Assembly: GCA_937967375.1 (NCBI GenBank)
Contig: CALCJF010000011.1
Coordinates: 6,160-70,159 of the forward strand
Direction of reading: 5' to 3'
Length of the DNA: 64,000 nucleotides
From: an uncultured Leucobacter sp.
Lineage (GTDB): Bacteria; Actinomycetota; Actinomycetes; Actinomycetales; Microbacteriaceae
Every line of letters starts with the position of its first letter. Within the stretch, counting starts at the first letter, position 1. The notes under the pieces are model-generated. The model was not told the DNA's origin. It saw only the letters and a program-made list of their open reading frames with translations, and searched no databases. A program made the position numbers and the translations under genes. Positions 1 through 64,000 of this stretch are shown piece by piece.

Positions 1-173
1 ATCCCTCGGGTTCACGACCGAGGGCGCCGTTGGCATGCACCGGAGGATCGCTGTGCCCGCCGAGACGCCCTGTGGCGAGAAGTCTTCTTAGCGCAGGCAC
101 GGTCGGCCGGTCAAGGGGCTGGCCGGGGCGCTGTCGACCCGAGAGGCTTGGCAGAACGTCGATCGGAGGTCTC

Positions 174-1232
174 ATGCCAGCGCAACCGCTCACCGACCGC
201 GCATCCAGTGTGCAAGGTGACATTCATGTGCAGGCCCGCGGCCCACTCAGCGAGGCGGTGCTGCGGGCGCTCACGGGCATCCGCGACGCGGAGGGGCTCG
301 GTGCACTCGCGAGCAGCGCTGTTGACCGGGCCGTCAACGTGACGCACGACGACGACCTGCAGCTGGCACTCTTCGTGCTCTACGCCTCGTCGTACGGTTC
401 GCTCGAGGCGCTCGACCCAACGCAGGAGTGGAACCCCGACCTCATCGAAGCGCGTCGCATTATCGAGCGCGCCTTCGAGCAGGAACTGCGCGAGCGGGTG
501 CCACTGCCAGCTCTGCCCGAGCCAACGGTCGACGACGTGGCTCGTGCCTTGTTCGCGCTCACCTCAGAGGATGCGGGCCCAAGCCTCTCTCGCTACCTCG
601 CGAAACGAGCAACCAAACAGCAGGCGCTCGAGTTCTTGGTGCAGCGCTCGATCTACACACTGCGCGAGGCCGACCCGCACTCGTGGGCCATACCGCGCCT
701 CACCGGCAAGCCCAAGGCCGCGCTCGTCGAGATTCAGTCTGACGAATACGGTGGCGGGCGCCCCGATCGGGTGCACGCAGGGATGTTCGCGAAGACGATG
801 CGGGGCGTGGGGCTCGACGCGAGCTATGGCGCTTATCTGGGCGCGGTGCCGGCCGTGACGTTGGCGTCGCAGAATATGATGTCGATGTTCGGTCTCAACA
901 GGCGGTTGCTCGGCGCGATCGTCGGGCATCTCGCGGCCTTCGAGATGACCTCGTCGATTCCGAACCGGATGTACGGCGACGGGTTTCGACGGCTTGGTTT
1001 CGGCGACGACGTGAACGATTATTTCGATGAGCACGTCGAGGCAGACGCGGTGCATGAGCAGATCGCGGGTCGCGATCTCGCCGGTTCTCTCGCAGAGGAT
1101 CGGCCGGGCCTGTTGCCCGACGTCATGTTCGGTGCGGCTGCGTGTATCACGGTCGACGGCTGGGTGGCATCGCACATGCTCTCGAGCTTCGAACGGGGCG
1201 TGTCATCGCTGCGCGAGGGGTACACGCTGTGA
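174..1232 (+). CDS. Iron-containing redox enzyme (heme-oxygenase-like diiron oxidase, HDO family)
   Basis: GGAGG RBS at 165-169 before ATG 174; diiron-type motifs EADPH, EIQSDEYG..H, HLAAFE, YFDEHVEADAVHE. Confidence 0.85.
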   Translation: MPAQPLTDRASSVQGDIHVQARGPLSEAVLRALTGIRDAEGLGALASSAVDRAVNVTHDDDLQLALFVLYASSYGSLEALDPTQEWNPDLIEARRIIERAFEQELRERVPLPALPEPTVDDVARALFALTSEDAGPSLSRYLAKRATKQQALEFLVQRSIYTLREADPHSWAIPRLTGKPKAALVEIQSDEYGGGRPDRVHAGMFAKTMRGVGLDASYGAYLGAVPAVTLASQNMMSMFGLNRRLLGAIVGHLAAFEMTSSIPNRMYGDGFRRLGFGDDVNDYFDEHVEADAVHEQIAGRDLAGSLAEDRPGLLPDVMFGAAACITVDGWVASHMLSSFERGVSSLREGYTL

Positions 1233-1429
1233 GCGACGAGGCTCCGAGCATCACGCCGTATCCCGACGGGCCGTTGCTGCTGCGCGGCGAGGTCGAGTTG
1301 CTGACTTCGGATGGCGAGCGTATCGAGCGACACCGCCGCACGGTGGCTCTTTGCCGCTGCGGGCTCTCGACGATCAAGCCCTTCTGTGACGGCACCCACA
1401 AGGCGGCGGGGTTTCGCACCGAAGATTGA
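1229..1429 (+). CDS. CDGSH iron-sulfur domain protein
   Basis: ALCRCGLSTIKPFCDGTH motif; GTG start overlaps upstream TGA (GTGA). Confidence 0.92.
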   Translation: MSDEAPSITPYPDGPLLLRGEVELLTSDGERIERHRRTVALCRCGLSTIKPFCDGTHKAAGFRTED

Positions 1430-1621
1430 ACTTCCGGCGGGCGCGGACTCAATTAGGGGGAGGCCCGCGCCCGACCGGTCGATCCACCGCTATTGCTTGA
1501 TCACTCGGCCTCGCCCCGCGCCGTTCTGCTTGGGTCTTAAGCAACTGGGCAGAAAACGTTGCCTCAGCCGTCGCGAGACAACACCTACTGCCCACCTGCT
1601 TTGCGTGATCGGTGAGAGGCG

Positions 1622-2170
1622 GTGGTTAGAGTAAATAAGGTGAGCTTTCAACACGCATGGCCACGGACCACCTTCTTCGCCGCGTACGGTGACACCGCAA
1701 CGGGCCAATGGCACCCCGCGCATGCGGTGCTTGACCAGGGCATGGTGACCCTGTGGATCATGACCCCCACCGGCTGGGCGCAGGCGTTTAGCCTGCCCGC
1801 CGCACAGGTCAGGGTGAGCTCTGCGACGCACCGCACTACGCTCGTCGCCGGTGGTCGCAGCTACCCGTTGCTCGCCGATCAGGCCTCGATCGCTCGCGCG
1901 AACGCACTCACCACGGCGGGTCTCGCCGCGAGCATGCTCGACCTCGACACGCTCAGAGCCTGGACCCACTTTGCTCGTTTTGCGAACCAGGGGCGAGCCG
2001 CCGACGCGTTCGCGGCTGCCGGTGGGCACGAGTTTCTTGCCGCGATGCGCTCATCGGGCGCAAGCGTGTCGCGCACGGGCTACGGGGCGATCATGGGGAT
2101 CGGCTGCGGGTGTGGTCTCTTGATCGCGCTCGGCACACTCGCGGTCATGGTCGCGGTGACGATGGGCTAG
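1622..2170 (+). CDS. Hypothetical protein with C-terminal transmembrane helix
   Basis: 182-aa ORF filling the gap between genes; hydrophobic C-terminus GAIMGIGCGCGLLIALGTLAVMVAVTMG; start uncertain. Confidence 0.6.
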   Translation: MVRVNKVSFQHAWPRTTFFAAYGDTATGQWHPAHAVLDQGMVTLWIMTPTGWAQAFSLPAAQVRVSSATHRTTLVAGGRSYPLLADQASIARANALTTAGLAASMLDLDTLRAWTHFARFANQGRAADAFAAAGGHEFLAAMRSSGASVSRTGYGAIMGIGCGCGLLIALGTLAVMVAVTMG

Positions 2171-2231
2171 CGTGCTGCGAGTCGGATGCGGCCCGTCGTC
2201 GTCGCACTGCGGGCTTCAATAGGCTAGTCGC

Positions 2232-3908
2232 ATGACAGCAACGCTTGTGGCGCAAGGGATCGCCGGTGGCCACGCTCATCGCACGCTTTTTGAGGGGCTC
2301 GATCTCACCGTCGCCCCGGGTGACGTCGTGGGCGTCGTCGGCGTGAACGGGGCCGGCAAGTCGACGCTGCTTCGCATTCTCGCGGGAGACCTGGCACCGC
2401 AGGAGGGCGAGGTTCACCTGGCACCCGCTGACGCCTTCGTGGGCTGGCTGCCGCAGGAGCACGAGCGGGTCGAGGGCGAGACGGTCGCCGAGTACATCGC
2501 GCGCCGCACTGGCTGCGCGCGGGCGACCGAAGAGATGGATGCCGCGGCCGCGGCGCTCGGCGAGCCGGCTCCGCCCGGCGCACCCGACCCGAACGACGTG
2601 TACGCCGCAGCACTCGAACGCTGGCTCGCGAGCGGGGCAGCCGACCTCGAAGACCGGCTGCCCGCGGTGCTCGCCGAGCTGGGCCTCGACACCACCAAGT
2701 CCGATGCGAGCGGCGAGGTCTCGGCTAGCTCGCTGATGACCTCGCTCTCGGGAGGCCAAGCGGCCCGCGTCGGCCTTGCGGCGCTGCTGCTCTCGCGGTT
2801 CGACATCGCCCTGCTCGACGAGCCGACCAACGACCTCGACCTTGACGGTCTCGAACGCCTCGAGCGCTTCGTTCAGGGGCTGCGAGGCGGCGTCGTGCTC
2901 GTGAGCCATGACCGCGAGTTTCTGTCGCGCTGCGTCACCCGGGTGCTCGAGCTCGACCTTGCGCAGCAAAGCAACCACATCTACGGCGGCGGCTACGACT
3001 CGTATCTCGAAGAGCGGGCCATCGCGCGCCAGCACAAGCGCGACGACTACGACGAGTTCGCCCGCAAGAAGGCCGACCTGGTGGCTCGCGCCCGCACGCA
3101 GCGCGAGTGGTCGAGCCAGGGCACGCGCAACGCGATGCGCAAGGCGCCAGACAACGACAAGATCAAGCGCCGCGCGTCGATGGAGTCGAGCGAGAAGCAG
3201 GCGCAGAAGGTGCGCCAGATGGAGAGCCGCATTCGTCGGCTCGAGGAGGTCGAAGAGCCTCGCAAAGAGTGGCAGCTAGAGTTCACGATCGGTGCGGCGC
3301 CGCGGTCGAGTTCGGTCGTGGCGACGCTGAGCGAGGCGCGGGTGGTGCAGGGCGACTTCGTGCTCGGCCCCGTGTCGCTGCAGTTGAACGCGGGGGATCG
3401 CGTGGGCATCACCGGGCCGAACGGTGCGGGCAAGTCGACGCTGCTGCGCACGCTGCTGGGGCGCCGCGCGCCCGGTTCGGGCACGGCCAGCCTCGGCACC
3501 TCGGTTGCGATCGGCGAGATCGACCAGGCTCGCTCGCTCTTTGCCGACAATGTGCCGCTCGCGGAGGCGTTCGAGCGGCAGATGCCCGAGATGACGAGCG
3601 CCGAGGTGCGCACGCTGCTCGCGAAGTTCGGCCTGAAAGCCGACCACGTGCTGCGGCCCGGCAGCGAGCTGTCACCGGGGGAGCGCACCCGCGCCGGCAT
3701 GGCCCTGCTGCAGGCGCAGGGCGTCAACGTGCTCGTGCTCGACGAGCCCACGAACCACCTCGACCTGCCCGCTATCGAGCAGCTCGAACAGGCCCTCGAG
3801 AGCTATGAGGGTGCCCTGCTACTCGTCACCCACGATCGGCGCATGCTCGAGCAGGTGCGCCTCGACCGGCACTGGCACGTCGAGGGCGGCGCCGTTACGG
3901 AGAGATAG
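2232..3908 (+). CDS. ABC-F family ATP-binding protein
   Basis: Two NBDs (GVNGAGKST/LSGGQ/LLDEPTN and GPNGAGKST/LSPGE/VLDEPTN), no TM segments; TAGGCT-N6-ATG leaderless start. Confidence 0.95.
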   Translation: MTATLVAQGIAGGHAHRTLFEGLDLTVAPGDVVGVVGVNGAGKSTLLRILAGDLAPQEGEVHLAPADAFVGWLPQEHERVEGETVAEYIARRTGCARATEEMDAAAAALGEPAPPGAPDPNDVYAAALERWLASGAADLEDRLPAVLAELGLDTTKSDASGEVSASSLMTSLSGGQAARVGLAALLLSRFDIALLDEPTNDLDLDGLERLERFVQGLRGGVVLVSHDREFLSRCVTRVLELDLAQQSNHIYGGGYDSYLEERAIARQHKRDDYDEFARKKADLVARARTQREWSSQGTRNAMRKAPDNDKIKRRASMESSEKQAQKVRQMESRIRRLEEVEEPRKEWQLEFTIGAAPRSSSVVATLSEARVVQGDFVLGPVSLQLNAGDRVGITGPNGAGKSTLLRTLLGRRAPGSGTASLGTSVAIGEIDQARSLFADNVPLAEAFERQMPEMTSAEVRTLLAKFGLKADHVLRPGSELSPGERTRAGMALLQAQGVNVLVLDEPTNHLDLPAIEQLEQALESYEGALLLVTHDRRMLEQVRLDRHWHVEGGAVTER

Positions 3909-4587
3909 ACGACGGGGCGGCCCCGGCGGCGACCTCGCGCACGACCTCGCGCGTGCGCGGGTGGGCGAGAATGCGAAAGTGGCCCCCGGTCTCGACGCGA
4001 ACGTTCAGCGCGCCGTCGAGTTCGCTGCCGCCGGGAATGTGCGGGTCGAACTCCGGGTAGACCGACACGATGCGGGCGTTCGGGTCGCGGGCGGCCGCGA
4101 GCTGCAGCAGCGTCGCGTCGTTCGGGCGAAACGCTCGCAGCGTTCGGCCCACGAGCAGCGAGGCATAGCGCGAGCCGCCGAACGGCGTCGCGATGGCGAC
4201 CATGGTGCGGATCCTCTGCTCTGCGTCACCGAAACTCATGACGTGCTTGCCGATCAACCCGCCCTTGCTGTGCGCGACGATCACGACGCCGCGCAGCTCG
4301 CGCGCCGCAATGTAGTCGTGCACGAGTCGCGCCCCAGACAGCACCGGGATGCGGTTGTTTCGCAGCGGCTCGATGACGTGCACGGGGTGGCCCAGTTCGT
4401 GCAGTTCGCGAATCAGCGGCAGCATGAAGCGCCAGGGTTCGTAGACTCCGGGCACGACGACGATCGGCGAGCGGTGCCCGCTCGCGAACGCGCTCGCCCG
4501 GCGCCGCGAGAAGGCCGAGCGAAGCTGCCGCCAGCCCGCATAGAGGTAATCGGCAGCCCACCAGGCGGCTTGCCGCAACATCCTCAT
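3895..4587 (-). CDS. Alpha/beta hydrolase (lipase/esterase-like)
   Basis: AHSKGG nucleophile elbow, PGVYE oxyanion region, C-terminal GGHF; overlaps LysR stop. Confidence 0.85.
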   Translation of the reverse strand: MRMLRQAAWWAADYLYAGWRQLRSAFSRRRASAFASGHRSPIVVVPGVYEPWRFMLPLIRELHELGHPVHVIEPLRNNRIPVLSGARLVHDYIAARELRGVVIVAHSKGGLIGKHVMSFGDAEQRIRTMVAIATPFGGSRYASLLVGRTLRAFRPNDATLLQLAAARDPNARIVSVYPEFDPHIPGGSELDGALNVRVETGGHFRILAHPRTREVVREVAAGAAPSSISP

Positions 4588-5474
4588 CGCTCAGTCCAGC
4601 CGTTTTCGGCGCCCCCGAGATGCCGCAGCAGCGCATGGGTTGCGTGGTTGGGTCGGTCTCGCCAGATCACCCCGAACTGCGATCGTGCGGCGTCGTCGCC
4701 GATGGGCACCGCAACGACGCCCTCTGGCCCGACTGCGTTTCTTGCGCTGAGCGCCCCTACGCCGATGCCGCGGCTCGCGAGCATGCGCACGTAGGCCGCT
4801 GACGAGACCTCCCATCGGGGCTCGACTCTGGCCGTGCCCGCGCGCGAGAGAAGATTCTCGAGAGCGGCGCGCGCGCCAGTTCCTCGTGGGAGGGCCACGA
4901 TGTCGGTCTTTGCGAACTCGGCCGGGCGGATGCTCTTGCGTGTCGCCCATGGGTGCTCGGCTCCCACGACGGCGACGAGCGCGTCGTCGAAGATCACCAT
5001 CGACTCGACGTCTGCGGGGGGTGCCCCGGCCCACGCGACGACCGCGACGTCGGCTGTGCCCTCGCGCACCTGGGTGATGATGTCTGACGAGGTGCCCTCG
5101 TGAAGCCGCAGGTCGATGCCAGGATGCTGATGATGGGTGGCCGCGAGCGCGTCGAACAGGGGCTCCCAAGTGAGGCCGGTGATGGTTGCGACGCGAAGGG
5201 ATCCCGTGACGAGGCCGCGGATGTCGTTTGCGACCCCCGTGACGTCGTCGATAGCGGCGAGTGCCGCGCGAACGTACGGGGTGAGGCGATCGCCCGCCGG
5301 CGTGAGCTTGGCGCGTCGGGTGCTGCGATCGATGAGCGTGACGCCGAGCTCCTGTTCGAGCTTTCGCAGTTGTGTGCTGATGCCCGACTGATTGATGTGC
5401 ATGGCCCTGGCGGCTGCGGTGAAGGTTCCCTCGTCAATCACTGCGAGGAAGTATCTGAGTTGATGCAGCTCCAT
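4584..5474 (-). CDS. LysR family transcriptional regulator
   Basis: MELHQLRYFLAVIDEGTFTAAA..QSGISTQLRKLEQELGVTLIDR HTH; 296 aa. Confidence 0.95.
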   Translation of the reverse strand: MELHQLRYFLAVIDEGTFTAAARAMHINQSGISTQLRKLEQELGVTLIDRSTRRAKLTPAGDRLTPYVRAALAAIDDVTGVANDIRGLVTGSLRVATITGLTWEPLFDALAATHHQHPGIDLRLHEGTSSDIITQVREGTADVAVVAWAGAPPADVESMVIFDDALVAVVGAEHPWATRKSIRPAEFAKTDIVALPRGTGARAALENLLSRAGTARVEPRWEVSSAAYVRMLASRGIGVGALSARNAVGPEGVVAVPIGDDAARSQFGVIWRDRPNHATHALLRHLGGAENGWTER

Positions 5475-5588
5475 GTGTATTAAGCATAGTTATCATGCGA
5501 ACTAGATGTTGGACACATGAATCAGGGAACGGAATCCTTGGATGAGCATGAAGGCGTGCAAGAAGGTTTGCGCAGAAGGGCGTTGACG

Positions 5589-7211
5589 ATGGAGTCATTG
5601 GAATCGGTGTTGTACACGAACGGAATCGTGTTCACTGCGGCGGGCAGATCATGGGCTGACGCGATGCTTGTCGTTGGAGAGCGCATCGCGTATGTCGGCG
5701 ATGCTCAGACCGCTCGCCGGGTCGCGGGAGCAGACACTCGTGAGGTCGATCTGCAAGGCAGGCTGGTAGTTCCCGGGTTTGTGGATGCGCATGCGCACGT
5801 GCTCATGACAGGGCAGTCGCTCATGCAACTCGACTTGATGACCGCAGACAGCTTGGACGAGATTCAGCAGCGAACCGCACGTTGGGCGGCCGACAACGCA
5901 GATGCGCCGAGGCTTCGCCTGACGGCGTGGAAGCACTCGGCGCTGCCGGGCGGAAAGCCCTCGAAGCAGATGCTCGACGAGATTGTCTCGAACAAGCCTG
6001 TCTACGCGCAGGCGTACGACTTTCACTCGATGTGGCTCAATTCTGCCGCGCTCGCCGAACTGGGTATCGACGCGAATACGCCGCAGGTGCCGGGAGGCGA
6101 GATTCACCTCGACCCGGTCACGGGCGAGCCCACCGGATACATCGACGAAACCGCGATGCATCGCTATGTCTGGCCGCGTCTCGTCGCGTTCGAGACGACG
6201 TCGGATCACGACGAGCAGCGAGATGTCGCGCTCGAGGCGTATCGCTCGCTCGGCATCACCGGCGCGACCGAGATGGCAATGGACGAGAACATTCTCGAGT
6301 CGTTCATGCGCGCTGAAGCGGCAGGAGCGCTCACGACCAGGCTGACGGCGCACTGGATCGTTCGCATGGACCCGGACCCGAACGTGGTGAGATCGCGCGT
6401 AGAACGAGCGATCGAGCTGTTCCGCTCGCACCAGTCAAAACTGCTGCGCGTCGTCGGCATCAAGTGCGTGATTGATGGCACCGTCGACGGCTGCACCGCC
6501 GCACTGGGCACGCCATACGCGAACGGACACGTCGCAGACCCGATCTGGACGCTGGATGCGCTTGCTCCGGTCGTCGAACTCGCCGATGAGGCAGGCATGC
6601 AAGTGGCAATGCACGCCATCGGTGACGAGGCGATTCGCATCGCGATTGAAGCGGTCGAAGCCGCGGTGCGTGCGAACGGCCCGAGGGTGCGCAGGCATCG
6701 CATCGAACACTTAGAAGTCGTGAATCCCGAAGAGATCGAGCGCCTTGCCGCGCTCGGCATCACCGCGAGCATGCAGCCCGTGCATGCAGACCCGAAGATC
6801 CAGGACAATTGGAGGGCGATGCTCGGTGATTCCCGCATTGACCGCGGGTTCCCGTGGCCCGAGATGACCGACGCTGGTGCCACCCTTGCGTTCGGTACCG
6901 ACGCGCCCACCGCGCCGCTCAGTCCGCTGCGCAACATGTACGTCGCGGCGACCAGACGCTCGACTTTCGACCCCGAGCTCGAAGCGAACGTTGCGCGGTA
7001 CGCACTGCCGCTCGCAGATGCGGTAAGGCACGCCACCCGCGACGCGGCGTGGGCCTGCGGTTCTGACGGCTACACCGGCGAGCTCTCAGCTGGTCTGCTC
7101 GCCGATTTCGTGGTCATCGACCGCAATATTTTCGACCGCCCGGTCGAGGAACTGCTCGAAGCACGGGTCGTGCAGACCGTGCTCGGCGGTCGCACCGTGT
7201 TCGAAGCCTGA
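5589..7211 (+). CDS. Amidohydrolase, YtcJ/amidohydro_3 family
   Basis: PGFVDAHAH, IKCVIDG, MHAIGD, HRIEH, FGTDAP motifs; start 5589 or 5517. Confidence 0.9.
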   Translation: MESLESVLYTNGIVFTAAGRSWADAMLVVGERIAYVGDAQTARRVAGADTREVDLQGRLVVPGFVDAHAHVLMTGQSLMQLDLMTADSLDEIQQRTARWAADNADAPRLRLTAWKHSALPGGKPSKQMLDEIVSNKPVYAQAYDFHSMWLNSAALAELGIDANTPQVPGGEIHLDPVTGEPTGYIDETAMHRYVWPRLVAFETTSDHDEQRDVALEAYRSLGITGATEMAMDENILESFMRAEAAGALTTRLTAHWIVRMDPDPNVVRSRVERAIELFRSHQSKLLRVVGIKCVIDGTVDGCTAALGTPYANGHVADPIWTLDALAPVVELADEAGMQVAMHAIGDEAIRIAIEAVEAAVRANGPRVRRHRIEHLEVVNPEEIERLAALGITASMQPVHADPKIQDNWRAMLGDSRIDRGFPWPEMTDAGATLAFGTDAPTAPLSPLRNMYVAATRRSTFDPELEANVARYALPLADAVRHATRDAAWACGSDGYTGELSAGLLADFVVIDRNIFDRPVEELLEARVVQTVLGGRTVFEA

Positions 7212-7224
7212 CGGGATCTGATAG

Positions 7225-8184
7225 ATGAACATTGTCAGATTCGTTCTCAGCAGGGCCTTCGGAATGGCGGTCACCCTGCTCATCGCGACGTTCGTGATCT
7301 TCGGGTCGCTGTTTCTGGCCCCGGGCAACCCCATCACCTTCCTCACCCAGGGGCGCACCGCCTCTCCCGAGGTGATCGCTCAACTCGAGGCGCAGTATCA
7401 CCTCAACGAGCCGTTTCTCGTGCAGTATGGCAAGTGGCTACTCGGCGTGTTGCAGGGCGATCTCGGCCGGTCGATCCTGTTGAACCAGGAGATCACCGGG
7501 ATCCTCGGACCGCTTGCGATCAACACCCTGTTTCTTGTCGGCTACGCGGCCGTGCTGATCGTCGTAATCGGCATGGTGGTGGGAGTGTTTGCAGGGCTGA
7601 AGCCAGGCTGGGTCGACGGAGTACTGATGACCGCGGCGACCGTCATGATGTCGGTGCCCGCGTTCGTCGCCGCGGTCGTGCTGATTCTGGTCTTTTCGGT
7701 GCAGCTCGGTTGGTTTCCGGTGTTCGGTGCGGGGGAAGGGTTTCTCGACAGGCTGCACCACACCACGCTCCCCGCGATCTCTCTCGCGATGATGTCTATC
7801 GCGTTCATGGCGAGGCTCACCCGGGTATCGGTGCGCCAGGAGCTGAACTCCGAGCATTTTCAGACCGGCATCAGCCGCGGCCTGCCCTACGGACTCGTCG
7901 TGCGCCGTCACGTGCTGCGCAACGCTGCAGTTCCCGTGCTCACCACAGCGGGTGTGGCGGTCGCCACGCTGATCGCGATTACGACGGTCGTGGAACAGAT
8001 CTTCCAGCTGAATGGCCTCGGCAGCTACCTGCTCTCGGCTGTACAGCGGCAGGACTTTCCGGTGGTGCAGGCGATCTGCTTGATCTACGTTGCGGTCTTC
8101 ATCGTCTTCAACACGCTGATCGATCTTTCTTACTCACTGCTGGATCCTCGTATTCCGCTCGGCTCGACGGAGGCCGCAAAATGA
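7225..8184 (+). CDS. Peptide/nickel ABC transporter permease (DppB-like)
   Basis: YHLNEPFLVQYGKWL, GDLGRS, EAA-like loop, HVLRNA, RQDFPVVQ. Confidence 0.93.
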   Translation: MNIVRFVLSRAFGMAVTLLIATFVIFGSLFLAPGNPITFLTQGRTASPEVIAQLEAQYHLNEPFLVQYGKWLLGVLQGDLGRSILLNQEITGILGPLAINTLFLVGYAAVLIVVIGMVVGVFAGLKPGWVDGVLMTAATVMMSVPAFVAAVVLILVFSVQLGWFPVFGAGEGFLDRLHHTTLPAISLAMMSIAFMARLTRVSVRQELNSEHFQTGISRGLPYGLVVRRHVLRNAAVPVLTTAGVAVATLIAITTVVEQIFQLNGLGSYLLSAVQRQDFPVVQAICLIYVAVFIVFNTLIDLSYSLLDPRIPLGSTEAAK

Positions 8185-9050
8185 CCACGGCATCGATTGA
8201 CGTGCAGCTGAAGCGGCGCGCCTCGGGGCGATTGCTCGATACGCTCAAGAGCCTCGGCTGGGCCGGATGGATCGCGCTCGGTGTGCTGCTCGCCGCCGCT
8301 TTCGTTGCGATCTTCGGCCCCCTTCTCACGACCCAGGATCCGAACGCGGTGAACCTGGCCTCCGCCTACGGGGCCCCGGCTCCGGGCCACCCGCTCGGCT
8401 TCGACGCGAGTGGGCGCGACCTGTTCACCCGGCTCGTCTACGGCGCGAGAACCACGCTGCTCGGCCCGCTGCTGCTCGTCGCATTCGCCACCACCCTCGG
8501 CACCACGATCGCGCTGGTCGCGGTCTGGCGCGGCGGTTGGCTCGACACCGCGATCAGCCGCACTGTAGACGCAGCGTTCGCGTTTCCAGGCCTGCTGCTC
8601 GCGATTCTCGTCGCGGCCATCTTCGGTGCCGGACTGTTGACCGCTGTGGTGGCGCTGACGTTCGCCTTTACGCCGTACCTGATCAGAATCGTCCGGAGCG
8701 CCGCGTTGAAAGAACGTTCGCTGCCATACGTTGCCGCGCTGCAGGTGCAGGGTGTCTCTGGGTTCGCGATCTGCGTGCGGCACATGCTGCCCAATCTGGT
8801 GCCGACCATCGTCGCCAACGGGTTTCAAGCTTTCGGCGAATCGCTCATCGCGCTCGCCTCGCTCTCGTTCATCGGCCTCGGGGTACAGGCGCCGACCGCC
8901 GACTGGGGAGCGATGGTTGCCAACGGCATGACCGGCGTGCTGAGCGGGTTTCCGCAGGAATCTCTCTATGCGTGCCTCTTGATCGTGCTCGTAGTGGGTG
9001 CGGCGAACATGCTCGGAGATCGGATCGTTGGAAAGGCAGTGCAGCTGTGA
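8181..9050 (+). CDS. Peptide/nickel ABC transporter permease (DppC-like)
   Basis: HPLGFDASGRDLFTRLVYGAR, RHMLPN motifs; ATGA overlap with upstream gene. Confidence 0.92.
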   Translation: MTTASIDVQLKRRASGRLLDTLKSLGWAGWIALGVLLAAAFVAIFGPLLTTQDPNAVNLASAYGAPAPGHPLGFDASGRDLFTRLVYGARTTLLGPLLLVAFATTLGTTIALVAVWRGGWLDTAISRTVDAAFAFPGLLLAILVAAIFGAGLLTAVVALTFAFTPYLIRIVRSAALKERSLPYVAALQVQGVSGFAICVRHMLPNLVPTIVANGFQAFGESLIALASLSFIGLGVQAPTADWGAMVANGMTGVLSGFPQESLYACLLIVLVVGAANMLGDRIVGKAVQL

Positions 9051-10063
9051 ACCGCTTACTCGAAGTTGATCGCCTCGTGCTCGAAGCACGCGTCAAGGGG
9101 GAGCCCCGGGCGATTCTCAGGGATGTCTCGTTCGAGCTGTATGAAGGCGAAGCGCTCGCGATGGTCGGCGAATCGGGATCGGGCAAGTCGATGACGGCGC
9201 GCACGATCAATCGGCTGCTCCCCTCGAACTTCACAGTGAGCGGCAACGTGCGGTTCGCGGGCCAAGACGTGTATTCGCTCCCTCAACATGCGTTGCGGCA
9301 GTATCGCGCGCATGATGTTTCGATGATCTTTCAGGATCCGCGTACGGCGATAAACCCTGTGCGCAAGGTTGGCGACTTTCTCACCGAAACGCTGCGGGTG
9401 AACGACGGCATGAGTCAGAAGGCCGCCGAGCAGCGTGCAGTCTCGCTGCTCGAGCAGGTGGGGATCGGCGACGGTGACCGACGGATGCGCCAGTACCCCC
9501 ATGAGCTGTCGGGCGGGCTGCTGCAGCGGGTCATGATCGCATCGGTGCTCGCGGGGCGCCCACGCTTGATTCTCGCAGACGAGCCGACGACGGCGCTCGA
9601 CGTGACAACGCAGGCTGAGGTGATCGGTATCTTGAACAGGCTGCGGCACGAGTACGGTATCGCGTTGCTGTTCATCACCCACGACCTCGAACTCGCGGCG
9701 GCGATCTGCGACAGCACCGTCGTGATGTATGCCGGGCAGATCATGGAGCGGCAGCTTTCGGATTCGCTGCACGAGCAGCCGCTGCACCCGTATGCCGCAG
9801 CACTGTTTCAGGCGCGCCCAGATCTCGCGAGGCGGCTACCTGAGCTTCGCGCAATTCCTGGCCAGCCGCTCGCCGCGTTCGATGCGCCGGCAGAGGGTTG
9901 CAGCTTTGCGGATCGCTGCGCCTTCGCCACCGCAGCGTGTCGCACTGGCGTCAGAACGCTCGAGCCGACGCCGGGTGGGCTCTCGCAGTGCCTCAGAGTC
10001 GATGAGTTGCGTGCTGAGATGGCGGCCGCGGTTGCACCGCTGGCTGAAGGGAGAATGCAATGA
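9047..10063 (+). CDS. Peptide ABC transporter ATP-binding protein (DppD-like)
   Basis: GESGSGKS, LSGG, ADEPTTALD, PLHPY and C-terminal Cys motif; GTGA overlap. Confidence 0.93.
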   Translation: MNRLLEVDRLVLEARVKGEPRAILRDVSFELYEGEALAMVGESGSGKSMTARTINRLLPSNFTVSGNVRFAGQDVYSLPQHALRQYRAHDVSMIFQDPRTAINPVRKVGDFLTETLRVNDGMSQKAAEQRAVSLLEQVGIGDGDRRMRQYPHELSGGLLQRVMIASVLAGRPRLILADEPTTALDVTTQAEVIGILNRLRHEYGIALLFITHDLELAAAICDSTVVMYAGQIMERQLSDSLHEQPLHPYAAALFQARPDLARRLPELRAIPGQPLAAFDAPAEGCSFADRCAFATAACRTGVRTLEPTPGGLSQCLRVDELRAEMAAAVAPLAEGRMQ

Positions 10064-10902
10064 ACCAGCAGTCGGCTGAGGCAGGCCAGCCCCTGCTCGT
10101 CGCGAGTTCGCTGACCAAACGATATAGAGGCAAGGGCGGCGCTCAACGCGACGGCTTTCTCGCGGTCGACGATGTCAGCTTCAGCGTGGCCGAGGGCACC
10201 TCGCTCGGAATCGTCGGCGAATCGGGATCGGGGAAGACTACCGTCGCGAAGATGATCGTTGGGCTAGAAAGCGCGACCTCGGGATCTATCTCGATGAACG
10301 GCGATGATCGGACGCGACTCGCGAGAAACGCCCGAGTGCGGCGAGCAAGGGGTCGAGACATTCAGATCGTTTTCCAGGACCCCTACTCCTCACTCAACAG
10401 ACGCCAAACGATCGGCAACGGCCTCGAAGAGATCGTGCGCCTGCACTTCGAGCTGACCGCCCATGAGGTGCGCGATCGGGTTGCCGAGCTGGCGAGCCTC
10501 GTCTCGATCAACGAACGGCACCTCTCGGCAAGACCCGGCGCCCTCTCAGGCGGGCAGCGGCAGCGTGTCGCCATTGCGCGTGCGCTCGCGGCAGAACCGA
10601 AGCTGTTGATCCTCGATGAGGCGGTGGCGGCTCTCGACGTTTCGATCCAGGCGCAGATTCTCAACCTGCTCACTGCTATCCAGAAGCAGAAGAAGATCAC
10701 CTACCTCTTCATCAGCCACGACCTGGCGGTAGTCAGGCAGATCACCGACGAGGCGATCGTGATGCGTCACGGCAAGATCGTCGAGGCCGGGCGAACCGCG
10801 GACATTCTCGATCACCCGAGCGACGACTACACCCGGTTGCTGCGAGAGAGCATTCCCCGGCGGGGTTGGAGCCCGCTCGGAAAACCATCTCTGATCCAAT
10901 GA
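10060..10902 (+). CDS. Peptide ABC transporter ATP-binding protein (DppF-like)
   Basis: GESGSGKT, LSGGQRQR, LDEAVAALD; ATGA overlap. Confidence 0.93.
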   Translation: MNQQSAEAGQPLLVASSLTKRYRGKGGAQRDGFLAVDDVSFSVAEGTSLGIVGESGSGKTTVAKMIVGLESATSGSISMNGDDRTRLARNARVRRARGRDIQIVFQDPYSSLNRRQTIGNGLEEIVRLHFELTAHEVRDRVAELASLVSINERHLSARPGALSGGQRQRVAIARALAAEPKLLILDEAVAALDVSIQAQILNLLTAIQKQKKITYLFISHDLAVVRQITDEAIVMRHGKIVEAGRTADILDHPSDDYTRLLRESIPRRGWSPLGKPSLIQ

Positions 10903-10934
10903 CCAACTCAATGAAGAGCAAGGAAACACCCACC

Positions 10935-12581
10935 ATGAGAACACACGCATCCATTCGCGGCATCATTGCCGCGATCGCGCTGGTGAGCCTTACAGCCGCC
11001 TGCGCGAGCTGCGGCAAGGCACCAGAGTCCGGGGGCACGCCGCAGGCCAACGAAACCACAATCATGACTCCCGAGGCGAACGGCGAAGTCGAGAAGGTCA
11101 GATGGAACCTTTTCGCCGGCGAGCCAGACAGCATCAACCCGTTCCGTTCTGCCGACTACTCGCCGAACACAGTCGTTTCGAACATGTGCGAGACGCTGCT
11201 GGCGCAGAAGCCCGACTACACCATCGAGCCAAACCTGGCGACGCAGATCACCAACCCAGATCCTCTGCACTGGGTGATCGATCTGCGCGATGACGTGACG
11301 TTCTGGGACGGCAGCCCCATGACCGCAGCCGATGTCGTTTTCAGCATGAACGTCAACCTGACTGACCCGAGGTCGTTCTACAACTACATCTACGAGAGAG
11401 TCGCAAGCGTCGATGTCACGGGTGACCACCAGGTGACGGTCACCCTGTCGCAGCCTGATTTTCTCTTCCCTGAAGAACTCGCCTCGTTTGCCGGAGTCGT
11501 GGTGCAGCAGAAGTACTACGAGGCGAACGCAGAGAACTTCGGAACCTCGAACGGTGGCCTGATGTGCACCGGGCCATTCCAGCTCGCGGAGTGGAACATC
11601 GGGCAATCGATCACGCTTGAGAAGAACGGCTCGTACTGGAACCAGGATCTGCAGCCGAAGATCGGAACCCTCGAGTTCACGTTCCTGATCAACCCCGCCT
11701 CGATCACTTCGGCACTCATCAGTGGTGAGATCGACGGGCAGTACAACGTCTCGACCTCGAGCCTCGCTCAGCTGCGACAGAGCAGCACGGGAAGCGTCTA
11801 TCTCGGCACGCCCATTCTGAGCTCGACCTTCGTATACGCGAATCCCGAGGGGGCGATGAGCGACGCGCGTCTTCGCGAGGCTCTGCAGATCGCGATCGAT
11901 TGGGACGGCATCGCAAAATCAGTGTTCAACGGAGCCGGCGAGGTGATGCACGGCCCGGCGCCAGTCACCACGATGAACGGAGACATGCACGATCAGTTGA
12001 TCGCGGGCTACGAGGCGCTGCCGGCGCCGCAGTCGATGCAGTATGACAAGGCCAAGGAGCTGCTCAAAGATGTGCCCGCTGACGTGCTTGCGAAGCCCGT
12101 CTCGATGGTGGTGCCTGCATCGGGCGAGGGTCAGGGATTCGGCCTTGCAGTCGAGAGCGCAGCGAAAGAAATCGGCCTCGATTTCACCCTGAAAGTCGTG
12201 CCGCCAGACGTGTTCGGATCGTACCTCTACGACCCGCAGACCCGTGGCGACACCGACATGCTGTACACGCGGTTCTGGCCGAACATTCCGAACACGCTCG
12301 ACTGGTTCTGGATGACAGCAGTGTCTGGTGGATCGTTCAATCAGTACGGGTACACCGGTGTGGATGAGTTGTTCGCCCAGGCGATCGCCACCGAAGATCC
12401 GGCCGCGCGCGCAGATCTGACGGTCGAGATGCAGGCGAAGCTGCGAGAAGACCTGCTGCCGATGGTGCCGGGGATCGCCACCTATAACTCACTCTGGCTG
12501 AACAAGCGCATCTCGGGTGCACCGGCGTCGTTCAACTTCGCCTACTACCCCTGGGCCGCCTACATCGGCGGCACCGAGTAG
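10935..12581 (+). CDS. Family 5 ABC substrate-binding lipoprotein
   Basis: AAGGA RBS, signal peptide with Cys lipobox, LRDDVTFWDGSPMTAADVVFS, GTGPF-like motif; alternative start 10899. Confidence 0.9.
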   Translation: MRTHASIRGIIAAIALVSLTAACASCGKAPESGGTPQANETTIMTPEANGEVEKVRWNLFAGEPDSINPFRSADYSPNTVVSNMCETLLAQKPDYTIEPNLATQITNPDPLHWVIDLRDDVTFWDGSPMTAADVVFSMNVNLTDPRSFYNYIYERVASVDVTGDHQVTVTLSQPDFLFPEELASFAGVVVQQKYYEANAENFGTSNGGLMCTGPFQLAEWNIGQSITLEKNGSYWNQDLQPKIGTLEFTFLINPASITSALISGEIDGQYNVSTSSLAQLRQSSTGSVYLGTPILSSTFVYANPEGAMSDARLREALQIAIDWDGIAKSVFNGAGEVMHGPAPVTTMNGDMHDQLIAGYEALPAPQSMQYDKAKELLKDVPADVLAKPVSMVVPASGEGQGFGLAVESAAKEIGLDFTLKVVPPDVFGSYLYDPQTRGDTDMLYTRFWPNIPNTLDWFWMTAVSGGSFNQYGYTGVDELFAQAIATEDPAARADLTVEMQAKLREDLLPMVPGIATYNSLWLNKRISGAPASFNFAYYPWAAYIGGTE

Positions 12582-12584
12582 CGA

Positions 12585-12616
12585 ACGTGCCGTGCGGCGA
12601 AGGCCGCACGGCACGT
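12585..12616 (+). terminator. Intrinsic terminator-like hairpin after ABC operon
   Basis: Perfect 14-bp stem ACGTGCCGTGCGGC / GCCGCACGGCACGT with GAAG loop. Confidence 0.8.
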
Positions 12617-12741
12617 GATCCACTATCGAACCCTTTTCTCAATGAGGGCCTCCGAGAGTCTCAGCGGATCGCGCATCCGCGACCGTACTCGGGGGCCTTC
12701 ATCAGTCATGCCCTTTGCGCAGTGCCGCACCAAGGAGACCC

Positions 12742-14166
12742 ATGAACCACTCGACCAACGAGCGCCTTCCCGACCCGGGACGTAACCGGATGCTCGGCGT
12801 ACTTGCCCTTGCTCTCTTCATGACCCTCATCGGCGTGAGCATCGTGAATGTCGCACTGCCCTCGATCGAGGCGGGCATCGGAGCGACGCAACCGCAGCTG
12901 CAGTGGGTGCTCTCGGGGTATGCGCTGACCTTCGGCGTCGTGCTGGTCGCCTCGGGGCGAGCAGGGGATATCTACGGCCGTGGAGCGCTCTTCATTCTCG
13001 GGATATTGGTGTTCACCCTGGCCTCGATCGGGGCGGGGTTCGCGCCCGACCCACTGTGGCTGAACATCGCGAGATTCGTGCAGGGGATCGGCTCCGGGCT
13101 CGTGAATCCCCAGGTGATCGGAATGATCCAGGAGCACTTTCGCGGCCCCGAACGGGCCCGCGCCTTTGGGGTCTTCGGCGGTACCGTCGGCATATCGACC
13201 GCGGTCGGGCCACTGCTTGGTGGGCTGCTCATCGAGCTCGGCGGCCTGGAATCGGGGTGGCGATGGACGTTCTTCGTCAATGTGCCGCTCGGCATTATCG
13301 CCGTCGTGTTGGCATTCCTTTGGATGCCGAAGCCGCTGCTCAGGCGATCAAGCGGTCGCGTTGACGGGAGTGCCCGGCAACTCGACATTGTTGGCGCGGT
13401 GATGCTCGGTCTCGCTGTGCTCGCGCTCATGCTGCCCTTCATGGAGGGTCGCGAGTGGCCGCCCGTGTGGTTCGTGCTGCCGATCGGGCTGCTGCTCGTG
13501 TGGGCGTGGGCGCTCTGGGAGCGCAGGTACCTGCGGGCCGGAAACAATCCCATGGTCGATCTCTCGATCTTTCGCATCTCGAGCTTCACGAACGGCACGC
13601 TCGTCGTCTTTCTCTACTTTCTCGGCATGACAAGCGTCTGGGTGCTCGTCGCGCTGTACTTTCAAGAAGGGCTCGGGCACACGGCACTCGATGCGGGCCT
13701 GGTCGGGCTGCCGAGCGCACTGCTCTCTGCCGCGTCTGCTCTGATCGGTGGGCGGCTGGTGACGAGGTATGGCCGACGCGTCGTGGTGCTCGGGTTGCAG
13801 CTGAGCCTTGTCGGGCTCGTGCTCAGCATGCTGGTCGTCTGGCTGCGCTCTCAGGAGCTCGCAAGCGAGTGGTGGCTGCTTGCCACGCTGTCGATCTTCG
13901 GTTTTGCCCAGGGCTTCGTGATCGGCCCGAACCAGACGCTGACGCTCGCCGAGGTTCCTGTGGCATATGCCGGGAGCTCCGGGGGAGTCATGCAGACGGG
14001 GCAGAGGATCGGCGCGACCGTTGGCATTGCGGCCATCACGGGCATTTCGTTCTCCGTGCTCGCAATCAGCGGATGGGCGCTCGCGTTTCTCGCGGGCCTC
14101 GGCGTGATTCTCGTGACGATGGTGGTGGCACTCGGCATGTCGTACAAAGATCTGCGCGGGCGATAG
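12742..14166 (+). CDS. MFS drug:H+ antiporter (DHA2, 14-TM type)
   Basis: AAGGAG RBS; motif D1 IVNVALPSI, WVLSGYAL, motif A GRAGDIYGR, motif C GPLLGGLL. Confidence 0.92.
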   Translation: MNHSTNERLPDPGRNRMLGVLALALFMTLIGVSIVNVALPSIEAGIGATQPQLQWVLSGYALTFGVVLVASGRAGDIYGRGALFILGILVFTLASIGAGFAPDPLWLNIARFVQGIGSGLVNPQVIGMIQEHFRGPERARAFGVFGGTVGISTAVGPLLGGLLIELGGLESGWRWTFFVNVPLGIIAVVLAFLWMPKPLLRRSSGRVDGSARQLDIVGAVMLGLAVLALMLPFMEGREWPPVWFVLPIGLLLVWAWALWERRYLRAGNNPMVDLSIFRISSFTNGTLVVFLYFLGMTSVWVLVALYFQEGLGHTALDAGLVGLPSALLSAASALIGGRLVTRYGRRVVVLGLQLSLVGLVLSMLVVWLRSQELASEWWLLATLSIFGFAQGFVIGPNQTLTLAEVPVAYAGSSGGVMQTGQRIGATVGIAAITGISFSVLAISGWALAFLAGLGVILVTMVVALGMSYKDLRGR

Positions 14167-14173
14167 CTGCTTC

Positions 14174-14638
14174 TCAGACCGGCAGGCGCCGCGCGCCCGC
14201 GCCCTCGCCGCCGAGCGTGTCGTCTGGGTTGAGCAGCGCGCAGGCCTTCATCGAGAGGCAGCCGCAGCCAATGCAGCCGGTGAGTTCTTGCTCGAGCTGC
14301 TCGATGCCGCGGCGGCGCGCTTCGAGCGCCTTCTTCCAGGTGCGCGATGCCCTCTGCCAGTCGGCATGCGTAGGGGCGGTCGTGAGTGGTACGTCGGCGA
14401 ACGCCGTCTTCACGTCGTCGAGCGGAATGCCGAGCCGCTTCGCCACCGAGATGAGCGCGACGCGGCGCAGCATGTAGCGCGGGTAACGGCGCTGGTTGCC
14501 CGCGGTGCGCTGCGAGGCGATCAGGTGGAGGCGTTCATAATAATGCAGTGCCGAGACGGGCACGCCGGTGCGTCGGCTCATCTCGCCGACGCTCAGCAGC
14601 TCTTCTGGGCGGGCAGTCGATTCGTTCGCTGCGGGCAT
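14174..14638 (-). CDS. soxR: Redox-sensitive transcriptional activator SoxR
   Basis: MerR HTH (LHYYE..GNQRRY) plus [2Fe-2S] motif CIGCGCLSMKAC. Confidence 0.97.
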   Translation of the reverse strand: MPAANESTARPEELLSVGEMSRRTGVPVSALHYYERLHLIASQRTAGNQRRYPRYMLRRVALISVAKRLGIPLDDVKTAFADVPLTTAPTHADWQRASRTWKKALEARRRGIEQLEQELTGCIGCGCLSMKACALLNPDDTLGGEGAGARRLPV

Positions 14639-14659
14639 AGCGGCTCCGTTCGTTCACGG

Positions 14660-14690
14660 TTGACCTCAAGCATAGTTGAGGTTCTAGAGT
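14660..14690 (+). promoter_or_regulatory. SoxR-dependent promoter of sodA with SoxR box
   Basis: -35 TTGACC (14660-65), 19-bp spacer, -10 TAGAGT (14685-90); dyad ACCTCAA-GCATAG-TTGAGGT at 14663-82. Confidence 0.9.
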
Positions 14691-14763
14691 GAGAAGCAGT
14701 GGGGGATCGATCGCCTGCGACGGCGGCTGATCCTCGTCAATGCTGTATCGAAAGGACCACCAA

Positions 14764-15363
14764 ATGTCTGTTTACACGCTGCCCGATCTGCCGTACGACT
14801 ACAGCGCGCTCGCGCCGCACATTTCGGGGCGCATCATGGAGCTGCATCACTCGAAGCACCACCAGGCCTACGTGACCGGAGCGAACAACGCGCTCGAGCA
14901 GCTGTCCGAGGCGCGCGAGAGCGGCAACCTCGCGAACGTGAACAAGCTCGAGAAAGATCTCGCCTTCAACCTCGGCGGCCACATCAACCACAGCGTCTTC
15001 TGGCAGAACATGTCGCCGAACGGCGGCGGCGAGCCCGAGGGTGCGCTGGCCGAGGCGCTCGGGGCGAACTTCGGGTCGATCGAGAAGTTTCGCGCGCACT
15101 TCGAGGCCGCCGCGATGGGCGTGCAGGGCTCGGGTTGGTCGGTGCTGGCGTGGGATCAGCTGGGCGCGCGCCCGGTGATCTTTCAGCTCTTCGATCAGCA
15201 GGGCAACGCGCCGCTCGGCGTGACCCCGCTGCTGCAGCTCGACGTGTGGGAGCACGCCTACTACCTCGACTACCAGAACGTGCGCGCCGACTACGTGAAG
15301 GCATTCTGGAACGTCGTGAACTGGGAAGACGTCGCGCAGCGCTTCGAGGCTGCTTCGAAGTAG
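14764..15363 (+). CDS. sodA: Fe/Mn superoxide dismutase
   Basis: LHHSKHHQAY, FNLGGHINHSVFW, DVWEHAYY; AAAGGA RBS. Confidence 0.98.
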   Translation: MSVYTLPDLPYDYSALAPHISGRIMELHHSKHHQAYVTGANNALEQLSEARESGNLANVNKLEKDLAFNLGGHINHSVFWQNMSPNGGGEPEGALAEALGANFGSIEKFRAHFEAAAMGVQGSGWSVLAWDQLGARPVIFQLFDQQGNAPLGVTPLLQLDVWEHAYYLDYQNVRADYVKAFWNVVNWEDVAQRFEAASK

Positions 15364-15396
15364 CACCTGGTTTCCGGTTTCTCCGTCTCGGATTGG

Positions 15397-15436
15397 GCGA
15401 CGGTCGCGGCTTCGGCTGCGGTCGTCGCTTTCTCTT
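15397..15436 (+). terminator. Terminator after sodA
   Basis: GC-rich stem with TTCG loop followed by TTTCTCTT. Confidence 0.75.
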
Positions 15437-15564
15437 CTCCTCGCGAACCCCGCGCGCGTGTAGCGAGATGTGCCGTTCTCGGCAGCGGGAGGCATATTTG
15501 GCTGCACGCGGCGAAGACGCGGGTGGGTTACTCGTGGTAGTTCGCACCTGTCTTGCGGCGACCG

Positions 15565-16857
15565 TTACCCGACGCGCATCGGCACGGAGTCGACCCCGAG
15601 TTCTTCGCGCAGGTGCTGGGCCAACTCCTCGGCCGACGCGCCGATGCCGCCCTCGTAGGCGAGCCAGTACTCCACGCCCGGCTCGCCTGCATCGACCAGC
15701 TCGCCGACCACTGCCCGAGTGAGCTCTGCATCTGAGACCGGCAGGATCAGCACGGGCCTGAAGCGGCTTCGATCGATCCCGCGAATCACGTCGACCCAAT
15801 CGAGCGGCGAGGCGCCGCCGGGTGGAACGCGAACCGGCAGCAGGTGGGGTGCGCTCGGCGCAAGCTCCTGCACAGAGAGCTCGGGTGTGCGTGCGAGCTC
15901 GGCCAGGGTGCGAAAGAGGTCGGCTCTCCCGCCCAGATTTTTCACCAGCAGGGGCGTCACGCTCAAGCGAGGCTGCTGCTGCTCGCTCCATTCGGCAGCA
16001 CGGAGCGCCTCTGCCAAAGACCGCCCGAGATCGCGGCACGGGGGAGCCTCATCGTCTCCCTCCATGAGCGGTCGTGTGCGGCGACGGTAGTCGGCGGGGG
16101 ATTCGCCGAACCAGGCGCGAAACGCGCGCGTCAAATACTTCAGGTCTGAGAAGCCGCATTCAGCTGCGATCTGCGCGACCGTCGTGTCGCCGCTCATCAG
16201 TCTGCGCTCGGCGGCGCTGACCCGCAGGTAGGTCAGCAGATCGCTGAAGCTCACCGCGGTGCTGTCGCGCACGATGCGCGACAGCGAGGCCTTGCGATAG
16301 TGCTGGGCCTCGGCGATCTGATCCAGCACATCGCGTTCTGCGAGCCGCTCTTGCATCGCGATCACCAGCTGCCTGAACTGCAACCGCCGCGCATGGCTGA
16401 CGGGGCGCTGCCGCTCGTAGTAGTCCTCGAACGCGTAGCCGTCGGCGAGGTCAGCGAGCAAGATAGCCGCGGTTTCAATGCCATCAGCTGGATCGGCCAG
16501 CAGTGCACTCAGAATCAGCTGCCGCAGCGAGTTCTCTGTGCGCCTGAACCTCGGCAGGTCGAACGATTCGCAGGCGTAGATCACGCCCTCGAGGTCGGGC
16601 ACCCGGTCTGAGAACGCGTCGAGCCGCAACTGCAGCGAGGCGGTCACGTTATCTGAAGAGCCCACGAACAGGTGCGGATCGCCCTCATTGAGCACCGCGT
16701 AGTCGCCCTCGCGCAACTCGAATCGTTCACAGCTCACGGTCACGTCGAGCGAGCCGCGAAGCACGAGCACGACTTCGAGCACGCCCGGGTGCGCGCGCAG
16801 CGAAGTTCGCCGCACCGCGTAATAGCCGGTGGAGAGCGCCGATCCGTCGTGAAGCAT
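15565..16857 (-). CDS. AraC family regulator (cupin + HTH) with long C-terminal extension
   Basis: N-terminal cupin (H..VLEV..GEPH-like), AraC signature IAAECGFSDLKYLTRAFRAWFGESPADYR, ~150 extra residues. Confidence 0.85.
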   Translation of the reverse strand: MLHDGSALSTGYYAVRRTSLRAHPGVLEVVLVLRGSLDVTVSCERFELREGDYAVLNEGDPHLFVGSSDNVTASLQLRLDAFSDRVPDLEGVIYACESFDLPRFRRTENSLRQLILSALLADPADGIETAAILLADLADGYAFEDYYERQRPVSHARRLQFRQLVIAMQERLAERDVLDQIAEAQHYRKASLSRIVRDSTAVSFSDLLTYLRVSAAERRLMSGDTTVAQIAAECGFSDLKYLTRAFRAWFGESPADYRRRTRPLMEGDDEAPPCRDLGRSLAEALRAAEWSEQQQPRLSVTPLLVKNLGGRADLFRTLAELARTPELSVQELAPSAPHLLPVRVPPGGASPLDWVDVIRGIDRSRFRPVLILPVSDAELTRAVVGELVDAGEPGVEYWLAYEGGIGASAEELAQHLREELGVDSVPMRVG

Positions 16858-16904
16858 CCTCAGATCAGGATACGGCGCTTCCGGCTAGTCGTTGCGACGG
16901 TGCT

Positions 16905-18227
16905 TCACCAGACGAACTCACCGTCTTGCACTGTCAGCTTGCCGTCGCAGTAGACGCGTGCGTGGTTGCGCACGTCGTAGACGACCTCGGCGCTGCTGGT
17001 GGGGTCGGCGCGCAGCACGAGCAGGTCGGCGAGCTTGCCTGCCTCGAGCGTGCCGAGCACGTGCGACATGCCCACCGCCTCGGACGAGACTGACGTGGCC
17101 GCATGGATCGCTTGCGGCACCGTCATGCCGTACTGCACGAGCGCCTTGAATTCGCGCGCGCTGTATTCGCCGTACTTGGTCAGCGGTTCGTAGACGGTAT
17201 CTGACCCCAGCGCGATCTTGACGCCCGCGGCGAGTGCGGTGCGAAAGCTGGCTTCGGAGGCGGCGCTGTAGGCCTCGCCGAACTCCTCAGTGCGCTCCTG
17301 GTAGAGGTCGCGGTAGAGAAACGCCTCGGGCCGCACCGGTTCGCGCGGTTCGTCGCCGAGCGGAATGAAGTCGCGGTACCAGTTGATGATCAGTTCGAGG
17401 GTAGGGACGAGGATCGTGCCCTGCTCGACCATCTTCTGTGCGAGCGCCTCGTCGATCTCTTCGCCGTGCTCGATCGTGTCGCAGCCGGCGTCGACGGCCA
17501 TCTCGATAGCCTCGCGGTTCTCGGCGTGCGCCGCCACGATGGTGCCCTTCTGCCGGTGCGCTTCTTCGACGCAGGCGCGCAGCTCTTCCATCGAATAGTG
17601 CACGTCGTCGATGCGGTCGTGCGGCCAGTTGTCGCCGCCGCTCACCCAGATCTTGATCGCGTCGGCACCCTCGCGCAGGTTGCGCCGCACCGCCTTGCGC
17701 ACTTCTTCGGGCCCGTCGGCGACGATGCCCCAGACGCCGTGCTCGGCGACGTAGTCGGGGGTGAACTGAAAGAGGTCACCGTGGCCTCCCGTGCGGGTGA
17801 GGCCTGGGCCGCAGGCGACGACCTTGGGGCCGGGAATCTGTTGCTCGAAGAAAAGCCGCTTCAGGTAGAAGCCGTTCCACGAGATGTCGCGCACGGTGGT
17901 GAAGCCTCGCTTGAGCAACTGCTGGGCCTCGTAGACCGAGCGCATGGCCTTCAGACCCATCGGCTCGGCTACGACACCGATCTCTTGATCATCGACTTCT
18001 GCGCGGCCGCCTGAGAGGTGCACATGTGCGTCGATCAGGCCGGGCATCACGTAGTGCCCTGGCAGCCGAATCTCTTCGACACCGTCATGCGGCGAATAGT
18101 CGGCCATGTCGCCGATTCTCGCGATCCTCGACCCGAGCACTTCGAGAAACGCGTGCTCGCGTACGGGCCCGCCGGTGCCGTCGACGACCGCGATGTCGCA
18201 GAGCACGAAGCTGTGTCGCTCTCTCAC
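16905..18227 (-). CDS. Metal-dependent amidohydrolase (prolidase/ochratoxinase-like subgroup)
   Basis: PGLIDAHVH, TGGHGD, IKIWVSGG, AHAE, IEHG, ALGSD motifs. Confidence 0.9.
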   Translation of the reverse strand: MRERHSFVLCDIAVVDGTGGPVREHAFLEVLGSRIARIGDMADYSPHDGVEEIRLPGHYVMPGLIDAHVHLSGGRAEVDDQEIGVVAEPMGLKAMRSVYEAQQLLKRGFTTVRDISWNGFYLKRLFFEQQIPGPKVVACGPGLTRTGGHGDLFQFTPDYVAEHGVWGIVADGPEEVRKAVRRNLREGADAIKIWVSGGDNWPHDRIDDVHYSMEELRACVEEAHRQKGTIVAAHAENREAIEMAVDAGCDTIEHGEEIDEALAQKMVEQGTILVPTLELIINWYRDFIPLGDEPREPVRPEAFLYRDLYQERTEEFGEAYSAASEASFRTALAAGVKIALGSDTVYEPLTKYGEYSAREFKALVQYGMTVPQAIHAATSVSSEAVGMSHVLGTLEAGKLADLLVLRADPTSSAEVVYDVRNHARVYCDGKLTVQDGEFVW

Positions 18228-18269
18228 TGATTCTCCTTCGTTGCTTTCTTGAGTGCTCGAGCTCGGTTC

Positions 18270-19430
18270 TTACGCATTGATCACGCTGACGAATGCCTCG
18301 ATGCATTTCTTGGTCTCGGCTGGGGTGAGCTGCCTGAAGTCGTAGATGCGCTTCGCGTCTTCTTCGGAAGGGAACAACATCGGGCTGTCGGCCAGGGGCG
18401 AGCCGAGCTTCGCGAGCTCTTCTTTCACCCCGTCGACCGGTGGCACCGAGGCGGTGTATTCCACGACCTGAGCCATGATTTCGGGCTGGTAGTAGAAATC
18501 GATGAGCTGTTCGATGTCGGGCATGCGGTCGGTGCCCTTGGGCACTTGGATCGCGTTCACGTACTTGGTGCCGCCCGGCTCGGGGATCACGAACTTGTAG
18601 AGCTCTTTGCCGGCCTCGTCGTTGAGCACCTGAATGTCGCCCGACCAGCACATGGCGGCCCAGATTCGGCCGGACTGCAGGTCTTGCGTGTACTGGTTGC
18701 CTGTCGCCTGGGCATACTGCCCGCTCTTCAGGCGCTCCTGCACCTGCGCGAGTGCGGCGTCGAACTCGGCGTCGCCCCAGTCGCCCGAGCAGTCGACCCC
18801 CTGATCAAGCAGCGTCAGCCCGATGGTGTCGATCATCTCGGTGAGAATGCCGACTTTGCCGTGCAGCTCGGGTCGAGCCATGTCTGAGACGCTCGTGATG
18901 CCCTCGGGGTAGAGCTCGGTGTTGTAGCAGATGCCGGTCATGCCACCCATCCAGGGAATGCTGAACTTTCGGTCGGGGTCATACGACGGGTGCGCCATCA
19001 GTGCGGACATGTTGGCCAGGTTTGGAATGCGCGAGTGATCGAACTCTTGCACCTGCTCGTTCGTAATGAGCCGCGCGGTGAAGTCGTCTGCGAAGTTGAA
19101 CAGGTCGTAGCCCGGAAACTGACCCTGGTCGAGCTGTTCGCGAATCTTGGCGAAGAACGTCGCGCTGTCGTTGATGTCTTCGAGAAAGTCGACGGCGATG
19201 CCGGTCTCGTCTGTGAACTGCTCGAGCGTCGGGTAGCTGCCGGTCGCATCGTCGTAGTCCATCGTCATGGTCCAGTTGCCCCAGACGAGGGGGGTGCCGG
19301 CGCCGCTCGCGCCGCCGCTGGCGCATGAGGCCAGCGAGGCCACACCGAGGGCTCCGATGCCCACTCCGGTGAAGCGGAGCAGCTCTCGGCGGCTGAGGCT
19401 CAGTTGAGAGCGGGTTCGCAGCGGGCGCAT
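18270..19430 (-). CDS. PotD/PotF-like substrate-binding Tat lipoprotein
   Basis: SRRELL twin-arginine, LASC lipobox, WGNW, PWMGGMTGICYN, WSGD, IPEPGG motifs. Confidence 0.88.
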   Translation of the reverse strand: MRPLRTRSQLSLSRRELLRFTGVGIGALGVASLASCASGGASGAGTPLVWGNWTMTMDYDDATGSYPTLEQFTDETGIAVDFLEDINDSATFFAKIREQLDQGQFPGYDLFNFADDFTARLITNEQVQEFDHSRIPNLANMSALMAHPSYDPDRKFSIPWMGGMTGICYNTELYPEGITSVSDMARPELHGKVGILTEMIDTIGLTLLDQGVDCSGDWGDAEFDAALAQVQERLKSGQYAQATGNQYTQDLQSGRIWAAMCWSGDIQVLNDEAGKELYKFVIPEPGGTKYVNAIQVPKGTDRMPDIEQLIDFYYQPEIMAQVVEYTASVPPVDGVKEELAKLGSPLADSPMLFPSEEDAKRIYDFRQLTPAETKKCIEAFVSVINA

Positions 19431-19641
19431 CTTCACACCTTTCCGCCCGGCGCGCGCTGCCGGACACCTCGATGCTAGAAGCAGACGAGGCGCCGGGCAC
19501 ATGCCGATTCGTGCGGGCTCGCATGACGATCCGCGCCGAAGCAATCGATCACGAATCAAGAAGTTTGTTCGAGCCTCGCGTCATATCGTGGTCGTAGATA
19601 CCCTGACCGATACGCGGATCGGGCGACGAAAGGATCTGACG

Positions 19642-20085
19642 ATGGCTGAGAAGACGAGCGGACTGTCTGCAGAAGAGCGCGCCGCGGTCAAGCAGCGCGC
19701 CGCCGAGCTGCGCGCGCAGGAGAAGGCGGGCAAGAGTCGGGCAGCGGGGGAGCAGGCGATCCAAGACGCGATCGCCGAGATGCCCGCGGACGACCAGGTG
19801 CTTGCGCAGGGCATTCACCGCATCGTCGGCGAGGTCGCCTCGCACCTCATGCCGAAGACCTGGTACGGGTTTCCGGCGTACTGCGACGAGAACGGCAAGG
19901 TGGTGGTGTTCTTCAAGGCCGCCTCGAAGTTCACGACGCGATACGCCACGCTCGGTTTCGAAGAGGCTGCGCAGCTCGACGAAGGGGACCTCTGGCCGAC
20001 CTCGTACGCGCTCATCTCACTGACGCCCGAGACCGAGGGCGTGATCGCGGAGCAGATTCGGCGGGCTGCGGGCTCTGTGAATTGA
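19642..20085 (+). CDS. DUF1801 (YdhG-like) protein
   Basis: PKTWYGFPAY, VVVFFKAASKF, RYATLGF, LWPTSYAL; AAAGGA RBS. Confidence 0.88.
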   Translation: MAEKTSGLSAEERAAVKQRAAELRAQEKAGKSRAAGEQAIQDAIAEMPADDQVLAQGIHRIVGEVASHLMPKTWYGFPAYCDENGKVVVFFKAASKFTTRYATLGFEEAAQLDEGDLWPTSYALISLTPETEGVIAEQIRRAAGSVN

Positions 20086-20183
20086 AGCCTACGAACTCAC
20101 TTTCTCTCTCAACGTTCACCGTGCTTGTCAGTCGTGCAAGACAGACTAAGTTGTAAGCAAACAGACCGGGAACTGAGGCCATT

Positions 20184-22280
20184 TTGAGTTCAATCTTTAA
20201 GACCGTTGCATGGGAAGTGGATCAGCTTGTCGCTGGGGTAGAGAAGGGATCGATCAGTCTGCCCGATCTGCAGCGACCCTTCGTATGGCCAACAGCGAAG
20301 GTCCGCGATCTCTTCGATTCGATGTACAAAGGTTATCCGGTTGGTGAGCTCATGTTCTGGGACGTGAGCGAGGCCCATGCGACACGTTCGATCGCAGGAG
20401 AAGCGCAGATCGCGGCTACTCACCAAATAGTTGATGGGCAGCAGCGTCTCACGAGTCTGTTTGCTGCTATTAAAGGGCTCCCGGTGCGTGATGAGTCTTA
20501 CAAGTCGAAACAGATCACGATCTCTTTCAACCCATTTACAGAGAAGTTTGAGGTTCGCACACCAGCCATCGCCAGGTCAGCGAACTGGGTTGAAGACATT
20601 TCGACGGTCTTCAAATCAGCAATCGACGCCTTCGAAGATTTTGCTGAACGGTATGAGAACTCTGGAAATGAGCTTGAGAAGGAGCTTCGGCGCGATCTGC
20701 AACGAAAATTCCATCGCCTAGACAGCTTGGGGTCGTACCAATTTCAGGTCGTGCATATTCAGCAAGAGGTTCCGAAAAGGATCGTCGCTGACGTTTTTGT
20801 TCGCATCAACTCAGAGGGCGTCTCTCTAAAGGCATACGACTACATACTCACTTGGCTCAGCGTATTTTGGCCCGAGGGCAGAGACCGTATCGAAGAGTTT
20901 GCGAGACTTTCCAGAGTTACCCCCGAAAGAGCAACCGAAATTACGGGGCGAAAGGTCGACTGGACACCTAAGAATCCCTACTTGCCGGTGCAGACCGGTC
21001 AGATCATTCGAGCCATGGTCGCGGTGGGGCAGAACCGTGCGAAGCTCAGAGATGCCTACTCAGCACTTCAAGCGAAAGACCGTGTTACTGGAGCAGTCGA
21101 CCCTGACAAGCAGGAGCACGAGCTCGATCTGCTGAAGAGCGCACTGCCAATTGTGACTGACAAGCTCAGTTGGTCAGAGTTTATTCATGCGGTGCGTCTG
21201 GCAGGCTTTAGATCGAACCGTGGCATCACATCTGAAACAAATGTGATCTCGAGCTATGTCATGTTCTTGCTTGGGAGAAATCGATACAGCGTGCCACTGG
21301 CAGATCTTCGGGTGGTCATTGCACAGTGGGTCTTTATGTCACAGCTCACGAGTCGATACACCGGCTCGGGTGAGTCGCAGCTGCAGAAAGATCTCGACTC
21401 TTTTGATGCCGTAGCTGATGGTGACGCCTTGGGTTTTGTTGCTGTTCTACGCCGTGCGATGCAAACCGCGCTCACGAATGATTTTTGGGCTTTCAGCGTG
21501 CCTCAGTCGCTCGTGACGTCGGGGCCAAGTCTTTCGCCCACCTACCAGTGCTACTTGGCAGCATTGAACGTGCTCGACGCCGATATGTTCATGATCCCGA
21601 TGAAGGTGCGCGACTGGATGGATCCATCACAGCCTGCGGCCAAAGGTATGGAAGGCCACCACCTATTTCCGCGCGCTTACCAAGAAAAGGTGTTGAACAC
21701 TACCGATACGAAGCGCATCAATCAGGCAGCCAACTTTGCACCGACCGATTGGAAGACAAATCAGATAATTTCCGACCGGGCGCCTGCCGAGTACTGGTCC
21801 GAGATGCTTGCGAGGCAAGGCGGGGACCAGGCGTGGCTTGAGAAACAGCTTTACTGGCATGGGCTACCCGCCCACTGGCAAGAACTCGACTACGAGGAAT
21901 TTTTAGGAAAGCGTCGGGCGCTACTCGCAAAAGTCGTCCGAGACGGATTTTCTCAGATCGATAAGCACGCGGAAGACAACACAGGTCAATGGCTTGTCGA
22001 GGTCGTTGCGGATGATGAAATCTCACTCGATCAACTGCTTGCCCAGGGGTTGTTGATTCCCGGTGACTTGCTTGACTCGGCAGATCCTGAGACCGAGATA
22101 GACGCAGTTGTTACCGATGACGGCACAATTTTGATCGATGGGGAGCATGAATTTGATTCTCTCGATGAAGCGGCTCGCCACCTCGGGGTCACAAGTATGA
22201 GTGGGCAGGATTTCTGGGTGCTTGAGGTCGACGGTGGGTTTGCAGAGTTGAGCGAGCTGACTGTCGACCGAAGAAGTTAG
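20184..22280 (+). CDS. GmrSD-like type IV restriction protein (DUF262 + HNH/DUF1524-like) with C-terminal RAMA-like domain
   Basis: LPDLQRPFVW, IVDGQQRLTSL, VFVRINSEG (DUF262); EGHHLFP..INQAANF (HNH-like); C-terminal LDQLLAQGLLIPGD..VTDDGTI..FDSLDEAA..SGQDFW. Confidence 0.85.
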   Translation: MSSIFKTVAWEVDQLVAGVEKGSISLPDLQRPFVWPTAKVRDLFDSMYKGYPVGELMFWDVSEAHATRSIAGEAQIAATHQIVDGQQRLTSLFAAIKGLPVRDESYKSKQITISFNPFTEKFEVRTPAIARSANWVEDISTVFKSAIDAFEDFAERYENSGNELEKELRRDLQRKFHRLDSLGSYQFQVVHIQQEVPKRIVADVFVRINSEGVSLKAYDYILTWLSVFWPEGRDRIEEFARLSRVTPERATEITGRKVDWTPKNPYLPVQTGQIIRAMVAVGQNRAKLRDAYSALQAKDRVTGAVDPDKQEHELDLLKSALPIVTDKLSWSEFIHAVRLAGFRSNRGITSETNVISSYVMFLLGRNRYSVPLADLRVVIAQWVFMSQLTSRYTGSGESQLQKDLDSFDAVADGDALGFVAVLRRAMQTALTNDFWAFSVPQSLVTSGPSLSPTYQCYLAALNVLDADMFMIPMKVRDWMDPSQPAAKGMEGHHLFPRAYQEKVLNTTDTKRINQAANFAPTDWKTNQIISDRAPAEYWSEMLARQGGDQAWLEKQLYWHGLPAHWQELDYEEFLGKRRALLAKVVRDGFSQIDKHAEDNTGQWLVEVVADDEISLDQLLAQGLLIPGDLLDSADPETEIDAVVTDDGTILIDGEHEFDSLDEAARHLGVTSMSGQDFWVLEVDGGFAELSELTVDRRS

Positions 22281-22294
22281 TCAGAGAGTGTTGG

Positions 22295-22316
22295 CAGTCG
22301 CGGGTAACCGCGACTG
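22295..22316. terminator. Hairpin between convergent genes
   Basis: CAGTCGCGG-GTAA-CCGCGACTG, 9-bp stem. Confidence 0.65.
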
Positions 22317-22331
22317 ACTTCATACCGGCCC

Positions 22332-24051
22332 TCACGTCGTCAGCACAACGCAGCGATACTTCGCCCGCGTGAGCCCGACGTAGAGCAGGTCTGAAAAGCT
22401 CAGCCCGTTCTCGGTGGCGAAGCTCTTCGCTTTGTTGCCGATGTCTGTCAACACCACTGCATCGGCGTCGAGGCCCTTGAATTTGAAGATCGACCGCCAT
22501 CGGATGCGCCCGCTTCCCGCCTCGCTCTCGAGTTGCTTGCGTAGCCAGCGCTCGCTGCGGGTGCGTTCGTTGCGAGCGAAGAAACGACCAACCAGTGAAT
22601 TGGTCGCGGCAAACGGGCTTAGCACGACGATCTGCTCGGGTGAGTACTCTTTCAGTAGCTCGCGCAGGGCAGTCGAAAGCGCGTCGGTCTCATCTTTACT
22701 TGCATCGCGCACAGCAAAACCGCCTGGCACGCCCTCTGGCATCCGGTGACCGGTGAATCCGAGCGGCTGTTGAGGCATGAGCGACTGGGCGCCGGCGGTG
22801 ATCGCGCGCACGTTACGGCAGTTGCGGGCGACGCGGACGTTTACGAGCCCGGGCAACCATATCTTTGCGATTTCAAATGGTCTGGTCTTCGAATCTCACC
22901 ATTATCTGCTGGCGAGCATCGCCCGCGATCAGCAGCGAGGTCTTCTGTAGCGAGGCTTTCGCGGAAAGCGCCTCGAAGATCTCGAGCATCACCGGATAGC
23001 CCGCGATGTCTTGAAACTCGTCGATGAGAATGGCGTCGTACTTGGTGCTCGCGGGCCTGCACTTCAGCCCATCAAGCGCGCGCCGCGGCAGTGTCTCTGT
23101 ATACCACGTATGCTCGGCACGGTCGGGGTTCGCGTCGAGTCCAGCGGCACCAAGCATCAGTCCGTTGAGGCTGAGCGCATCGACATTTGGCAGTTCGCCA
23201 ACTTGGGCTTCGAATTCACCCGCCATGAGCAAGTTCCAGCATGTGACGAGCGTGCGAAGTCCAGCGCGGTTGTTGCGGCGCGCGGCTTGCACGATCAGGT
23301 GGCTCTTGCCGGTACCTGCCGGGCCGTCGAGGTAGACGTGCGTGTTTCGTTCGACGAGTTCGAGTATGACTTCTTGTTCGGCGAGCACGGTAGCTTCGGC
23401 GACTTGGCGCTCACGCATACGATCGGAGACAGACTCGCTGACGTGAAAGTTGCCGAGCAGCGCGTGCTTAGTCTCTTCGACGCGTTCGCTTGTGAAGGCT
23501 TGAGGATCATGCTCAACTCCGTCGACCTTTGAATACCACGCATCGTATTCTTCGAAGAGGTGATCGAGCAGCCAAGTCGGTTTGGAGAGGTCGTCGTTCC
23601 ATCCGAGCTCCCACTCGAAGAGCTGCATATCACCGCGACTCGCGTTCTCGGACTGATGGCGACTGAGCGAGGTGAACCACACGAGGCGTGCGATCGGCTC
23701 GTTGCCAGTGAGCAAACCTAGTTCTTTGAGATAGCCGCGCAAGCTGCGGCGTACTCCATCGAGTTGTTGCAGAGGATCCTTCGTCGGATTCGGAACATTC
23801 TCGAGAAACCAGTCACCGTTCTCGTAGCGGGCCGAACTTGGCGACTTAGCCTCGATAATCGCGATGCCCTTACCAGGCGCGAGCACAACGAAGTCGGCTT
23901 CGCCCACAAAGGCAGCGTGGTGTCTCGTAACCTGCAGTGAGTGGATCACCACCCAGTCATCGCGATCTTGCATCCCCTCAAGTGCCGTGAACACCTTCTT
24001 CTCGGAGCCATTCGCGCCTTCGCGAGGGATCGGAGGAATCATTACCACCAT
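22332..24051 (-). pseudogene. NERD nuclease-SF1 helicase, split by a +1 frameshift near 22875-22900
   Basis: 5' ORF: GEADFVV..IIEAKS, GPAGTGKS, LIDEFQD, AGDARQQ then stop at 22873; the shifted frame continues DSKTRPFEIAKIWLPGL..NCRN..SIFKFKGLD..LYVGLTRAK; TATGCT-N6-ATG start. Confidence 0.8.
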
Positions 24052-24275
24052 GGGGTCAGCATATCGACAGGTGTCGCATAGTGTTGACAGCGTGAGCCGG
24101 CGCGCGGCCTTACAATCGCGCAGCAAGTTAACTCGTAGGTTCCGACGGTGAACACTTACCCCAAGAATTACCCCTTTCAGGGGCCGACGGCCGAGCCGAA
24201 TGTCGTGGGTCTCTAGTACGGTGATGGCAGGCACGGGCGAGAGGTATTTCGCCCAGGAATGAGAAGGAGGTCGAC

Positions 24276-25841
24276 ATGGTACCTGCTACCAAAGAATCGC
24301 AACGGGCTGAACTGCACAAGACGATCTGGCAGGTCGCAAACGACCTACGTGGCTCCGTAGATGGCTGGGACTTTAAGTCCTACGTACTCGGCATGCTGTT
24401 CTACCGATTCATTTCGGAAAACCTCGCAAATTACATCAATAAGGGTGAGCGTGAAGCGGGTGCTCCTGACTTTGACTTCGCGCACCTCTCAGACGAAGAC
24501 GCAGAATATGCGCGCGAAGAAATCGTTGCCGAAAAAGGTTTCTTCATCAAGCCCTCGGAACTCTTCGAGAACGTGCGCAAGAAAGCAGCGCGCAACGAGA
24601 ACCTCAACGAGACACTCGAATCAATCTTCCGAGACATCGAGGGATCCGCTGTCGGCACCGACAGCGAAGACGATCTCAAAGGTCTGTTCGACGACCTGAA
24701 CGTGAATAGCACGAAGCTCGGTAACACAGTTGCGAAACGTAACGAGAAGCTCGTGAAGCTGCTCGACGCGATCGGCGACCTGCCGCTCGGAAGCTTCGAG
24801 GACAACTCGATTGACCTCTTCGGTGACGCATACGAGTACCTGATGCAGATGTACGCGTCGAGTGCGGGTAAATCCGGTGGTGAGTACTACACGCCTCAGG
24901 AAGTATCTGAACTCCTCGCCTACATAACCACGATGGGCAAGGAGCGCGTAAACAAGGTGTACGACCCTGCTGCAGGGTCCGGATCACTGCTCTTGAAGTT
25001 CGCGAAAGTGCTCGGCAAAGAAAACGTGGGCGGCTTCTACGGCCAAGAAATCAACCTCACCACCTACAACCTTGCTCGCATAAACATGTTCCTCCACGAT
25101 GTGAACTACGAAAAGTTCGACATCGCTCTTGGAGACACACTTCTCGAACCTGCGCACTGGGATGAGGAGCCTTTCGAAGCAATCGTCTCGAACCCTCCCT
25201 ACTCCATCAAATGGGATGGCGATGCAAACCCGATCCTCATCAACGACCCGCGCTTTGCTCCAGCGGGTGTGCTTGCACCGAAGTCGAAAGCCGACCTCGC
25301 ATTCACGATGCATATGCTGCACTGGCTCGCCACCGACGGAACCGCAGCGATCGTTGAGTTCCCTGGAGTGTTGTATCGGGGCGGTGCCGAGCAGAAGATC
25401 CGCAAATACCTGATCGACAACAATTATGTTGAGGCCGTAATCCAACTGCCGCCGGATCTGTTCTTTGGCACCACGATCGGCACCTGCGTGATCGTGCTCA
25501 AGAAATCAAAGAAGACGAACGACGTGCTGTTCATTGACGCGTCGGCAGAGTTCGTGCGTGGCGGGAACAAGAACAAGCTCTCGCCAGATAACCTGCAGAA
25601 CATTCTTATGGCGCTCGAGAACCGAGAGCATCAGGATCACTTCGCGACCACAGTAGCGAACAGCGCGATCGCAGAGAACAACTTCAATATCGCTGTCTCT
25701 TCGTATGTCGAGGCAGAAGATACCCGCGAGGTGATCGACATCACCGAGCTGAATGCGCGGATCGAGCAGATCGTGGCGAGCCAGTCAGAGCTGCGGACAA
25801 TGATTGATGCGATCGTTGCTGACCTGGAGGATACGAAGTGA
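24276..25841 (+). CDS. hsdM: Type I restriction-modification m6A methyltransferase subunit
   Basis: AAGGAGG RBS; IWQVANDLRG, GEYYTP, VYDPAAGSGSLL, SNPPY. Confidence 0.97.
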   Translation: MVPATKESQRAELHKTIWQVANDLRGSVDGWDFKSYVLGMLFYRFISENLANYINKGEREAGAPDFDFAHLSDEDAEYAREEIVAEKGFFIKPSELFENVRKKAARNENLNETLESIFRDIEGSAVGTDSEDDLKGLFDDLNVNSTKLGNTVAKRNEKLVKLLDAIGDLPLGSFEDNSIDLFGDAYEYLMQMYASSAGKSGGEYYTPQEVSELLAYITTMGKERVNKVYDPAAGSGSLLLKFAKVLGKENVGGFYGQEINLTTYNLARINMFLHDVNYEKFDIALGDTLLEPAHWDEEPFEAIVSNPPYSIKWDGDANPILINDPRFAPAGVLAPKSKADLAFTMHMLHWLATDGTAAIVEFPGVLYRGGAEQKIRKYLIDNNYVEAVIQLPPDLFFGTTIGTCVIVLKKSKKTNDVLFIDASAEFVRGGNKNKLSPDNLQNILMALENREHQDHFATTVANSAIAENNFNIAVSSYVEAEDTREVIDITELNARIEQIVASQSELRTMIDAIVADLEDTK

Positions 25842-26941
25842 CCCGCATCGACGAGCTCATTGCGGAGCACTGTCCTTACGGCGTTGAATTCGTAAAAGTC
25901 GGTCGATTGGCGCAGGTAGGAACCGGGAGTAGCGACCGTAAGAATGCAGTTGAAGGGGGTGCATACCCGTTCTACGTTCGGTCAAAGGACGTTATGCGTA
26001 TCGGTTCATATGAATTCGATGAAGAGGCGATCCTCATCCCCGGAGAAGGGGGGATCGGCGAGATATTTCATTACGTCCAGGGGAAGTATGCACTTCACCA
26101 ACGTGCTTACCGAATTCATTTCACTGACGAACGTGTAAACACGCGCTTTGCCTACTTCTACTTCACTGCAAATTTCAAGAGATTTATTCTGCAGAAGGCT
26201 GTCAGCGCGACCGTCACGTCCATTCGGAAGCCAATGATTACAGACTTTCCGTTCCCGGTTCCGCCGCTTGAGGTGCAGCGTGCGATCGTTGAGGTGCTGG
26301 ATACGTTCAGTAAGCTGGAAGCGGAGCTGGAAGCGGAGCTGGAAGCGGAGCTGGAATCCCGCAAACAGCAATACGAGCACTACCGAGCAGAACTTGTGCA
26401 GTGCGAAGACGCACCTGTGTTTTCTGTGAGTGATGTTGTGACAGGCATCTCTTCAGGGCGAAATAAGTCTCGTGTCGTTGGAGGCAGATACCCTGTATAC
26501 GGATCGACGGGACAAATCGGAACTACGGATGAAACAGCCTACTCCGGCGACTCGCTACTTGTAGCCCGAGTTGGTGCGAATGCTGGGCGCGTGAACGCAG
26601 TCTCCGGAGAGTATGACGTCTCCGATAACACGTTGATAATCACGCCTGCTGAAGCGTGGGATATGAGGTTCGCGTTTCACCAACTGACTCGCATGAATCT
26701 AAACCAATACGCCGTAGGCGGTGGACAGCCACTGGTCACCGGCAAGCTCTTGAAAAGCCTGAAAGTACACGTTCCCGATCTCACAGAACAACGTCGCATC
26801 GCAGACATTCTTGATAATTTTGACGCGCTAGTGAACGACCTCAGCAGTGGTCTCCCTGCCGAGCTGGCTGCCCGTCGCCCGCAGTACGAGATCTACCGTG
26901 ACAAGCTCCTTTCCTTTGAGGTGCTGGAGGTTCGAGCATGA
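25838..26941 (+). CDS. hsdS: Type I R-M specificity subunit (IC-like)
   Basis: Two TRDs, PVPPLEVQRAIV, central (LEAE)n repeat, GLPAELAARRPQYEIYRDKLLSF; GTGA overlap. Confidence 0.95.
   Translation: MTRIDELIAEHCPYGVEFVKVGRLAQVGTGSSDRKNAVEGGAYPFYVRSKDVMRIGSYEFDEEAILIPGEGGIGEIFHYVQGKYALHQRAYRIHFTDERVNTRFAYFYFTANFKRFILQKAVSATVTSIRKPMITDFPFPVPPLEVQRAIVEVLDTFSKLEAELEAELEAELESRKQQYEHYRAELVQCEDAPVFSVSDVVTGISSGRNKSRVVGGRYPVYGSTGQIGTTDETAYSGDSLLVARVGANAGRVNAVSGEYDVSDNTLIITPAEAWDMRFAFHQLTRMNLNQYAVGGGQPLVTGKLLKSLKVHVPDLTEQRRIADILDNFDALVNDLSSGLPAELAARRPQYEIYRDKLLSFEVLEVRA
26314..26356 (+). repeat. 12-bp tandem repeat GCTGGAAGCGGA x3 + 7-bp partial in hsdS
   Basis: Units start at 26314, 26326, 26338; partial GCTGGAA at 26350. 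Confidence 0.95.
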
Positions 26942-29900
26942 CGGGCACACGTGTGAACTATGACCTGATCGCGTTTGGTGGGGAGTCGACCGTTGTCGTC
27001 GAGTACGAACTCGATCCTCGGGATCAGGCGAGTTATCAGTCGGAGTCGCAGCTCGAGAACGAGTTCATTCGTCAGCTCGAGTCGCAAGCCTATGAGCGCG
27101 TGTACATTACGAGCGAAACCGACCTCATCGCCAATTTGCGTGCCCAGCTCGAAGCTCTGAACGATTACCGGTTCTCGGATACTGAATGGGAGCGGTTCTT
27201 TACCGAACGCATCGCCTCAACCGGCGACGGGATTGTCGAGAAAACTGTCCGTATCCAAGAAGATCACGTGCAGTTGCTAACGCGTGATGATGGTTCGACG
27301 AAGAATATCACCCTTCTTGATAAGCGTGATATTCACAACAACCGGCTCCAGGTGATTAACCAGTACTCGGTTGACCGCGGTGAGGGTGACGCATCCTTCT
27401 CAAACCGATACGACGTCACTATCCTGGTGAACGGCCTCCCGATGGTGCATGTTGAATTGAAGCGGCGCGGGGTGCCGATCCGCGAGGCGTTCAACCAGAT
27501 CGACAGGTATCAGCGCGATAGCTTCTGGGCTGGCTCCGGCCTGTTCGAGTATGTGCAACTGTTTGTGATCTCGAACGGTACTCAGACGAAGTACTACTCG
27601 AATACCACCCGCCGTCAACACATCGCCGACCAGACCGGTTCACGTCGCACGAAGAAGACTTCGAACTCATTCGAGTTCACCTCCTGGTGGGCAGACGCAC
27701 GCAACAAGCCGATCCTTGACCTCACGGCGTTCTCGAAGACCTTCTTTGCGAAGCACACCCTGCTGAACATCCTCACTCGCTACTGCGTGCTCACGAGTGA
27801 CCGGTTGCTGTTGGTGATGCGGCCGTACCAGATCGTGGCGACCGAGAAAATCCTGCAGAAGATCGACATCTCCACGAACTACAAAACCCTCGGCGCCCGT
27901 GACGCGGGCGGATACGTCTGGCACACCACAGGCTCCGGCAAGACACTCACCTCGTTCAAGACTGCGCAGCTGGCCTCTCGTGTGGCGTCTGTGGACAAGG
28001 TGTTGTTCGTGGTCGACCGGAAAGACCTCGACTATCAGACGATGAAAGAGTACGACCGCTTCGAGAAGGGGTCTGCGAACTCGAATACGTCAACTGCGGT
28101 GTTGAAGCGTCAGTTGGAAGATCCGTCGAAGAAGATCATCATCACGACGATCCAAAAGCTCTCCAACTTCATCAGCGGCAACAAAGGCCACGACGTCTAT
28201 TCCGGGCATGTGGTGCTGATCTTTGATGAGTCTCACCGCTCCCAGTTCGGGGACATGCATTCCGCGATCACGAAAGCGTTCAAACGGTACAACCTGTTCG
28301 GGTTCACCGGTACCCCGATCTTTGCCGAGAACTCTGGCAGCGGTGGCAACCCGCAGCTGAAGACCACGGAGCAGGCGTTCGGCGACAAACTGCACACGTA
28401 CACGATCGTGGACGCGATCAATGACAAGAACGTGCTGCCGTTCCGCATCGACTACGTCAACACCATCAAGGTCGGCACCGCTGACGACAAGCAAGTGAGC
28501 GCGATCGACACCGAGAGTGCGCTCCTGGCCCCTGCACGTGTGTCTCAGGTGACGAACTATATTCTTGAGCACTTCGACCAGAAGACGAAACGGCAAGAAG
28601 GTTACGCGCTCGGAGAGCGGCGCGTGAAGGGCTTCAACTCGATTTTCGCCACCGCTTCCATTACTGCGGCGCGCACCTACTACCAAGAGTTCAAGAACCA
28701 GCAAGAGGCACTGCTGCCGGATCAGCGGCTCAAGGTCGCGACAATCTTTTCCTACGCTCCGAACCCTGACAGCGAGGACGGGCTGCTCGACGAGGAAGGC
28801 TTCGAGACTGACGCCCTCTCCGGCGATGCGCGCAGCTTCCTGGAGACCGCGATCTCGGATTACAACCGCATGTTTGGAACGAGCTTCGATACGAGTTCAG
28901 ATAGCTTCCAGAATTACTACAAGGATCTGTCGCAGAAGCTCAAGACGCGAGAGATCGATCTTGTCATCGTGGTGAACATGTTCCTCACCGGCTTCGATGC
29001 GACCACTCTCAATACGCTGTGGGTGGATAAGAACCTCCGCAGCCACGGCCTGATTCAGGCGTACTCGCGTACGAATCGCATACTGAACTCGGTGAAGACC
29101 TACGGCAACATCGTGAACTTCCGCGATCTTGAAGCAGCCACGAACGACGCGATCGCTCTCTTCGGCAATAAGGATGCCGCGGGCATTGTGCTTTTGAAGC
29201 CATACCGTGAGTACTTTGACAGCTACGCCGAGAAGGTCACGCTGCTCATGCAGCAGTACCTGCCGGGGGCGTTGATCGTGGGTGAAGAAGCTCAGGTCGA
29301 GTTCGTGAAGCTCTACGGTGAGATCCTTAAGCTTCGCAACATCCTCACCTCGTTTGATGATTTCGAGAACGACGAGATCCTCTCTGCCAGGGACATGCAG
29401 GACTACCAGTCCACCTACCTCGATCTCTGGAACGAACGCAAGCGTGCGACTCAGAGCGAGAAAGAAAGCATCATCGAGGATGTGGTATTTGAGATAGAGC
29501 TGATCAAACAGGTAGAGATCAACGTCGACTACATCCTGCTCCTCGTGCAGAAATACCGCGAAGAACGCGGTGACGGCGACGACAAAGAACTGCGAGCAGG
29601 CATTAGCCGTGCGATCGACTCGAGCCCGTCACTGCGAAACAAGAAGGATCTCATCGAGACCTTCGTCGATTCTGTATCGGTGAAGGGCGAAATCGAGGCC
29701 GAATGGCGTGCCTACGTTGCGGCGCAGCGCGAGAAGGAATTGGCGGAGATCATCGGCTCTGAGAATCTCAAACCGGAGGAGACTGCACGGTTCGTAGAAG
29801 CGGCGTTCCGCGACGGCGCACTCCGCACCACAGGTACCGCGATCACGAAGGTCCTCCCGCCAGTTTCACGCTTCTCGAAGGACAAGAACCACAGCGCGAA

Positions 29901-29976
29901 GAAGCAACGCGTGATTCAGTTGCTCGGGGAATTCTTTGAACGCTTTTTCGGGCTGAGCACCGGGAATGACGATTAA
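26938..29976 (+). CDS. hsdR: Type I restriction endonuclease subunit R
   Basis: YDVTILVNGLPMVHVELK, HTTGSGKT, DESHR, GFTGTP, MFLTGFD, IQAYSRTNR; ATGA overlap. Confidence 0.97.
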   Translation: MTGTRVNYDLIAFGGESTVVVEYELDPRDQASYQSESQLENEFIRQLESQAYERVYITSETDLIANLRAQLEALNDYRFSDTEWERFFTERIASTGDGIVEKTVRIQEDHVQLLTRDDGSTKNITLLDKRDIHNNRLQVINQYSVDRGEGDASFSNRYDVTILVNGLPMVHVELKRRGVPIREAFNQIDRYQRDSFWAGSGLFEYVQLFVISNGTQTKYYSNTTRRQHIADQTGSRRTKKTSNSFEFTSWWADARNKPILDLTAFSKTFFAKHTLLNILTRYCVLTSDRLLLVMRPYQIVATEKILQKIDISTNYKTLGARDAGGYVWHTTGSGKTLTSFKTAQLASRVASVDKVLFVVDRKDLDYQTMKEYDRFEKGSANSNTSTAVLKRQLEDPSKKIIITTIQKLSNFISGNKGHDVYSGHVVLIFDESHRSQFGDMHSAITKAFKRYNLFGFTGTPIFAENSGSGGNPQLKTTEQAFGDKLHTYTIVDAINDKNVLPFRIDYVNTIKVGTADDKQVSAIDTESALLAPARVSQVTNYILEHFDQKTKRQEGYALGERRVKGFNSIFATASITAARTYYQEFKNQQEALLPDQRLKVATIFSYAPNPDSEDGLLDEEGFETDALSGDARSFLETAISDYNRMFGTSFDTSSDSFQNYYKDLSQKLKTREIDLVIVVNMFLTGFDATTLNTLWVDKNLRSHGLIQAYSRTNRILNSVKTYGNIVNFRDLEAATNDAIALFGNKDAAGIVLLKPYREYFDSYAEKVTLLMQQYLPGALIVGEEAQVEFVKLYGEILKLRNILTSFDDFENDEILSARDMQDYQSTYLDLWNERKRATQSEKESIIEDVVFEIELIKQVEINVDYILLLVQKYREERGDGDDKELRAGISRAIDSSPSLRNKKDLIETFVDSVSVKGEIEAEWRAYVAAQREKELAEIIGSENLKPEETARFVEAAFRDGALRTTGTAITKVLPPVSRFSKDKNHSAKKQRVIQLLGEFFERFFGLSTGNDD

Positions 29977-30025
29977 TGGATTACAACCTTAACTATTCGC
30001 AAGTCCAATTCAGGGGAGAAGGGGC

Positions 30026-31261
30026 ATGACTGAGCTCTACACCCGTGGCTACCTGAGCGACTACACACATAATCGTGTGCGACAGGTAATCTCCGACCTT
30101 GAACGCATCGGAGAAGAAGAGGTCTTGCGTCGCTCCACTGATGACTTGGTTTCCGAGCTTGTTGCTCGCGCATGCCTTGAGCCGCTTGTTGTTGGCGATG
30201 AGCCGATTGACGGCGGTGTGCAGGAAAGGTCTGTGGAAATGCAGGACCCCTTTTACGGGCGCCCGGTCCGCCGCCTGGTTTTTGACATACACGCAGTGTA
30301 TGAATTTTTCGGGACATCCGATTTGCTCCACTACAAGCCTTCAACCAGCCTCGCTTTCGTCAGGATTGAAGCTGACGTAGATGCTCGAAATCATACTTTG
30401 ACTGTTCGCACAAGGGTAGATGCGAGTGGTCAGATGAACGCAGCCGCAGCTCGCAAAGCCCTCGAAGAAGAGATTGGTCGAGTGCGAACGAACGCGAATC
30501 ATGCTGTTCGTGACGTGACCTCATATAACGCGAGTCTAGACAGGCAGATCCGGCCAGCAGTTGAACGACGAAAAGTTCAACTTCAGAATCGTCGAGATAT
30601 GGCAGGTGCACTTGGCTTTCCGCTGAAAAAGCGAAGTGATGCGCCAATCCCTGTTCCAGTAGTTCGAAAGCAAATTGGTGCAGCTCGAACTTCTTCTCCA
30701 CCGAGTCGTGCTCCATATAAAGATGAACCTGCGCTTACAGAAGCTCAATACGAAGATGCCATAAGTGTGGTCAGATCGACAATCTTGGCGATGGAGCGCA
30801 CCCCATCAGTAGTTGCAGGCAAAGACGAAGAAGCTATTCGAGATCAAATCCTTGTGCAGCTGAATGGAACCTTTGAAGGTAACGCCACCGGTGAGACCTT
30901 CGTCAAGAACGGCAAAACTGATCTATTAGTACGAGTCGAGGATCGCCATGTTTTCGTTGGCGAATGCAAATGGTGGAAGGGCGAGAAAGCATTCGGCGAG
31001 GCTATCGATCAGCTCTTGGGATACCTGCCGTGGCGTGACGAAAAGGCCGCACTTATCGTATTCATTAAGCAGAAGGATGCGTCGGCTGTCATTGAGAAAG
31101 CTGATAAAGCGATTCGTGCGCACACCGCATTCAAACGGGCAGGAAAGGCCTCCACGGATCCGCACCTCCGCCGCAACTATGCTCTTGGGCACCCCGAAGA
31201 CCCAGAACGCGAGTTAAAGGTAGCTGCGCTTTTCGCGGTATTCACGGGCGTCAAGGAGTAA
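30026..31261 (+). CDS. Unassigned protein with C-terminal PD-(D/E)xK-type nuclease motif
   Basis: GGAG RBS region; EEAIRD..GETF..GKTDLLVR..VFVGECKWW..AIDQLLGY. Confidence 0.75.
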   Translation: MTELYTRGYLSDYTHNRVRQVISDLERIGEEEVLRRSTDDLVSELVARACLEPLVVGDEPIDGGVQERSVEMQDPFYGRPVRRLVFDIHAVYEFFGTSDLLHYKPSTSLAFVRIEADVDARNHTLTVRTRVDASGQMNAAAARKALEEEIGRVRTNANHAVRDVTSYNASLDRQIRPAVERRKVQLQNRRDMAGALGFPLKKRSDAPIPVPVVRKQIGAARTSSPPSRAPYKDEPALTEAQYEDAISVVRSTILAMERTPSVVAGKDEEAIRDQILVQLNGTFEGNATGETFVKNGKTDLLVRVEDRHVFVGECKWWKGEKAFGEAIDQLLGYLPWRDEKAALIVFIKQKDASAVIEKADKAIRAHTAFKRAGKASTDPHLRRNYALGHPEDPERELKVAALFAVFTGVKE

Positions 31262-31269
31262 GGCACAGG

Positions 31270-33213
31270 ATGCAAATCACCAAACTGCGGCTCTCAGGCT
31301 TTCAATCATTTGGGCCGGCGCCGACAACAATCGAGCTAACGAATCTTTCCTATGTTCTTGGGCCTAACGGCGCTGGAAAGACCGCAGTATTGGAAGCGCT
31401 GTCCCGGCTCTTTAGCCCGCTCCCAGCTCAGCGCAAAGTTCATTTGAGTGATTTCCATGTGCCCAATTCACAAAGTGCGACGGAAGCTCACGCCAGCAGC
31501 CCCGAGCTGTGGATTGAAGCACTCATTGAAGTGCCCGAGGCTGGTGATGAAGGGCAGAACCCGAGCGTTCCTGCGAACTTCGCGCACATGCGTATCGACA
31601 CTGAGGATGGGATTCCCAGTATTCGGGTTCGGCTGACAGCTGTCCTCGCACCAGACGGTGTAATTGACGAAAAGATTCAGTACGTCCTTGAAGCCGATGA
31701 ATTCGGCGAACCTACGTCCACTTCAGACATGTCACGTTTTGACCGGGCAAGCATCGAAGTGCACTATCTTCCTGCCCGGAGAGACCCTGCTGATCACATC
31801 TCATTTACAACTTCATCATTAATTGGACGAACGCTCCGGGCCGCAGATTGGACCGACGAGAGAGAAACTCTTGGCAATCTCTCGCAGCAGGTGACGGATT
31901 CCTTGACTGATAATGACGCGGTTAAGGGGCTGGGCGTTCAACTTACAAAGCAATGGAGCGGTCTCCATAGCGGTGAGTTCTTCAAGAACCCGACGATTGC
32001 GTTTGGCCGAGGAGATTTAGAAGGAGTACTGCGTCAACTTACTGTCTCATTCACACCATCACACGATGGTTCACCTGCACCATTTGAAAGGCTCTCTGAT
32101 GGGCAGAAATCACTGCTCTACATTTCAATGGTGCTTTCTTGGCAGGCGTTGTCTCGACGCGTCCTAAGTGGCGAGGAGACTGCATTCGATGTGCATCGCA
32201 TGAGGCCACCTGTCCATACCGTGATTGCACTTGAGGAGCCAGAGAACAGCCTTTCCCCGCAGTACCTAGGTCGCATTGTGCGACAGCTTCGCGAAGCGGC
32301 GAAGAACAACGATATTCAGGCGGTCATTGCCACTCATTCGCCTTCACTGCTTCGACGTGTGGATCCGGAGCACGTTTGTTTCCTGCGGCTTGATTCAGAA
32401 CGACAGTCTCAAGTTCGCCGTATCGTTCTGCCGCCCGATGGGTCAGACGCCGCGAAGTATGTGCGAGAGGCAGTACTCGCATATCCAGAGCTCTATTTCT
32501 CGCGGCTTGTTGTTCTTGGTGAGGGCGACAGCGAGCAGATTGTCCTTCCCCGGATCCTTGCCGCAGCAGGAGTAGCGGAAGATGACGCGTCCGTGTCCGT
32601 TGTTCCGCTGGGCGGTCGCCATGTCAATCACTTCTGGCGTCTCCTAGAGGAGCTCGAGATCCCATACGTGACTCTTCTCGATCTTGACGAGGGGCGACAT
32701 CAGGGTGGCTGGGGACGAGTTCGAAACGCTCTTCGGCAAATCAACAAGCTCATCCCTGATAGGTACCCAGAATCACAAATCTCGAACTTGCCCAAATGGA
32801 ATGATGACCGCGACTTCCCGAGCCTTGAAGATCCGGCCTGGGAACCACCGACGGTCGGCCCTATTCCAGGTCTTGAGCGCCAACACGTCTACTTCTCTCA
32901 TCCGATTGATCTGGACATGATGATGATGAAGGCTTTCCCTGAGGCCTACGGAGTGTCTGAGACTGGCGCTCCTGATGCGTCGGGTATTGAAGCAGTACTT
33001 GGAAAGAATCATGCAAATGAGAATCGCCTCGATGATGACGTGCTCGCGCTTTTTGATAATTACCATAAGAAGTTCAACCTTGGAAGCAAGCCTGTTGAGC
33101 ATACTGAAGCATTGTCTCAGCTTGATGACTTTGACCTAGACATTTGCATTCCAGGGGTATTGAGTCGGCTTGTGTCCGATGTAAAGGCCCAGCTTGAGGC
33201 GCTCTCAGAGTGA
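31270..33213 (+). CDS. gajA: OLD-family ATP-dependent nuclease (ABC ATPase + TOPRIM), GajA-like
   Basis: GPNGAGKT, LSDGQKS, LEEPENSL, ATHSP; TOPRIM LGEGDSE and LLDLDEG. Confidence 0.85.
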   Translation: MQITKLRLSGFQSFGPAPTTIELTNLSYVLGPNGAGKTAVLEALSRLFSPLPAQRKVHLSDFHVPNSQSATEAHASSPELWIEALIEVPEAGDEGQNPSVPANFAHMRIDTEDGIPSIRVRLTAVLAPDGVIDEKIQYVLEADEFGEPTSTSDMSRFDRASIEVHYLPARRDPADHISFTTSSLIGRTLRAADWTDERETLGNLSQQVTDSLTDNDAVKGLGVQLTKQWSGLHSGEFFKNPTIAFGRGDLEGVLRQLTVSFTPSHDGSPAPFERLSDGQKSLLYISMVLSWQALSRRVLSGEETAFDVHRMRPPVHTVIALEEPENSLSPQYLGRIVRQLREAAKNNDIQAVIATHSPSLLRRVDPEHVCFLRLDSERQSQVRRIVLPPDGSDAAKYVREAVLAYPELYFSRLVVLGEGDSEQIVLPRILAAAGVAEDDASVSVVPLGGRHVNHFWRLLEELEIPYVTLLDLDEGRHQGGWGRVRNALRQINKLIPDRYPESQISNLPKWNDDRDFPSLEDPAWEPPTVGPIPGLERQHVYFSHPIDLDMMMMKAFPEAYGVSETGAPDASGIEAVLGKNHANENRLDDDVLALFDNYHKKFNLGSKPVEHTEALSQLDDFDLDICIPGVLSRLVSDVKAQLEALSE

Positions 33214-34880
33214 TCAGAGTAGATGAATGGGCACCCGTTGGAGGTGTGCGGTTAGAGCCAAACGCGCTCGAAGCAGTTCGTGAGTTAGAGAAAAATGTTG
33301 TTATAACTGCAGGCCCTGGTGCGGGTAAAACCGAACTTCTTGCGCAGCGTGCTGACTACCTGTTCCGAACCGGTGCTTCAATGTACCCGCGACGAATCCT
33401 CGCGATATCTTTCAAGGTTGATGCCGCGAGAAATCTTCAGTCGCGAGTCCGCGAACGATCTGGATCGCTGTTTGCCGCTCGATTCGACAGTTTCACTTTC
33501 CATGCGTTTGCAAAGCGCTTGGTAGATAACTACCGTCCAGCATTGACAGGAGCGAGCGCACTCCTGCCTGACTACCGCTTACATGCAACAGATCGGGTTC
33601 TGGGAGAACAGATCAGGTTTGAAGACCTGGTGCCATTGGCGTTGGAAATACTTGAAGCTAACCCATTTGCACGCGGCGCTCTCCGGCAAACCTACAGCCA
33701 TATCTTTATGGACGAGTTCCAAGATGCAACCGGCCCACAGTATGAATTCTTGAGACAGGCTTTCGAGGACACCAACGCAATTCTGACTGGCGTGGGTGAC
33801 ACCAAACAGCGCATCATGGTGTTTGCGGGGGCGCTAGAAGGAATCATGGGCTCTTTTGCCTCGGATTTTGATGCGCGTGAGCTTAACCTTTATCAAAACT
33901 TCCGTTCCAAGCCGCGGCTTCGTCGGATGCAGAACCGCATGATTCTCGATATGGAACCTTCCGCCGCTAGTTCGGATTCAGACCTCGCAGGTGATGAGGG
34001 CAGCATCCAAGTGCTCCGATACCCAACTGATCGGGCTGAAGCTAAGGGGGTAGCGAATCTTATTGAGCAATGGCTCGGCGAAGGGGTGCCTCCTAGCGAA
34101 ATCACGGTACTTGTGAGGCAAACTCCACACCTTGTGGCGGTGGACCTTGGATATGAACTATCTGAGCGCGGCATTCCTTTTCGGAATGAGCAGTCGGCTC
34201 AGGACCTCACCGCAGAACCTGCGACATCTCTCCTCTTCAATTATCTGCGTGTGATCGCAGATGAGCAGCGTCCAAGCGCCTACGGAGAGCTCGTTCGAGT
34301 TGTCACCCGAGGAGGTCTCGAAGAATCTGACAGTGTGACGGATAGCAAATTGAGGAGGCTGCTTACCGAAGACCGTTCAGCTATTCGGTCCCAAGATTTT
34401 GATCGCGCCAATCTTGACTCGTGGATTCCCTTGGTTACAAAGTTCCTAAAATTTGTGTCAAGACCTGCATTGAAGGCACTGTCTCCTTCATACCAGCAAG
34501 GAAGTCGACTCGATGATGTAATCGACCAAGGGCTCGATGCTTTCCGGCGAGAACTTGAGGTTGACGCTGATCCAGTAGCTGCGCTAAACCGCCTCTCGGA
34601 AGAAGACGCAATTCGTATACTAACGGTGCACAAGTGTAAAGGCCTTGAGTTTGAGAAAGTTGTCATACTCGGTGTCGAGAGACAGCTATTTTGGGGTGAC
34701 GAAGCAGAGAAGAAAGCTGAATTCTTCGTGTCGATCTCTCGCGCCAAACAAGAACTAGTTCTGACTACTGCTGCCCGACGAAGCCGCCCGGCGGGGGTAA
34801 CTGGGCGATGGGATGAAGTGCGTACCCCGCACGAGGTTCTTCTTGCATATGCAGAAGAAGGAATGACCCAGGCAAGATGA
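33210..34880 (+). CDS. gajB: UvrD/REP-like helicase, GajB-like
   Basis: AGPGAGKT, MDEFQD, VGDTKQRI, QNFRS, TVHKCKGLEF, SISRAK; GTGA overlap with OLD gene. Confidence 0.85.
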   Translation: MIRVDEWAPVGGVRLEPNALEAVRELEKNVVITAGPGAGKTELLAQRADYLFRTGASMYPRRILAISFKVDAARNLQSRVRERSGSLFAARFDSFTFHAFAKRLVDNYRPALTGASALLPDYRLHATDRVLGEQIRFEDLVPLALEILEANPFARGALRQTYSHIFMDEFQDATGPQYEFLRQAFEDTNAILTGVGDTKQRIMVFAGALEGIMGSFASDFDARELNLYQNFRSKPRLRRMQNRMILDMEPSAASSDSDLAGDEGSIQVLRYPTDRAEAKGVANLIEQWLGEGVPPSEITVLVRQTPHLVAVDLGYELSERGIPFRNEQSAQDLTAEPATSLLFNYLRVIADEQRPSAYGELVRVVTRGGLEESDSVTDSKLRRLLTEDRSAIRSQDFDRANLDSWIPLVTKFLKFVSRPALKALSPSYQQGSRLDDVIDQGLDAFRRELEVDADPVAALNRLSEEDAIRILTVHKCKGLEFEKVVILGVERQLFWGDEAEKKAEFFVSISRAKQELVLTTAARRSRPAGVTGRWDEVRTPHEVLLAYAEEGMTQAR

Positions 34881-34949
34881 CCTAATATGCCTGTAGGTCC
34901 TACTCAGTCTGTTGTGTTTTTGCTTGTCACTACCAAGTAGTGGCCATAC

Positions 34950-35416
34950 TTAGGCCCGGCTGCCGTGTGCATCTCGACAGATATCCTCACTGTGCCGCCC
35001 AGAATAACCGCCGAGATACTTCCTTACCGTCTTGTGATTCCGCCCCACTCGCCTGGCGATGGCTTTAAAGCCAAGACCCCTGTGCGTAGCTCCTGCCACC
35101 GGTAGATCTCGTCATCGGTCGGCACTGCGACTCGTGAGCGGACTCCGGCCCCGACGAGGTGTTTCATAATGGTGTCGCGATCGTGGCCACCCTTATCGGC
35201 AAGCCCGTAGGCTGACTGTCCAGCCTCGTGGTCCGCGATTGTTTCAGCAAGTCGCTCAGGAATGATACGCGGGAAAGACGGTGGAGATTGTTGCAAATCC
35301 ACGCCTCTTGGCGACACGGGTACTTCCCGCAGGAGTCGCCACCCCTGTTGCAATTGTTCTGCATAGGAGGAGAACACCCCGACCTTTGCTTCCCTACTAG
35401 AACCCCGAACAACCAA
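34950..35416 (-). pseudogene. Degraded tandem helix-turn-helix protein
   Basis: ORF 35024..35416 has an HTH-like segment (HEAGQSAYGLADKGGHDRDTIMKHL); shifting frame at the C4 run 35077-80 gives GLGFKAIARRVGRNHKTVRKYL, stop at 34950. Confidence 0.6.
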
Positions 35417-35522
35417 GGTCGCAAAGACGACTCGAAGGATTAGGCGATATGGACAGCAGTAACGTCAATCTCTCAATCCCATAACCTCCGTTGACGTTGC
35501 GATATACACCTGCGGCCTGAGG

Positions 35523-36488
35523 TCATGGCCGGAAAAGCTGCAAACGCAGTGTTTCCTGCGATATGTTCGCCCGCGCCCGAACCTCCCACAACTCAGACGC
35601 CGCGCCGGTTCGATAGATCGCTGGCTGCGCCAAGTACGCTGAAAGAATCCGCGATCGTCCCGCCGCAAAGTCTGCATCAGACGCGTGCGCATACTCCTCG
35701 CGCACAGCGGCCGCATATTCCGCGTAGCGCGACGGCGACGAAGCGAAGATCGAGAGATCGGCATCGAGCAGGTGCGCAAGCGGGGGAGCAGTATCACCAA
35801 CGTCGACCCCCGGTGTGGTCGCGACAATGAGATCGCCAATCCGCTGGGTGAGGCCGGGGTCCAGGTCGAGCGCGCCCAGCGAAGCGACCGCGAGGCCCGC
35901 CGAGTCGCGCTCGTCCGCACCGTCAGCGGCGCCGAGATAGATCGCGTCGTGAAACCATGCCGCCAGCAGCGTCTCGACCTCGATGTGCTCACCGCGCACC
36001 TCGAGGTGGTTCAGTGCGAGCAGCACATCTTCGAGGTGCCGCTCGTCGTGGTAGCGGCGGTGATCCTCGTTCCATCTCGCGATAAGCGAGTCGCCGAGAT
36101 CGTGCCAGGCGTCGAAATCAGAAGCAACGGAAGAACCCGAGGCGCGAGAAGCGACCCCAACCGCATCACCCAACAGCGCCCACTCCGCCACAAGATACTG
36201 CCGCCGCCGAACGGGTCGCGCAGCATCGCGCTCGACCCCGCGCACCCGCAGCCCGGCCGCGCGCAGCGAAAACACCACGTCTTTCGCGGTCACCTCGCGC
36301 GCACCGAGCGCAACCGCGCGAGCGTGCAGCGACGCGGGAACGTCGTAGTGATCGAGATCGAAGCCGCGCCTGGGCGCGCCCAGCCGCGCGGCGAAGGCGT
36401 GCAGCTCGTCATAGTCGCTGTCAGACACGAGGTGGCTCCACAGCGTGCCGTGCGCAGGCCACGCGGGCGGATCAATCAGAATCGCCAT
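35523..36488 (-). CDS. DUF4031 domain fused to HD-superfamily phosphohydrolase
   Basis: MAILIDPPAWPAHG..WSHLVSD..DHYD; RRYHD..AWFHDAIY..LLDADLSI; TACGCT-N6-ATG. Confidence 0.88.
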   Translation of the reverse strand: MAILIDPPAWPAHGTLWSHLVSDSDYDELHAFAARLGAPRRGFDLDHYDVPASLHARAVALGAREVTAKDVVFSLRAAGLRVRGVERDAARPVRRRQYLVAEWALLGDAVGVASRASGSSVASDFDAWHDLGDSLIARWNEDHRRYHDERHLEDVLLALNHLEVRGEHIEVETLLAAWFHDAIYLGAADGADERDSAGLAVASLGALDLDPGLTQRIGDLIVATTPGVDVGDTAPPLAHLLDADLSIFASSPSRYAEYAAAVREEYAHASDADFAAGRSRILSAYLAQPAIYRTGAASELWEVRARANISQETLRLQLFRP

Positions 36489-36505
36489 TCGCTCAGCGTA
36501 CCTCG

Positions 36506-36985
36506 CTACGCAAGCAACTTCGGCGCCGCAAAGCTCCACTCGTCGACCGAGTGGGTGATCGCGTCGCCCCAGCTGTCGACGCTCCACACGAACCGCGCCA
36601 CCGCGCACGTCGGCATATGCAGAATGCTGTCGTTCGAAAGCAGAGAAGCGAGATCGGAGATGCCCGGGTCGTGCGCGACGATCATGACCGACGTGGCGCC
36701 AGACGCCGCGGCCTTGCGCAGCAGTGTCTGCGCGGGAGCCAGATACAGCTCGGCATCGAGTTCGACCGCGACCCCGAGCTGTGCGCCGTACACCTCTGCC
36801 GTGCTGCGCGCGCGCAGCGCGGTGCTGGCCAGAATGCGCTCGACCATCACCCCGTCGGCCGCGAGATGACGGGCCATGCGGGGTGCGTCGCGCAGGCCGC
36901 GCGCGTTCAGTGGGCGATCGTGATCGGCGAGCCGAGCGTCGCCCCAGTCAGACTTCGCGTGTCGCGCCAATATGAGCTCGCGCAT
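36506..36985 (-). CDS. SixA-like histidine phosphatase
   Basis: LARHAKSDW, DHDRPLNARG, STALRARST, AHDPG. Confidence 0.9.
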   Translation of the reverse strand: MRELILARHAKSDWGDARLADHDRPLNARGLRDAPRMARHLAADGVMVERILASTALRARSTAEVYGAQLGVAVELDAELYLAPAQTLLRKAAASGATSVMIVAHDPGISDLASLLSNDSILHMPTCAVARFVWSVDSWGDAITHSVDEWSFAAPKLLA

Positions 36986-37067
36986 TTCCCCTCCATCCCC
37001 GCAGCGCGCCGGCTCACCGCAAACCAAGCGCCCCCGCCTAAGTGCAGGGTATCGGAGAAACCCCCGA

Positions 37068-37421
37068 TCAGTCGCCAGGATCGAGCGAGATTATTCCTCC
37101 GTCTTCGCGCTGGTCATCTCGCGTTTCTTTGATGCGGTGCGCTTCTTCGCTCGTCTCCATCACGTCTGCGCTTTCGTCGGGGTCGAGATCAGACCCCGGC
37201 TCGCCGTCGAGATCGGGCGCGGGATCAGAGCCGACCCCCTTGCCCTCACTCTTCTTCGCGGCCTCGGGCGCGTCATTCGCGTCAGGCCCCTGCTTGCCCG
37301 CGTACTCCGCCTCCTCATAGACCGAATGCTCGACCGACTCGGGGGCGGTGGCCGTGGGGTGTGCGGGGTCGTGCCGGGCGTCGTGCTCAGGCTGGGCTCG
37401 GTGTTCAGATTGCTGGTTCAT
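37068..37421 (-). CDS. Acidic low-complexity hypothetical protein
   Basis: GAAAGGAAG RBS; D/E/P-rich 117 aa. Confidence 0.65.
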   Translation of the reverse strand: MNQQSEHRAQPEHDARHDPAHPTATAPESVEHSVYEEAEYAGKQGPDANDAPEAAKKSEGKGVGSDPAPDLDGEPGSDLDPDESADVMETSEEAHRIKETRDDQREDGGIISLDPGD

Positions 37422-37494
37422 GATCTTCCTTTCCGGGGGAGTTGGTTCGCCACCTCGTGCAGCGACGTGGCTGAGACATATGTAGCGCGCGGGA

Positions 37495-38166
37495 TCACTC
37501 GGCCTCCATTGCAGACACCGCGTGCGGGGCGCCGACCGGTTTCGACTCGGCCGATCCTCGTTGCCTCAAGAAAATCGCGAACGCGACCATCGAGCCGACC
37601 GCGAGCAACTCGGATTGCCAGTTCTGCAGCGTGCGGTTCCAGAAGTCGGCCGACATGAGGTACCCGCCGACGGTGACCGCCGGCTGCCCGTGCTCGGCCT
37701 GCTCGGCGTTATAGACGACGGTGCCCGCGAGGCCCTGCACCAGCCACGACAGCAGAAAGATCGTGCCCATGGTGATGAGCAGCGAGTTGCTGTAGACCCA
37801 GAGCCGAAAGCCGCCTGCCCTGGCCCACGCGGGGGAGTTGGGCCTCGCGTGGTCCCCGACGAGCTGCGACTCGTCGTCACCGGGGCCCTCGTCGCCCGGC
37901 TTCTTCGACTCGGGTGACCCCCGCTGCACGAGCCACACGGTCCCAAGAATGAAGAGAAAGAACTGCAGATACTCCGACTGCCAGTTCTCGGCGACGTCGA
38001 CGACAAACGCGGATGAGGTGACGAAGCTGATCCAGTCGAGCGGCGCCCCGCCGTGCGCGAGCTGGTCTTCGTTGAACGCCGCGAGCCCGGCGAGCGATTG
38101 GCCGAACAGACACACCACAAACGCGGCGGCGAACGCGAGAGACAGGGCGTGATCCTTGAGCTTCAT
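37495..38166 (-). CDS. DUF6766-like membrane protein
   Basis: Duplicated (E/Q)NWQSE motifs, QRGSPESK/QRGSAESK, TM segments. Confidence 0.8.
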   Translation of the reverse strand: MKLKDHALSLAFAAAFVVCLFGQSLAGLAAFNEDQLAHGGAPLDWISFVTSSAFVVDVAENWQSEYLQFFLFILGTVWLVQRGSPESKKPGDEGPGDDESQLVGDHARPNSPAWARAGGFRLWVYSNSLLITMGTIFLLSWLVQGLAGTVVYNAEQAEHGQPAVTVGGYLMSADFWNRTLQNWQSELLAVGSMVAFAIFLRQRGSAESKPVGAPHAVSAMEAE

Positions 38167-38169
38167 TGC

Positions 38170-38253
38170 TCACCTGCCCATCGCCACAAGCGTGAACATC
38201 GCGGCGAGACCGACCACCACGATGCCCATCCACAGCCAGAACATTGTCTTCAT
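38170..38253 (-). CDS. 27-aa single-TM small protein (absent from ORF track)
   Basis: MKTMFWLWMGIVVVGLAAMFTLVAMGR; TACGCT-N7-ATG; stop 3 nt before the next ATG. Confidence 0.7.
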   Translation of the reverse strand: MKTMFWLWMGIVVVGLAAMFTLVAMGR

Positions 38254-38423
38254 GCCGCCGAGCGTATTGGGCCAGATGGGCGCGGGGCAGGCCCTTGCGG
38301 CGCCGGTTACGAATGTGCAATGACATTGCATGGTAGGGCAGAGTCGCTGCCCTGGCCAGGGGGTAGTGGCACCGCGGCGGCGCGCGTAGAACTGAGGTAT
38401 CGACGCACATCAGGAGGTGACCC

Positions 38424-38792
38424 ATGAACCCAACCGAACCCGGTCTCGACCCGACGAAAGTGCTGAACCAGCCGTCGCTGCGACGCTCGACCGGCACCAT
38501 CTGGCTGGTGATGGGCGCGCTCTTTCTGCTGGCCAGCCTCTTCTCGTTTGGGGTCGTGATGGCTGGCGGCAGCGGAGCCTCCACGCCGCTCGCAATCACC
38601 GGCGGGGCCATCGCCATCGTGCTCTACGGCGCAATGGTGCTCGTGCGCCTCGTCGTCGGCGCGGGCGTGAAACGGTTGCGTTTGCTCGCTGCTTGTCTGC
38701 TCACCATGGCGGCGGTATCGCTCATCGGCGTCTGGATCTGCGCCTACATTGAAGCGGCCGCGGTGACCGCCACGCTCAGTGGCGCTTCCTGA
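38424..38792 (+). CDS. Small membrane hypothetical protein
   Basis: AGGAGG RBS; three hydrophobic segments. Confidence 0.75.
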   Translation: MNPTEPGLDPTKVLNQPSLRRSTGTIWLVMGALFLLASLFSFGVVMAGGSGASTPLAITGGAIAIVLYGAMVLVRLVVGAGVKRLRLLAACLLTMAAVSLIGVWICAYIEAAAVTATLSGAS

Positions 38793-38852
38793 CAAGGCGG
38801 CTCTCGCACCTCACAATGCAAAACCCGAAGAATCAACAGTAAGGAAGAAACG

Positions 38853-39107
38853 ATGACTACCAGCCAGGCCGAATTGAAGACTTGCGACACCTGCGGCAAC
38901 GAGTACGACAAAACATTCACGGTGCACTGGGGCGACCAGGTCGGCACCTTCGACAGCTTCGAGTGTGCCGCGCACCTGATGGCGCCCGCGTGCCACCACT
39001 GCGGCTGCCGCATTCTCGGCCACGGTGTCGAGACCGACGGTGCCATCTTCTGCTGCGCGAGTTGCGCGCGCCATGTCGGCGAGCACGAACTGGTCGACCG
39101 GGCTTAG
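38853..39107 (+). CDS. Cys/His-rich small metal-binding protein (metallothionein-like)
   Basis: CDTC..FDSFEC..CHHCGC..CCASC; AAGGAAG RBS. Confidence 0.8.
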   Translation: MTTSQAELKTCDTCGNEYDKTFTVHWGDQVGTFDSFECAAHLMAPACHHCGCRILGHGVETDGAIFCCASCARHVGEHELVDRA

Positions 39108-39174
39108 CGCTTGTCCTCGGCACGAGGATCATCGCACCCGTGACCAACTCGCCGATCTTGCATAGGCTGGCTGC

Positions 39175-39687
39175 ATGAGTGAAGACATCGATGCCTACCT
39201 CAGCGACCTGCCAGGCGAGGCCGTGAACCGCCTGCAGCAGATGCGATCTATGGTGCGCGAGCAGTGCCCGGACGCGGTCGAGGGCATCAACTATGGACTC
39301 ATCGGCTACAAGCTGCACGGGCACCCGCTTGTCTACTTCGGCGGGTTCAAGAACCACGTGGGTCTCTACGCGACTCCAAACGGGCACGAGGCCTTCGCAG
39401 ATGAGTTCGCGCGCTACAAGCAGGGCAAGGGATCGGTGCAGTTTCCGCTCACAGAATCACTGCCTGTCGAGCTCATCGAGCGGGTCATCGCCTACCGGGT
39501 ACAGACCGTGGGCGAAGAGCTGCCCAAGATCGGCGGGCCCGCGACGAGGGCGCTCGCAGGCATTGGCGTGACGGCGATGAGCCAGCTGACGGGGCACACC
39601 GAACGGGAGCTACTCGAACTGCACGGCCTCGGCCCGAAGGCTATTCGCCTGCTTCGCGAGGCTGGGGCGCAATTTCGGGCAGAGTGA
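39175..39687 (+). CDS. DUF1801 protein with C-terminal helix-hairpin-helix domain
   Basis: INYGLIGY..YFGGFKNHVGLY..GKGSVQFP; then LPKIGGPATRAL..LHGLGPKAI. Confidence 0.85.
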   Translation: MSEDIDAYLSDLPGEAVNRLQQMRSMVREQCPDAVEGINYGLIGYKLHGHPLVYFGGFKNHVGLYATPNGHEAFADEFARYKQGKGSVQFPLTESLPVELIERVIAYRVQTVGEELPKIGGPATRALAGIGVTAMSQLTGHTERELLELHGLGPKAIRLLREAGAQFRAE

Positions 39688-40276
39688 CCTGCGGCTCGCG
39701 TTCGGCGCGCTGTGCGTGCCGCAGCTGCGTGGTTGAGAGCAGCACGATCCTGATGCCGACGAGCACGCTACGCAGGCCGAGCACGATCGTAAGCGCAATC
39801 TCGCCGAGCGCGGGCAGAAACGCGCACGCCAGCGCAAGCGTCACGTCGAGCAGCCCGAAGACGAGTTCGGCCCGCGGCCGCTCGGAGTCGCGCCGCACGA
39901 CCGCCGCGATCCTCGCAGCCCCGCTCGAGAGATAGATGAGCGCTGCGAGCGAGATGAGGCCCTCGTGCGAAACGACCCCCGAGAGCACCACCAGACCACC
40001 CGCGAGTGCAAGGCAGCCGGTGGCGACGCGCAGCCAGCCCCGGCCGCGCCGCTCGCTTCTGAGGCCCGAGACCAGATCGTCGACTCCCGAGAGCGCAAAA
40101 CCGAGGCCGACCATGAAGCGCAACCGCAGCTCGACGTCGCCCTGCGGTGCCAGCAACACGAGGCCCGCGCCGAGCGAGACGAAACCAAGAACGGTGACAA
40201 GCCACCACGGCAGCTTGCGAACCACCGTGGCGAGGCGGTCCTGCAGCGCCCAGGCTCTATCGTGCAGTGAGGTCAT
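39641..40276 (-). CDS. HdeD/DUF308-like membrane protein
   Basis: Six hydrophobic segments; family by pattern only. Confidence 0.65.
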   Translation of the reverse strand: MTSLHDRAWALQDRLATVVRKLPWWLVTVLGFVSLGAGLVLLAPQGDVELRLRFMVGLGFALSGVDDLVSGLRSERRGRGWLRVATGCLALAGGLVVLSGVVSHEGLISLAALIYLSSGAARIAAVVRRDSERPRAELVFGLLDVTLALACAFLPALGEIALTIVLGLRSVLVGIRIVLLSTTQLRHAQRAEREPQVTLPEIAPQPREAGE

Positions 40277-40346
40277 GCGTCAATTCTTGCGCATGCGAGG
40301 GGTAAGGTCGCAGCAGCCGATCCGAGTCAGACCGAGACGTGGCCAG

Positions 40347-40799
40347 CTACTCCATGAGCGTCGCGGCGACCGTCGAGCCCAGCTCGGCCGCCTGCTGCAC
40401 GTACTGATCGTCGACCTCGCCGGTGAAGATCAGGGGCTCGGTGACGAGCGACCAGCCATAGCCGGTCGTGATCGACTTCATTGCGATTTCAGCGCCGGTC
40501 GTGTCGTAGCCCCCATGAATCCAATACGAGAAGGGCCGCTTCTTCGTCGCCTCATGCGTGGCGTTGAACGTCGTGTCGAAGAAGTGCTTGAGCGCGCCAG
40601 AGATGTAGCCGAAGTTCGCGGTCGTGCCGAGAATATAGCCATCTGCGCCGAGCACGTCGTCGACCGTCGCCTCGAGGGCCGCGCGCTCGATGACCTCGAC
40701 GCCCTCGATCTCGTCGAGCCGCGCGCCAGCCAGCACTGCGTCCGCAATGCCGCGGGTGGGCAGCGTCGGGGAGTGGTGCACAACGAGCAACCTGGCCAT
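40347..40799 (-). CDS. Flavodoxin-like protein
   Basis: LVVHHSPT, GTTANFGYISGALKHFFD; TACACT-N6-ATG. Confidence 0.85.
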   Translation of the reverse strand: MARLLVVHHSPTLPTRGIADAVLAGARLDEIEGVEVIERAALEATVDDVLGADGYILGTTANFGYISGALKHFFDTTFNATHEATKKRPFSYWIHGGYDTTGAEIAMKSITTGYGWSLVTEPLIFTGEVDDQYVQQAAELGSTVAATLME

Positions 40800-40858
40800 G
40801 CCGCCAGTGTACGCCCGGCGCGCGCCATGCACCGATGAGGCATGGCTAGGCTGGTCGC

Positions 40859-41725
40859 ATGAGCGAGATTCGGGCAGCAATCGTCACCGGTGCATCGAGA
40901 GGGATCGGTAGGGCGCTTGCCCTCTCGCTCGCCGCCGCAGGCTCACCCGTTGGTCTGATCGCGCGCGACGAGGCCAAGTTGCAGGCCGTCGCGGCAGAGG
41001 TCATCGCGGACGGAGGCCATGCGATCTTCCGCGCAGTTGACGTTACCGATGCCGAGGCGACGATGGCGGCCGCATCGGCTCTCGCAGACGAGCTCAGCGT
41101 GCTCGGCGCGCCCGTCGGATTGCTCGTGAACGCCGCGGGGCGCATCGACCGCGAGGTCGCGCTCTGGGAGGCCGAACCTGCCGAGTGGCGCGCGATCATC
41201 GAGACAAACCTCGTCGGCTCGTTCAACGTGTCGCGCGCGGTAATTCCGCACATGCTCGACGCGGTGAACGCCGCGAACGCACAGTACTGCCGCGTCGTCG
41301 AGCTCGCCTCGGGTGCTGGTGCCAAAGACTGGGCGAAGGCCTCGGCCTATACCTCAAGCAAGGCCGGGGTGATTCGCATCGCCGGGCACCTGCACGAGGC
41401 CGGCTACGCCCTAGGTCTGCGCGCCTTCGCCGTCGCGCCCGGCACGGTGCGCACTGACATGACCGGGTCGATGGAGCTGCACCAGGGGCGCAAAGAGTTC
41501 ACACCGGTCGAGCTGACCACAGACCTCGTGCTTGCGATTCACCGCGGCGAGCTCGACTCGTGGTCTGGCAAGTACCTGCGAGTCACCCACGACAGCCCCG
41601 AATCGCTCGCGAGCTACGAGCACGAGCACGGCGCCCCGGCAGAGAGCGTGCGCCGACTCGCGATCACGCCGTGGGGCGACGGCGATCCGCAATCTGCCGA
41701 AGCCATGGTGCCAAAGCGAGGCTGA
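40859..41725 (+). CDS. SDR family oxidoreductase
   Basis: TGASRGIG, VNAAG, YTSSK; TAGGCT-N6-ATG. Confidence 0.92.
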   Translation: MSEIRAAIVTGASRGIGRALALSLAAAGSPVGLIARDEAKLQAVAAEVIADGGHAIFRAVDVTDAEATMAAASALADELSVLGAPVGLLVNAAGRIDREVALWEAEPAEWRAIIETNLVGSFNVSRAVIPHMLDAVNAANAQYCRVVELASGAGAKDWAKASAYTSSKAGVIRIAGHLHEAGYALGLRAFAVAPGTVRTDMTGSMELHQGRKEFTPVELTTDLVLAIHRGELDSWSGKYLRVTHDSPESLASYEHEHGAPAESVRRLAITPWGDGDPQSAEAMVPKRG

Positions 41726-41815
41726 GCCTCGCAACCCCTTGGCAACCCCAGCCGCGAGTGTCAAGCTGAAATGACACCAGCGCGCCGCTCGGCGCAGAAG
41801 CGAAGGGAGCCGCTC

Positions 41816-42388
41816 ATGGCTGAGAATGCAACAGGCGAACTGCAGGTCGGCATCATCGTGGGGTCGATCCGCGAGGGCCGCAAAGGCAGCAAGGTCGGCA
41901 GGTGGGTCGCCGACATCGCAGCAGACAGAGACGACGCGCAATACGTACTGCTCGAACTCGCCGATTACGAACTGCCGTTGCTCACCGACGCCACGGTGCC
42001 AGGCGGAGCGAACCGGCAATACGACTCCGAGGCCCGCACGCGCTGGGGCCGAGACATTGACCTCTGCGACGCCTTCGTATTCGTAACCGCCGAATACAAC
42101 CACGGCGTTCCCGGGGCGTTCAAGAACGCCTATGACTCGATTGGGCCCGAGTGGGCGAACAAGGCGGTCGGCTTTGTGTCGTACGGTTCGGTGAGCGGGG
42201 CGCGAGCTGTCGAGCAGTGGCGCCAGATCGTCGCGACATTCGGCATGGTCGACGTCGCGCCCCAGGTCGCGATGTCGACATTTACCGAGTTCGACAAGAA
42301 CGGCGGTTTCGCTCCCAACGAGCGTCACGTCAAAGAGCTTGGGGCGGTGCTCGACGCGGTGGTCTCGCGGGCGAGCAAGTTGGGGTGA
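41816..42388 (+). CDS. NADPH-dependent FMN reductase
   Basis: GSIREGRKG, TAEYNHGVPGAFKNA, SYGSVSGARAVEQ. Confidence 0.92.
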   Translation: MAENATGELQVGIIVGSIREGRKGSKVGRWVADIAADRDDAQYVLLELADYELPLLTDATVPGGANRQYDSEARTRWGRDIDLCDAFVFVTAEYNHGVPGAFKNAYDSIGPEWANKAVGFVSYGSVSGARAVEQWRQIVATFGMVDVAPQVAMSTFTEFDKNGGFAPNERHVKELGAVLDAVVSRASKLG

Positions 42389-42439
42389 CGTTCGGCCTGC
42401 CGTTTCGTTCGAGTGCCAGGACACTGCCAGAATGAACGC

Positions 42440-42937
42440 ATGCACACTCACCCCCCGACTTCGGCGCGCATCACCGGCATAGCGCTCATCGTGCTGCCGC
42501 TCGTCGCGCTGCTGCTGAAGACCTTCTCGTTCGGGTGGATGATGGTGTTCATCATCTTTGGCCCGATCTTCGTCATGGCGATCGGCTACGTGCTGCAGGT
42601 CATCATTGCGGCGCAGGGCTTTCTCTCAAAGAAAGGCCTGTTCGATGCCGCGCGGTCGAGGCGTGCGACGATCGCAGCCTGGGTGAGCCTCGCGGGCGCG
42701 CTTGTGCTCGGCATCACGATGCCAGACGGCGGCGACACCGGGTGGGGGTCTACCCTGCAGGTCTGGCTCGGGGTCTACGGCGAGAACGGCGAGGCGGTGC
42801 ACGCGGCAACCGACGGCCTCACGACCGTGCTCGCATACATAGCGGCAATCGCATGGGTTGTCGGCTGGATCTGGCTCATGGTCGAGTGGATCGGTGCGTT
42901 TGCGGTTCGCCGCAGGCAGCAACTCGGCATGGCGTAG
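42440..42937 (+). CDS. Hypothetical membrane protein
   Basis: Four hydrophobic segments; CAGAAT-N6-ATG. Confidence 0.75.
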   Translation: MHTHPPTSARITGIALIVLPLVALLLKTFSFGWMMVFIIFGPIFVMAIGYVLQVIIAAQGFLSKKGLFDAARSRRATIAAWVSLAGALVLGITMPDGGDTGWGSTLQVWLGVYGENGEAVHAATDGLTTVLAYIAAIAWVVGWIWLMVEWIGAFAVRRRQQLGMA

Positions 42938-43065
42938 CCGTGATCCAACGTTACAAATAAGTACCGTCTGCAACGTGCGGGCGCTACTGTTAACACATAT
43001 GCCACGGGCAAACGCCGGTCAGGACGACACAGTTGTCGCTGCGGCGAGAGGGCGAAGGGATCCGC

Positions 43066-43431
43066 ATGGACGAGCAGCTGGGCGAGCGTAAGGCGCGGCT
43101 CGCGTTGGTCGTGGAAGACAGCCAAGACCAGCTCATGCTGTTGCAACGCATGCTCGAGCGCGAGGGGTTTTCGGTGTTTGCGGCGATTAGCGCCGAAGCC
43201 GCGATCGCCGCGTTCGACACCATCTCGCCCAGCGTAGCGATCGTCGATCTGCTGCTACCCGGTGTCTCAGGTGCCGAATGCGCCCGGCTTGTGCGGGGCA
43301 GGTTTCCCGATTGCGCGATTGTCATCAGCTCGGTGCTCGACGCCGAGGGCTACCCCGAGTCAGATGCAGCGCTGCCAAAACCTGTAACCGGCGCGTCGCT
43401 GCACGCTGCGATCGAGCGGGTCGCGGCGTGA
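43066..43431 (+). CDS. Single-domain response regulator receiver
   Basis: VEDS, IVDLLLP (phospho-Asp), ISS, LPKP; no output domain. Confidence 0.9.
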   Translation: MDEQLGERKARLALVVEDSQDQLMLLQRMLEREGFSVFAAISAEAAIAAFDTISPSVAIVDLLLPGVSGAECARLVRGRFPDCAIVISSVLDAEGYPESDAALPKPVTGASLHAAIERVAA

Positions 43432-45173
43432 CCGATGAGTCGAGGCTGCAACGCCTCTTCGGGAGGCCTAGCCCTCTACTGAAGCAGATGCCGTCGCTTG
43501 CGGCGATGTTGATCGCTTGGGGGCTCACACTTTCGGTCTCTGAGATGCAGATCAGCAGCCACTGGCTGGTGAGCATGGGAGTGCTGCTGGTCTTCTTCGC
43601 AACGCTCTACGCCGCATGGCTGAGTTCGCGAGGCCGCTACGAGGGCTTCATCGTGATGCTCATTCCGATGGCAGATATTATCGCGTTCGGTCTGTTCCGA
43701 ACCGGAACTGGCGGTACCTCATCGCTCTTCGGATCGCTGCTGCTGATTCCCGTCGTGTGGCTCGCGGCGGCACCAGGCATTCGCTACGTCGTCTTCGTCG
43801 CGGTGCTCTCGTCGTTCAACTACTCGATCCAGTTCTTCACCGACCCGCCGACGAGTTCAGTCGAATGGGTGCGCGCCATCGTTGCGCCGCTCGTGTTCGC
43901 GGTGGTCGCCGCAGTGATCAACGAGCTCTCGCGTCAGCAGCGCCGCCGCACTGAACAAGCCGAACAGTTGCTCGATGAGCGCACACAAGCGATCAAGCAG
44001 AACGAGCAGATGATCCAGCGACTCAACGAGAGTCGCAAAGAATATCGAGCACTGCTCGAATCGTTCGAAAGCCTGTGGTCGTCGATTACGGCGCAGGCGA
44101 TCTTCGCGACCGACACCGCAGGCAAGGTGCAGGCGTGGACACCGGGAGCCGAGAATCTCTTCGGCCTTACCGTGCAACAGGCGCTCGATACTGTCACGAT
44201 CGAGCGCTTCTTTCCCCAGTCTGTGCTCGAGACGCTCGCAAGCGATCGCCCCGCCGATTGCGAACTGGCTGGGTCGGAGTCGCTGCCCGAAGGTATTCGT
44301 GCGCTGTTTGCGGCGACCGACGCGACGTCGACCTTCGAAACGAATCTCGAGGTAAACACCGCAACTGGAGTGACTGTGCCGGCACGAGTCACCGTGACAC
44401 AGCGTCGTGATGGCGACGGCAAACACCTCGGCTACCTGCTCGTCATCACCGACGAGACCCGTGCGGCCGAGGTCGCCCGCATGAAAGACGAATTCGTCGG
44501 CATGGTGTCGCACGAACTGCGCACGCCGTTGAGCTCGATTCTCGGTTTTCTCGACCTGCTGCAGAACGACCCTGAGCAGCCGCTCAGCGAAGACCAACAG
44601 GAGTTCGTCGACGTCATCGAGCGCAACGCGAACCGTCTGCTCGCACTTGTCGGCGACCTGCTCTTCACCGCGCAGGTCGAGGCGGGCTCGTTTCCGCTTG
44701 CTCTGCGCGAGTTCGATCTCAACGAGAGTGTCGCCGCCGCCGTGCGTTCGGCGCAACCGAACGCAGTTCGTGGCGAAGTCGAGGTTATCGAAAAGCTGGG
44801 GGACGAGCCGCTCATCGTGACCGCCGACCCGGTGCGCATAGGTCAGGCGGTCGACAACCTGCTTTCGAACGCCATCAAGTTCACGCCGAGCGGCGGCAAA
44901 GTGACCGTCGGAGCGAGGCCGCTCGACGGGGCCGTGGAAATCTGGGTGCGCGATACTGGCCTCGGCATCCCAAAAGCCGAGCAAGACAAGCTCTTCACGC
45001 GATTCTTTCGCGCCTCTACTGCAACGAGAAACGCAGTGCCAGGCATCGGTCTCGGGCTCACCATTATTCGCGCGATCGTGCTCGCGCACGGCGGCACGAT
45101 GTCGGTGACGAGCGGTGAGGGCGAGGGCACCGAGTTTCGGGTCACGGTGCCACTGGTGGCCGTCGCGCGCTGA
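43428..45173 (+). CDS. Membrane sensor histidine kinase with PAS-like domain
   Basis: SHELRTPL, NLLSNAIKFT, DTGLGIP, GIGLGL; N-terminal TM bundle; GTGA overlap. Confidence 0.95.
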   Translation: MTDESRLQRLFGRPSPLLKQMPSLAAMLIAWGLTLSVSEMQISSHWLVSMGVLLVFFATLYAAWLSSRGRYEGFIVMLIPMADIIAFGLFRTGTGGTSSLFGSLLLIPVVWLAAAPGIRYVVFVAVLSSFNYSIQFFTDPPTSSVEWVRAIVAPLVFAVVAAVINELSRQQRRRTEQAEQLLDERTQAIKQNEQMIQRLNESRKEYRALLESFESLWSSITAQAIFATDTAGKVQAWTPGAENLFGLTVQQALDTVTIERFFPQSVLETLASDRPADCELAGSESLPEGIRALFAATDATSTFETNLEVNTATGVTVPARVTVTQRRDGDGKHLGYLLVITDETRAAEVARMKDEFVGMVSHELRTPLSSILGFLDLLQNDPEQPLSEDQQEFVDVIERNANRLLALVGDLLFTAQVEAGSFPLALREFDLNESVAAAVRSAQPNAVRGEVEVIEKLGDEPLIVTADPVRIGQAVDNLLSNAIKFTPSGGKVTVGARPLDGAVEIWVRDTGLGIPKAEQDKLFTRFFRASTATRNAVPGIGLGLTIIRAIVLAHGGTMSVTSGEGEGTEFRVTVPLVAVAR

Positions 45174-45242
45174 CGCCAGCAACGTGAGTACGCCCGCCGA
45201 GAAACTAGTTGCCTTTGGCAATCAACTGCGTAGACTGGGGGC

Positions 45243-45758
45243 ATGACCGAACGTCACGCCGATGGTCACACCCCGGCAGAGGTGCACGAGCCGCAGGCGG
45301 CAGACCTGCTTGATGCGCTCGTGTCGCTCGTTGCGAGCTGGTCGTCTCCGGTCGTGCAGGGCGAAATCGCGAAGCGAATGGGCCTCAGCATCAACGAAGC
45401 CGACGTGCGCACACTGCACACGATCGGGCGGTTCGGATCGTTGCGCCCTGCGCAGCTCGCAGCCGAGCTGTACCTGACGCGGCCCACCACCAGCAAGAGT
45501 CTCGCTCGCCTCGCGGGCGCCGGCTTGATCGAGCGTCGCAGCGCCACCGACGACGCCCGCGCAGCAGAGATCACCCTCACGCCCGACGGCCTCGCGGTCT
45601 ACGAGCGCCTCGTTGCCGCCGGCATTGCCATGGTCGAGCAGGCGATCGCCGAGGTGCATCCGGGATCCAGCGAGGCCGCGTCTATTGCGCAGTTCGCCCG
45701 CGCGCTGCGACGCTACGCCAGCCCAGAGAACCAACCGCGGCCAGAAGCTCGCGGCTGA
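45243..45758 (+). CDS. MarR family regulator
   Basis: TTSKSLARLAGAGLIERRSATDDARA..LTPDG; TAGACT-N6-ATG. Confidence 0.9.
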   Translation: MTERHADGHTPAEVHEPQAADLLDALVSLVASWSSPVVQGEIAKRMGLSINEADVRTLHTIGRFGSLRPAQLAAELYLTRPTTSKSLARLAGAGLIERRSATDDARAAEITLTPDGLAVYERLVAAGIAMVEQAIAEVHPGSSEAASIAQFARALRRYASPENQPRPEARG

Positions 45759-45796
45759 ACAAAAACACCACACTCAAGAAAGAAATGGAGCGAAAC

Positions 45797-46591
45797 ATGA
45801 CTCGCACCTATGTGATCACCGGAGCCGCATCTGGCATCGGGGCTACCACCGCGCAGACCCTGCGCGAGCAGGGCCACACCGTGATCGGTGTCGACCTGAA
45901 AGACGTTGAGGTGACTGCCGATCTTTCGACGCACGAGGGGCGCATCGCCGCAGCCGAACAGGCTGCGAAGCTCGCGGGCGGCACGGTCGACGCCGTCATC
46001 GCGTGCGCGGGCATTGCCGCGCCCATCGCCAAGACGATCGCCATCAACTTCTTCGGCGTGACCGAGTTCTTGACCGCGATGCTGCCGGCTCTGCGCGCAT
46101 CGAGCGCGCCTCGCGTCGCGGTCGTATCGTCGATGGCGTCACTGCAAACGGTTTCGGCTGAGCTCGTTGACGCGGCTCTCGCAGGCGACGAGGATCGCGC
46201 GCTGCAGATCGCCGCTGGCCTTGAAGCGCAGGGGCCCGGGATCGGCTACCTGATGTACCCGTCGTCGAAGCGCGCGCTCTCGCGCTGGGTGCGCCGCGAG
46301 TCGATCAGCGAGGCATGGGCAGGGAGCGGCATTCCGTTGAATGCCGTCGGCCCGGGAACCGTGATCACGCCCATGACTGCCCCGCTGCTCGCCACACCCG
46401 AGGGTGCCGCGATGGTCGACCAGTCGGTGCCGATGCCGCTCAACTACCACCAGTCGCCCCAGACGGTCGCCGACCTGCTGATCTGGCTTACTAGCCCGCA
46501 GAACTCGCACCTCGCAGGCCAGACCATCTACTGCGATGGCGGCGCCGACGCCACGTTGCGCGGTGACGACGTCTGGTCGTGGAACGACTAG
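45797..46591 (+). CDS. SDR family oxidoreductase (3-alpha-HSD/carbonyl-reductase-like)
   Basis: TGAASGIG, ACAG, INFFG, YPSSK, NAVGPG; GGAG RBS. Confidence 0.92.
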   Translation: MTRTYVITGAASGIGATTAQTLREQGHTVIGVDLKDVEVTADLSTHEGRIAAAEQAAKLAGGTVDAVIACAGIAAPIAKTIAINFFGVTEFLTAMLPALRASSAPRVAVVSSMASLQTVSAELVDAALAGDEDRALQIAAGLEAQGPGIGYLMYPSSKRALSRWVRRESISEAWAGSGIPLNAVGPGTVITPMTAPLLATPEGAAMVDQSVPMPLNYHQSPQTVADLLIWLTSPQNSHLAGQTIYCDGGADATLRGDDVWSWND

Positions 46592-46600
46592 ATTCCGCTA

Positions 46601-46645
46601 CGACACAGTGCGGCATCACTTGCTTGATGCCGCACTGTGTCGTTT
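46601..46645 (+). terminator. Terminator after SDR gene
   Basis: Perfect 18-bp stem CGACACAGTGCGGCATCA / TGATGCCGCACTGTGTCG, then TTT. Confidence 0.8.
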
Positions 46646-46678
46646 CGTGTCGTACTGTGTCGCACCGCATCGCCCGAT

Positions 46679-46709
46679 TTGTCCTCAAGTTCACTTGAGG
46701 TTGTAACGT
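46679..46709 (+). promoter_or_regulatory. Second SoxR-box promoter, upstream of flavin reductase
   Basis: -35 TTGTCC (46679-84), 19-bp spacer, -10 TAACGT (46704-09); CCTCAAGTTCACTTGAGG at 46683-46700. Confidence 0.85.
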
Positions 46710-46789
46710 CGTAGTATGCGTAATTCTGTGATCGGCGGCACGCCGAACCCCGCTCCTTCGCTCCGTGGCTTGCGTTCGCGAGACGCCCG

Positions 46790-47290
46790 ATGAGCGGCGA
46801 GGGCGTGGACGCTGGCGTGAGCGTCGCCGAGCAGTTCAAGGCAGCATTTCGCGAGCACCCTGCCGGCATCGCGCTGATCACGGCGACCACCCCAGAAGGG
46901 CCGGTCGGCCTCACCGCCTCAAGCGTGGCATCGGTTGGCCTCGATCCGGTCGCTCTGACGTTCTCGGTCACCCGCGCCACCGGAAGCGCGGGCGCGCTGC
47001 TCTCGGCCGATACCTTCTTGGTGCATCTGCTCGATGCGCGCCAGCTGGCCGTCGCCGAGCAGTTCGCGGTCTCGGGCGGCGAGCGCTTCACCGAGGCGCA
47101 GGGGTGGCAGACTCTGCCCACCGGCGAGCCGCACCTGCCCGGTGTGCGCGCTGCGCTGCGCTGCCGCGCGTTGCAGGTGACCCCGGTCGGCGCCTCGTCG
47201 GCGGTGATTGCCGAGGTGCTCGACGTGATCGAGGGCGACTCGGGCGCGGCGCTCATCTACATTGATCGCTCGTTTCGGGTGCTGTCGTAG
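46790..47290 (+). CDS. Flavin reductase-like protein
   Basis: FKAAFREHPAGIALIT, GLTASSVASV..P, GGERF. Confidence 0.9.
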   Translation: MSGEGVDAGVSVAEQFKAAFREHPAGIALITATTPEGPVGLTASSVASVGLDPVALTFSVTRATGSAGALLSADTFLVHLLDARQLAVAEQFAVSGGERFTEAQGWQTLPTGEPHLPGVRAALRCRALQVTPVGASSAVIAEVLDVIEGDSGAALIYIDRSFRVLS

Positions 47291-47319
47291 CTCGATCGAG
47301 CCCGATTGAACCCGCCCCG

Positions 47320-48288
47320 TCAGTGAACGGTGGTCGTATGCTTCAGCAACTCGCCAGGGTGGCGGCCGTATTCGCTGCGATAGGTCGCGGTGAATCTCGA
47401 GACGTTTGAGAACCCCCAGCGCTTGGCGATCGCGGCGAGGCTGTCGCCCGGTTTGGCGGCAAGCAAAGCGTCTCGAGCGCCAGCGAGTCGAACCCTGCGC
47501 AGGTAGTCGTTCGGGGAGATGTCGTGTGCGCGCCGAAACGCGTACTGCAGCCCGCGCGTAGAGATATGCGAGGCACGCGCCACATCGTCGATCGTGATCG
47601 GCAGGTGTGCGTTCGCGTCGATGAATGCGATCGCGCGTTTCACAGTCTGCGGTGAGGCGCCGCGCTGTGCCGACCTGCGCGAGGCCTCTGAGAACGTCGT
47701 GGCGAACGAGCTGAACACCGCGAGCAGCGCCTGGCGCTGCAGCCCCGCGATCATCAGATCCTTCGTCTGCGGTTCATCGCTGTGCAGCCCGGCGAGCGAA
47801 GAGAGCACGTAATCAAACGTCAGTCGCCACTGAGCGGCTGAGCGGTGACACACGGCTTCTGAGCGGTCGACCCTCAAGACGAGAGTGTCGTCACCTGAGA
47901 TGAGGCGCGCCTGCTCCTGCGCGTAGTCGCGGTCAAATACGAGCGCCTGCACGCTCGCGCTCTCGCGCCAGTTGCCCCTGACCTCGCGGCCGTCGCTTGC
48001 CCACGGTAGCCTCGGGTCGAGGTGTCGACGATCATCTTCAATGCCGCCGTCGTTTGTCGTGAACTGGCACGTAAACAGCTGACCCGCCGGTTCGATGACC
48101 GACCGCACATCGGCTGCCATTTCGTACTTGATGAGGGCCATGCCGGCCATCGAAATCGAATGCCAGTCGAGACTGCACCTGCGCTCGTCCACCTGAACCA
48201 ACTCTGCCGAGGGTACGAACTCTCGCCAGATCTCTTCGACCTCTGCCACATCTGTCGATCGAAACTTCTGCACGTCGATGTGCTGCAA
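47320..48288 (-). CDS. AraC family regulator
   Basis: RGLQYAFRR..SPNDYLRRVRL, IAKRWGFSNVSRFTATYRSEYGRHP. Confidence 0.93.
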   Translation of the reverse strand: MQHIDVQKFRSTDVAEVEEIWREFVPSAELVQVDERRCSLDWHSISMAGMALIKYEMAADVRSVIEPAGQLFTCQFTTNDGGIEDDRRHLDPRLPWASDGREVRGNWRESASVQALVFDRDYAQEQARLISGDDTLVLRVDRSEAVCHRSAAQWRLTFDYVLSSLAGLHSDEPQTKDLMIAGLQRQALLAVFSSFATTFSEASRRSAQRGASPQTVKRAIAFIDANAHLPITIDDVARASHISTRGLQYAFRRAHDISPNDYLRRVRLAGARDALLAAKPGDSLAAIAKRWGFSNVSRFTATYRSEYGRHPGELLKHTTTVH

Positions 48289-48521
48289 CGATGACCCCCT
48301 CTTTTTAGCTATTGCTCACCTTCGGAAGAGGGCATCGCATGTGCTGAGCCTAACCCGCAACCGGGTGTGACGGGCCAACCGCGTCGTGTCGCCGAGAAGT
48401 CGTACGGGTGTGCGCGACGCTTATGACGAAAAGCGAACAGAAGCTGCGCGTGCTGTCAGCAAAGGCTGCGCTGGCCCGAAGTCGCGGTGCATGCGCGCTC
48501 GCCGCTGACATGATGAGCAAC

Positions 48522-48851
48522 ATGGGCTATTTGATACACGGAACGAATGAGTATGAGTTCGACGATCGTGTGCTGGCGCACCTGAAAGTGGTCGTCGGGC
48601 AGAAACTGAAGAAGCAAGAGTGCTTCTTCTTGAGCTGGACTCGCGCGCCCGAAGAAGGCAGCGGTCGGGTATCTGTGTGGCTCTCGCCGTATTCAAACAT
48701 CGCGTTCAGGTTTGCGGGCAGCCGGCCCCCGCAGCTCAACCTCGTCTGGGTGAAGGTGCTGGCCGCGCTGTCGCATACGCCGAGGGGGCTCGTCGTAGTG
48801 TCAGAAGACGAGGCCGAGACGTATGCTCGAAAGAACCCAGACCTGATCTGA
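48522..48851 (+). CDS. Small conserved actinobacterial hypothetical (DUF7882-like)
   Basis: MGYLIHG..EFDDRVLAHLKVVVGQKL..FFLSW..GRVSVWL pattern. Confidence 0.75.
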   Translation: MGYLIHGTNEYEFDDRVLAHLKVVVGQKLKKQECFFLSWTRAPEEGSGRVSVWLSPYSNIAFRFAGSRPPQLNLVWVKVLAALSHTPRGLVVVSEDEAETYARKNPDLI

Positions 48852-48984
48852 TTCGGCAGCGCCCCAATGTGCCTAGCGGCTGAGAGCGAGCACAGTCAAG
48901 CCCTATGGTCGCAGAGGCCCGCGCTCATATGCTCGAAGCGAGTGGAGACGCTGCCGTCTCGGCAGGGTCGGGACGGAGGTTGAC

Positions 48985-50091
48985 ATGTCGTATTCGCAGA
49001 CTGAACGCACGTTCGGCATTGAAGAAGAGTACTTGTTGCTCGACGCGACGACCGGCGAGCCGACCGATAGCGCGGCCGAGCTGATTCTCGCTACCCCCGA
49101 TCTCGGTGACCAGACCGAGCGCGAGTATTTTTCAAGCCAACTCGAGACGTCGACGCCGATCTGCCATGAGGCCGCAGAGGCCGAAGCCGTGCTGTCGAAG
49201 TTCCGGTCTACCGTTTCGCGGGCCGCCGAGCACTGCGGGGTCGTGCTCGCGGGCACCGGTTTGCCTGCCGTGGGCGGCGAAACAACCGGCACAGTGACCC
49301 CCAAGCCGCGCTATCGTCGCATCGAGGCTGAGATTCGCGGGGTCGGCGCGCACCAGTACCTCACCGGCACCCACGTGCACGTCGCGGTGCCCTCGGCAGA
49401 CGCGGGGGTCGAGGTGATCGCAAGAGTCGCGAGGTGGGCGCCGGTGCTGCTCGCAGTCTCGACGAACTCGCCGTTCTGGTGCGGCACCCCGACCGGGTTC
49501 GAGAGCTGGCGGCACGTGATGGCGCTCACCATGCCAGTGGCGGGCTACCCGCAGATCTTCGCAAATGGTGAAGAGTACGATCGGGCGGTTGCGAGGCTCA
49601 TCGATTCGGGCATCATTCTCGACTCGGGCCTCGTGGCGTGGGTGATCCGCCTCTCAAATAATTACCCGACAGTCGAATTGCGCATTGCGGATTCACAGCT
49701 GCGCGCGGCTGATGCGGTCGCATTCGCGGTGCTCGTTCGCGCGCTCGTGGACCGGGCACTGAGCGATGCCGCGGCTGGTATTGAGCGGCCAGTGCTGACG
49801 CAAGGCCTTGTCAACGGCGCGAACTGGCTCGCTGCCCGCAACGGTCTCTCGTCAGATCTCGTCGACCCGGTTACCGCCGAACGTCTGCCCGCGTTCGAAC
49901 TGATCGACCGCATGCTCGACACAATCGACCGCGAGCTCGACGGCTTCGGTGATCGCGAACGAGTCGACCGCTACCTGGCACGTCTTCGCAAAGAGGGCAC
50001 GCCGGCCGCGAGGCAGCGTTCGGCATTCGAAGCCGACGGTGTCGCCGGTCTGCTCACGCTATATCGCGACTCGCAGCATGAGGCGGAATAG
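48985..50091 (+). CDS. ybdK: Glutamate-cysteine ligase family 2 (YbdK-like carboxylate-amine ligase)
   Basis: FGIEEEYLL, QLETST, GTHVHV, NSPFW, VELRIAD; GGAGG RBS. Confidence 0.92.
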   Translation: MSYSQTERTFGIEEEYLLLDATTGEPTDSAAELILATPDLGDQTEREYFSSQLETSTPICHEAAEAEAVLSKFRSTVSRAAEHCGVVLAGTGLPAVGGETTGTVTPKPRYRRIEAEIRGVGAHQYLTGTHVHVAVPSADAGVEVIARVARWAPVLLAVSTNSPFWCGTPTGFESWRHVMALTMPVAGYPQIFANGEEYDRAVARLIDSGIILDSGLVAWVIRLSNNYPTVELRIADSQLRAADAVAFAVLVRALVDRALSDAAAGIERPVLTQGLVNGANWLAARNGLSSDLVDPVTAERLPAFELIDRMLDTIDRELDGFGDRERVDRYLARLRKEGTPAARQRSAFEADGVAGLLTLYRDSQHEAE

Positions 50092-52516
50092 CGCCTGCCC
50101 GTGAGCCCGGATTCTTATCGGGGCGCCAGCCCCGCCAAACGGGTTGTCGCAGGGCTCCACTGCTCGTGCGTCCCTTCGACACGACCTCTGCGGCGAGCAC
50201 GGGCCGCACCCAATGGGCCTCGCGGCGCGCCTCGCTGGGCACGTCGCAGGCAGGCGATGGCTGCTTGAGCGGTCGAAGCCGTTCGAGCAGCGCGCGGCGT
50301 TCGGCGGCCGAGAACCCGGTGCCGACCCGACCTGCATAGCGCAGCGCGGGTGGGGTGCTCTCGCCGCCGCTCGTTCCGGGCACCGGCGATGGCTCGAGCT
50401 GAGCGAGTATCAATGACGCGAGGCCGCTGGGGTCGGCGGTGCTCTCGCGCCAGCCGATCACGACGACCTCGGTGGTGTCGATCAACGGAAACTTGAGCCA
50501 GTTCGAAGACCGCGCGCCCGAGCTGTAGCTGCTCTGACGCCGCTTCGCCACGAGCCCCTCGAGACCCAGCTCGCGGCTCGCCTGCATTGCCTGCTCGCCT
50601 GTTCCGTCGAACGCATCGGGCACCGCCGCGGGCACGCCCGGCTGGGCGTCGAAGAGTTCCATGAGCAATTCTCGGCGCTGCTCGTAGCTCAGCGCTCGGC
50701 AGTCGGTGCTATCGATGCTCAGCACGTCGAAGACAAGGTAGACAGTGGGCACGACCTCTCTCGCCCGTGCGACATCGGCGCGGCGGGTCAGCTCGAATCG
50801 CTGTTGCAACCGGCTGAAGCTGGGCGCCCCGTTCGCGCCGAGCGCCACGATTTCGCCGTCGAGCACTGCGCGGTCGATATGCAGGGCCCGGGGGAGCGAT
50901 GCGAGTTCGGGGTACGTGACGCTGAGGTCTGCCCCCGAGCGGGATCGCAACACGCAGCGATCGCCGTCAACCTCTGCGATGACCCTGATTCCGTCCCATT
51001 TCATCTCGAAGGCCCACTCCTCGGCATCGAGGCGGGTGACTGCGGTGTCGGATGCAGTTTCGGCGAGCATGGGAGCGTAGGTTTCGGTTCGCGGCAGCGG
51101 TTCCATGAGGTGGATCATCCACTGCGGCTTGCTCGTCGATCCGCCGGCGCGAAACAGCGCGAAACGGCGGGTGCCGCCGAGCCCGCCGCCGGGCGAGCCG
51201 TGCAGCGTCGCGATCACCTCGTCGTCTCGCCACTTCTCGAGGGTGTAGGTTCCGCTGTCCCAGATGCGCACGGTGCCAGCCCCGTACTCACCGGCGGGAA
51301 TCACCCCCTCGAACGAGGCGTACGAGAGTGGGTGATCCTCGGTCATGACCGCGAGGTGATTGCGGCTCGGGTCGTCGGGAACCCCCTTTGGCAACGCCCA
51401 GCTGACGAGTACCCCGTCGTGTTCGAGCCGAAAGTCGTGATGCAGGCGCCGTGCATCGTGGCGCTGAATCACAAAGATGGGTGAGCGCCGCTCGCCCTCC
51501 GCATCGTCGCCCGCGGGTGCGTGGCGCGCGGCGTCGCGTGCCTCTGGAACCGGCTCGGGAGTACGCGTGGCGTCGCGTTTTGCACGGTACACGGCCAGCC
51601 GATCCCGCGCCCCTTTTGCCGGAGTGCGAGGCGAGGCGAGAAGCGCGGCGAGGGGATCTCCGCGCCTTTCAAGTCGGGCGAGCACCTCGGTGAACTCGAG
51701 TTGCTTGAGGTGCGGCGACGCGAGCTCGCGCCAGCTGCGAGGCGCAGCAACCGTGGGGGTGGCGCGACCCCGCAACGAGTACGGGGCCACCGTCGTCTTC
51801 GCTGCGTTGTTCTGGCTCCAGTCGATGAACACTTTGCCCGGGCGCAGGTCGCGCCGCATTGAGCTCGTGATGTCGTCGGGGTGGTCGGCCTCGAGCGCGC
51901 GCGCCAGCTCTTTCGCCACCGCTGAAACCTGGTCTGAAGTCTGCTTGCCGTCGAGTGCGGCGTAGAGGTGAATGCCCGAGCTGCCGCTTGTCACCGGAAT
52001 CGATTCGAGCCCCATTCCGCGCAGCAGGTCGCGCACGAGAAACGCAACCCTCGCGCACTGCGGCAGATCGACCCCGTCGCCCGGGTCGAGATCGAACACC
52101 ATGCGATCCGGGTTGGCTGGGGTTCCCGACGCCCTGAATCGCCACTGCGGCACGTGAATCTCGAGGGCTGCGAGTTGGGCGAGCCACACGAGCGTCGCCT
52201 CATCGTTCACCAGGGGGTAGGTATTGACGTGATCCTTGTGCTGAATCTGACCCGTCTCGAGCCAATCTGGCGCACCATCACCGAGATCCTTTTGAAAGAA
52301 GAACGCGCGAGCGCCATCTGCGCCCACGCCATCCGGCCACCGCTTTCGCGTGGCCGGGCGCCCCTCGCAGTGCGGCAGCATCGTTGCAGCAACCGCACTG
52401 TAGTAAGCGATTACTTCACCCTTCGTCGTGCCCGTGCGCGGATACAGCACCTTCTGCAGGTTCGAAACACGAATGCGTCTGCCGTGAACCGTCACCATCT
52501 GCTCTTGCTTTGCCAT
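50054..52516 (-). CDS. ligD: NHEJ DNA ligase D (polymerase-phosphoesterase-ligase)
   Basis: RKRWPDG, VFDLDPG, SGIHLY (Pol); FVIQRHDARRLHHDFRLE (PE); EMKWDGIR, EGLVAK, WLKF (Lig). Confidence 0.95.
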   Translation of the reverse strand: MAKQEQMVTVHGRRIRVSNLQKVLYPRTGTTKGEVIAYYSAVAATMLPHCEGRPATRKRWPDGVGADGARAFFFQKDLGDGAPDWLETGQIQHKDHVNTYPLVNDEATLVWLAQLAALEIHVPQWRFRASGTPANPDRMVFDLDPGDGVDLPQCARVAFLVRDLLRGMGLESIPVTSGSSGIHLYAALDGKQTSDQVSAVAKELARALEADHPDDITSSMRRDLRPGKVFIDWSQNNAAKTTVAPYSLRGRATPTVAAPRSWRELASPHLKQLEFTEVLARLERRGDPLAALLASPRTPAKGARDRLAVYRAKRDATRTPEPVPEARDAARHAPAGDDAEGERRSPIFVIQRHDARRLHHDFRLEHDGVLVSWALPKGVPDDPSRNHLAVMTEDHPLSYASFEGVIPAGEYGAGTVRIWDSGTYTLEKWRDDEVIATLHGSPGGGLGGTRRFALFRAGGSTSKPQWMIHLMEPLPRTETYAPMLAETASDTAVTRLDAEEWAFEMKWDGIRVIAEVDGDRCVLRSRSGADLSVTYPELASLPRALHIDRAVLDGEIVALGANGAPSFSRLQQRFELTRRADVARAREVVPTVYLVFDVLSIDSTDCRALSYEQRRELLMELFDAQPGVPAAVPDAFDGTGEQAMQASRELGLEGLVAKRRQSSYSSGARSSNWLKFPLIDTTEVVVIGWRESTADPSGLASLILAQLEPSPVPGTSGGESTPPALRYAGRVGTGFSAAERRALLERLRPLKQPSPACDVPSEARREAHWVRPVLAAEVVSKGRTSSGALRQPVWRGWRPDKNPGSRAGAIPPHAASRDIA

Positions 52517-52585
52517 GCTTATACGATCATCTGCGGGTTTGGCAAGCGGTAGACCTTTGACAGCCGGTTGAGCTCTACTGTAAGC

Positions 52586-53404
52586 ATGAGAGCAATCTGG
52601 AGCGGAGCGATCACTTTCGGGCTCGTGAACGTGCCCGTGAAGTTGTACAGTGCGACTGAAGACCACGACGTTGACCTGCATCAGGTGCACGACGCGGACG
52701 GCGGTCGAATCAGGTACCAGCGCAGATGCGAGGTGTGCGGCGAGGTCGTGCCCTACGAACACATCGATCGCGCGTACGCCGACGATAACGACACCATCGT
52801 GCTGACGAAGCAGGAGCTTGCCTCGATTCCGCAGGAGCGCAACCGCGAGATCTCGGTTGTCGAGTTCGTACCCAGCGAGCAGATCGACCCGATGCTGTTC
52901 GAGCGCAGCTACTACCTCGAGCCCACCGGCAAATCGGCGAAGGCATATGTGCTGCTGCGGCGAACGCTCGAGAAGACCGACCGCACCGCTGTCGCGCAGT
53001 TCGCGCTCAGGCAGAAGACGCGTCTTGCTGCGTTGCGGGTGCGGGGCGAGGTGCTGCTCTTGCAGACGCTGCTGTGGCCCGACGAGGTGCGGCAGGCAGA
53101 GTTCGCCTCGCTCGAGCAGCGGGTGCGCATCAGCGCGAAAGAGATGCAGCTCTCGTCGGCGCTCGTGAAAAGCTTCTCAAGCGACTTCGAACCGGAGCAG
53201 TTTCGTGACGAATACCAGGGGGAGTTGCGCAAACTCATCGATGCGAAGCGGCGCGAAGGCGACACGCTTGACACGGAAGAAACGTTTGGTCGGCCGAGTG
53301 AAGAATCGGGCGCCGAAGTGATCGACCTGATGCAGGCGCTGAAGCAGAGCGTGCAACGCTCGCGCGAATCGAAGAAAGCGAAGAGGGGGCGAAAACGCGC
53401 ATGA
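52586..53404 (+). CDS. ku: NHEJ Ku protein
   Basis: MRAIWSGAITFGLVNVPVKLYSATE, FERSYYLEP, FRDEY, VIDLMQAL; divergent from ligD. Confidence 0.97.
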   Translation: MRAIWSGAITFGLVNVPVKLYSATEDHDVDLHQVHDADGGRIRYQRRCEVCGEVVPYEHIDRAYADDNDTIVLTKQELASIPQERNREISVVEFVPSEQIDPMLFERSYYLEPTGKSAKAYVLLRRTLEKTDRTAVAQFALRQKTRLAALRVRGEVLLLQTLLWPDEVRQAEFASLEQRVRISAKEMQLSSALVKSFSSDFEPEQFRDEYQGELRKLIDAKRREGDTLDTEETFGRPSEESGAEVIDLMQALKQSVQRSRESKKAKRGRKRA

Positions 53405-53895
53405 CCAAGACCGCTCTGACCACCCAGGCCGAACTGCTCGCCCAGGAGCTCGCCGAGGTCTGCCTCGGTTCACGAGCCGTGGTGGCGACCGCGGAGTCGC
53501 TCACGGGCGGGCAGCTCGCGGCTGCCATCACAGCAGCACCCGAAGCCTCGAAATGGTACCGGGGTGGCGTCGTCGCCTACCAGCCATACGTGAAGCACAC
53601 CCTGCTACAGTCGCCAGAGGGGCCGGTGGTCACCGCCGCGACTGCGATCGCTATGGCCTGCTCGGTCGCCGAGCTGCTCGATGCCGACTACTCAGTTGGC
53701 GTGACCGGCGTTGGCGGTCCCGACCCAGAAGAGGGCGAGCCGCCCGGCACCGTGTACATTGCAAGCTGCGACCGCGGGCAGCACCCGATCGTCGAACGAC
53801 ACGAGTTTTCGGGCTCGACCGTCGAGGTGCTCGAACAGTCGATCGAGGCCGCACTGAGCGCGCTGATCGCGCGAGCGCGGGCTCGCGGCGACTAA
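53401..53895 (+). CDS. CinA C-terminal/PncC-like NMN deamidase
   Basis: ATAESLTGG, GGVVAY..K, VTGVGGP..PGTVYI; ATGA overlap with ku. Confidence 0.88.
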   Translation: MTKTALTTQAELLAQELAEVCLGSRAVVATAESLTGGQLAAAITAAPEASKWYRGGVVAYQPYVKHTLLQSPEGPVVTAATAIAMACSVAELLDADYSVGVTGVGGPDPEEGEPPGTVYIASCDRGQHPIVERHEFSGSTVEVLEQSIEAALSALIARARARGD

Positions 53896-54024
53896 GCCGC
53901 CGGCGGTGAGTCACCCGCTCTGGGTCTTCGAGCCGCTCGCGCTGCGCCGAGAGACCGCCCTGTGTGGCAGAGTTCACTGCAGTTGTTGCCGATCATTCGG
54001 GGCATACGGGTGCAGAATGAGTGC

Positions 54025-54414
54025 ATGACAGTCGTAGGCCTCGTGCTGGCCGGCCTCGCCGCCCTGCTGCACGTATACATCTTTTACATGGAGTCGATCG
54101 CGTGGACCACCCCGCGCGTGCGAGCAGTCTTTCGCACGAGCGAAGACGAGGCGCGGGTGACAAAGCAACTGGCGTTCAACCAGGGCTTTTACAATCTCTT
54201 TCTCGCCGTCGTGGTGTTGCTCGGCATCCTGCTCTTGCCGCTCGGTTATTCGGTCGTCGGGCTCGCGCTCGTGTTTGTCGGCACCGGATCAATGCTGGCT
54301 GCGGCGCTCGTGCTGCTGCTCTCAAGCCCCGACAAGCGCCGTGCCGCAATTACTCAGGGCACGATGCCCGCCCTCGCCATTGTGGCGCTCGTCATCGGGC
54401 TCTTCATCAGCTGA
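54025..54414 (+). CDS. DUF1304 family membrane protein
   Basis: LHVYIFYMES..W, AFNQGFYNLFLA; CAGAAT-N6-ATG. Confidence 0.88.
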   Translation: MTVVGLVLAGLAALLHVYIFYMESIAWTTPRVRAVFRTSEDEARVTKQLAFNQGFYNLFLAVVVLLGILLLPLGYSVVGLALVFVGTGSMLAAALVLLLSSPDKRRAAITQGTMPALAIVALVIGLFIS

Positions 54415-54437
54415 CTGGCTGATCAGCTGACTGGCTG
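54406..54437 (+). repeat. Exact 16-bp tandem duplication ATCAGCTGACTGGCTG x2
   Basis: Copies at 54406-54421 and 54422-54437, spanning the DUF1304 stop codon. Confidence 0.9.
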
Positions 54438-54459
54438 GTTGGAATATCAACCAGCCAGT
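54430..54459. terminator. Hairpin between convergent genes
   Basis: ACTGGCTGGTTG-GAATAT-CAACCAGCCAGT, 12-bp stem. Confidence 0.75.
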
Positions 54460-54496
54460 TCTCTTGGGGTTCGGGCCGTGCCTTTCAGGCTGGCTT

Positions 54497-55381
54497 TCAG
54501 CCTGTTCCCTGCTCGAGCAGCGCATCTATGACTAGCTCTGGGCGCGTGGCGGCGAAATAGTGGCCCTGGCCCTCGAACTCGCGCAGTTTCGCGTGCGGCA
54601 ATTGCGTCTGTGCCCAACGAGCTACTCCGATCGGCACGTTTCCGTCTTCGGCGCCGTGCAGCAGTTGCACCGGCTGCCGCACTCGGTCGAGTGGGATCGA
54701 GCGCGAGTATCTGCGCAGATCGTCGACTGCTGCGCGCGATCCTTGCCGAACGCCCTCGAGGCCGTCTGCCGCGAGCAACGCTTGCAGCTCGACGTCTTCC
54801 ATGACTCTTCGATCGGCCTCTGGCAACGCGTCGAAGTTCGCGGCGCGAGTGCTTTTGAACGGCCCGCGCCGTTCGAGCATCGCCGCGGCCAACCACGGTG
54901 CGATCGCGGTAATGCGGTAGAGGGTGGTGATGAGTGGAATGCGACCCGCGAGTGCGGCCCTTGGTGCGCCGGGAATCATGCCGCAGGCGAGCACGACCCG
55001 CTCGATGCGGTCGGGGGCGCTGAGCGCGAGCGCGAGCGAATAGCCACCCCCGCCCGAGAAGCCGAGCGCGGTCACGCTGTCTAGCTCGAGCGAATCGAGC
55101 ACCGCGATGGCGTCAGCAGCTCCGGTGTCGAAGCCTCTTGCGACATCGGGCGACGTGAGGCCAACTCCCGGGCGGTCGAGTGCGATCAAGCGAATGCCGG
55201 CGAGCTCGGCTGCAGCATGCAACGGCAGCAACTGGTAACGAGAGCCGGGGGAGCCGTGCGCGGCGAGCACTGGTATGCCCGAGGTGTCTCCGAGCACGCA
55301 GTAGGCGATCGTGCGGCCTGCTACTGCGAACGTGTGAGTCGGGGGCAATTGCGGCTGGCGCAGAACCTCGTCTTGCGTCAT
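54497..55381 (-). CDS. Alpha/beta fold hydrolase
   Basis: HGSPGSR, DRPGVG, GFSGGG, HGAEDGNVP, GQGH. Confidence 0.92.
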   Translation of the reverse strand: MTQDEVLRQPQLPPTHTFAVAGRTIAYCVLGDTSGIPVLAAHGSPGSRYQLLPLHAAAELAGIRLIALDRPGVGLTSPDVARGFDTGAADAIAVLDSLELDSVTALGFSGGGGYSLALALSAPDRIERVVLACGMIPGAPRAALAGRIPLITTLYRITAIAPWLAAAMLERRGPFKSTRAANFDALPEADRRVMEDVELQALLAADGLEGVRQGSRAAVDDLRRYSRSIPLDRVRQPVQLLHGAEDGNVPIGVARWAQTQLPHAKLREFEGQGHYFAATRPELVIDALLEQGTG

Positions 55382-56034
55382 GAATCGTCGCCTCCGATCG
55401 GGGTGCGTGTTGAACTGGCTGCGCTCAGGCCGTCGAGCAGCATTCGAAGGCCAACGGCAAATCGCCGATCGCTGTCGTGATACCGCACGAACACCGAGGC
55501 ACCTCGGCGCTCCGGCGTATTCGTGGGGTCCTCGAAATCTCCACGGCCAAGCCTGATTGCGACGTGTCCAGTTACGAAGTCATGCACTGCGGCGTATCCG
55601 TAGGCCGCCTCCTCAGGCTCAAGCCCCCCTGCTTGGAGCGCCTCGACCACACGATGTGCGGCATCATCGGCGCCGGGGGTGTCGAGTGAGGCGCGACGGT
55701 GCGCTTCAAGCACCAGTGGGTGGCGCATCAGCAGGTCGCGCAGCCCGTGCGCAAAGGTCTCTACGGTCGCGCGCCAGTCGTCGCGAGGCCAAGCCACCTG
55801 CGCGACAGCCTCTTCGACCACGGCCGCGACGAGCTGGTGGCGCAGTGCGTCAATGCCGCCGGCTGCTCGGTGCACGGCCATGGCAGAGACTCCGAGCGCG
55901 TCGCCGACCGCTCGAAGCGTCACCGCCTCAAGTCCCGCTTCATCGGCGATACGGGTCGCCGCCTCAAGGATTGCTTCGCTGCTTGCTGCGCTCGGGCGGC
56001 CGGCTCTTGCGCGTGAGCGAGATTCGGTTACCAT
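55378..56034 (-). CDS. TetR family regulator
   Basis: ILEAATRIADEAGLEAVTLRAVGDALGV HTH, TetR-type C-domain; TATTCT-N6-ATG. Confidence 0.92.
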   Translation of the reverse strand: MVTESRSRARAGRPSAASSEAILEAATRIADEAGLEAVTLRAVGDALGVSAMAVHRAAGGIDALRHQLVAAVVEEAVAQVAWPRDDWRATVETFAHGLRDLLMRHPLVLEAHRRASLDTPGADDAAHRVVEALQAGGLEPEEAAYGYAAVHDFVTGHVAIRLGRGDFEDPTNTPERRGASVFVRYHDSDRRFAVGLRMLLDGLSAASSTRTPIGGDDS

Positions 56035-56047
56035 GAACTCAGAATAA

Positions 56048-56061
56048 CGTTACATGTAACG
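56048..56061. promoter_or_regulatory. Putative TetR operator
   Basis: Perfect palindrome CGTTACATGTAACG between divergent tetR and MFS genes, next to the tetR -10. Confidence 0.75.
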
Positions 56062-56129
56062 AAATGGAAGCGCTGGCATTCTGCTCATCGATTTCGTGAA
56101 CTGTTCGACGGACCAGACGAAAGAATCTC

Positions 56130-57548
56130 ATGAACACACTCACCACCTCCCCAATGCGGGCTGGGCAGCGCCGCCTGGCCCTCGTGGGACTCGCGATCAT
56201 TGTGCTCGCGGCAGCATCGCTCGAGGGATTCGTGCTACCGGTGCTGCCGCAGCTTCAGCGCGACTTCGGGATCGACGCGGCAACTGGTGCGCTTGCGAGC
56301 GTCGTGCCCACGGTCATCACCGTAATCGTCACGCCGCTCGCGGGCAGGCTCGCCGACGTCTACGGCGCAGCCAGAACCCTCGTCGGGCTCGTGCTCATCG
56401 TGATCGCCGGTGGGCTCATCTCGGCATATGCGCCGAGCTTCGGGCTCTTCATCGCGGGGCAGGGGCTGCAGGGCTTTGCCCTCGGCATCATTCCCGTCGG
56501 CTTCGTCGCCCTGCGATTCATCTTTGCAGACGGCTCGATCAAGACTGCTTCTGGCCTGCTCGTTGCGATGAGTGTGGCCGGGGCGGGACTCGGAGTGCTC
56601 ATCGCCGGTCCCATCATTGACACCTACTCGCGAGCCGTGCTGTACGCGGTGCCCACTGCGTTCGTCGCGCTCGGCGGGGTGTGTTTCTTTTCGGCAAAAC
56701 CGCGGCTGCGGCACGACGCGCGAGATGCGAGTGCGCCGACACGCACCGATTGGCTCGGCGCGAGCGTGCTCGCGGTTGCACTCGTCGTGCTGATCATTGC
56801 GCTCTCGAGCTCATCTTCGGCGGGCTGGTCGGCTCCGACGACGTGGCTCTGGTTCGCTTTCGCTGCCTCACTGTTCGCGATCTGGGTGCGCGTCGAGCGT
56901 CGCGTGCGCCAGCCCATGATCGATATCGCGACATTAGGATCTCGAGCGGTCGGTGGGTCGGTTGCGGTGGGCGTCGCGATCGGCGCAGGGTATGCGCCCA
57001 TCGTGTTCCTCGTGCCGCAACTGATTGCCCAACCGCAGGACACCGGATACGGCTTGGGCGCGACTGCAACGCAGACCGGCTACTTTCTCTCTGCCGCGTA
57101 CGCTGCGGGTGTGATCGCTTCGATCGCGGCGGGCAGGCTCGCGAGGCGAATCGAGGCGCGCGTGATCGGCTCGATCTCGATGGCGATACTCGGCGTTGCT
57201 TCGGTTCTTGCGCTGCTCGGCTCTACGCCAGGGTTGACCGTCGTGACGCTCGTGCTGGCAGGGATCGGTGCGGCGGCAGCATCGACCATCGTGTACGCCT
57301 CAGCCGCAATCGGGGCGAGCGAGTACGAGGTGGGTGTGTCAACCGCGCTCATCACCATCGCGCGAGCGATTGGCGGTGCACTCGCGACCCAGATCGTCGC
57401 GTCGATGATTACCGGAGTCTCGGGCGTGCCCACCCTCGCCGACTTTCAGTCTTCGTTCCTCGTTGCGGCATTGCTGTCGCTCTGCGGTGTCGCGCTCGCG
57501 CTGTGGTTGCTGCCCCGAGAGCGCGCCGAGGCAACGATTGCGCACTGA
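56130..57548 (+). CDS. MFS transporter
   Basis: AGRLADVYG motif A; ~14 TM segments. Confidence 0.9.
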   Translation: MNTLTTSPMRAGQRRLALVGLAIIVLAAASLEGFVLPVLPQLQRDFGIDAATGALASVVPTVITVIVTPLAGRLADVYGAARTLVGLVLIVIAGGLISAYAPSFGLFIAGQGLQGFALGIIPVGFVALRFIFADGSIKTASGLLVAMSVAGAGLGVLIAGPIIDTYSRAVLYAVPTAFVALGGVCFFSAKPRLRHDARDASAPTRTDWLGASVLAVALVVLIIALSSSSSAGWSAPTTWLWFAFAASLFAIWVRVERRVRQPMIDIATLGSRAVGGSVAVGVAIGAGYAPIVFLVPQLIAQPQDTGYGLGATATQTGYFLSAAYAAGVIASIAAGRLARRIEARVIGSISMAILGVASVLALLGSTPGLTVVTLVLAGIGAAAASTIVYASAAIGASEYEVGVSTALITIARAIGGALATQIVASMITGVSGVPTLADFQSSFLVAALLSLCGVALALWLLPRERAEATIAH

Positions 57549-57608
57549 TCCGGTGGTGCGGTGCGTCGACGTGTCATCTTCGTGCGAAAGATTGCGGGCT
57601 CAGGCAAG

Positions 57609-58220
57609 ATGAATCGCATGACCAATTCAGCACGAGCCCTTGCGGCGGCGCTCGCCGCAGACGACTCGTCGGCCCGGCTGCAAGCGGCACTGACCGCTGG
57701 CACGCACCCCGACGCCAGTTATCTCGAGGTGCTGCTTGAGCGCTGTGCGATCGAACCCGACTTCTACGTGCGCGACATGCTGACATGGGCACTGACCAGG
57801 CTGCCGCGCGAGCTCGTGTTGGCGCGCGTTACCGAGGAGGCGGCGGCCGCGACGCCGCAGGCGCGCAGCCAGGCCCTGCACACGCTCTCGAAACTCGCCG
57901 AGCCGAACAGCTACGAAGCAATTACGTCGGGGCACCTGCATGACACCGACGATGAGGTCGCTCGTGCGGCCTGGCGCACCGCCGCAGGTCTGGTGCCATA
58001 CGACGAGCGTGGCGTGCTTGCGCGCGAGCTTGCGCTCGAACTCGGCCGCGGCGATCTCACCGTGATGCGCAGCCTGAGCCGTGCATTCGTCGAGCTGGGT
58101 GAGGCGGGCGAGCCCGCGCTGCACGCCGCGACCATCACTGAGAATGAGGTCGCGGCGAAACACGCGCGGGCAACGCTTCGGCTGCTCGAAGATCCCGAGG
58201 CGACCTTCGTGCTCGAGTAA
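57609..58220 (+). CDS. HEAT-repeat protein
   Basis: RLQAALTAG..EPDFYVRDMLTWAL..RSQALHTLSK repeats; start 57609 or 57618. Confidence 0.8.
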   Translation: MNRMTNSARALAAALAADDSSARLQAALTAGTHPDASYLEVLLERCAIEPDFYVRDMLTWALTRLPRELVLARVTEEAAAATPQARSQALHTLSKLAEPNSYEAITSGHLHDTDDEVARAAWRTAAGLVPYDERGVLARELALELGRGDLTVMRSLSRAFVELGEAGEPALHAATITENEVAAKHARATLRLLEDPEATFVLE

Positions 58221-58239
58221 AGAGGGCTCGGGCGCCCGA

Positions 58240-60096
58240 CTACTCGACGAGTTTGCCTTCGACTGAATCATCGCCCACCGCGTGCGCGAGCGCGCGGAAC
58301 GATTCTGGCGCGTCGGCGACCGGCTCGAAAACGGCACCCGTCTCGGGGCTCCAGACGAAGTTACCGCGCAGCGCGTCGTCTTGCTCGGGGTAGTCTGACC
58401 GGTTGTGGCAGCCGCGCGTCTCGCGGCGCTCGAGCGCGCACTCGAGGGTTGCGCGGGCGGCGAGCATTGAACCGTAAAGATCGAAAGCGTGGGCGAGGTC
58501 GTCGAAGCCCGCAATGTCGGGGTGCGCCGAGACGCGGGCAACCCTGGCTTCGAGAGCGTCGAGCTTCGCGAGCCCCTCGCGCAGACCTTGCTCGCTGCGC
58601 ACGACTCCGGCGTGCTCGGTCATGAGGTCGCGCAGCGCGCGCTGCAGCAGGCGCGGGCTCTCGTGCCTTTCGGCGGCCTCGCCGGCCCTGTCGGCGCCCT
58701 CCGCGTGCTCTGCCCCAAGCGAGCTGCGGGTGAGCAGTGCCCGCATCTCGTTGCGCGCCTCGGCCACGGCCTCGGTCGAACGATGCACTACCGAGAGTCC
58801 CGAGACGTACTCGGCCGCGTCTGCTCCGGTGATGCGCCCGTAGACGAGCAGTTCGATCAACGAGTTGCCGCCGAGGCGGTTGGCGCCGTGCAGCCCAGAC
58901 GATGCCTCGCCGATGGCGTAGAGCCCGTCGACGCCCGTGCCGTGATCCTCGGCGCGAACCCACACGCCACCCATCGAATAGTGAGCTGTCGGTGCGATCT
59001 CGATGGGCTGCTCGGTGATGTCGAGCATTTGCAGGTCGATCATGGTGCGATAGACGCGCGGCAGTTTCTCGAGAATCACCTCGCGCGGCAGGTGCGACAC
59101 GTCGAGAAACACGCCACCGTTCGTGGTGCCGCGGCCTTCGATGATCTCGGTGTAGCTCGCGAGCGCGACGCGGTCTCGGGTCGACAGCTCCATGCGCTCG
59201 GGATCGTACTTGGCCATGTAGCGCTCACCGAGCGCGTTGCGCAGAATGCCGCCCTCGCCGCGCGCCGCCTCGCTCACGAGGGTGCCGGCGGCATCGGCGG
59301 GCTCGAGAATGCCCGAGGGATGAAACTGAACCAGCTCGGCATCGCGAATCTTCGCCCCGGCAAGCGCCGCGAGCCTGAACGAGTCGCCGGTATTCTCGTC
59401 GCGCCGCGATGACGTGTTGCGCCAGATTCGGGTGTGGCCGCCGGCAGCGAGGATCACTGCATCCGCGTGGATCACGATGGGGGTGCCATCGACGATGTCG
59501 AAGCCGTAGGCTCCGAAGATGCGCCCGTCGCTCTCGAGCAGTCGGGTGATGTAGATGGTGTCTACGATCGGCACCTCGAGCTCGCGGGCGCGGCGCAGTA
59601 GGGTGCGCTGAATCTCGAGGCCCGTGTAGTCGCCCGCGTAGCACGTGCGGCGGTAGGTGTGCGCCCCGAAAAAGCGCTGGCTGATGCGGCCGTCGGCCTC
59701 GCGCGCGAACGGCATACCCCAGCGCTCGAGGTCTTCGATGCCTTGCGCCGCGTTCTTTGTGACGACTTCGACGATCGCTGGATCGGCGAGAAAGTATGAC
59801 TCGCGCAGCGTGTCGGCCGCGTGCTGCTGCCAGCTGTCTTCGGCATCCATGGTGCCGAGCGCGGCGTTGATGCCGCCCGCGGCGAGCGTCGTGTGGGCGT
59901 CGTGCTTGCGGCGCTTGCCGACCGCCAGCACCTGCACGCCGCGCTCTGCCAGTTCGATCGAGGCGCGCAGGCCAGCGCCGCCCGTGCCGATCACGAGCAC
60001 CGAGGTCGAGAGCAGGCGCTCGGTGGGGCTGGCAGGGATGTCGTGCGTGGTGTCGGTGGTGGTTTTGGTGTGTGAAGCGTTCGTTGTTGTGCTCAT
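58240..60096 (-). CDS. SdhA/FrdA/NadB-family flavoprotein, stand-alone
   Basis: IGTGGAG, HTTLAAGG, QFHPSG, SEAARGEGG, HYSMGG, HGANRLGGNSL, ETRGCHNRSDYP. Confidence 0.9.
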   Translation of the reverse strand: MSTTTNASHTKTTTDTTHDIPASPTERLLSTSVLVIGTGGAGLRASIELAERGVQVLAVGKRRKHDAHTTLAAGGINAALGTMDAEDSWQQHAADTLRESYFLADPAIVEVVTKNAAQGIEDLERWGMPFAREADGRISQRFFGAHTYRRTCYAGDYTGLEIQRTLLRRARELEVPIVDTIYITRLLESDGRIFGAYGFDIVDGTPIVIHADAVILAAGGHTRIWRNTSSRRDENTGDSFRLAALAGAKIRDAELVQFHPSGILEPADAAGTLVSEAARGEGGILRNALGERYMAKYDPERMELSTRDRVALASYTEIIEGRGTTNGGVFLDVSHLPREVILEKLPRVYRTMIDLQMLDITEQPIEIAPTAHYSMGGVWVRAEDHGTGVDGLYAIGEASSGLHGANRLGGNSLIELLVYGRITGADAAEYVSGLSVVHRSTEAVAEARNEMRALLTRSSLGAEHAEGADRAGEAAERHESPRLLQRALRDLMTEHAGVVRSEQGLREGLAKLDALEARVARVSAHPDIAGFDDLAHAFDLYGSMLAARATLECALERRETRGCHNRSDYPEQDDALRGNFVWSPETGAVFEPVADAPESFRALAHAVGDDSVEGKLVE

Positions 60097-60132
60097 GTCA
60101 TCCACGCTAGGCACGCGGCCACGATTACTCCA

Positions 60133-60147
60133 ATGAATAGATTTCAT
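60133..60147. promoter_or_regulatory. LysR T-N11-A box
   Basis: ATGAA-TAGAT-TTCAT dyad between divergent flavoprotein and LysR genes. Confidence 0.7.
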
Positions 60148-60173
60148 GATGACGATGCGCGTAGGCTATTGAT

Positions 60174-61154
60174 ATGAATCTCGAGCAACTCACCGGTTTT
60201 ACGATGATCGCCGAGCTCGGCCACTTCACGCGTGCCGCCGAGCGACTGCACCTCGCGCAGCCCTCGCTCAGTCGGCAGATCGCCTCGCTCGAACGCGAGC
60301 TCGGCGTCGAGCTGTTTCACCGCGTGCGAGGCAACGTCGCGCTCACGGCCGCGGGGGAGCTGCTGCTGCCCATCGCTAAGCGCATGCTCGCAGACGCCGA
60401 TATGGCGCGAGGCGAGATGGCCGAGCTCGCGGGGCTGCGGCGCGGTCGCGTTCGCCTCGGTGCGACGCCGACGCTCTGCACGAGCCTGGTCGTCGACGTG
60501 CTCGCCGAGTTTCGGGGCCGCTACCCGGGCATCGACATCGAGATTCTCGAGCGAGGATCGCGCAGCCTTATCTCAGCCCTCACTGAGGGCGCCCTCGACC
60601 TTGCGCTCATCGTGACGAGCGTGTCGTCAGAGGGCGCTCGTGCCGTGCTCGAGCGCGAGCCGATTCTGAGCGAGCGACTCGTCGTGGTGTCGGCGACAGA
60701 GCTGCCCGATCCGTTCGATCAGGGTAGCGCGAACGGCGGCGCCGGCACTGAAACCGCTGCAAGCCCGCCGATCTCGCTCGAGCAGCTCGCTGGCGTGCCG
60801 CAGGTGTCGTTTCCGGAGAACTACGACCTGCGCGTCGCGATGGACGCGGCGTTCGGTGCCGTGGGGATCACGCCAGCGGTAGCGGTCGAGGGTGCCGAGA
60901 TGGATGCCGCGCTGCGCTTCGCCGAGCGCGGCATCGGGGTTGCCGTGGTGCCCGCGATGGTGGCCGTAAACCGGCCGGCACTGCGGGCGACCCCCTTCGC
61001 GGCACCCGCGGCCGACGAGCTCACCCGCACCATCAGCATCGCGCGCCGCTCTGACATGGCGCCGACCCACGCGGCCGCGGCGCTGCAGGGGCTCATTCGC
61101 GAGGTCGCAGACCGGCTTGCGTCTCTCGATCACGGGCTCGTGAGCCGGGTCTGA
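60174..61154 (+). CDS. LysR family regulator
   Basis: HFTRAAERLHLAQPSLSRQIASLERELGVELFHR; TAGGCT-N6-ATG. Confidence 0.95.
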   Translation: MNLEQLTGFTMIAELGHFTRAAERLHLAQPSLSRQIASLERELGVELFHRVRGNVALTAAGELLLPIAKRMLADADMARGEMAELAGLRRGRVRLGATPTLCTSLVVDVLAEFRGRYPGIDIEILERGSRSLISALTEGALDLALIVTSVSSEGARAVLEREPILSERLVVVSATELPDPFDQGSANGGAGTETAASPPISLEQLAGVPQVSFPENYDLRVAMDAAFGAVGITPAVAVEGAEMDAALRFAERGIGVAVVPAMVAVNRPALRATPFAAPAADELTRTISIARRSDMAPTHAAAALQGLIREVADRLASLDHGLVSRV

Positions 61155-61296
61155 CCGGCGAGTGAGGAACCCGCGACTCACCTTGCTCATGGCAAATGAC
61201 GAGGGTGGGCTTGCCCGTCGTCGTGAGAGTGGAGCGTGGCGTCATCTTGCGCGTAGCCGCAGGATCTCTTCGGCATCGCCTCGCTACACTGACAGC

Positions 61297-62688
61297 GTGA
61301 CCTCGATCATCTGGTTTCGCGACGACCTGCGCTTCGCCGACCACGCCGCGCTGCTCGAGGCGTCTCACGACCCCGAAGGGGTTGTCGCCCTCTACGTGCT
61401 CGACGAAGTCTCGCCCGAAACGCGCCCCCTCGGCGGTGCCGCGAAATGGTGGTTGCACCACTCGCTTGCGGCATTGCGGCGCTCGCTCGCAGAGTTCGGG
61501 GTGCCGCTCACGCTGCGCCGAGGCCCCGCCGAACGCGTGCTGCCCGAGGTCGTGCGCGAGGCCGGGGCGCAGCGAGTGTTCTGGAACCGCCGCTATGGGC
61601 CCGAACGCGACGTCGATGCTCGGCTGAAGTCTCGGTTGCGCGCCGACGACATCGACGCGCGTTCGTTCGTGGGTGGCCTGCTCTTCGAGCCATGGACGAT
61701 CGCAACGGGCGAGGGCACTGCCTACCGCGTCTATTCGGCGTTCTGGCGGGCCTGCATGCGAGAGCCGGCCCCGGCGCGGCCGCTGCCCGCACCCGACGCG
61801 CTCGCGGCGGCTCCGACCCCGGTGCAGAGCGACTCGCTCGAAGAGTGGGGGCTGCTCGACGCGCGCTGGGCGCACACGCTTGAACCGTGCTGCGAGCCTG
61901 GCGAGACCGCAGCGAGCGAGCGGCTCGATGACTTTCTCGACGAGCGGGTGAGCGACTACGACCGTGCCCGCGACGTGCCGAGCCTGCCCGCAACTTCTGG
62001 GCTTTCGCCGCACCTGCGCTGGGGCGAAATCAGCCCGCGCACCGTGTGGTGGCGCGCGCTCGAAGCTGCTGGTGCAGGACACGGCATCGGTGCAGGCACC
62101 GATCACGGCACCGGCCCGGGCGCCGATGTCGGCGGCTTTCTCTCAGAGCTCGGGTGGCGCGAGTTCGCGTGGCATACGCTCTTTCACCGTGGCGCGCTCG
62201 AGTCGACGGGGCTCGACCGCCGATATGACGGGTTTCCGTGGCGTTCAGGCGACGAAATCGCTGCCCGGATCGAGGCGTGGCGATGCGGCAAGACCGGCTT
62301 CGGGCTTGTCGATGCGGGCATGCGCGAGCTCTGGCAGACCGGTGTGATGCACAATCGGGTGCGCATGGTTGCGGCCTCGTTCTTGACGAAGAACCTGCTG
62401 GTGGACTGGCGGGTCGGCGAGGCCTGGTTCTGGGACACACTCGTCGACGCCGATCGCGCGAGCAACCCCTTCAATTGGCAGTGGGTCGCTGGCTGCGGTG
62501 TCGATGCGGCCCCGTACTTTCGGGTGTTCAACCCGGTCACTCAGCAGAAGAAGTTCGACCCCGACGGCAAGTACGTCGATCGCTGGGCACCAGACAGCCT
62601 GCTCATTCCGCCCGCAGTCGACCTTGCGGAAACCCGTCAGCAAGCTCTCGACGCCTACGAGCAGATTCGCGGCTTGCCGCGCGCATAG
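61297..62688 (+). CDS. phrB: Deoxyribodipyrimidine photolyase/cryptochrome family protein
   Basis: WFRDDLRFADH, SGLSPHLRWGEIS, ELGWREF, MHNRVRM, WFWDTLVDAD, WQWVAG, YFRVFNP; TACACT-N6-GTG. Confidence 0.93.
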   Translation: MTSIIWFRDDLRFADHAALLEASHDPEGVVALYVLDEVSPETRPLGGAAKWWLHHSLAALRRSLAEFGVPLTLRRGPAERVLPEVVREAGAQRVFWNRRYGPERDVDARLKSRLRADDIDARSFVGGLLFEPWTIATGEGTAYRVYSAFWRACMREPAPARPLPAPDALAAAPTPVQSDSLEEWGLLDARWAHTLEPCCEPGETAASERLDDFLDERVSDYDRARDVPSLPATSGLSPHLRWGEISPRTVWWRALEAAGAGHGIGAGTDHGTGPGADVGGFLSELGWREFAWHTLFHRGALESTGLDRRYDGFPWRSGDEIAARIEAWRCGKTGFGLVDAGMRELWQTGVMHNRVRMVAASFLTKNLLVDWRVGEAWFWDTLVDADRASNPFNWQWVAGCGVDAAPYFRVFNPVTQQKKFDPDGKYVDRWAPDSLLIPPAVDLAETRQQALDAYEQIRGLPRA

Positions 62689-62726
62689 GGCTCGCGCTCG
62701 CGGGCGAAACTTGGCAGACTCGAGGC

Positions 62727-63623
62727 ATGACCGAACGAATCGTGCTCGCGGGAGCATCGGGCCTCATTGGGCGGGCTCTCGAAGCCGAGCTGCAGGCGCG
62801 CGGTGCGGATGTGCATCATCTGGTCAGGCGCGATCCGCGAACCCAAAACGAACACCGCTGGAGCCCCGAGCGCGGCGAACTCGACCCCTCACTGCTTGCC
62901 GGCGCCGACGCGCTGATCTCGCTGAACGGGGCGAGCGTTGGTCACCTGCCGTGGACGAAGTCGTATCGTCGATTGCTTCGAGAGTCGAGGACCGACGCCA
63001 CCCGCACGCTCGCGGCCGCGGTGAGTGCGCTTGGCTCTGAGGCCCCGGCGGCCTGGCTCTCGGCCTCAGCGGTCGGCTTCTACGGTGACAGGCCGGGCGA
63101 GGTGCTCACCGAGGCCTCAACCGCAGGCGATACGTTTCTGGCCAAGCTCTGCGTCGACTGGGAGGCCGAGGCTCTCGTGGCCGCGGCGCACACCCGCGTC
63201 ATACTGCTGCGCACCGCGCCGGTCGTGCACCCCGAGGGCGTGCTGAAGCCCATGATCGCGCTGACAAAGCTAGGGCTCGGCGGCCCGCTCGGCAGCGGCA
63301 AGCAGATCTGGCCGTGGATCTCGTTGACCGACGAGGTGCGCGGTGTGCTGCACGCGCTCGACCATGGCCTGACCGGCCCGATCAACCTCACCGGGCCCAC
63401 CCTGGCATCTGCGAACGATATCGGCCGCGAGCTCGCCGCCCAACTGCACCGCCCGTTCCTGATCCCGGCCCCGCGCTTCGCCTTGAACCTCGCCCTGAGC
63501 CGTGACGCCACCGAGTCTCTGCTGACCTCTGACGCAGTGGTGCGCCCGGAGGCGCTGCTGGGCAGTGGCTTCGAGTTCGAACACTCCACCCCGGCAGACG
63601 CCATCCGGGCGTCACTCGGCTGA
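62727..63623 (+). CDS. TIGR01777/YfcH-like NAD-dependent epimerase family protein
   Basis: GASGLIG, SASAVGFYG, GGPLGSGKQIWPWISLTD. Confidence 0.9.
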   Translation: MTERIVLAGASGLIGRALEAELQARGADVHHLVRRDPRTQNEHRWSPERGELDPSLLAGADALISLNGASVGHLPWTKSYRRLLRESRTDATRTLAAAVSALGSEAPAAWLSASAVGFYGDRPGEVLTEASTAGDTFLAKLCVDWEAEALVAAAHTRVILLRTAPVVHPEGVLKPMIALTKLGLGGPLGSGKQIWPWISLTDEVRGVLHALDHGLTGPINLTGPTLASANDIGRELAAQLHRPFLIPAPRFALNLALSRDATESLLTSDAVVRPEALLGSGFEFEHSTPADAIRASLG

Positions 63624-63638
63624 GCCGCCTGCGCCCAG

Positions 63639-64000
63639 CTACGAGGTCGCGCTGACCACCAGGCGATCCTCCTCTTCGAGCGCGTAGGCGATCTCGCCGT
63701 GCGCCAACTCATCGATGCCGGCCTCTTCGATTTCTGCCGGAACCCTCAGCCCGGTGAGCAGCTTCACCGCGAGCGCGATCAGCAGCGACACCACGAACGA
63801 GTAGCCGACGACCGAGACCACCGAGATGGTCTGCACGAGCAAGAGCCCGGCGCCGCCGCCGACGAGCAGCCCGTCATCGAACGCGAAGAAGCCGAGGTAG
63901 AGCGAACCGATGACGCCCGCAACGAGATGCAGGCCGACCACGTCGAGCGAGTCGTCGTAGCCGAGGCGATACTTCAGGTCGATGGCAAACGCGCACGCCA
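63639..64000 (-). CDS. amtB: Ammonium transporter, 3' part (5' end outside window)
   Basis: IDLKYRLGYDDSLDVVGLHLVAGVIG..LRV..EEAGIDELAHGE. Confidence 0.9.
   Translation of the reverse strand, partial: ACAFAIDLKYRLGYDDSLDVVGLHLVAGVIGSLYLGFFAFDDGLLVGGGAGLLLVQTISVVSVVGYSFVVSLLIALAVKLLTGLRVPAEIEEAGIDELAHGEIAYALEEEDRLVVSATS

Follow-up and report, generated by a model that had tools for sequence, protein, structure and literature searches.

Three neighbouring genes in the DNA of an uncultured Leucobacter sp. raise the question of whether a nuclease-like protein, an OLD-family nuclease and a UvrD-family helicase form a new defence system or belong to separate modules of one defence island. The genes are located at positions 30026–34880 of the window, the 64,000-nucleotide stretch of DNA that was analysed (Table 1), and had been singled out by an original prediction as an undescribed three-gene system. 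That prediction also described them as a tight unit, and this is borne out by the sequence. An 8-nt spacer (ggcacagg) separates the stop codon of the first gene (TAA, 31259–31261), which encodes a 411-aa protein, from the gajA ATG at 31270, gajA and gajB overlap in a GTGA at 33210–33213, and all three genes are encoded on the + strand. They are preceded by a complete type I restriction-modification (R-M) operon (HsdM, HsdS and HsdR), in which hsdS overlaps both hsdM and hsdR by 4 nt. The end of hsdR is separated by 49 nt from the start of the 411-aa gene, and GGAGAAGG is located 5' of the ATG of the latter.

Table 1. Positions of the genes, protein domains and motifs discussed, numbered along the window.
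Feature	Position	Strand	Basis
hsdM, type I R-M methyltransferase, 521 aa	24276..25841	+	PADLOC MTase_I, E 5e-134
hsdS, type I specificity subunit, 367 aa	25838..26941	+	PADLOC Specificity_I, E 4e-109
hsdR, type I restriction subunit, 1012 aa	26938..29976	+	PADLOC REase_I, 1182 bits
PDC-S54 family gene, 411 aa, ATG start	30026..31261	+	PADLOC PDLC05036, E 1e-117
N-terminal alpha/beta domain, residues 1-135	30026..30430	+	AF2 pLDDT mostly above 90
57-residue helix, residues 139-195	30440..30610	+	DSSP H139-195 on AF2 model
Disordered, sequence-conserved Pro/Arg-rich linker, residues 196-238	30611..30739	+	pLDDT, alignment
C-terminal PD-(D/E)xK-type nuclease domain (predicted), residues 239-405	30740..31240	+	Motif, domain model
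Catalytic candidate D299	30920-30922	+	
Catalytic candidate E313	30962-30964	+	
Catalytic candidate K315	30968-30970	+	
QxxxY, Q329-Y333	31010-31024	+	
AAGGAG, ribosome-binding site for gajA, within 3' end of PDC-S54 gene	31253..31258	+	Read from sequence
gajA, OLD-family ABC ATPase + TOPRIM nuclease, 647 aa, ATG start	31270..33213	+	PADLOC GajA, Pfam
gajB, UvrD-family helicase, 556 aa, GTG start	33210..34880	+	PADLOC GajB, Pfam

The type I R-M genes, the 411-aa gene and the two genes that follow it share one orientation, and their spacing suggests that they could be co-transcribed. A scan of positions 24000–35600 for promoters and terminators returned one promoter-like site where six were expected and terminator-like sites at chance level; it was uninformative, and the operon structure is therefore read from spacing alone. 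GC content is 53–58% at the locus versus 63–68% in its flanks, and a GmrSD-like gene and a NERD-UvrD gene are found upstream. No convincing att-like direct repeats flank the island, and there is no tRNA gene within the window.

The 411-aa protein belongs to a family that has already been catalogued. It matches PADLOC profile PDLC05036 (E 1e-117, 392 bits), with residues 3–403 aligned to positions 6–403 of 410. This family, PDC-S54, is listed in PADLOC-DB v2 as a predicted single-gene ‘phage defence candidate’ and was defined from genes located inside BREX, DISARM or type I R-M systems (Payne, Hughes, Fineran & Jackson, 2024, bioRxiv 10.1101/2024.01.29.577857). PDC-S54 is also the only PADLOC match for all 52 diverse homologues tested, with which the window protein shares an architecture of ∼410 aa. 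At the protein level nothing distinguishes it from the family, and PDC families were identified from settings such as its position beside a type I R-M operon; the new element is its context, a set place immediately before a Gabija pair that is kept in a narrow clade. A literature search for ‘PDC-S54’ retrieved no paper and no published domain description of the family. The protein collection contains at least 339 homologues and genomes at least 577 loci, so the 411-aa gene is real. They occur in Bacteria, Archaea, 22 plasmids, two phage records and 15 IMG/VR contigs, with a rare and patchy presence (6/400) in other Actinomycetota genomes.

The two genes downstream are equally familiar. GajA matches its PADLOC model along its full length (residues 1–647, E 5e-241) and contains the Pfam domains AAA_21, AAA_15 and OLD-like_TOPRIM, while GajB (PADLOC E 5e-189) contains UvrD-helicase and UvrD_C. 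On these matches the genes at 31270–34880 are an ordinary two-gene Gabija system, with a complete GajA and GajB and the overlapping stop and start codons of canonical Gabija. In published work on the system, GajA is presented as a nucleotide-sensing TOPRIM nicking endonuclease and GajB as a UvrD-type helicase, the two forming one joint complex (Doron et al., 2018; Cheng et al., 2021, 2023; Li et al., 2024, as cited in PMC13069673). The canonical system consists of these two genes, and PDC-S54 falls outside its definition. The claim of an undescribed three-gene system fails because the first protein matches an already named one and the other two are canonical GajA and GajB. The apparent top candidate for novelty in the window thus turns out to belong to a family that PADLOC already lists, next to a textbook Gabija pair. 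Two further ways of extending the pair were considered and rejected. PDC-S54 is not the known third Gabija gene, GajC, which is a MazF-like protein found in place of GajA in the published ‘type II Gabija’ and is unrelated to PDC-S54. Nor is the gene after GajB a conserved fourth member, as this position is occupied by UzuA in L084 and L085 and by an unrelated 242-aa ORF in L082, and has no counterpart in the window.

In the AF2 model, the 411-aa protein opens with an alpha/beta domain of three helices and four strands, continues through a long helix and a flexible linker, and ends in a second folded domain. Its N-terminal ∼230 aa had been reported to match nothing recognisable and to include a helical stretch and a Pro-rich linker. 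This description was accurate, as both elements were modelled and the N-terminal ∼135 aa find no match in Pfam, NCBIfam, PDB sequences or Foldseek. We propose that the N-terminal domain serves as a sensor or regulatory domain and that the helix, whose only PDB profile matches are designed helical bundles, may be an oligomerisation coiled coil. The linker follows the pattern LGFP.K.R.DAP...P.VRK...PY.PEP; its pLDDT is below 50 at residues 206–233, and L196, P211 and E234 hardly vary between phyla. Searches of Pfam, NCBIfam and PDB sequences with the 411-aa protein gave chance-level matches alone, namely RAG1 (0.14), NapA (0.001, well short of its cutoff), TIMP-2 and designed helical bundles, all of which were discarded. 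Foldseek likewise returned nothing at E ≤ 1e-3 for the full model against PDB and BFVD or for the C-domain model against PDB.

The identification of the protein as a PD-(D/E)xK enzyme had been based on an E..(GKT)D..ECK spacing in its C-terminal part. This motif is real and far beyond chance, with E290, G296, T298, D299, E313, C314, K315, Q329 and Y333 invariant in 52 homologues whose overall identity is only ∼30–35%. The C-domain model (pLDDT 88, pTM 0.85) contains an alpha-beta-beta-beta-alpha-beta core at residues 268–347, where D299 is located just before strand 300–304 and E313-C-K315 within strand 307–316. The (D/E)xK motif is thereby placed on the beta2-beta3 hairpin, flanked by helices 268–282 and 320–333 and strand 340–347. 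Motif and topology thus support the prediction of a PD-(D/E)xK-type nuclease, whereas no fold or profile match reaches significance. In hhalign, the motifs of PDC-S54 fall on the D...ExK...QxxxY motifs of HsdR N-terminal domains from this and related loci (E 0.027, probability 1.8%). A Foldseek search of the C-domain against PDB placed OkrAI, EcoO109I, YaeQ, McrC and EcoT38I in the top 25 (E 0.13–0.5), with best E values of 0.04–0.13. For the full model in BFVD, an Mrr-domain protein gave the match of best probability (0.94, E 0.06). The Pfam models pPIWI_RE_REase (5/52) and HSDR_N (3/52) were detected among the homologues, all below threshold. The QxxxY motif is known from EcoR124I HsdR and RecB-family nucleases. 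PDC-S54 has the same motif order and spacing as these enzymes, D-x13-E-x-K with QxxxY 11–13 residues on, the window protein reading D-x13-ExK-x13-QxxxY, but differs in having no motor domain, another N-terminal region and no significant overall sequence or fold similarity.

Whether PDC-S54 depends on Gabija can be judged from its other genomic settings. About 100 PDC-S54 loci from many phyla (25–66% identity) were inspected, of roughly 110 in total. In the wider family, a Gabija pair adjoins the gene in one of the ∼100 loci, a deltaproteobacterial MAG (L050) in which PDC-S54 is next to GajA/UvrD-like genes; this adjacency is unrelated to that in the window and involves a different GajA subtype. 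No relative of the window GajA or GajB was found within 10 kb in any of 80 genome loci (30–66% identity), and Gabija is also absent from six further Actinomycetota loci and 15 IMG/VR loci. The link to OLD and UvrD genes suggested by the original prediction is therefore not conserved across the wider family. The immediate neighbours of PDC-S54 vary in both length and orientation, and even the commonest neighbour cluster reaches at most 6 of the 80 loci. Those that recur include type I R-M, Gabija, other PDC families, HmaA, HerA, Abi_C, SIR2 and Wadjet-like genes. With such varied neighbours in 80 loci, and with stand-alone copies in the very clade of the window gene, PDC-S54 has no obligatory partner gene.

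That clade nonetheless retains the order PDC-S54, GajA, GajB in four further lineages (L081, L082/83, L084 and L085/86; 73–95% identity), which together with L050 are the only cases of adjacency beyond the window among the ∼110 loci. Gaps within the trio range from −4 to +8 nt, and in L084 and L085 the co-oriented string runs on into Uzume (UzuA, E 2e-90). The genes upstream of the trio vary from type I R-M, alone or with a Ymh gene, to a type II Eco57I-like/XhoI pair (L085) or neither. PDC-S54, GajA and GajB diverge in step, their pairwise identities tracking one another. These features invite a reading in which the clade has evolved its own Gabija variant, with PDC-S54 as an extra effector or sensor of the GajA/GajB complex or in obligate synergy with it, as one of the two alternatives in the original prediction held. 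A lineage-specific functional link retains some plausibility because the trio order is kept, with its tight coupling, behind differing upstream genes and because an independent adjacency occurs in L050; the location of the gajA ribosome-binding site inside the PDC-S54 gene points the same way. We nevertheless consider this reading unlikely. Sister PDC-S54 genes of the same clade (L087, L089, L098 and L099; 68–72% identity) are intact without Gabija, beside SIR2 and Wadjet-like genes in L087, in conjugative elements in L089 and L098, and beside IS110 in L099. In the tree, these stand-alone loci nest within a 100/100-supported clade that contains the trio members. Conversely, no PDC-S54 lies within 5.5 kb of a Gabija pair with a 72%-identical GajA, a protein that the tree does not separate from those of the trios, and three other Gabija pairs of the same subtype and order also lack it. 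About 100 other PDC-S54 loci have no Gabija, and the window GajA and GajB, as full-length matches to the two-gene models, have no missing domain for a partner to supply. Co-divergence as a block is expected of any linked genes, and a single chance adjacency per ∼100 loci is about the number to be expected in defence islands, by a rough estimate rather than a computation. The tight spacing between PDC-S54 and GajA is not special either, because hsdR and PDC-S54 overlap as well, by 4 nt in L082 and 1 nt in L084. The conserved trio order, the in-step divergence and the adjacency in L050 are equally compatible with a functional link and with inheritance as a block. The first alternative of the original prediction is favoured by gene order in a narrow clade and the L050 adjacency, but not by co-occurrence across the family.

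A tie to type I R-M can be argued from the same neighbourhoods. PDC-S54 might serve as a guard or back-up nuclease triggered by inhibition of the R-M complex, by analogy to PrrC, or an accessory acting on DNA ends made by HsdR. Type I R-M is the most frequent neighbour, HsdM-like and HsdR-like proteins forming the two largest neighbour clusters, and such embedding is also how the family was discovered. The gene directly follows hsdR in the window, L082, L084 and L107, follows it at a distance of one gene in L001 and L003, directly precedes it in L063 and is located further downstream of it on a Thauera plasmid. The nuclease motifs of PDC-S54, moreover, align with those of HsdR. PrrC is cited as a classic embedded system (Payne et al., 2024), and like PDC-S54 here it is a single effector gene within or beside type I R-M operons. 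However, PrrC is an ABC-ATPase/HEPN-like RNase found almost exclusively inside type I R-M, whereas PDC-S54 has a predicted DNA-nuclease-type fold and most of its copies are elsewhere. The original prediction had asked how often homologues neighbour type I R-M; such genes are present within 10 kb in 10 of the 80 loci, and about 85% of loci have none nearby. Other copies of the gene follow a type II system (L085) or are carried by conjugative elements (L089 and L098) and phage-like contigs, and the similarity to HsdR is confined to the short catalytic motifs, as the low hhalign probability reflects. A dedicated type I R-M partner is therefore an improbable role for PDC-S54.

Even less probable is that the family has no part in defence, and that it supplies a nuclease for mobile elements (competition among plasmids or ICEs, addiction) or for DNA repair that is carried in variable regions. 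Copies in conjugative elements beside a TrwC relaxase and T4SS genes, together with those on plasmids, in phage records and on IMG/VR contigs, would suit such a role, and integrases make up 3 of 136 immediate neighbours. Yet the recurrent neighbours are defence genes, a rare and patchy distribution and a low-GC island setting are typical of defence genes, and mobile elements commonly carry defence systems.

Rather than being a third Gabija gene, the 411-aa gene most likely forms a module of its own within a defence island. With a probability of roughly 0.68, the stretch comprises two separate modules, PDC-S54 and Gabija, directly behind a type I R-M operon, with PDC-S54 acting alone as a DNase and the trio inherited as a block. 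This favours the second alternative of the original prediction, a stand-alone nuclease defence gene between hsdR and gajA, given a catalogued single-gene family that is separable from Gabija. PDC-S54 probably works alone, and its architecture, the sole basis for the sensing, oligomerisation and autoinhibition steps, suggests how it may do so. The protein would be an oligomeric DNase held inactive in uninfected cells, its subunits kept together by the long helix. The N-terminal alpha/beta domain may detect infection or a foreign-DNA cue, and the conserved flexible linker would tether, and perhaps mask, the C-terminal PD-(D/E)xK nuclease, which once released would cut DNA. The PDC-S54-GajA-GajB order would have been inherited as a block in one narrow actinobacterial clade. 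Such inheritance is the pattern expected of a mobile defence-island cassette and is no evidence of a three-protein machine.

The main import of these results is a correction, in that the apparent novelty is a member of a known family beside a textbook Gabija. PDC-S54 is a widespread, uncharacterised family, for which the domains are mapped here for the first time and a catalytic signature open to testing (D299, E313, K315 and QxxxY) is put forward, and its recurrent placement beside type I R-M is documented. Should PDC-S54 after all be a Gabija partner in this Micrococcales-type actinobacterial clade, a doubtful prospect in which it would act as a second nuclease on GajA/GajB nicks or ends or as an arming sensor, the system would be tripartite, and the deltaproteobacterial adjacency would hint at a recurrent functional affinity of PDC-S54 and Gabija. 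The clade itself constitutes a natural experiment, as it contains the same gene with and without Gabija, and is well suited to testing the cooperation of neighbouring defence modules.

The defence island of the Leucobacter window has a G+C content of 53-58% (at about 20 to 36 kb) vs 63-68% in its flanks. Its type I restriction-modification (R-M) genes are followed on the same strand by the gene for the 411-aa protein and a gajA-gajB pair. The junctions of these last three genes agree with the original prediction: the 411-aa gene, which starts 49 nt after hsdR with GGAGAAGG upstream of its ATG, is separated from the gajA ATG by 8 nt, and gajA overlaps gajB.

Features of the defence island and its gene junctions (window coordinates)
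Feature	Position	Strand	Assignment or remark
GmrSD_N protein, 698 aa	20184-22280	+	E 5e-30; left end of island
NERD + UvrD-like helicase	22332-24234	-	two ORFs (453 aa, 174 aa); frameshift or split gene
hsdM	24276-25841	+	type I R-M (PADLOC)
hsdS	25838-26941	+	type I R-M (PADLOC)
repeat in hsdS	26313-26356		in-frame 12-nt tandem repeat
hsdR	26938-29976	+	type I R-M (PADLOC)
PDC-S54 gene, 411 aa	30026-31261	+	PADLOC PDLC05036
AAGGAG	31253-31258		within 3' end of PDC-S54 gene
TAA	31259-31261		stop of PDC-S54 gene
gajA, 647 aa	31270-33213	+	PADLOC GajA
GTGA	33210-33213		common to gajA and gajB
gajB, 556 aa	33210-34880	+	PADLOC GajB
130-aa ORF	35024-35416	-	no match in Pfam or PADLOC

Among the other genes of the island, the GmrSD_N protein has a weak C-terminal RAMA match under the cutoff (E 1e-5), and the two helicase ORFs carry the Pfam domains NERD and AAA_19 (453 aa) and UvrD_C_2 and AAA_12 (174 aa). 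The hsdS repeat consists of three overlapping 20-nt copies, spaced 12 nt, between the two target-recognition domains. Downstream of gajB, no plus-strand gene is found at 34881-35520; related loci have small HTH-type ORFs on the minus strand at a position similar to that of the 130-aa ORF, and in one of them (L082) a serine recombinase lies further downstream.

PADLOC models match GajA over residues 1-647 (E 5e-241) and GajB (E 5e-189), with Pfam domains of ABC-ATPase and OLD-like TOPRIM type for GajA and of UvrD type for GajB; as judged from sequence, the pair at 31270-34880 is a complete, canonical Gabija. The 411-aa protein belongs to no Pfam or NCBIfam family. It is assigned by profile to PDC-S54 (PDLC05036, E 1e-117), which it matches from end to end (residues 3-403 on profile positions 6-403 of 410). 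[quoted passage not shown] A literature search found no paper on PDC-S54 by name. Since the protein is already named as a single-gene candidate, the original prediction of an undescribed three-gene defence system (PD-(D/E)xK protein, OLD nuclease and UvrD helicase) loses its "undescribed". The GajC published for type II Gabija is MazF-like, takes the place of GajA and is unrelated to PDC-S54 (PMC13069673).

An AF2 model of the PDC-S54 protein (pLDDT 83) has four parts: an N-terminal alpha/beta domain of three helices and four strands (residues 1-135), a 57-residue helix (139-195), a disordered linker (196-238) and a C-terminal domain (239-405). The helix corresponds to the helical stretch predicted in the N-terminal half, and the N-terminal domain, which had been said to resemble nothing recognised, indeed gave no match in sequence, profile or Foldseek searches. 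Relatives from different phyla share the linker sequence (LGFP.K.R.DAP...P.VRK...PY.PEP) despite its disorder.

Modelled by itself (pLDDT 88, pTM 0.85), the C-terminal domain has a core of helix 268-282, a short strand, strands 300-304 and 307-316, helix 320-333 and strand 340-347. D299 lies immediately ahead of the second core strand and E313-C-K315 within the third, a placement that in the model is the classical PD-(D/E)xK arrangement. E290, D299, E313, C314, K315, Q329 and Y333 are invariant in 52 homologues (~30-35% identity). The QxxxY motif is known in HsdR/RecB-type PD-(D/E)xK enzymes, whose motif arrangement the PDC-S54 domain resembles. In hhalign comparisons with the N-terminal nuclease domains of HsdR from the window and related loci, D...ExK...QxxxY aligned motif-to-motif in an overall match that is not significant (E 0.027, probability 1.8%). 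Foldseek searches of PDB and BFVD gave no match at E <= 1e-3; above that value, the top matches include restriction-type enzymes, namely OkrAI, EcoO109I, YaeQ, McrC and EcoT38I in PDB and an Mrr-domain protein (probability 0.94) in BFVD. Sub-threshold Pfam matches among the 52 members are to pPIWI_RE_REase (5/52) and HSDR_N (3/52). With fold matches this weak, it is motif, topology and conservation that bear out the predicted restriction-endonuclease-fold spacing, and on these the domain is accepted as a predicted PD-(D/E)xK-type nuclease.

The PDC-S54 family is large and widespread, though uncommon within any single group. A protein collection holds 339+ relatives, every one labelled hypothetical, and the loci in species-representative genomes number at least 577, from archaea as well as many bacterial phyla. 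Of 400 other Actinomycetota genomes sampled, 6 have the gene. Further copies occur on 22 plasmid records, haloarchaeal and Spiroplasma plasmids among them, in 2 phage records and on 15 IMG/VR contigs. One copy (G485 contig 15, 28491-31228; L107:1576-2385 and L109:1501-1728), directly 3' of an hsdR 54% identical to that of the window, is apparently split by ~1.5 kb of inserted DNA, perhaps an insertion sequence or a further gene embedded there. An E. coli IncHI2 plasmid (NZ_ON960341.1, L110:3440-7865) encodes a 344-aa hypothetical protein, followed by a 1020-aa DEAD/DEAH helicase, that has only the nuclease core in common with PDC-S54 (35% identity over query residues 254-366), by alignment the same nuclease domain in a different architecture.

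Neighbours were compared in the 80 best-scoring of at least 577 genome loci, so not in a random sample; identity there is 30-66%, and flanks of 10 kb at most were included. Flanking genes vary in size and strand, and among 1056 clustered neighbouring ORFs the largest family occurs in at most 6 of the 80 loci. The two biggest clusters are HsdM-like and HsdR-like, which would fit a functional tie of PDC-S54 to type I R-M, but such genes lie within 10 kb in 10/80 loci (tblastn) and the remaining loci are without them; the tie is improbable. PADLOC identified scattered type I R-M subunits, other PDC families, HmaA, HerA and one GajA among 136 immediate neighbours, to which Pfam adds Abi_C among integrases and housekeeping genes; that PDC-S54 is no defence gene at all seems very improbable.

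The proposed association with OLD and UvrD genes does not extend to the family: neither GajA nor GajB of the window had a tblastn match within 10 kb in the 80 loci. The Gabija searches used two GajA queries, which subtypes far from both could escape beyond the immediate neighbours. Nor was Gabija found in six more Actinomycetota loci or the 15 IMG/VR loci. The sole neighbouring GajA, of another subtype (PDLC00102, E 4e-189), is in a deltaproteobacterial MAG (L050:2334-6490), 112 nt after a 31%-identical PDC-S54; a short UvrD-like gene (387 aa) overlaps it, with type I R-M-like genes further downstream. Other arrangements include a YgjP-like metallopeptidase gene (L001:9282-10001, Pfam E 3.5e-60) between hsdR and PDC-S54, overlapping the PDC-S54 start, and an ORF between the same genes presumed equivalent from size and position (L003:9258-10004). 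Upstream of a 64%-identical PDC-S54 (L101:1864-6536), ORFs for a RE_endonuc-domain protein, a 932-aa SMC-like protein and a DUF2130 protein, overlapping and in one orientation, may be another uncharacterised system.

In the closest relatives, PDC-S54, GajA and GajB occur in this order, spaced by -4 to +8 nt. The trio has no R-M upstream in L081 (PDC-S54 95% identical), and stands behind hsdMSR in Arthrobacter woluwensis (L082/83, 74%; every junction a 4-nt overlap), behind hsdM-hsdS-Ymh-hsdR in L084 (about 74%) and behind an Eco57I-like methyltransferase and XhoI-like endonuclease in L085/86 (73%). The three proteins diverge in parallel (PDC-S54/GajA/GajB identities to those of the window: 95/95/95, 74/76/72, 75/74/71 and 73/74/70%). 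Shared order behind differing upstream genes, together with this parallel divergence, marks the trio as a conserved cassette that has apparently moved between contexts.

Such a block could be a genuine three-part system, or a synergistic one, specific to this lineage, but in relatives just as distant PDC-S54 and Gabija occur separately. Intact PDC-S54 genes (68-72% identity) occur without Gabija beside SIR2 and Wadjet-like genes (L087/88), in conjugative elements beside TrwC (L089, L098) and next to IS110 (L099), and in the PDC-S54 tree these stand-alone copies are nested within the 100/100-supported clade holding all trio members. Conversely, a Gabija pair (L095/96, GajA 72% identical) has no PDC-S54 within 5.5 kb, its GajA not being separated from the trio GajAs in the GajA tree; three further pairs of the same subtype and order (39-49% identity) likewise lack it. 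Tight spacing is not peculiar to the PDC-S54-GajA junction either, since hsdR and PDC-S54 also overlap, by 4 nt in L082 and 1 nt in L084. UzuA (Uzume, E 2e-90) directly follows GajB on the same strand (L084:12913-13725, L085:12949-13761), which gives the one-strand order R-M, PDC-S54, Gabija, Uzume and makes these loci stacks of independent systems. A tripartite system is thus unlikely, and of the two readings first offered, a Gabija variant or a stand-alone nuclease gene, the second is favoured: independent modules in a cassette inherited as a block (probability about 0.68).

Published work describes Gabija as a complex of GajA and GajB whose TOPRIM nuclease, regulated by nucleotides, and UvrD helicase act on DNA (PMC13069673). 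PDC-S54 may act alone as an oligomeric, autoinhibited DNase, with the N-terminal domain as putative sensor, the long helix (139-195) as a possible oligomerisation element, the conserved linker as tether or mask and the C-terminal domain as effector. The three layers, type I R-M, PDC-S54 and Gabija, may have a common transcript. To the known PDC-S54 and Gabija, these results make modest additions: a clade-restricted cassette and a domain map.
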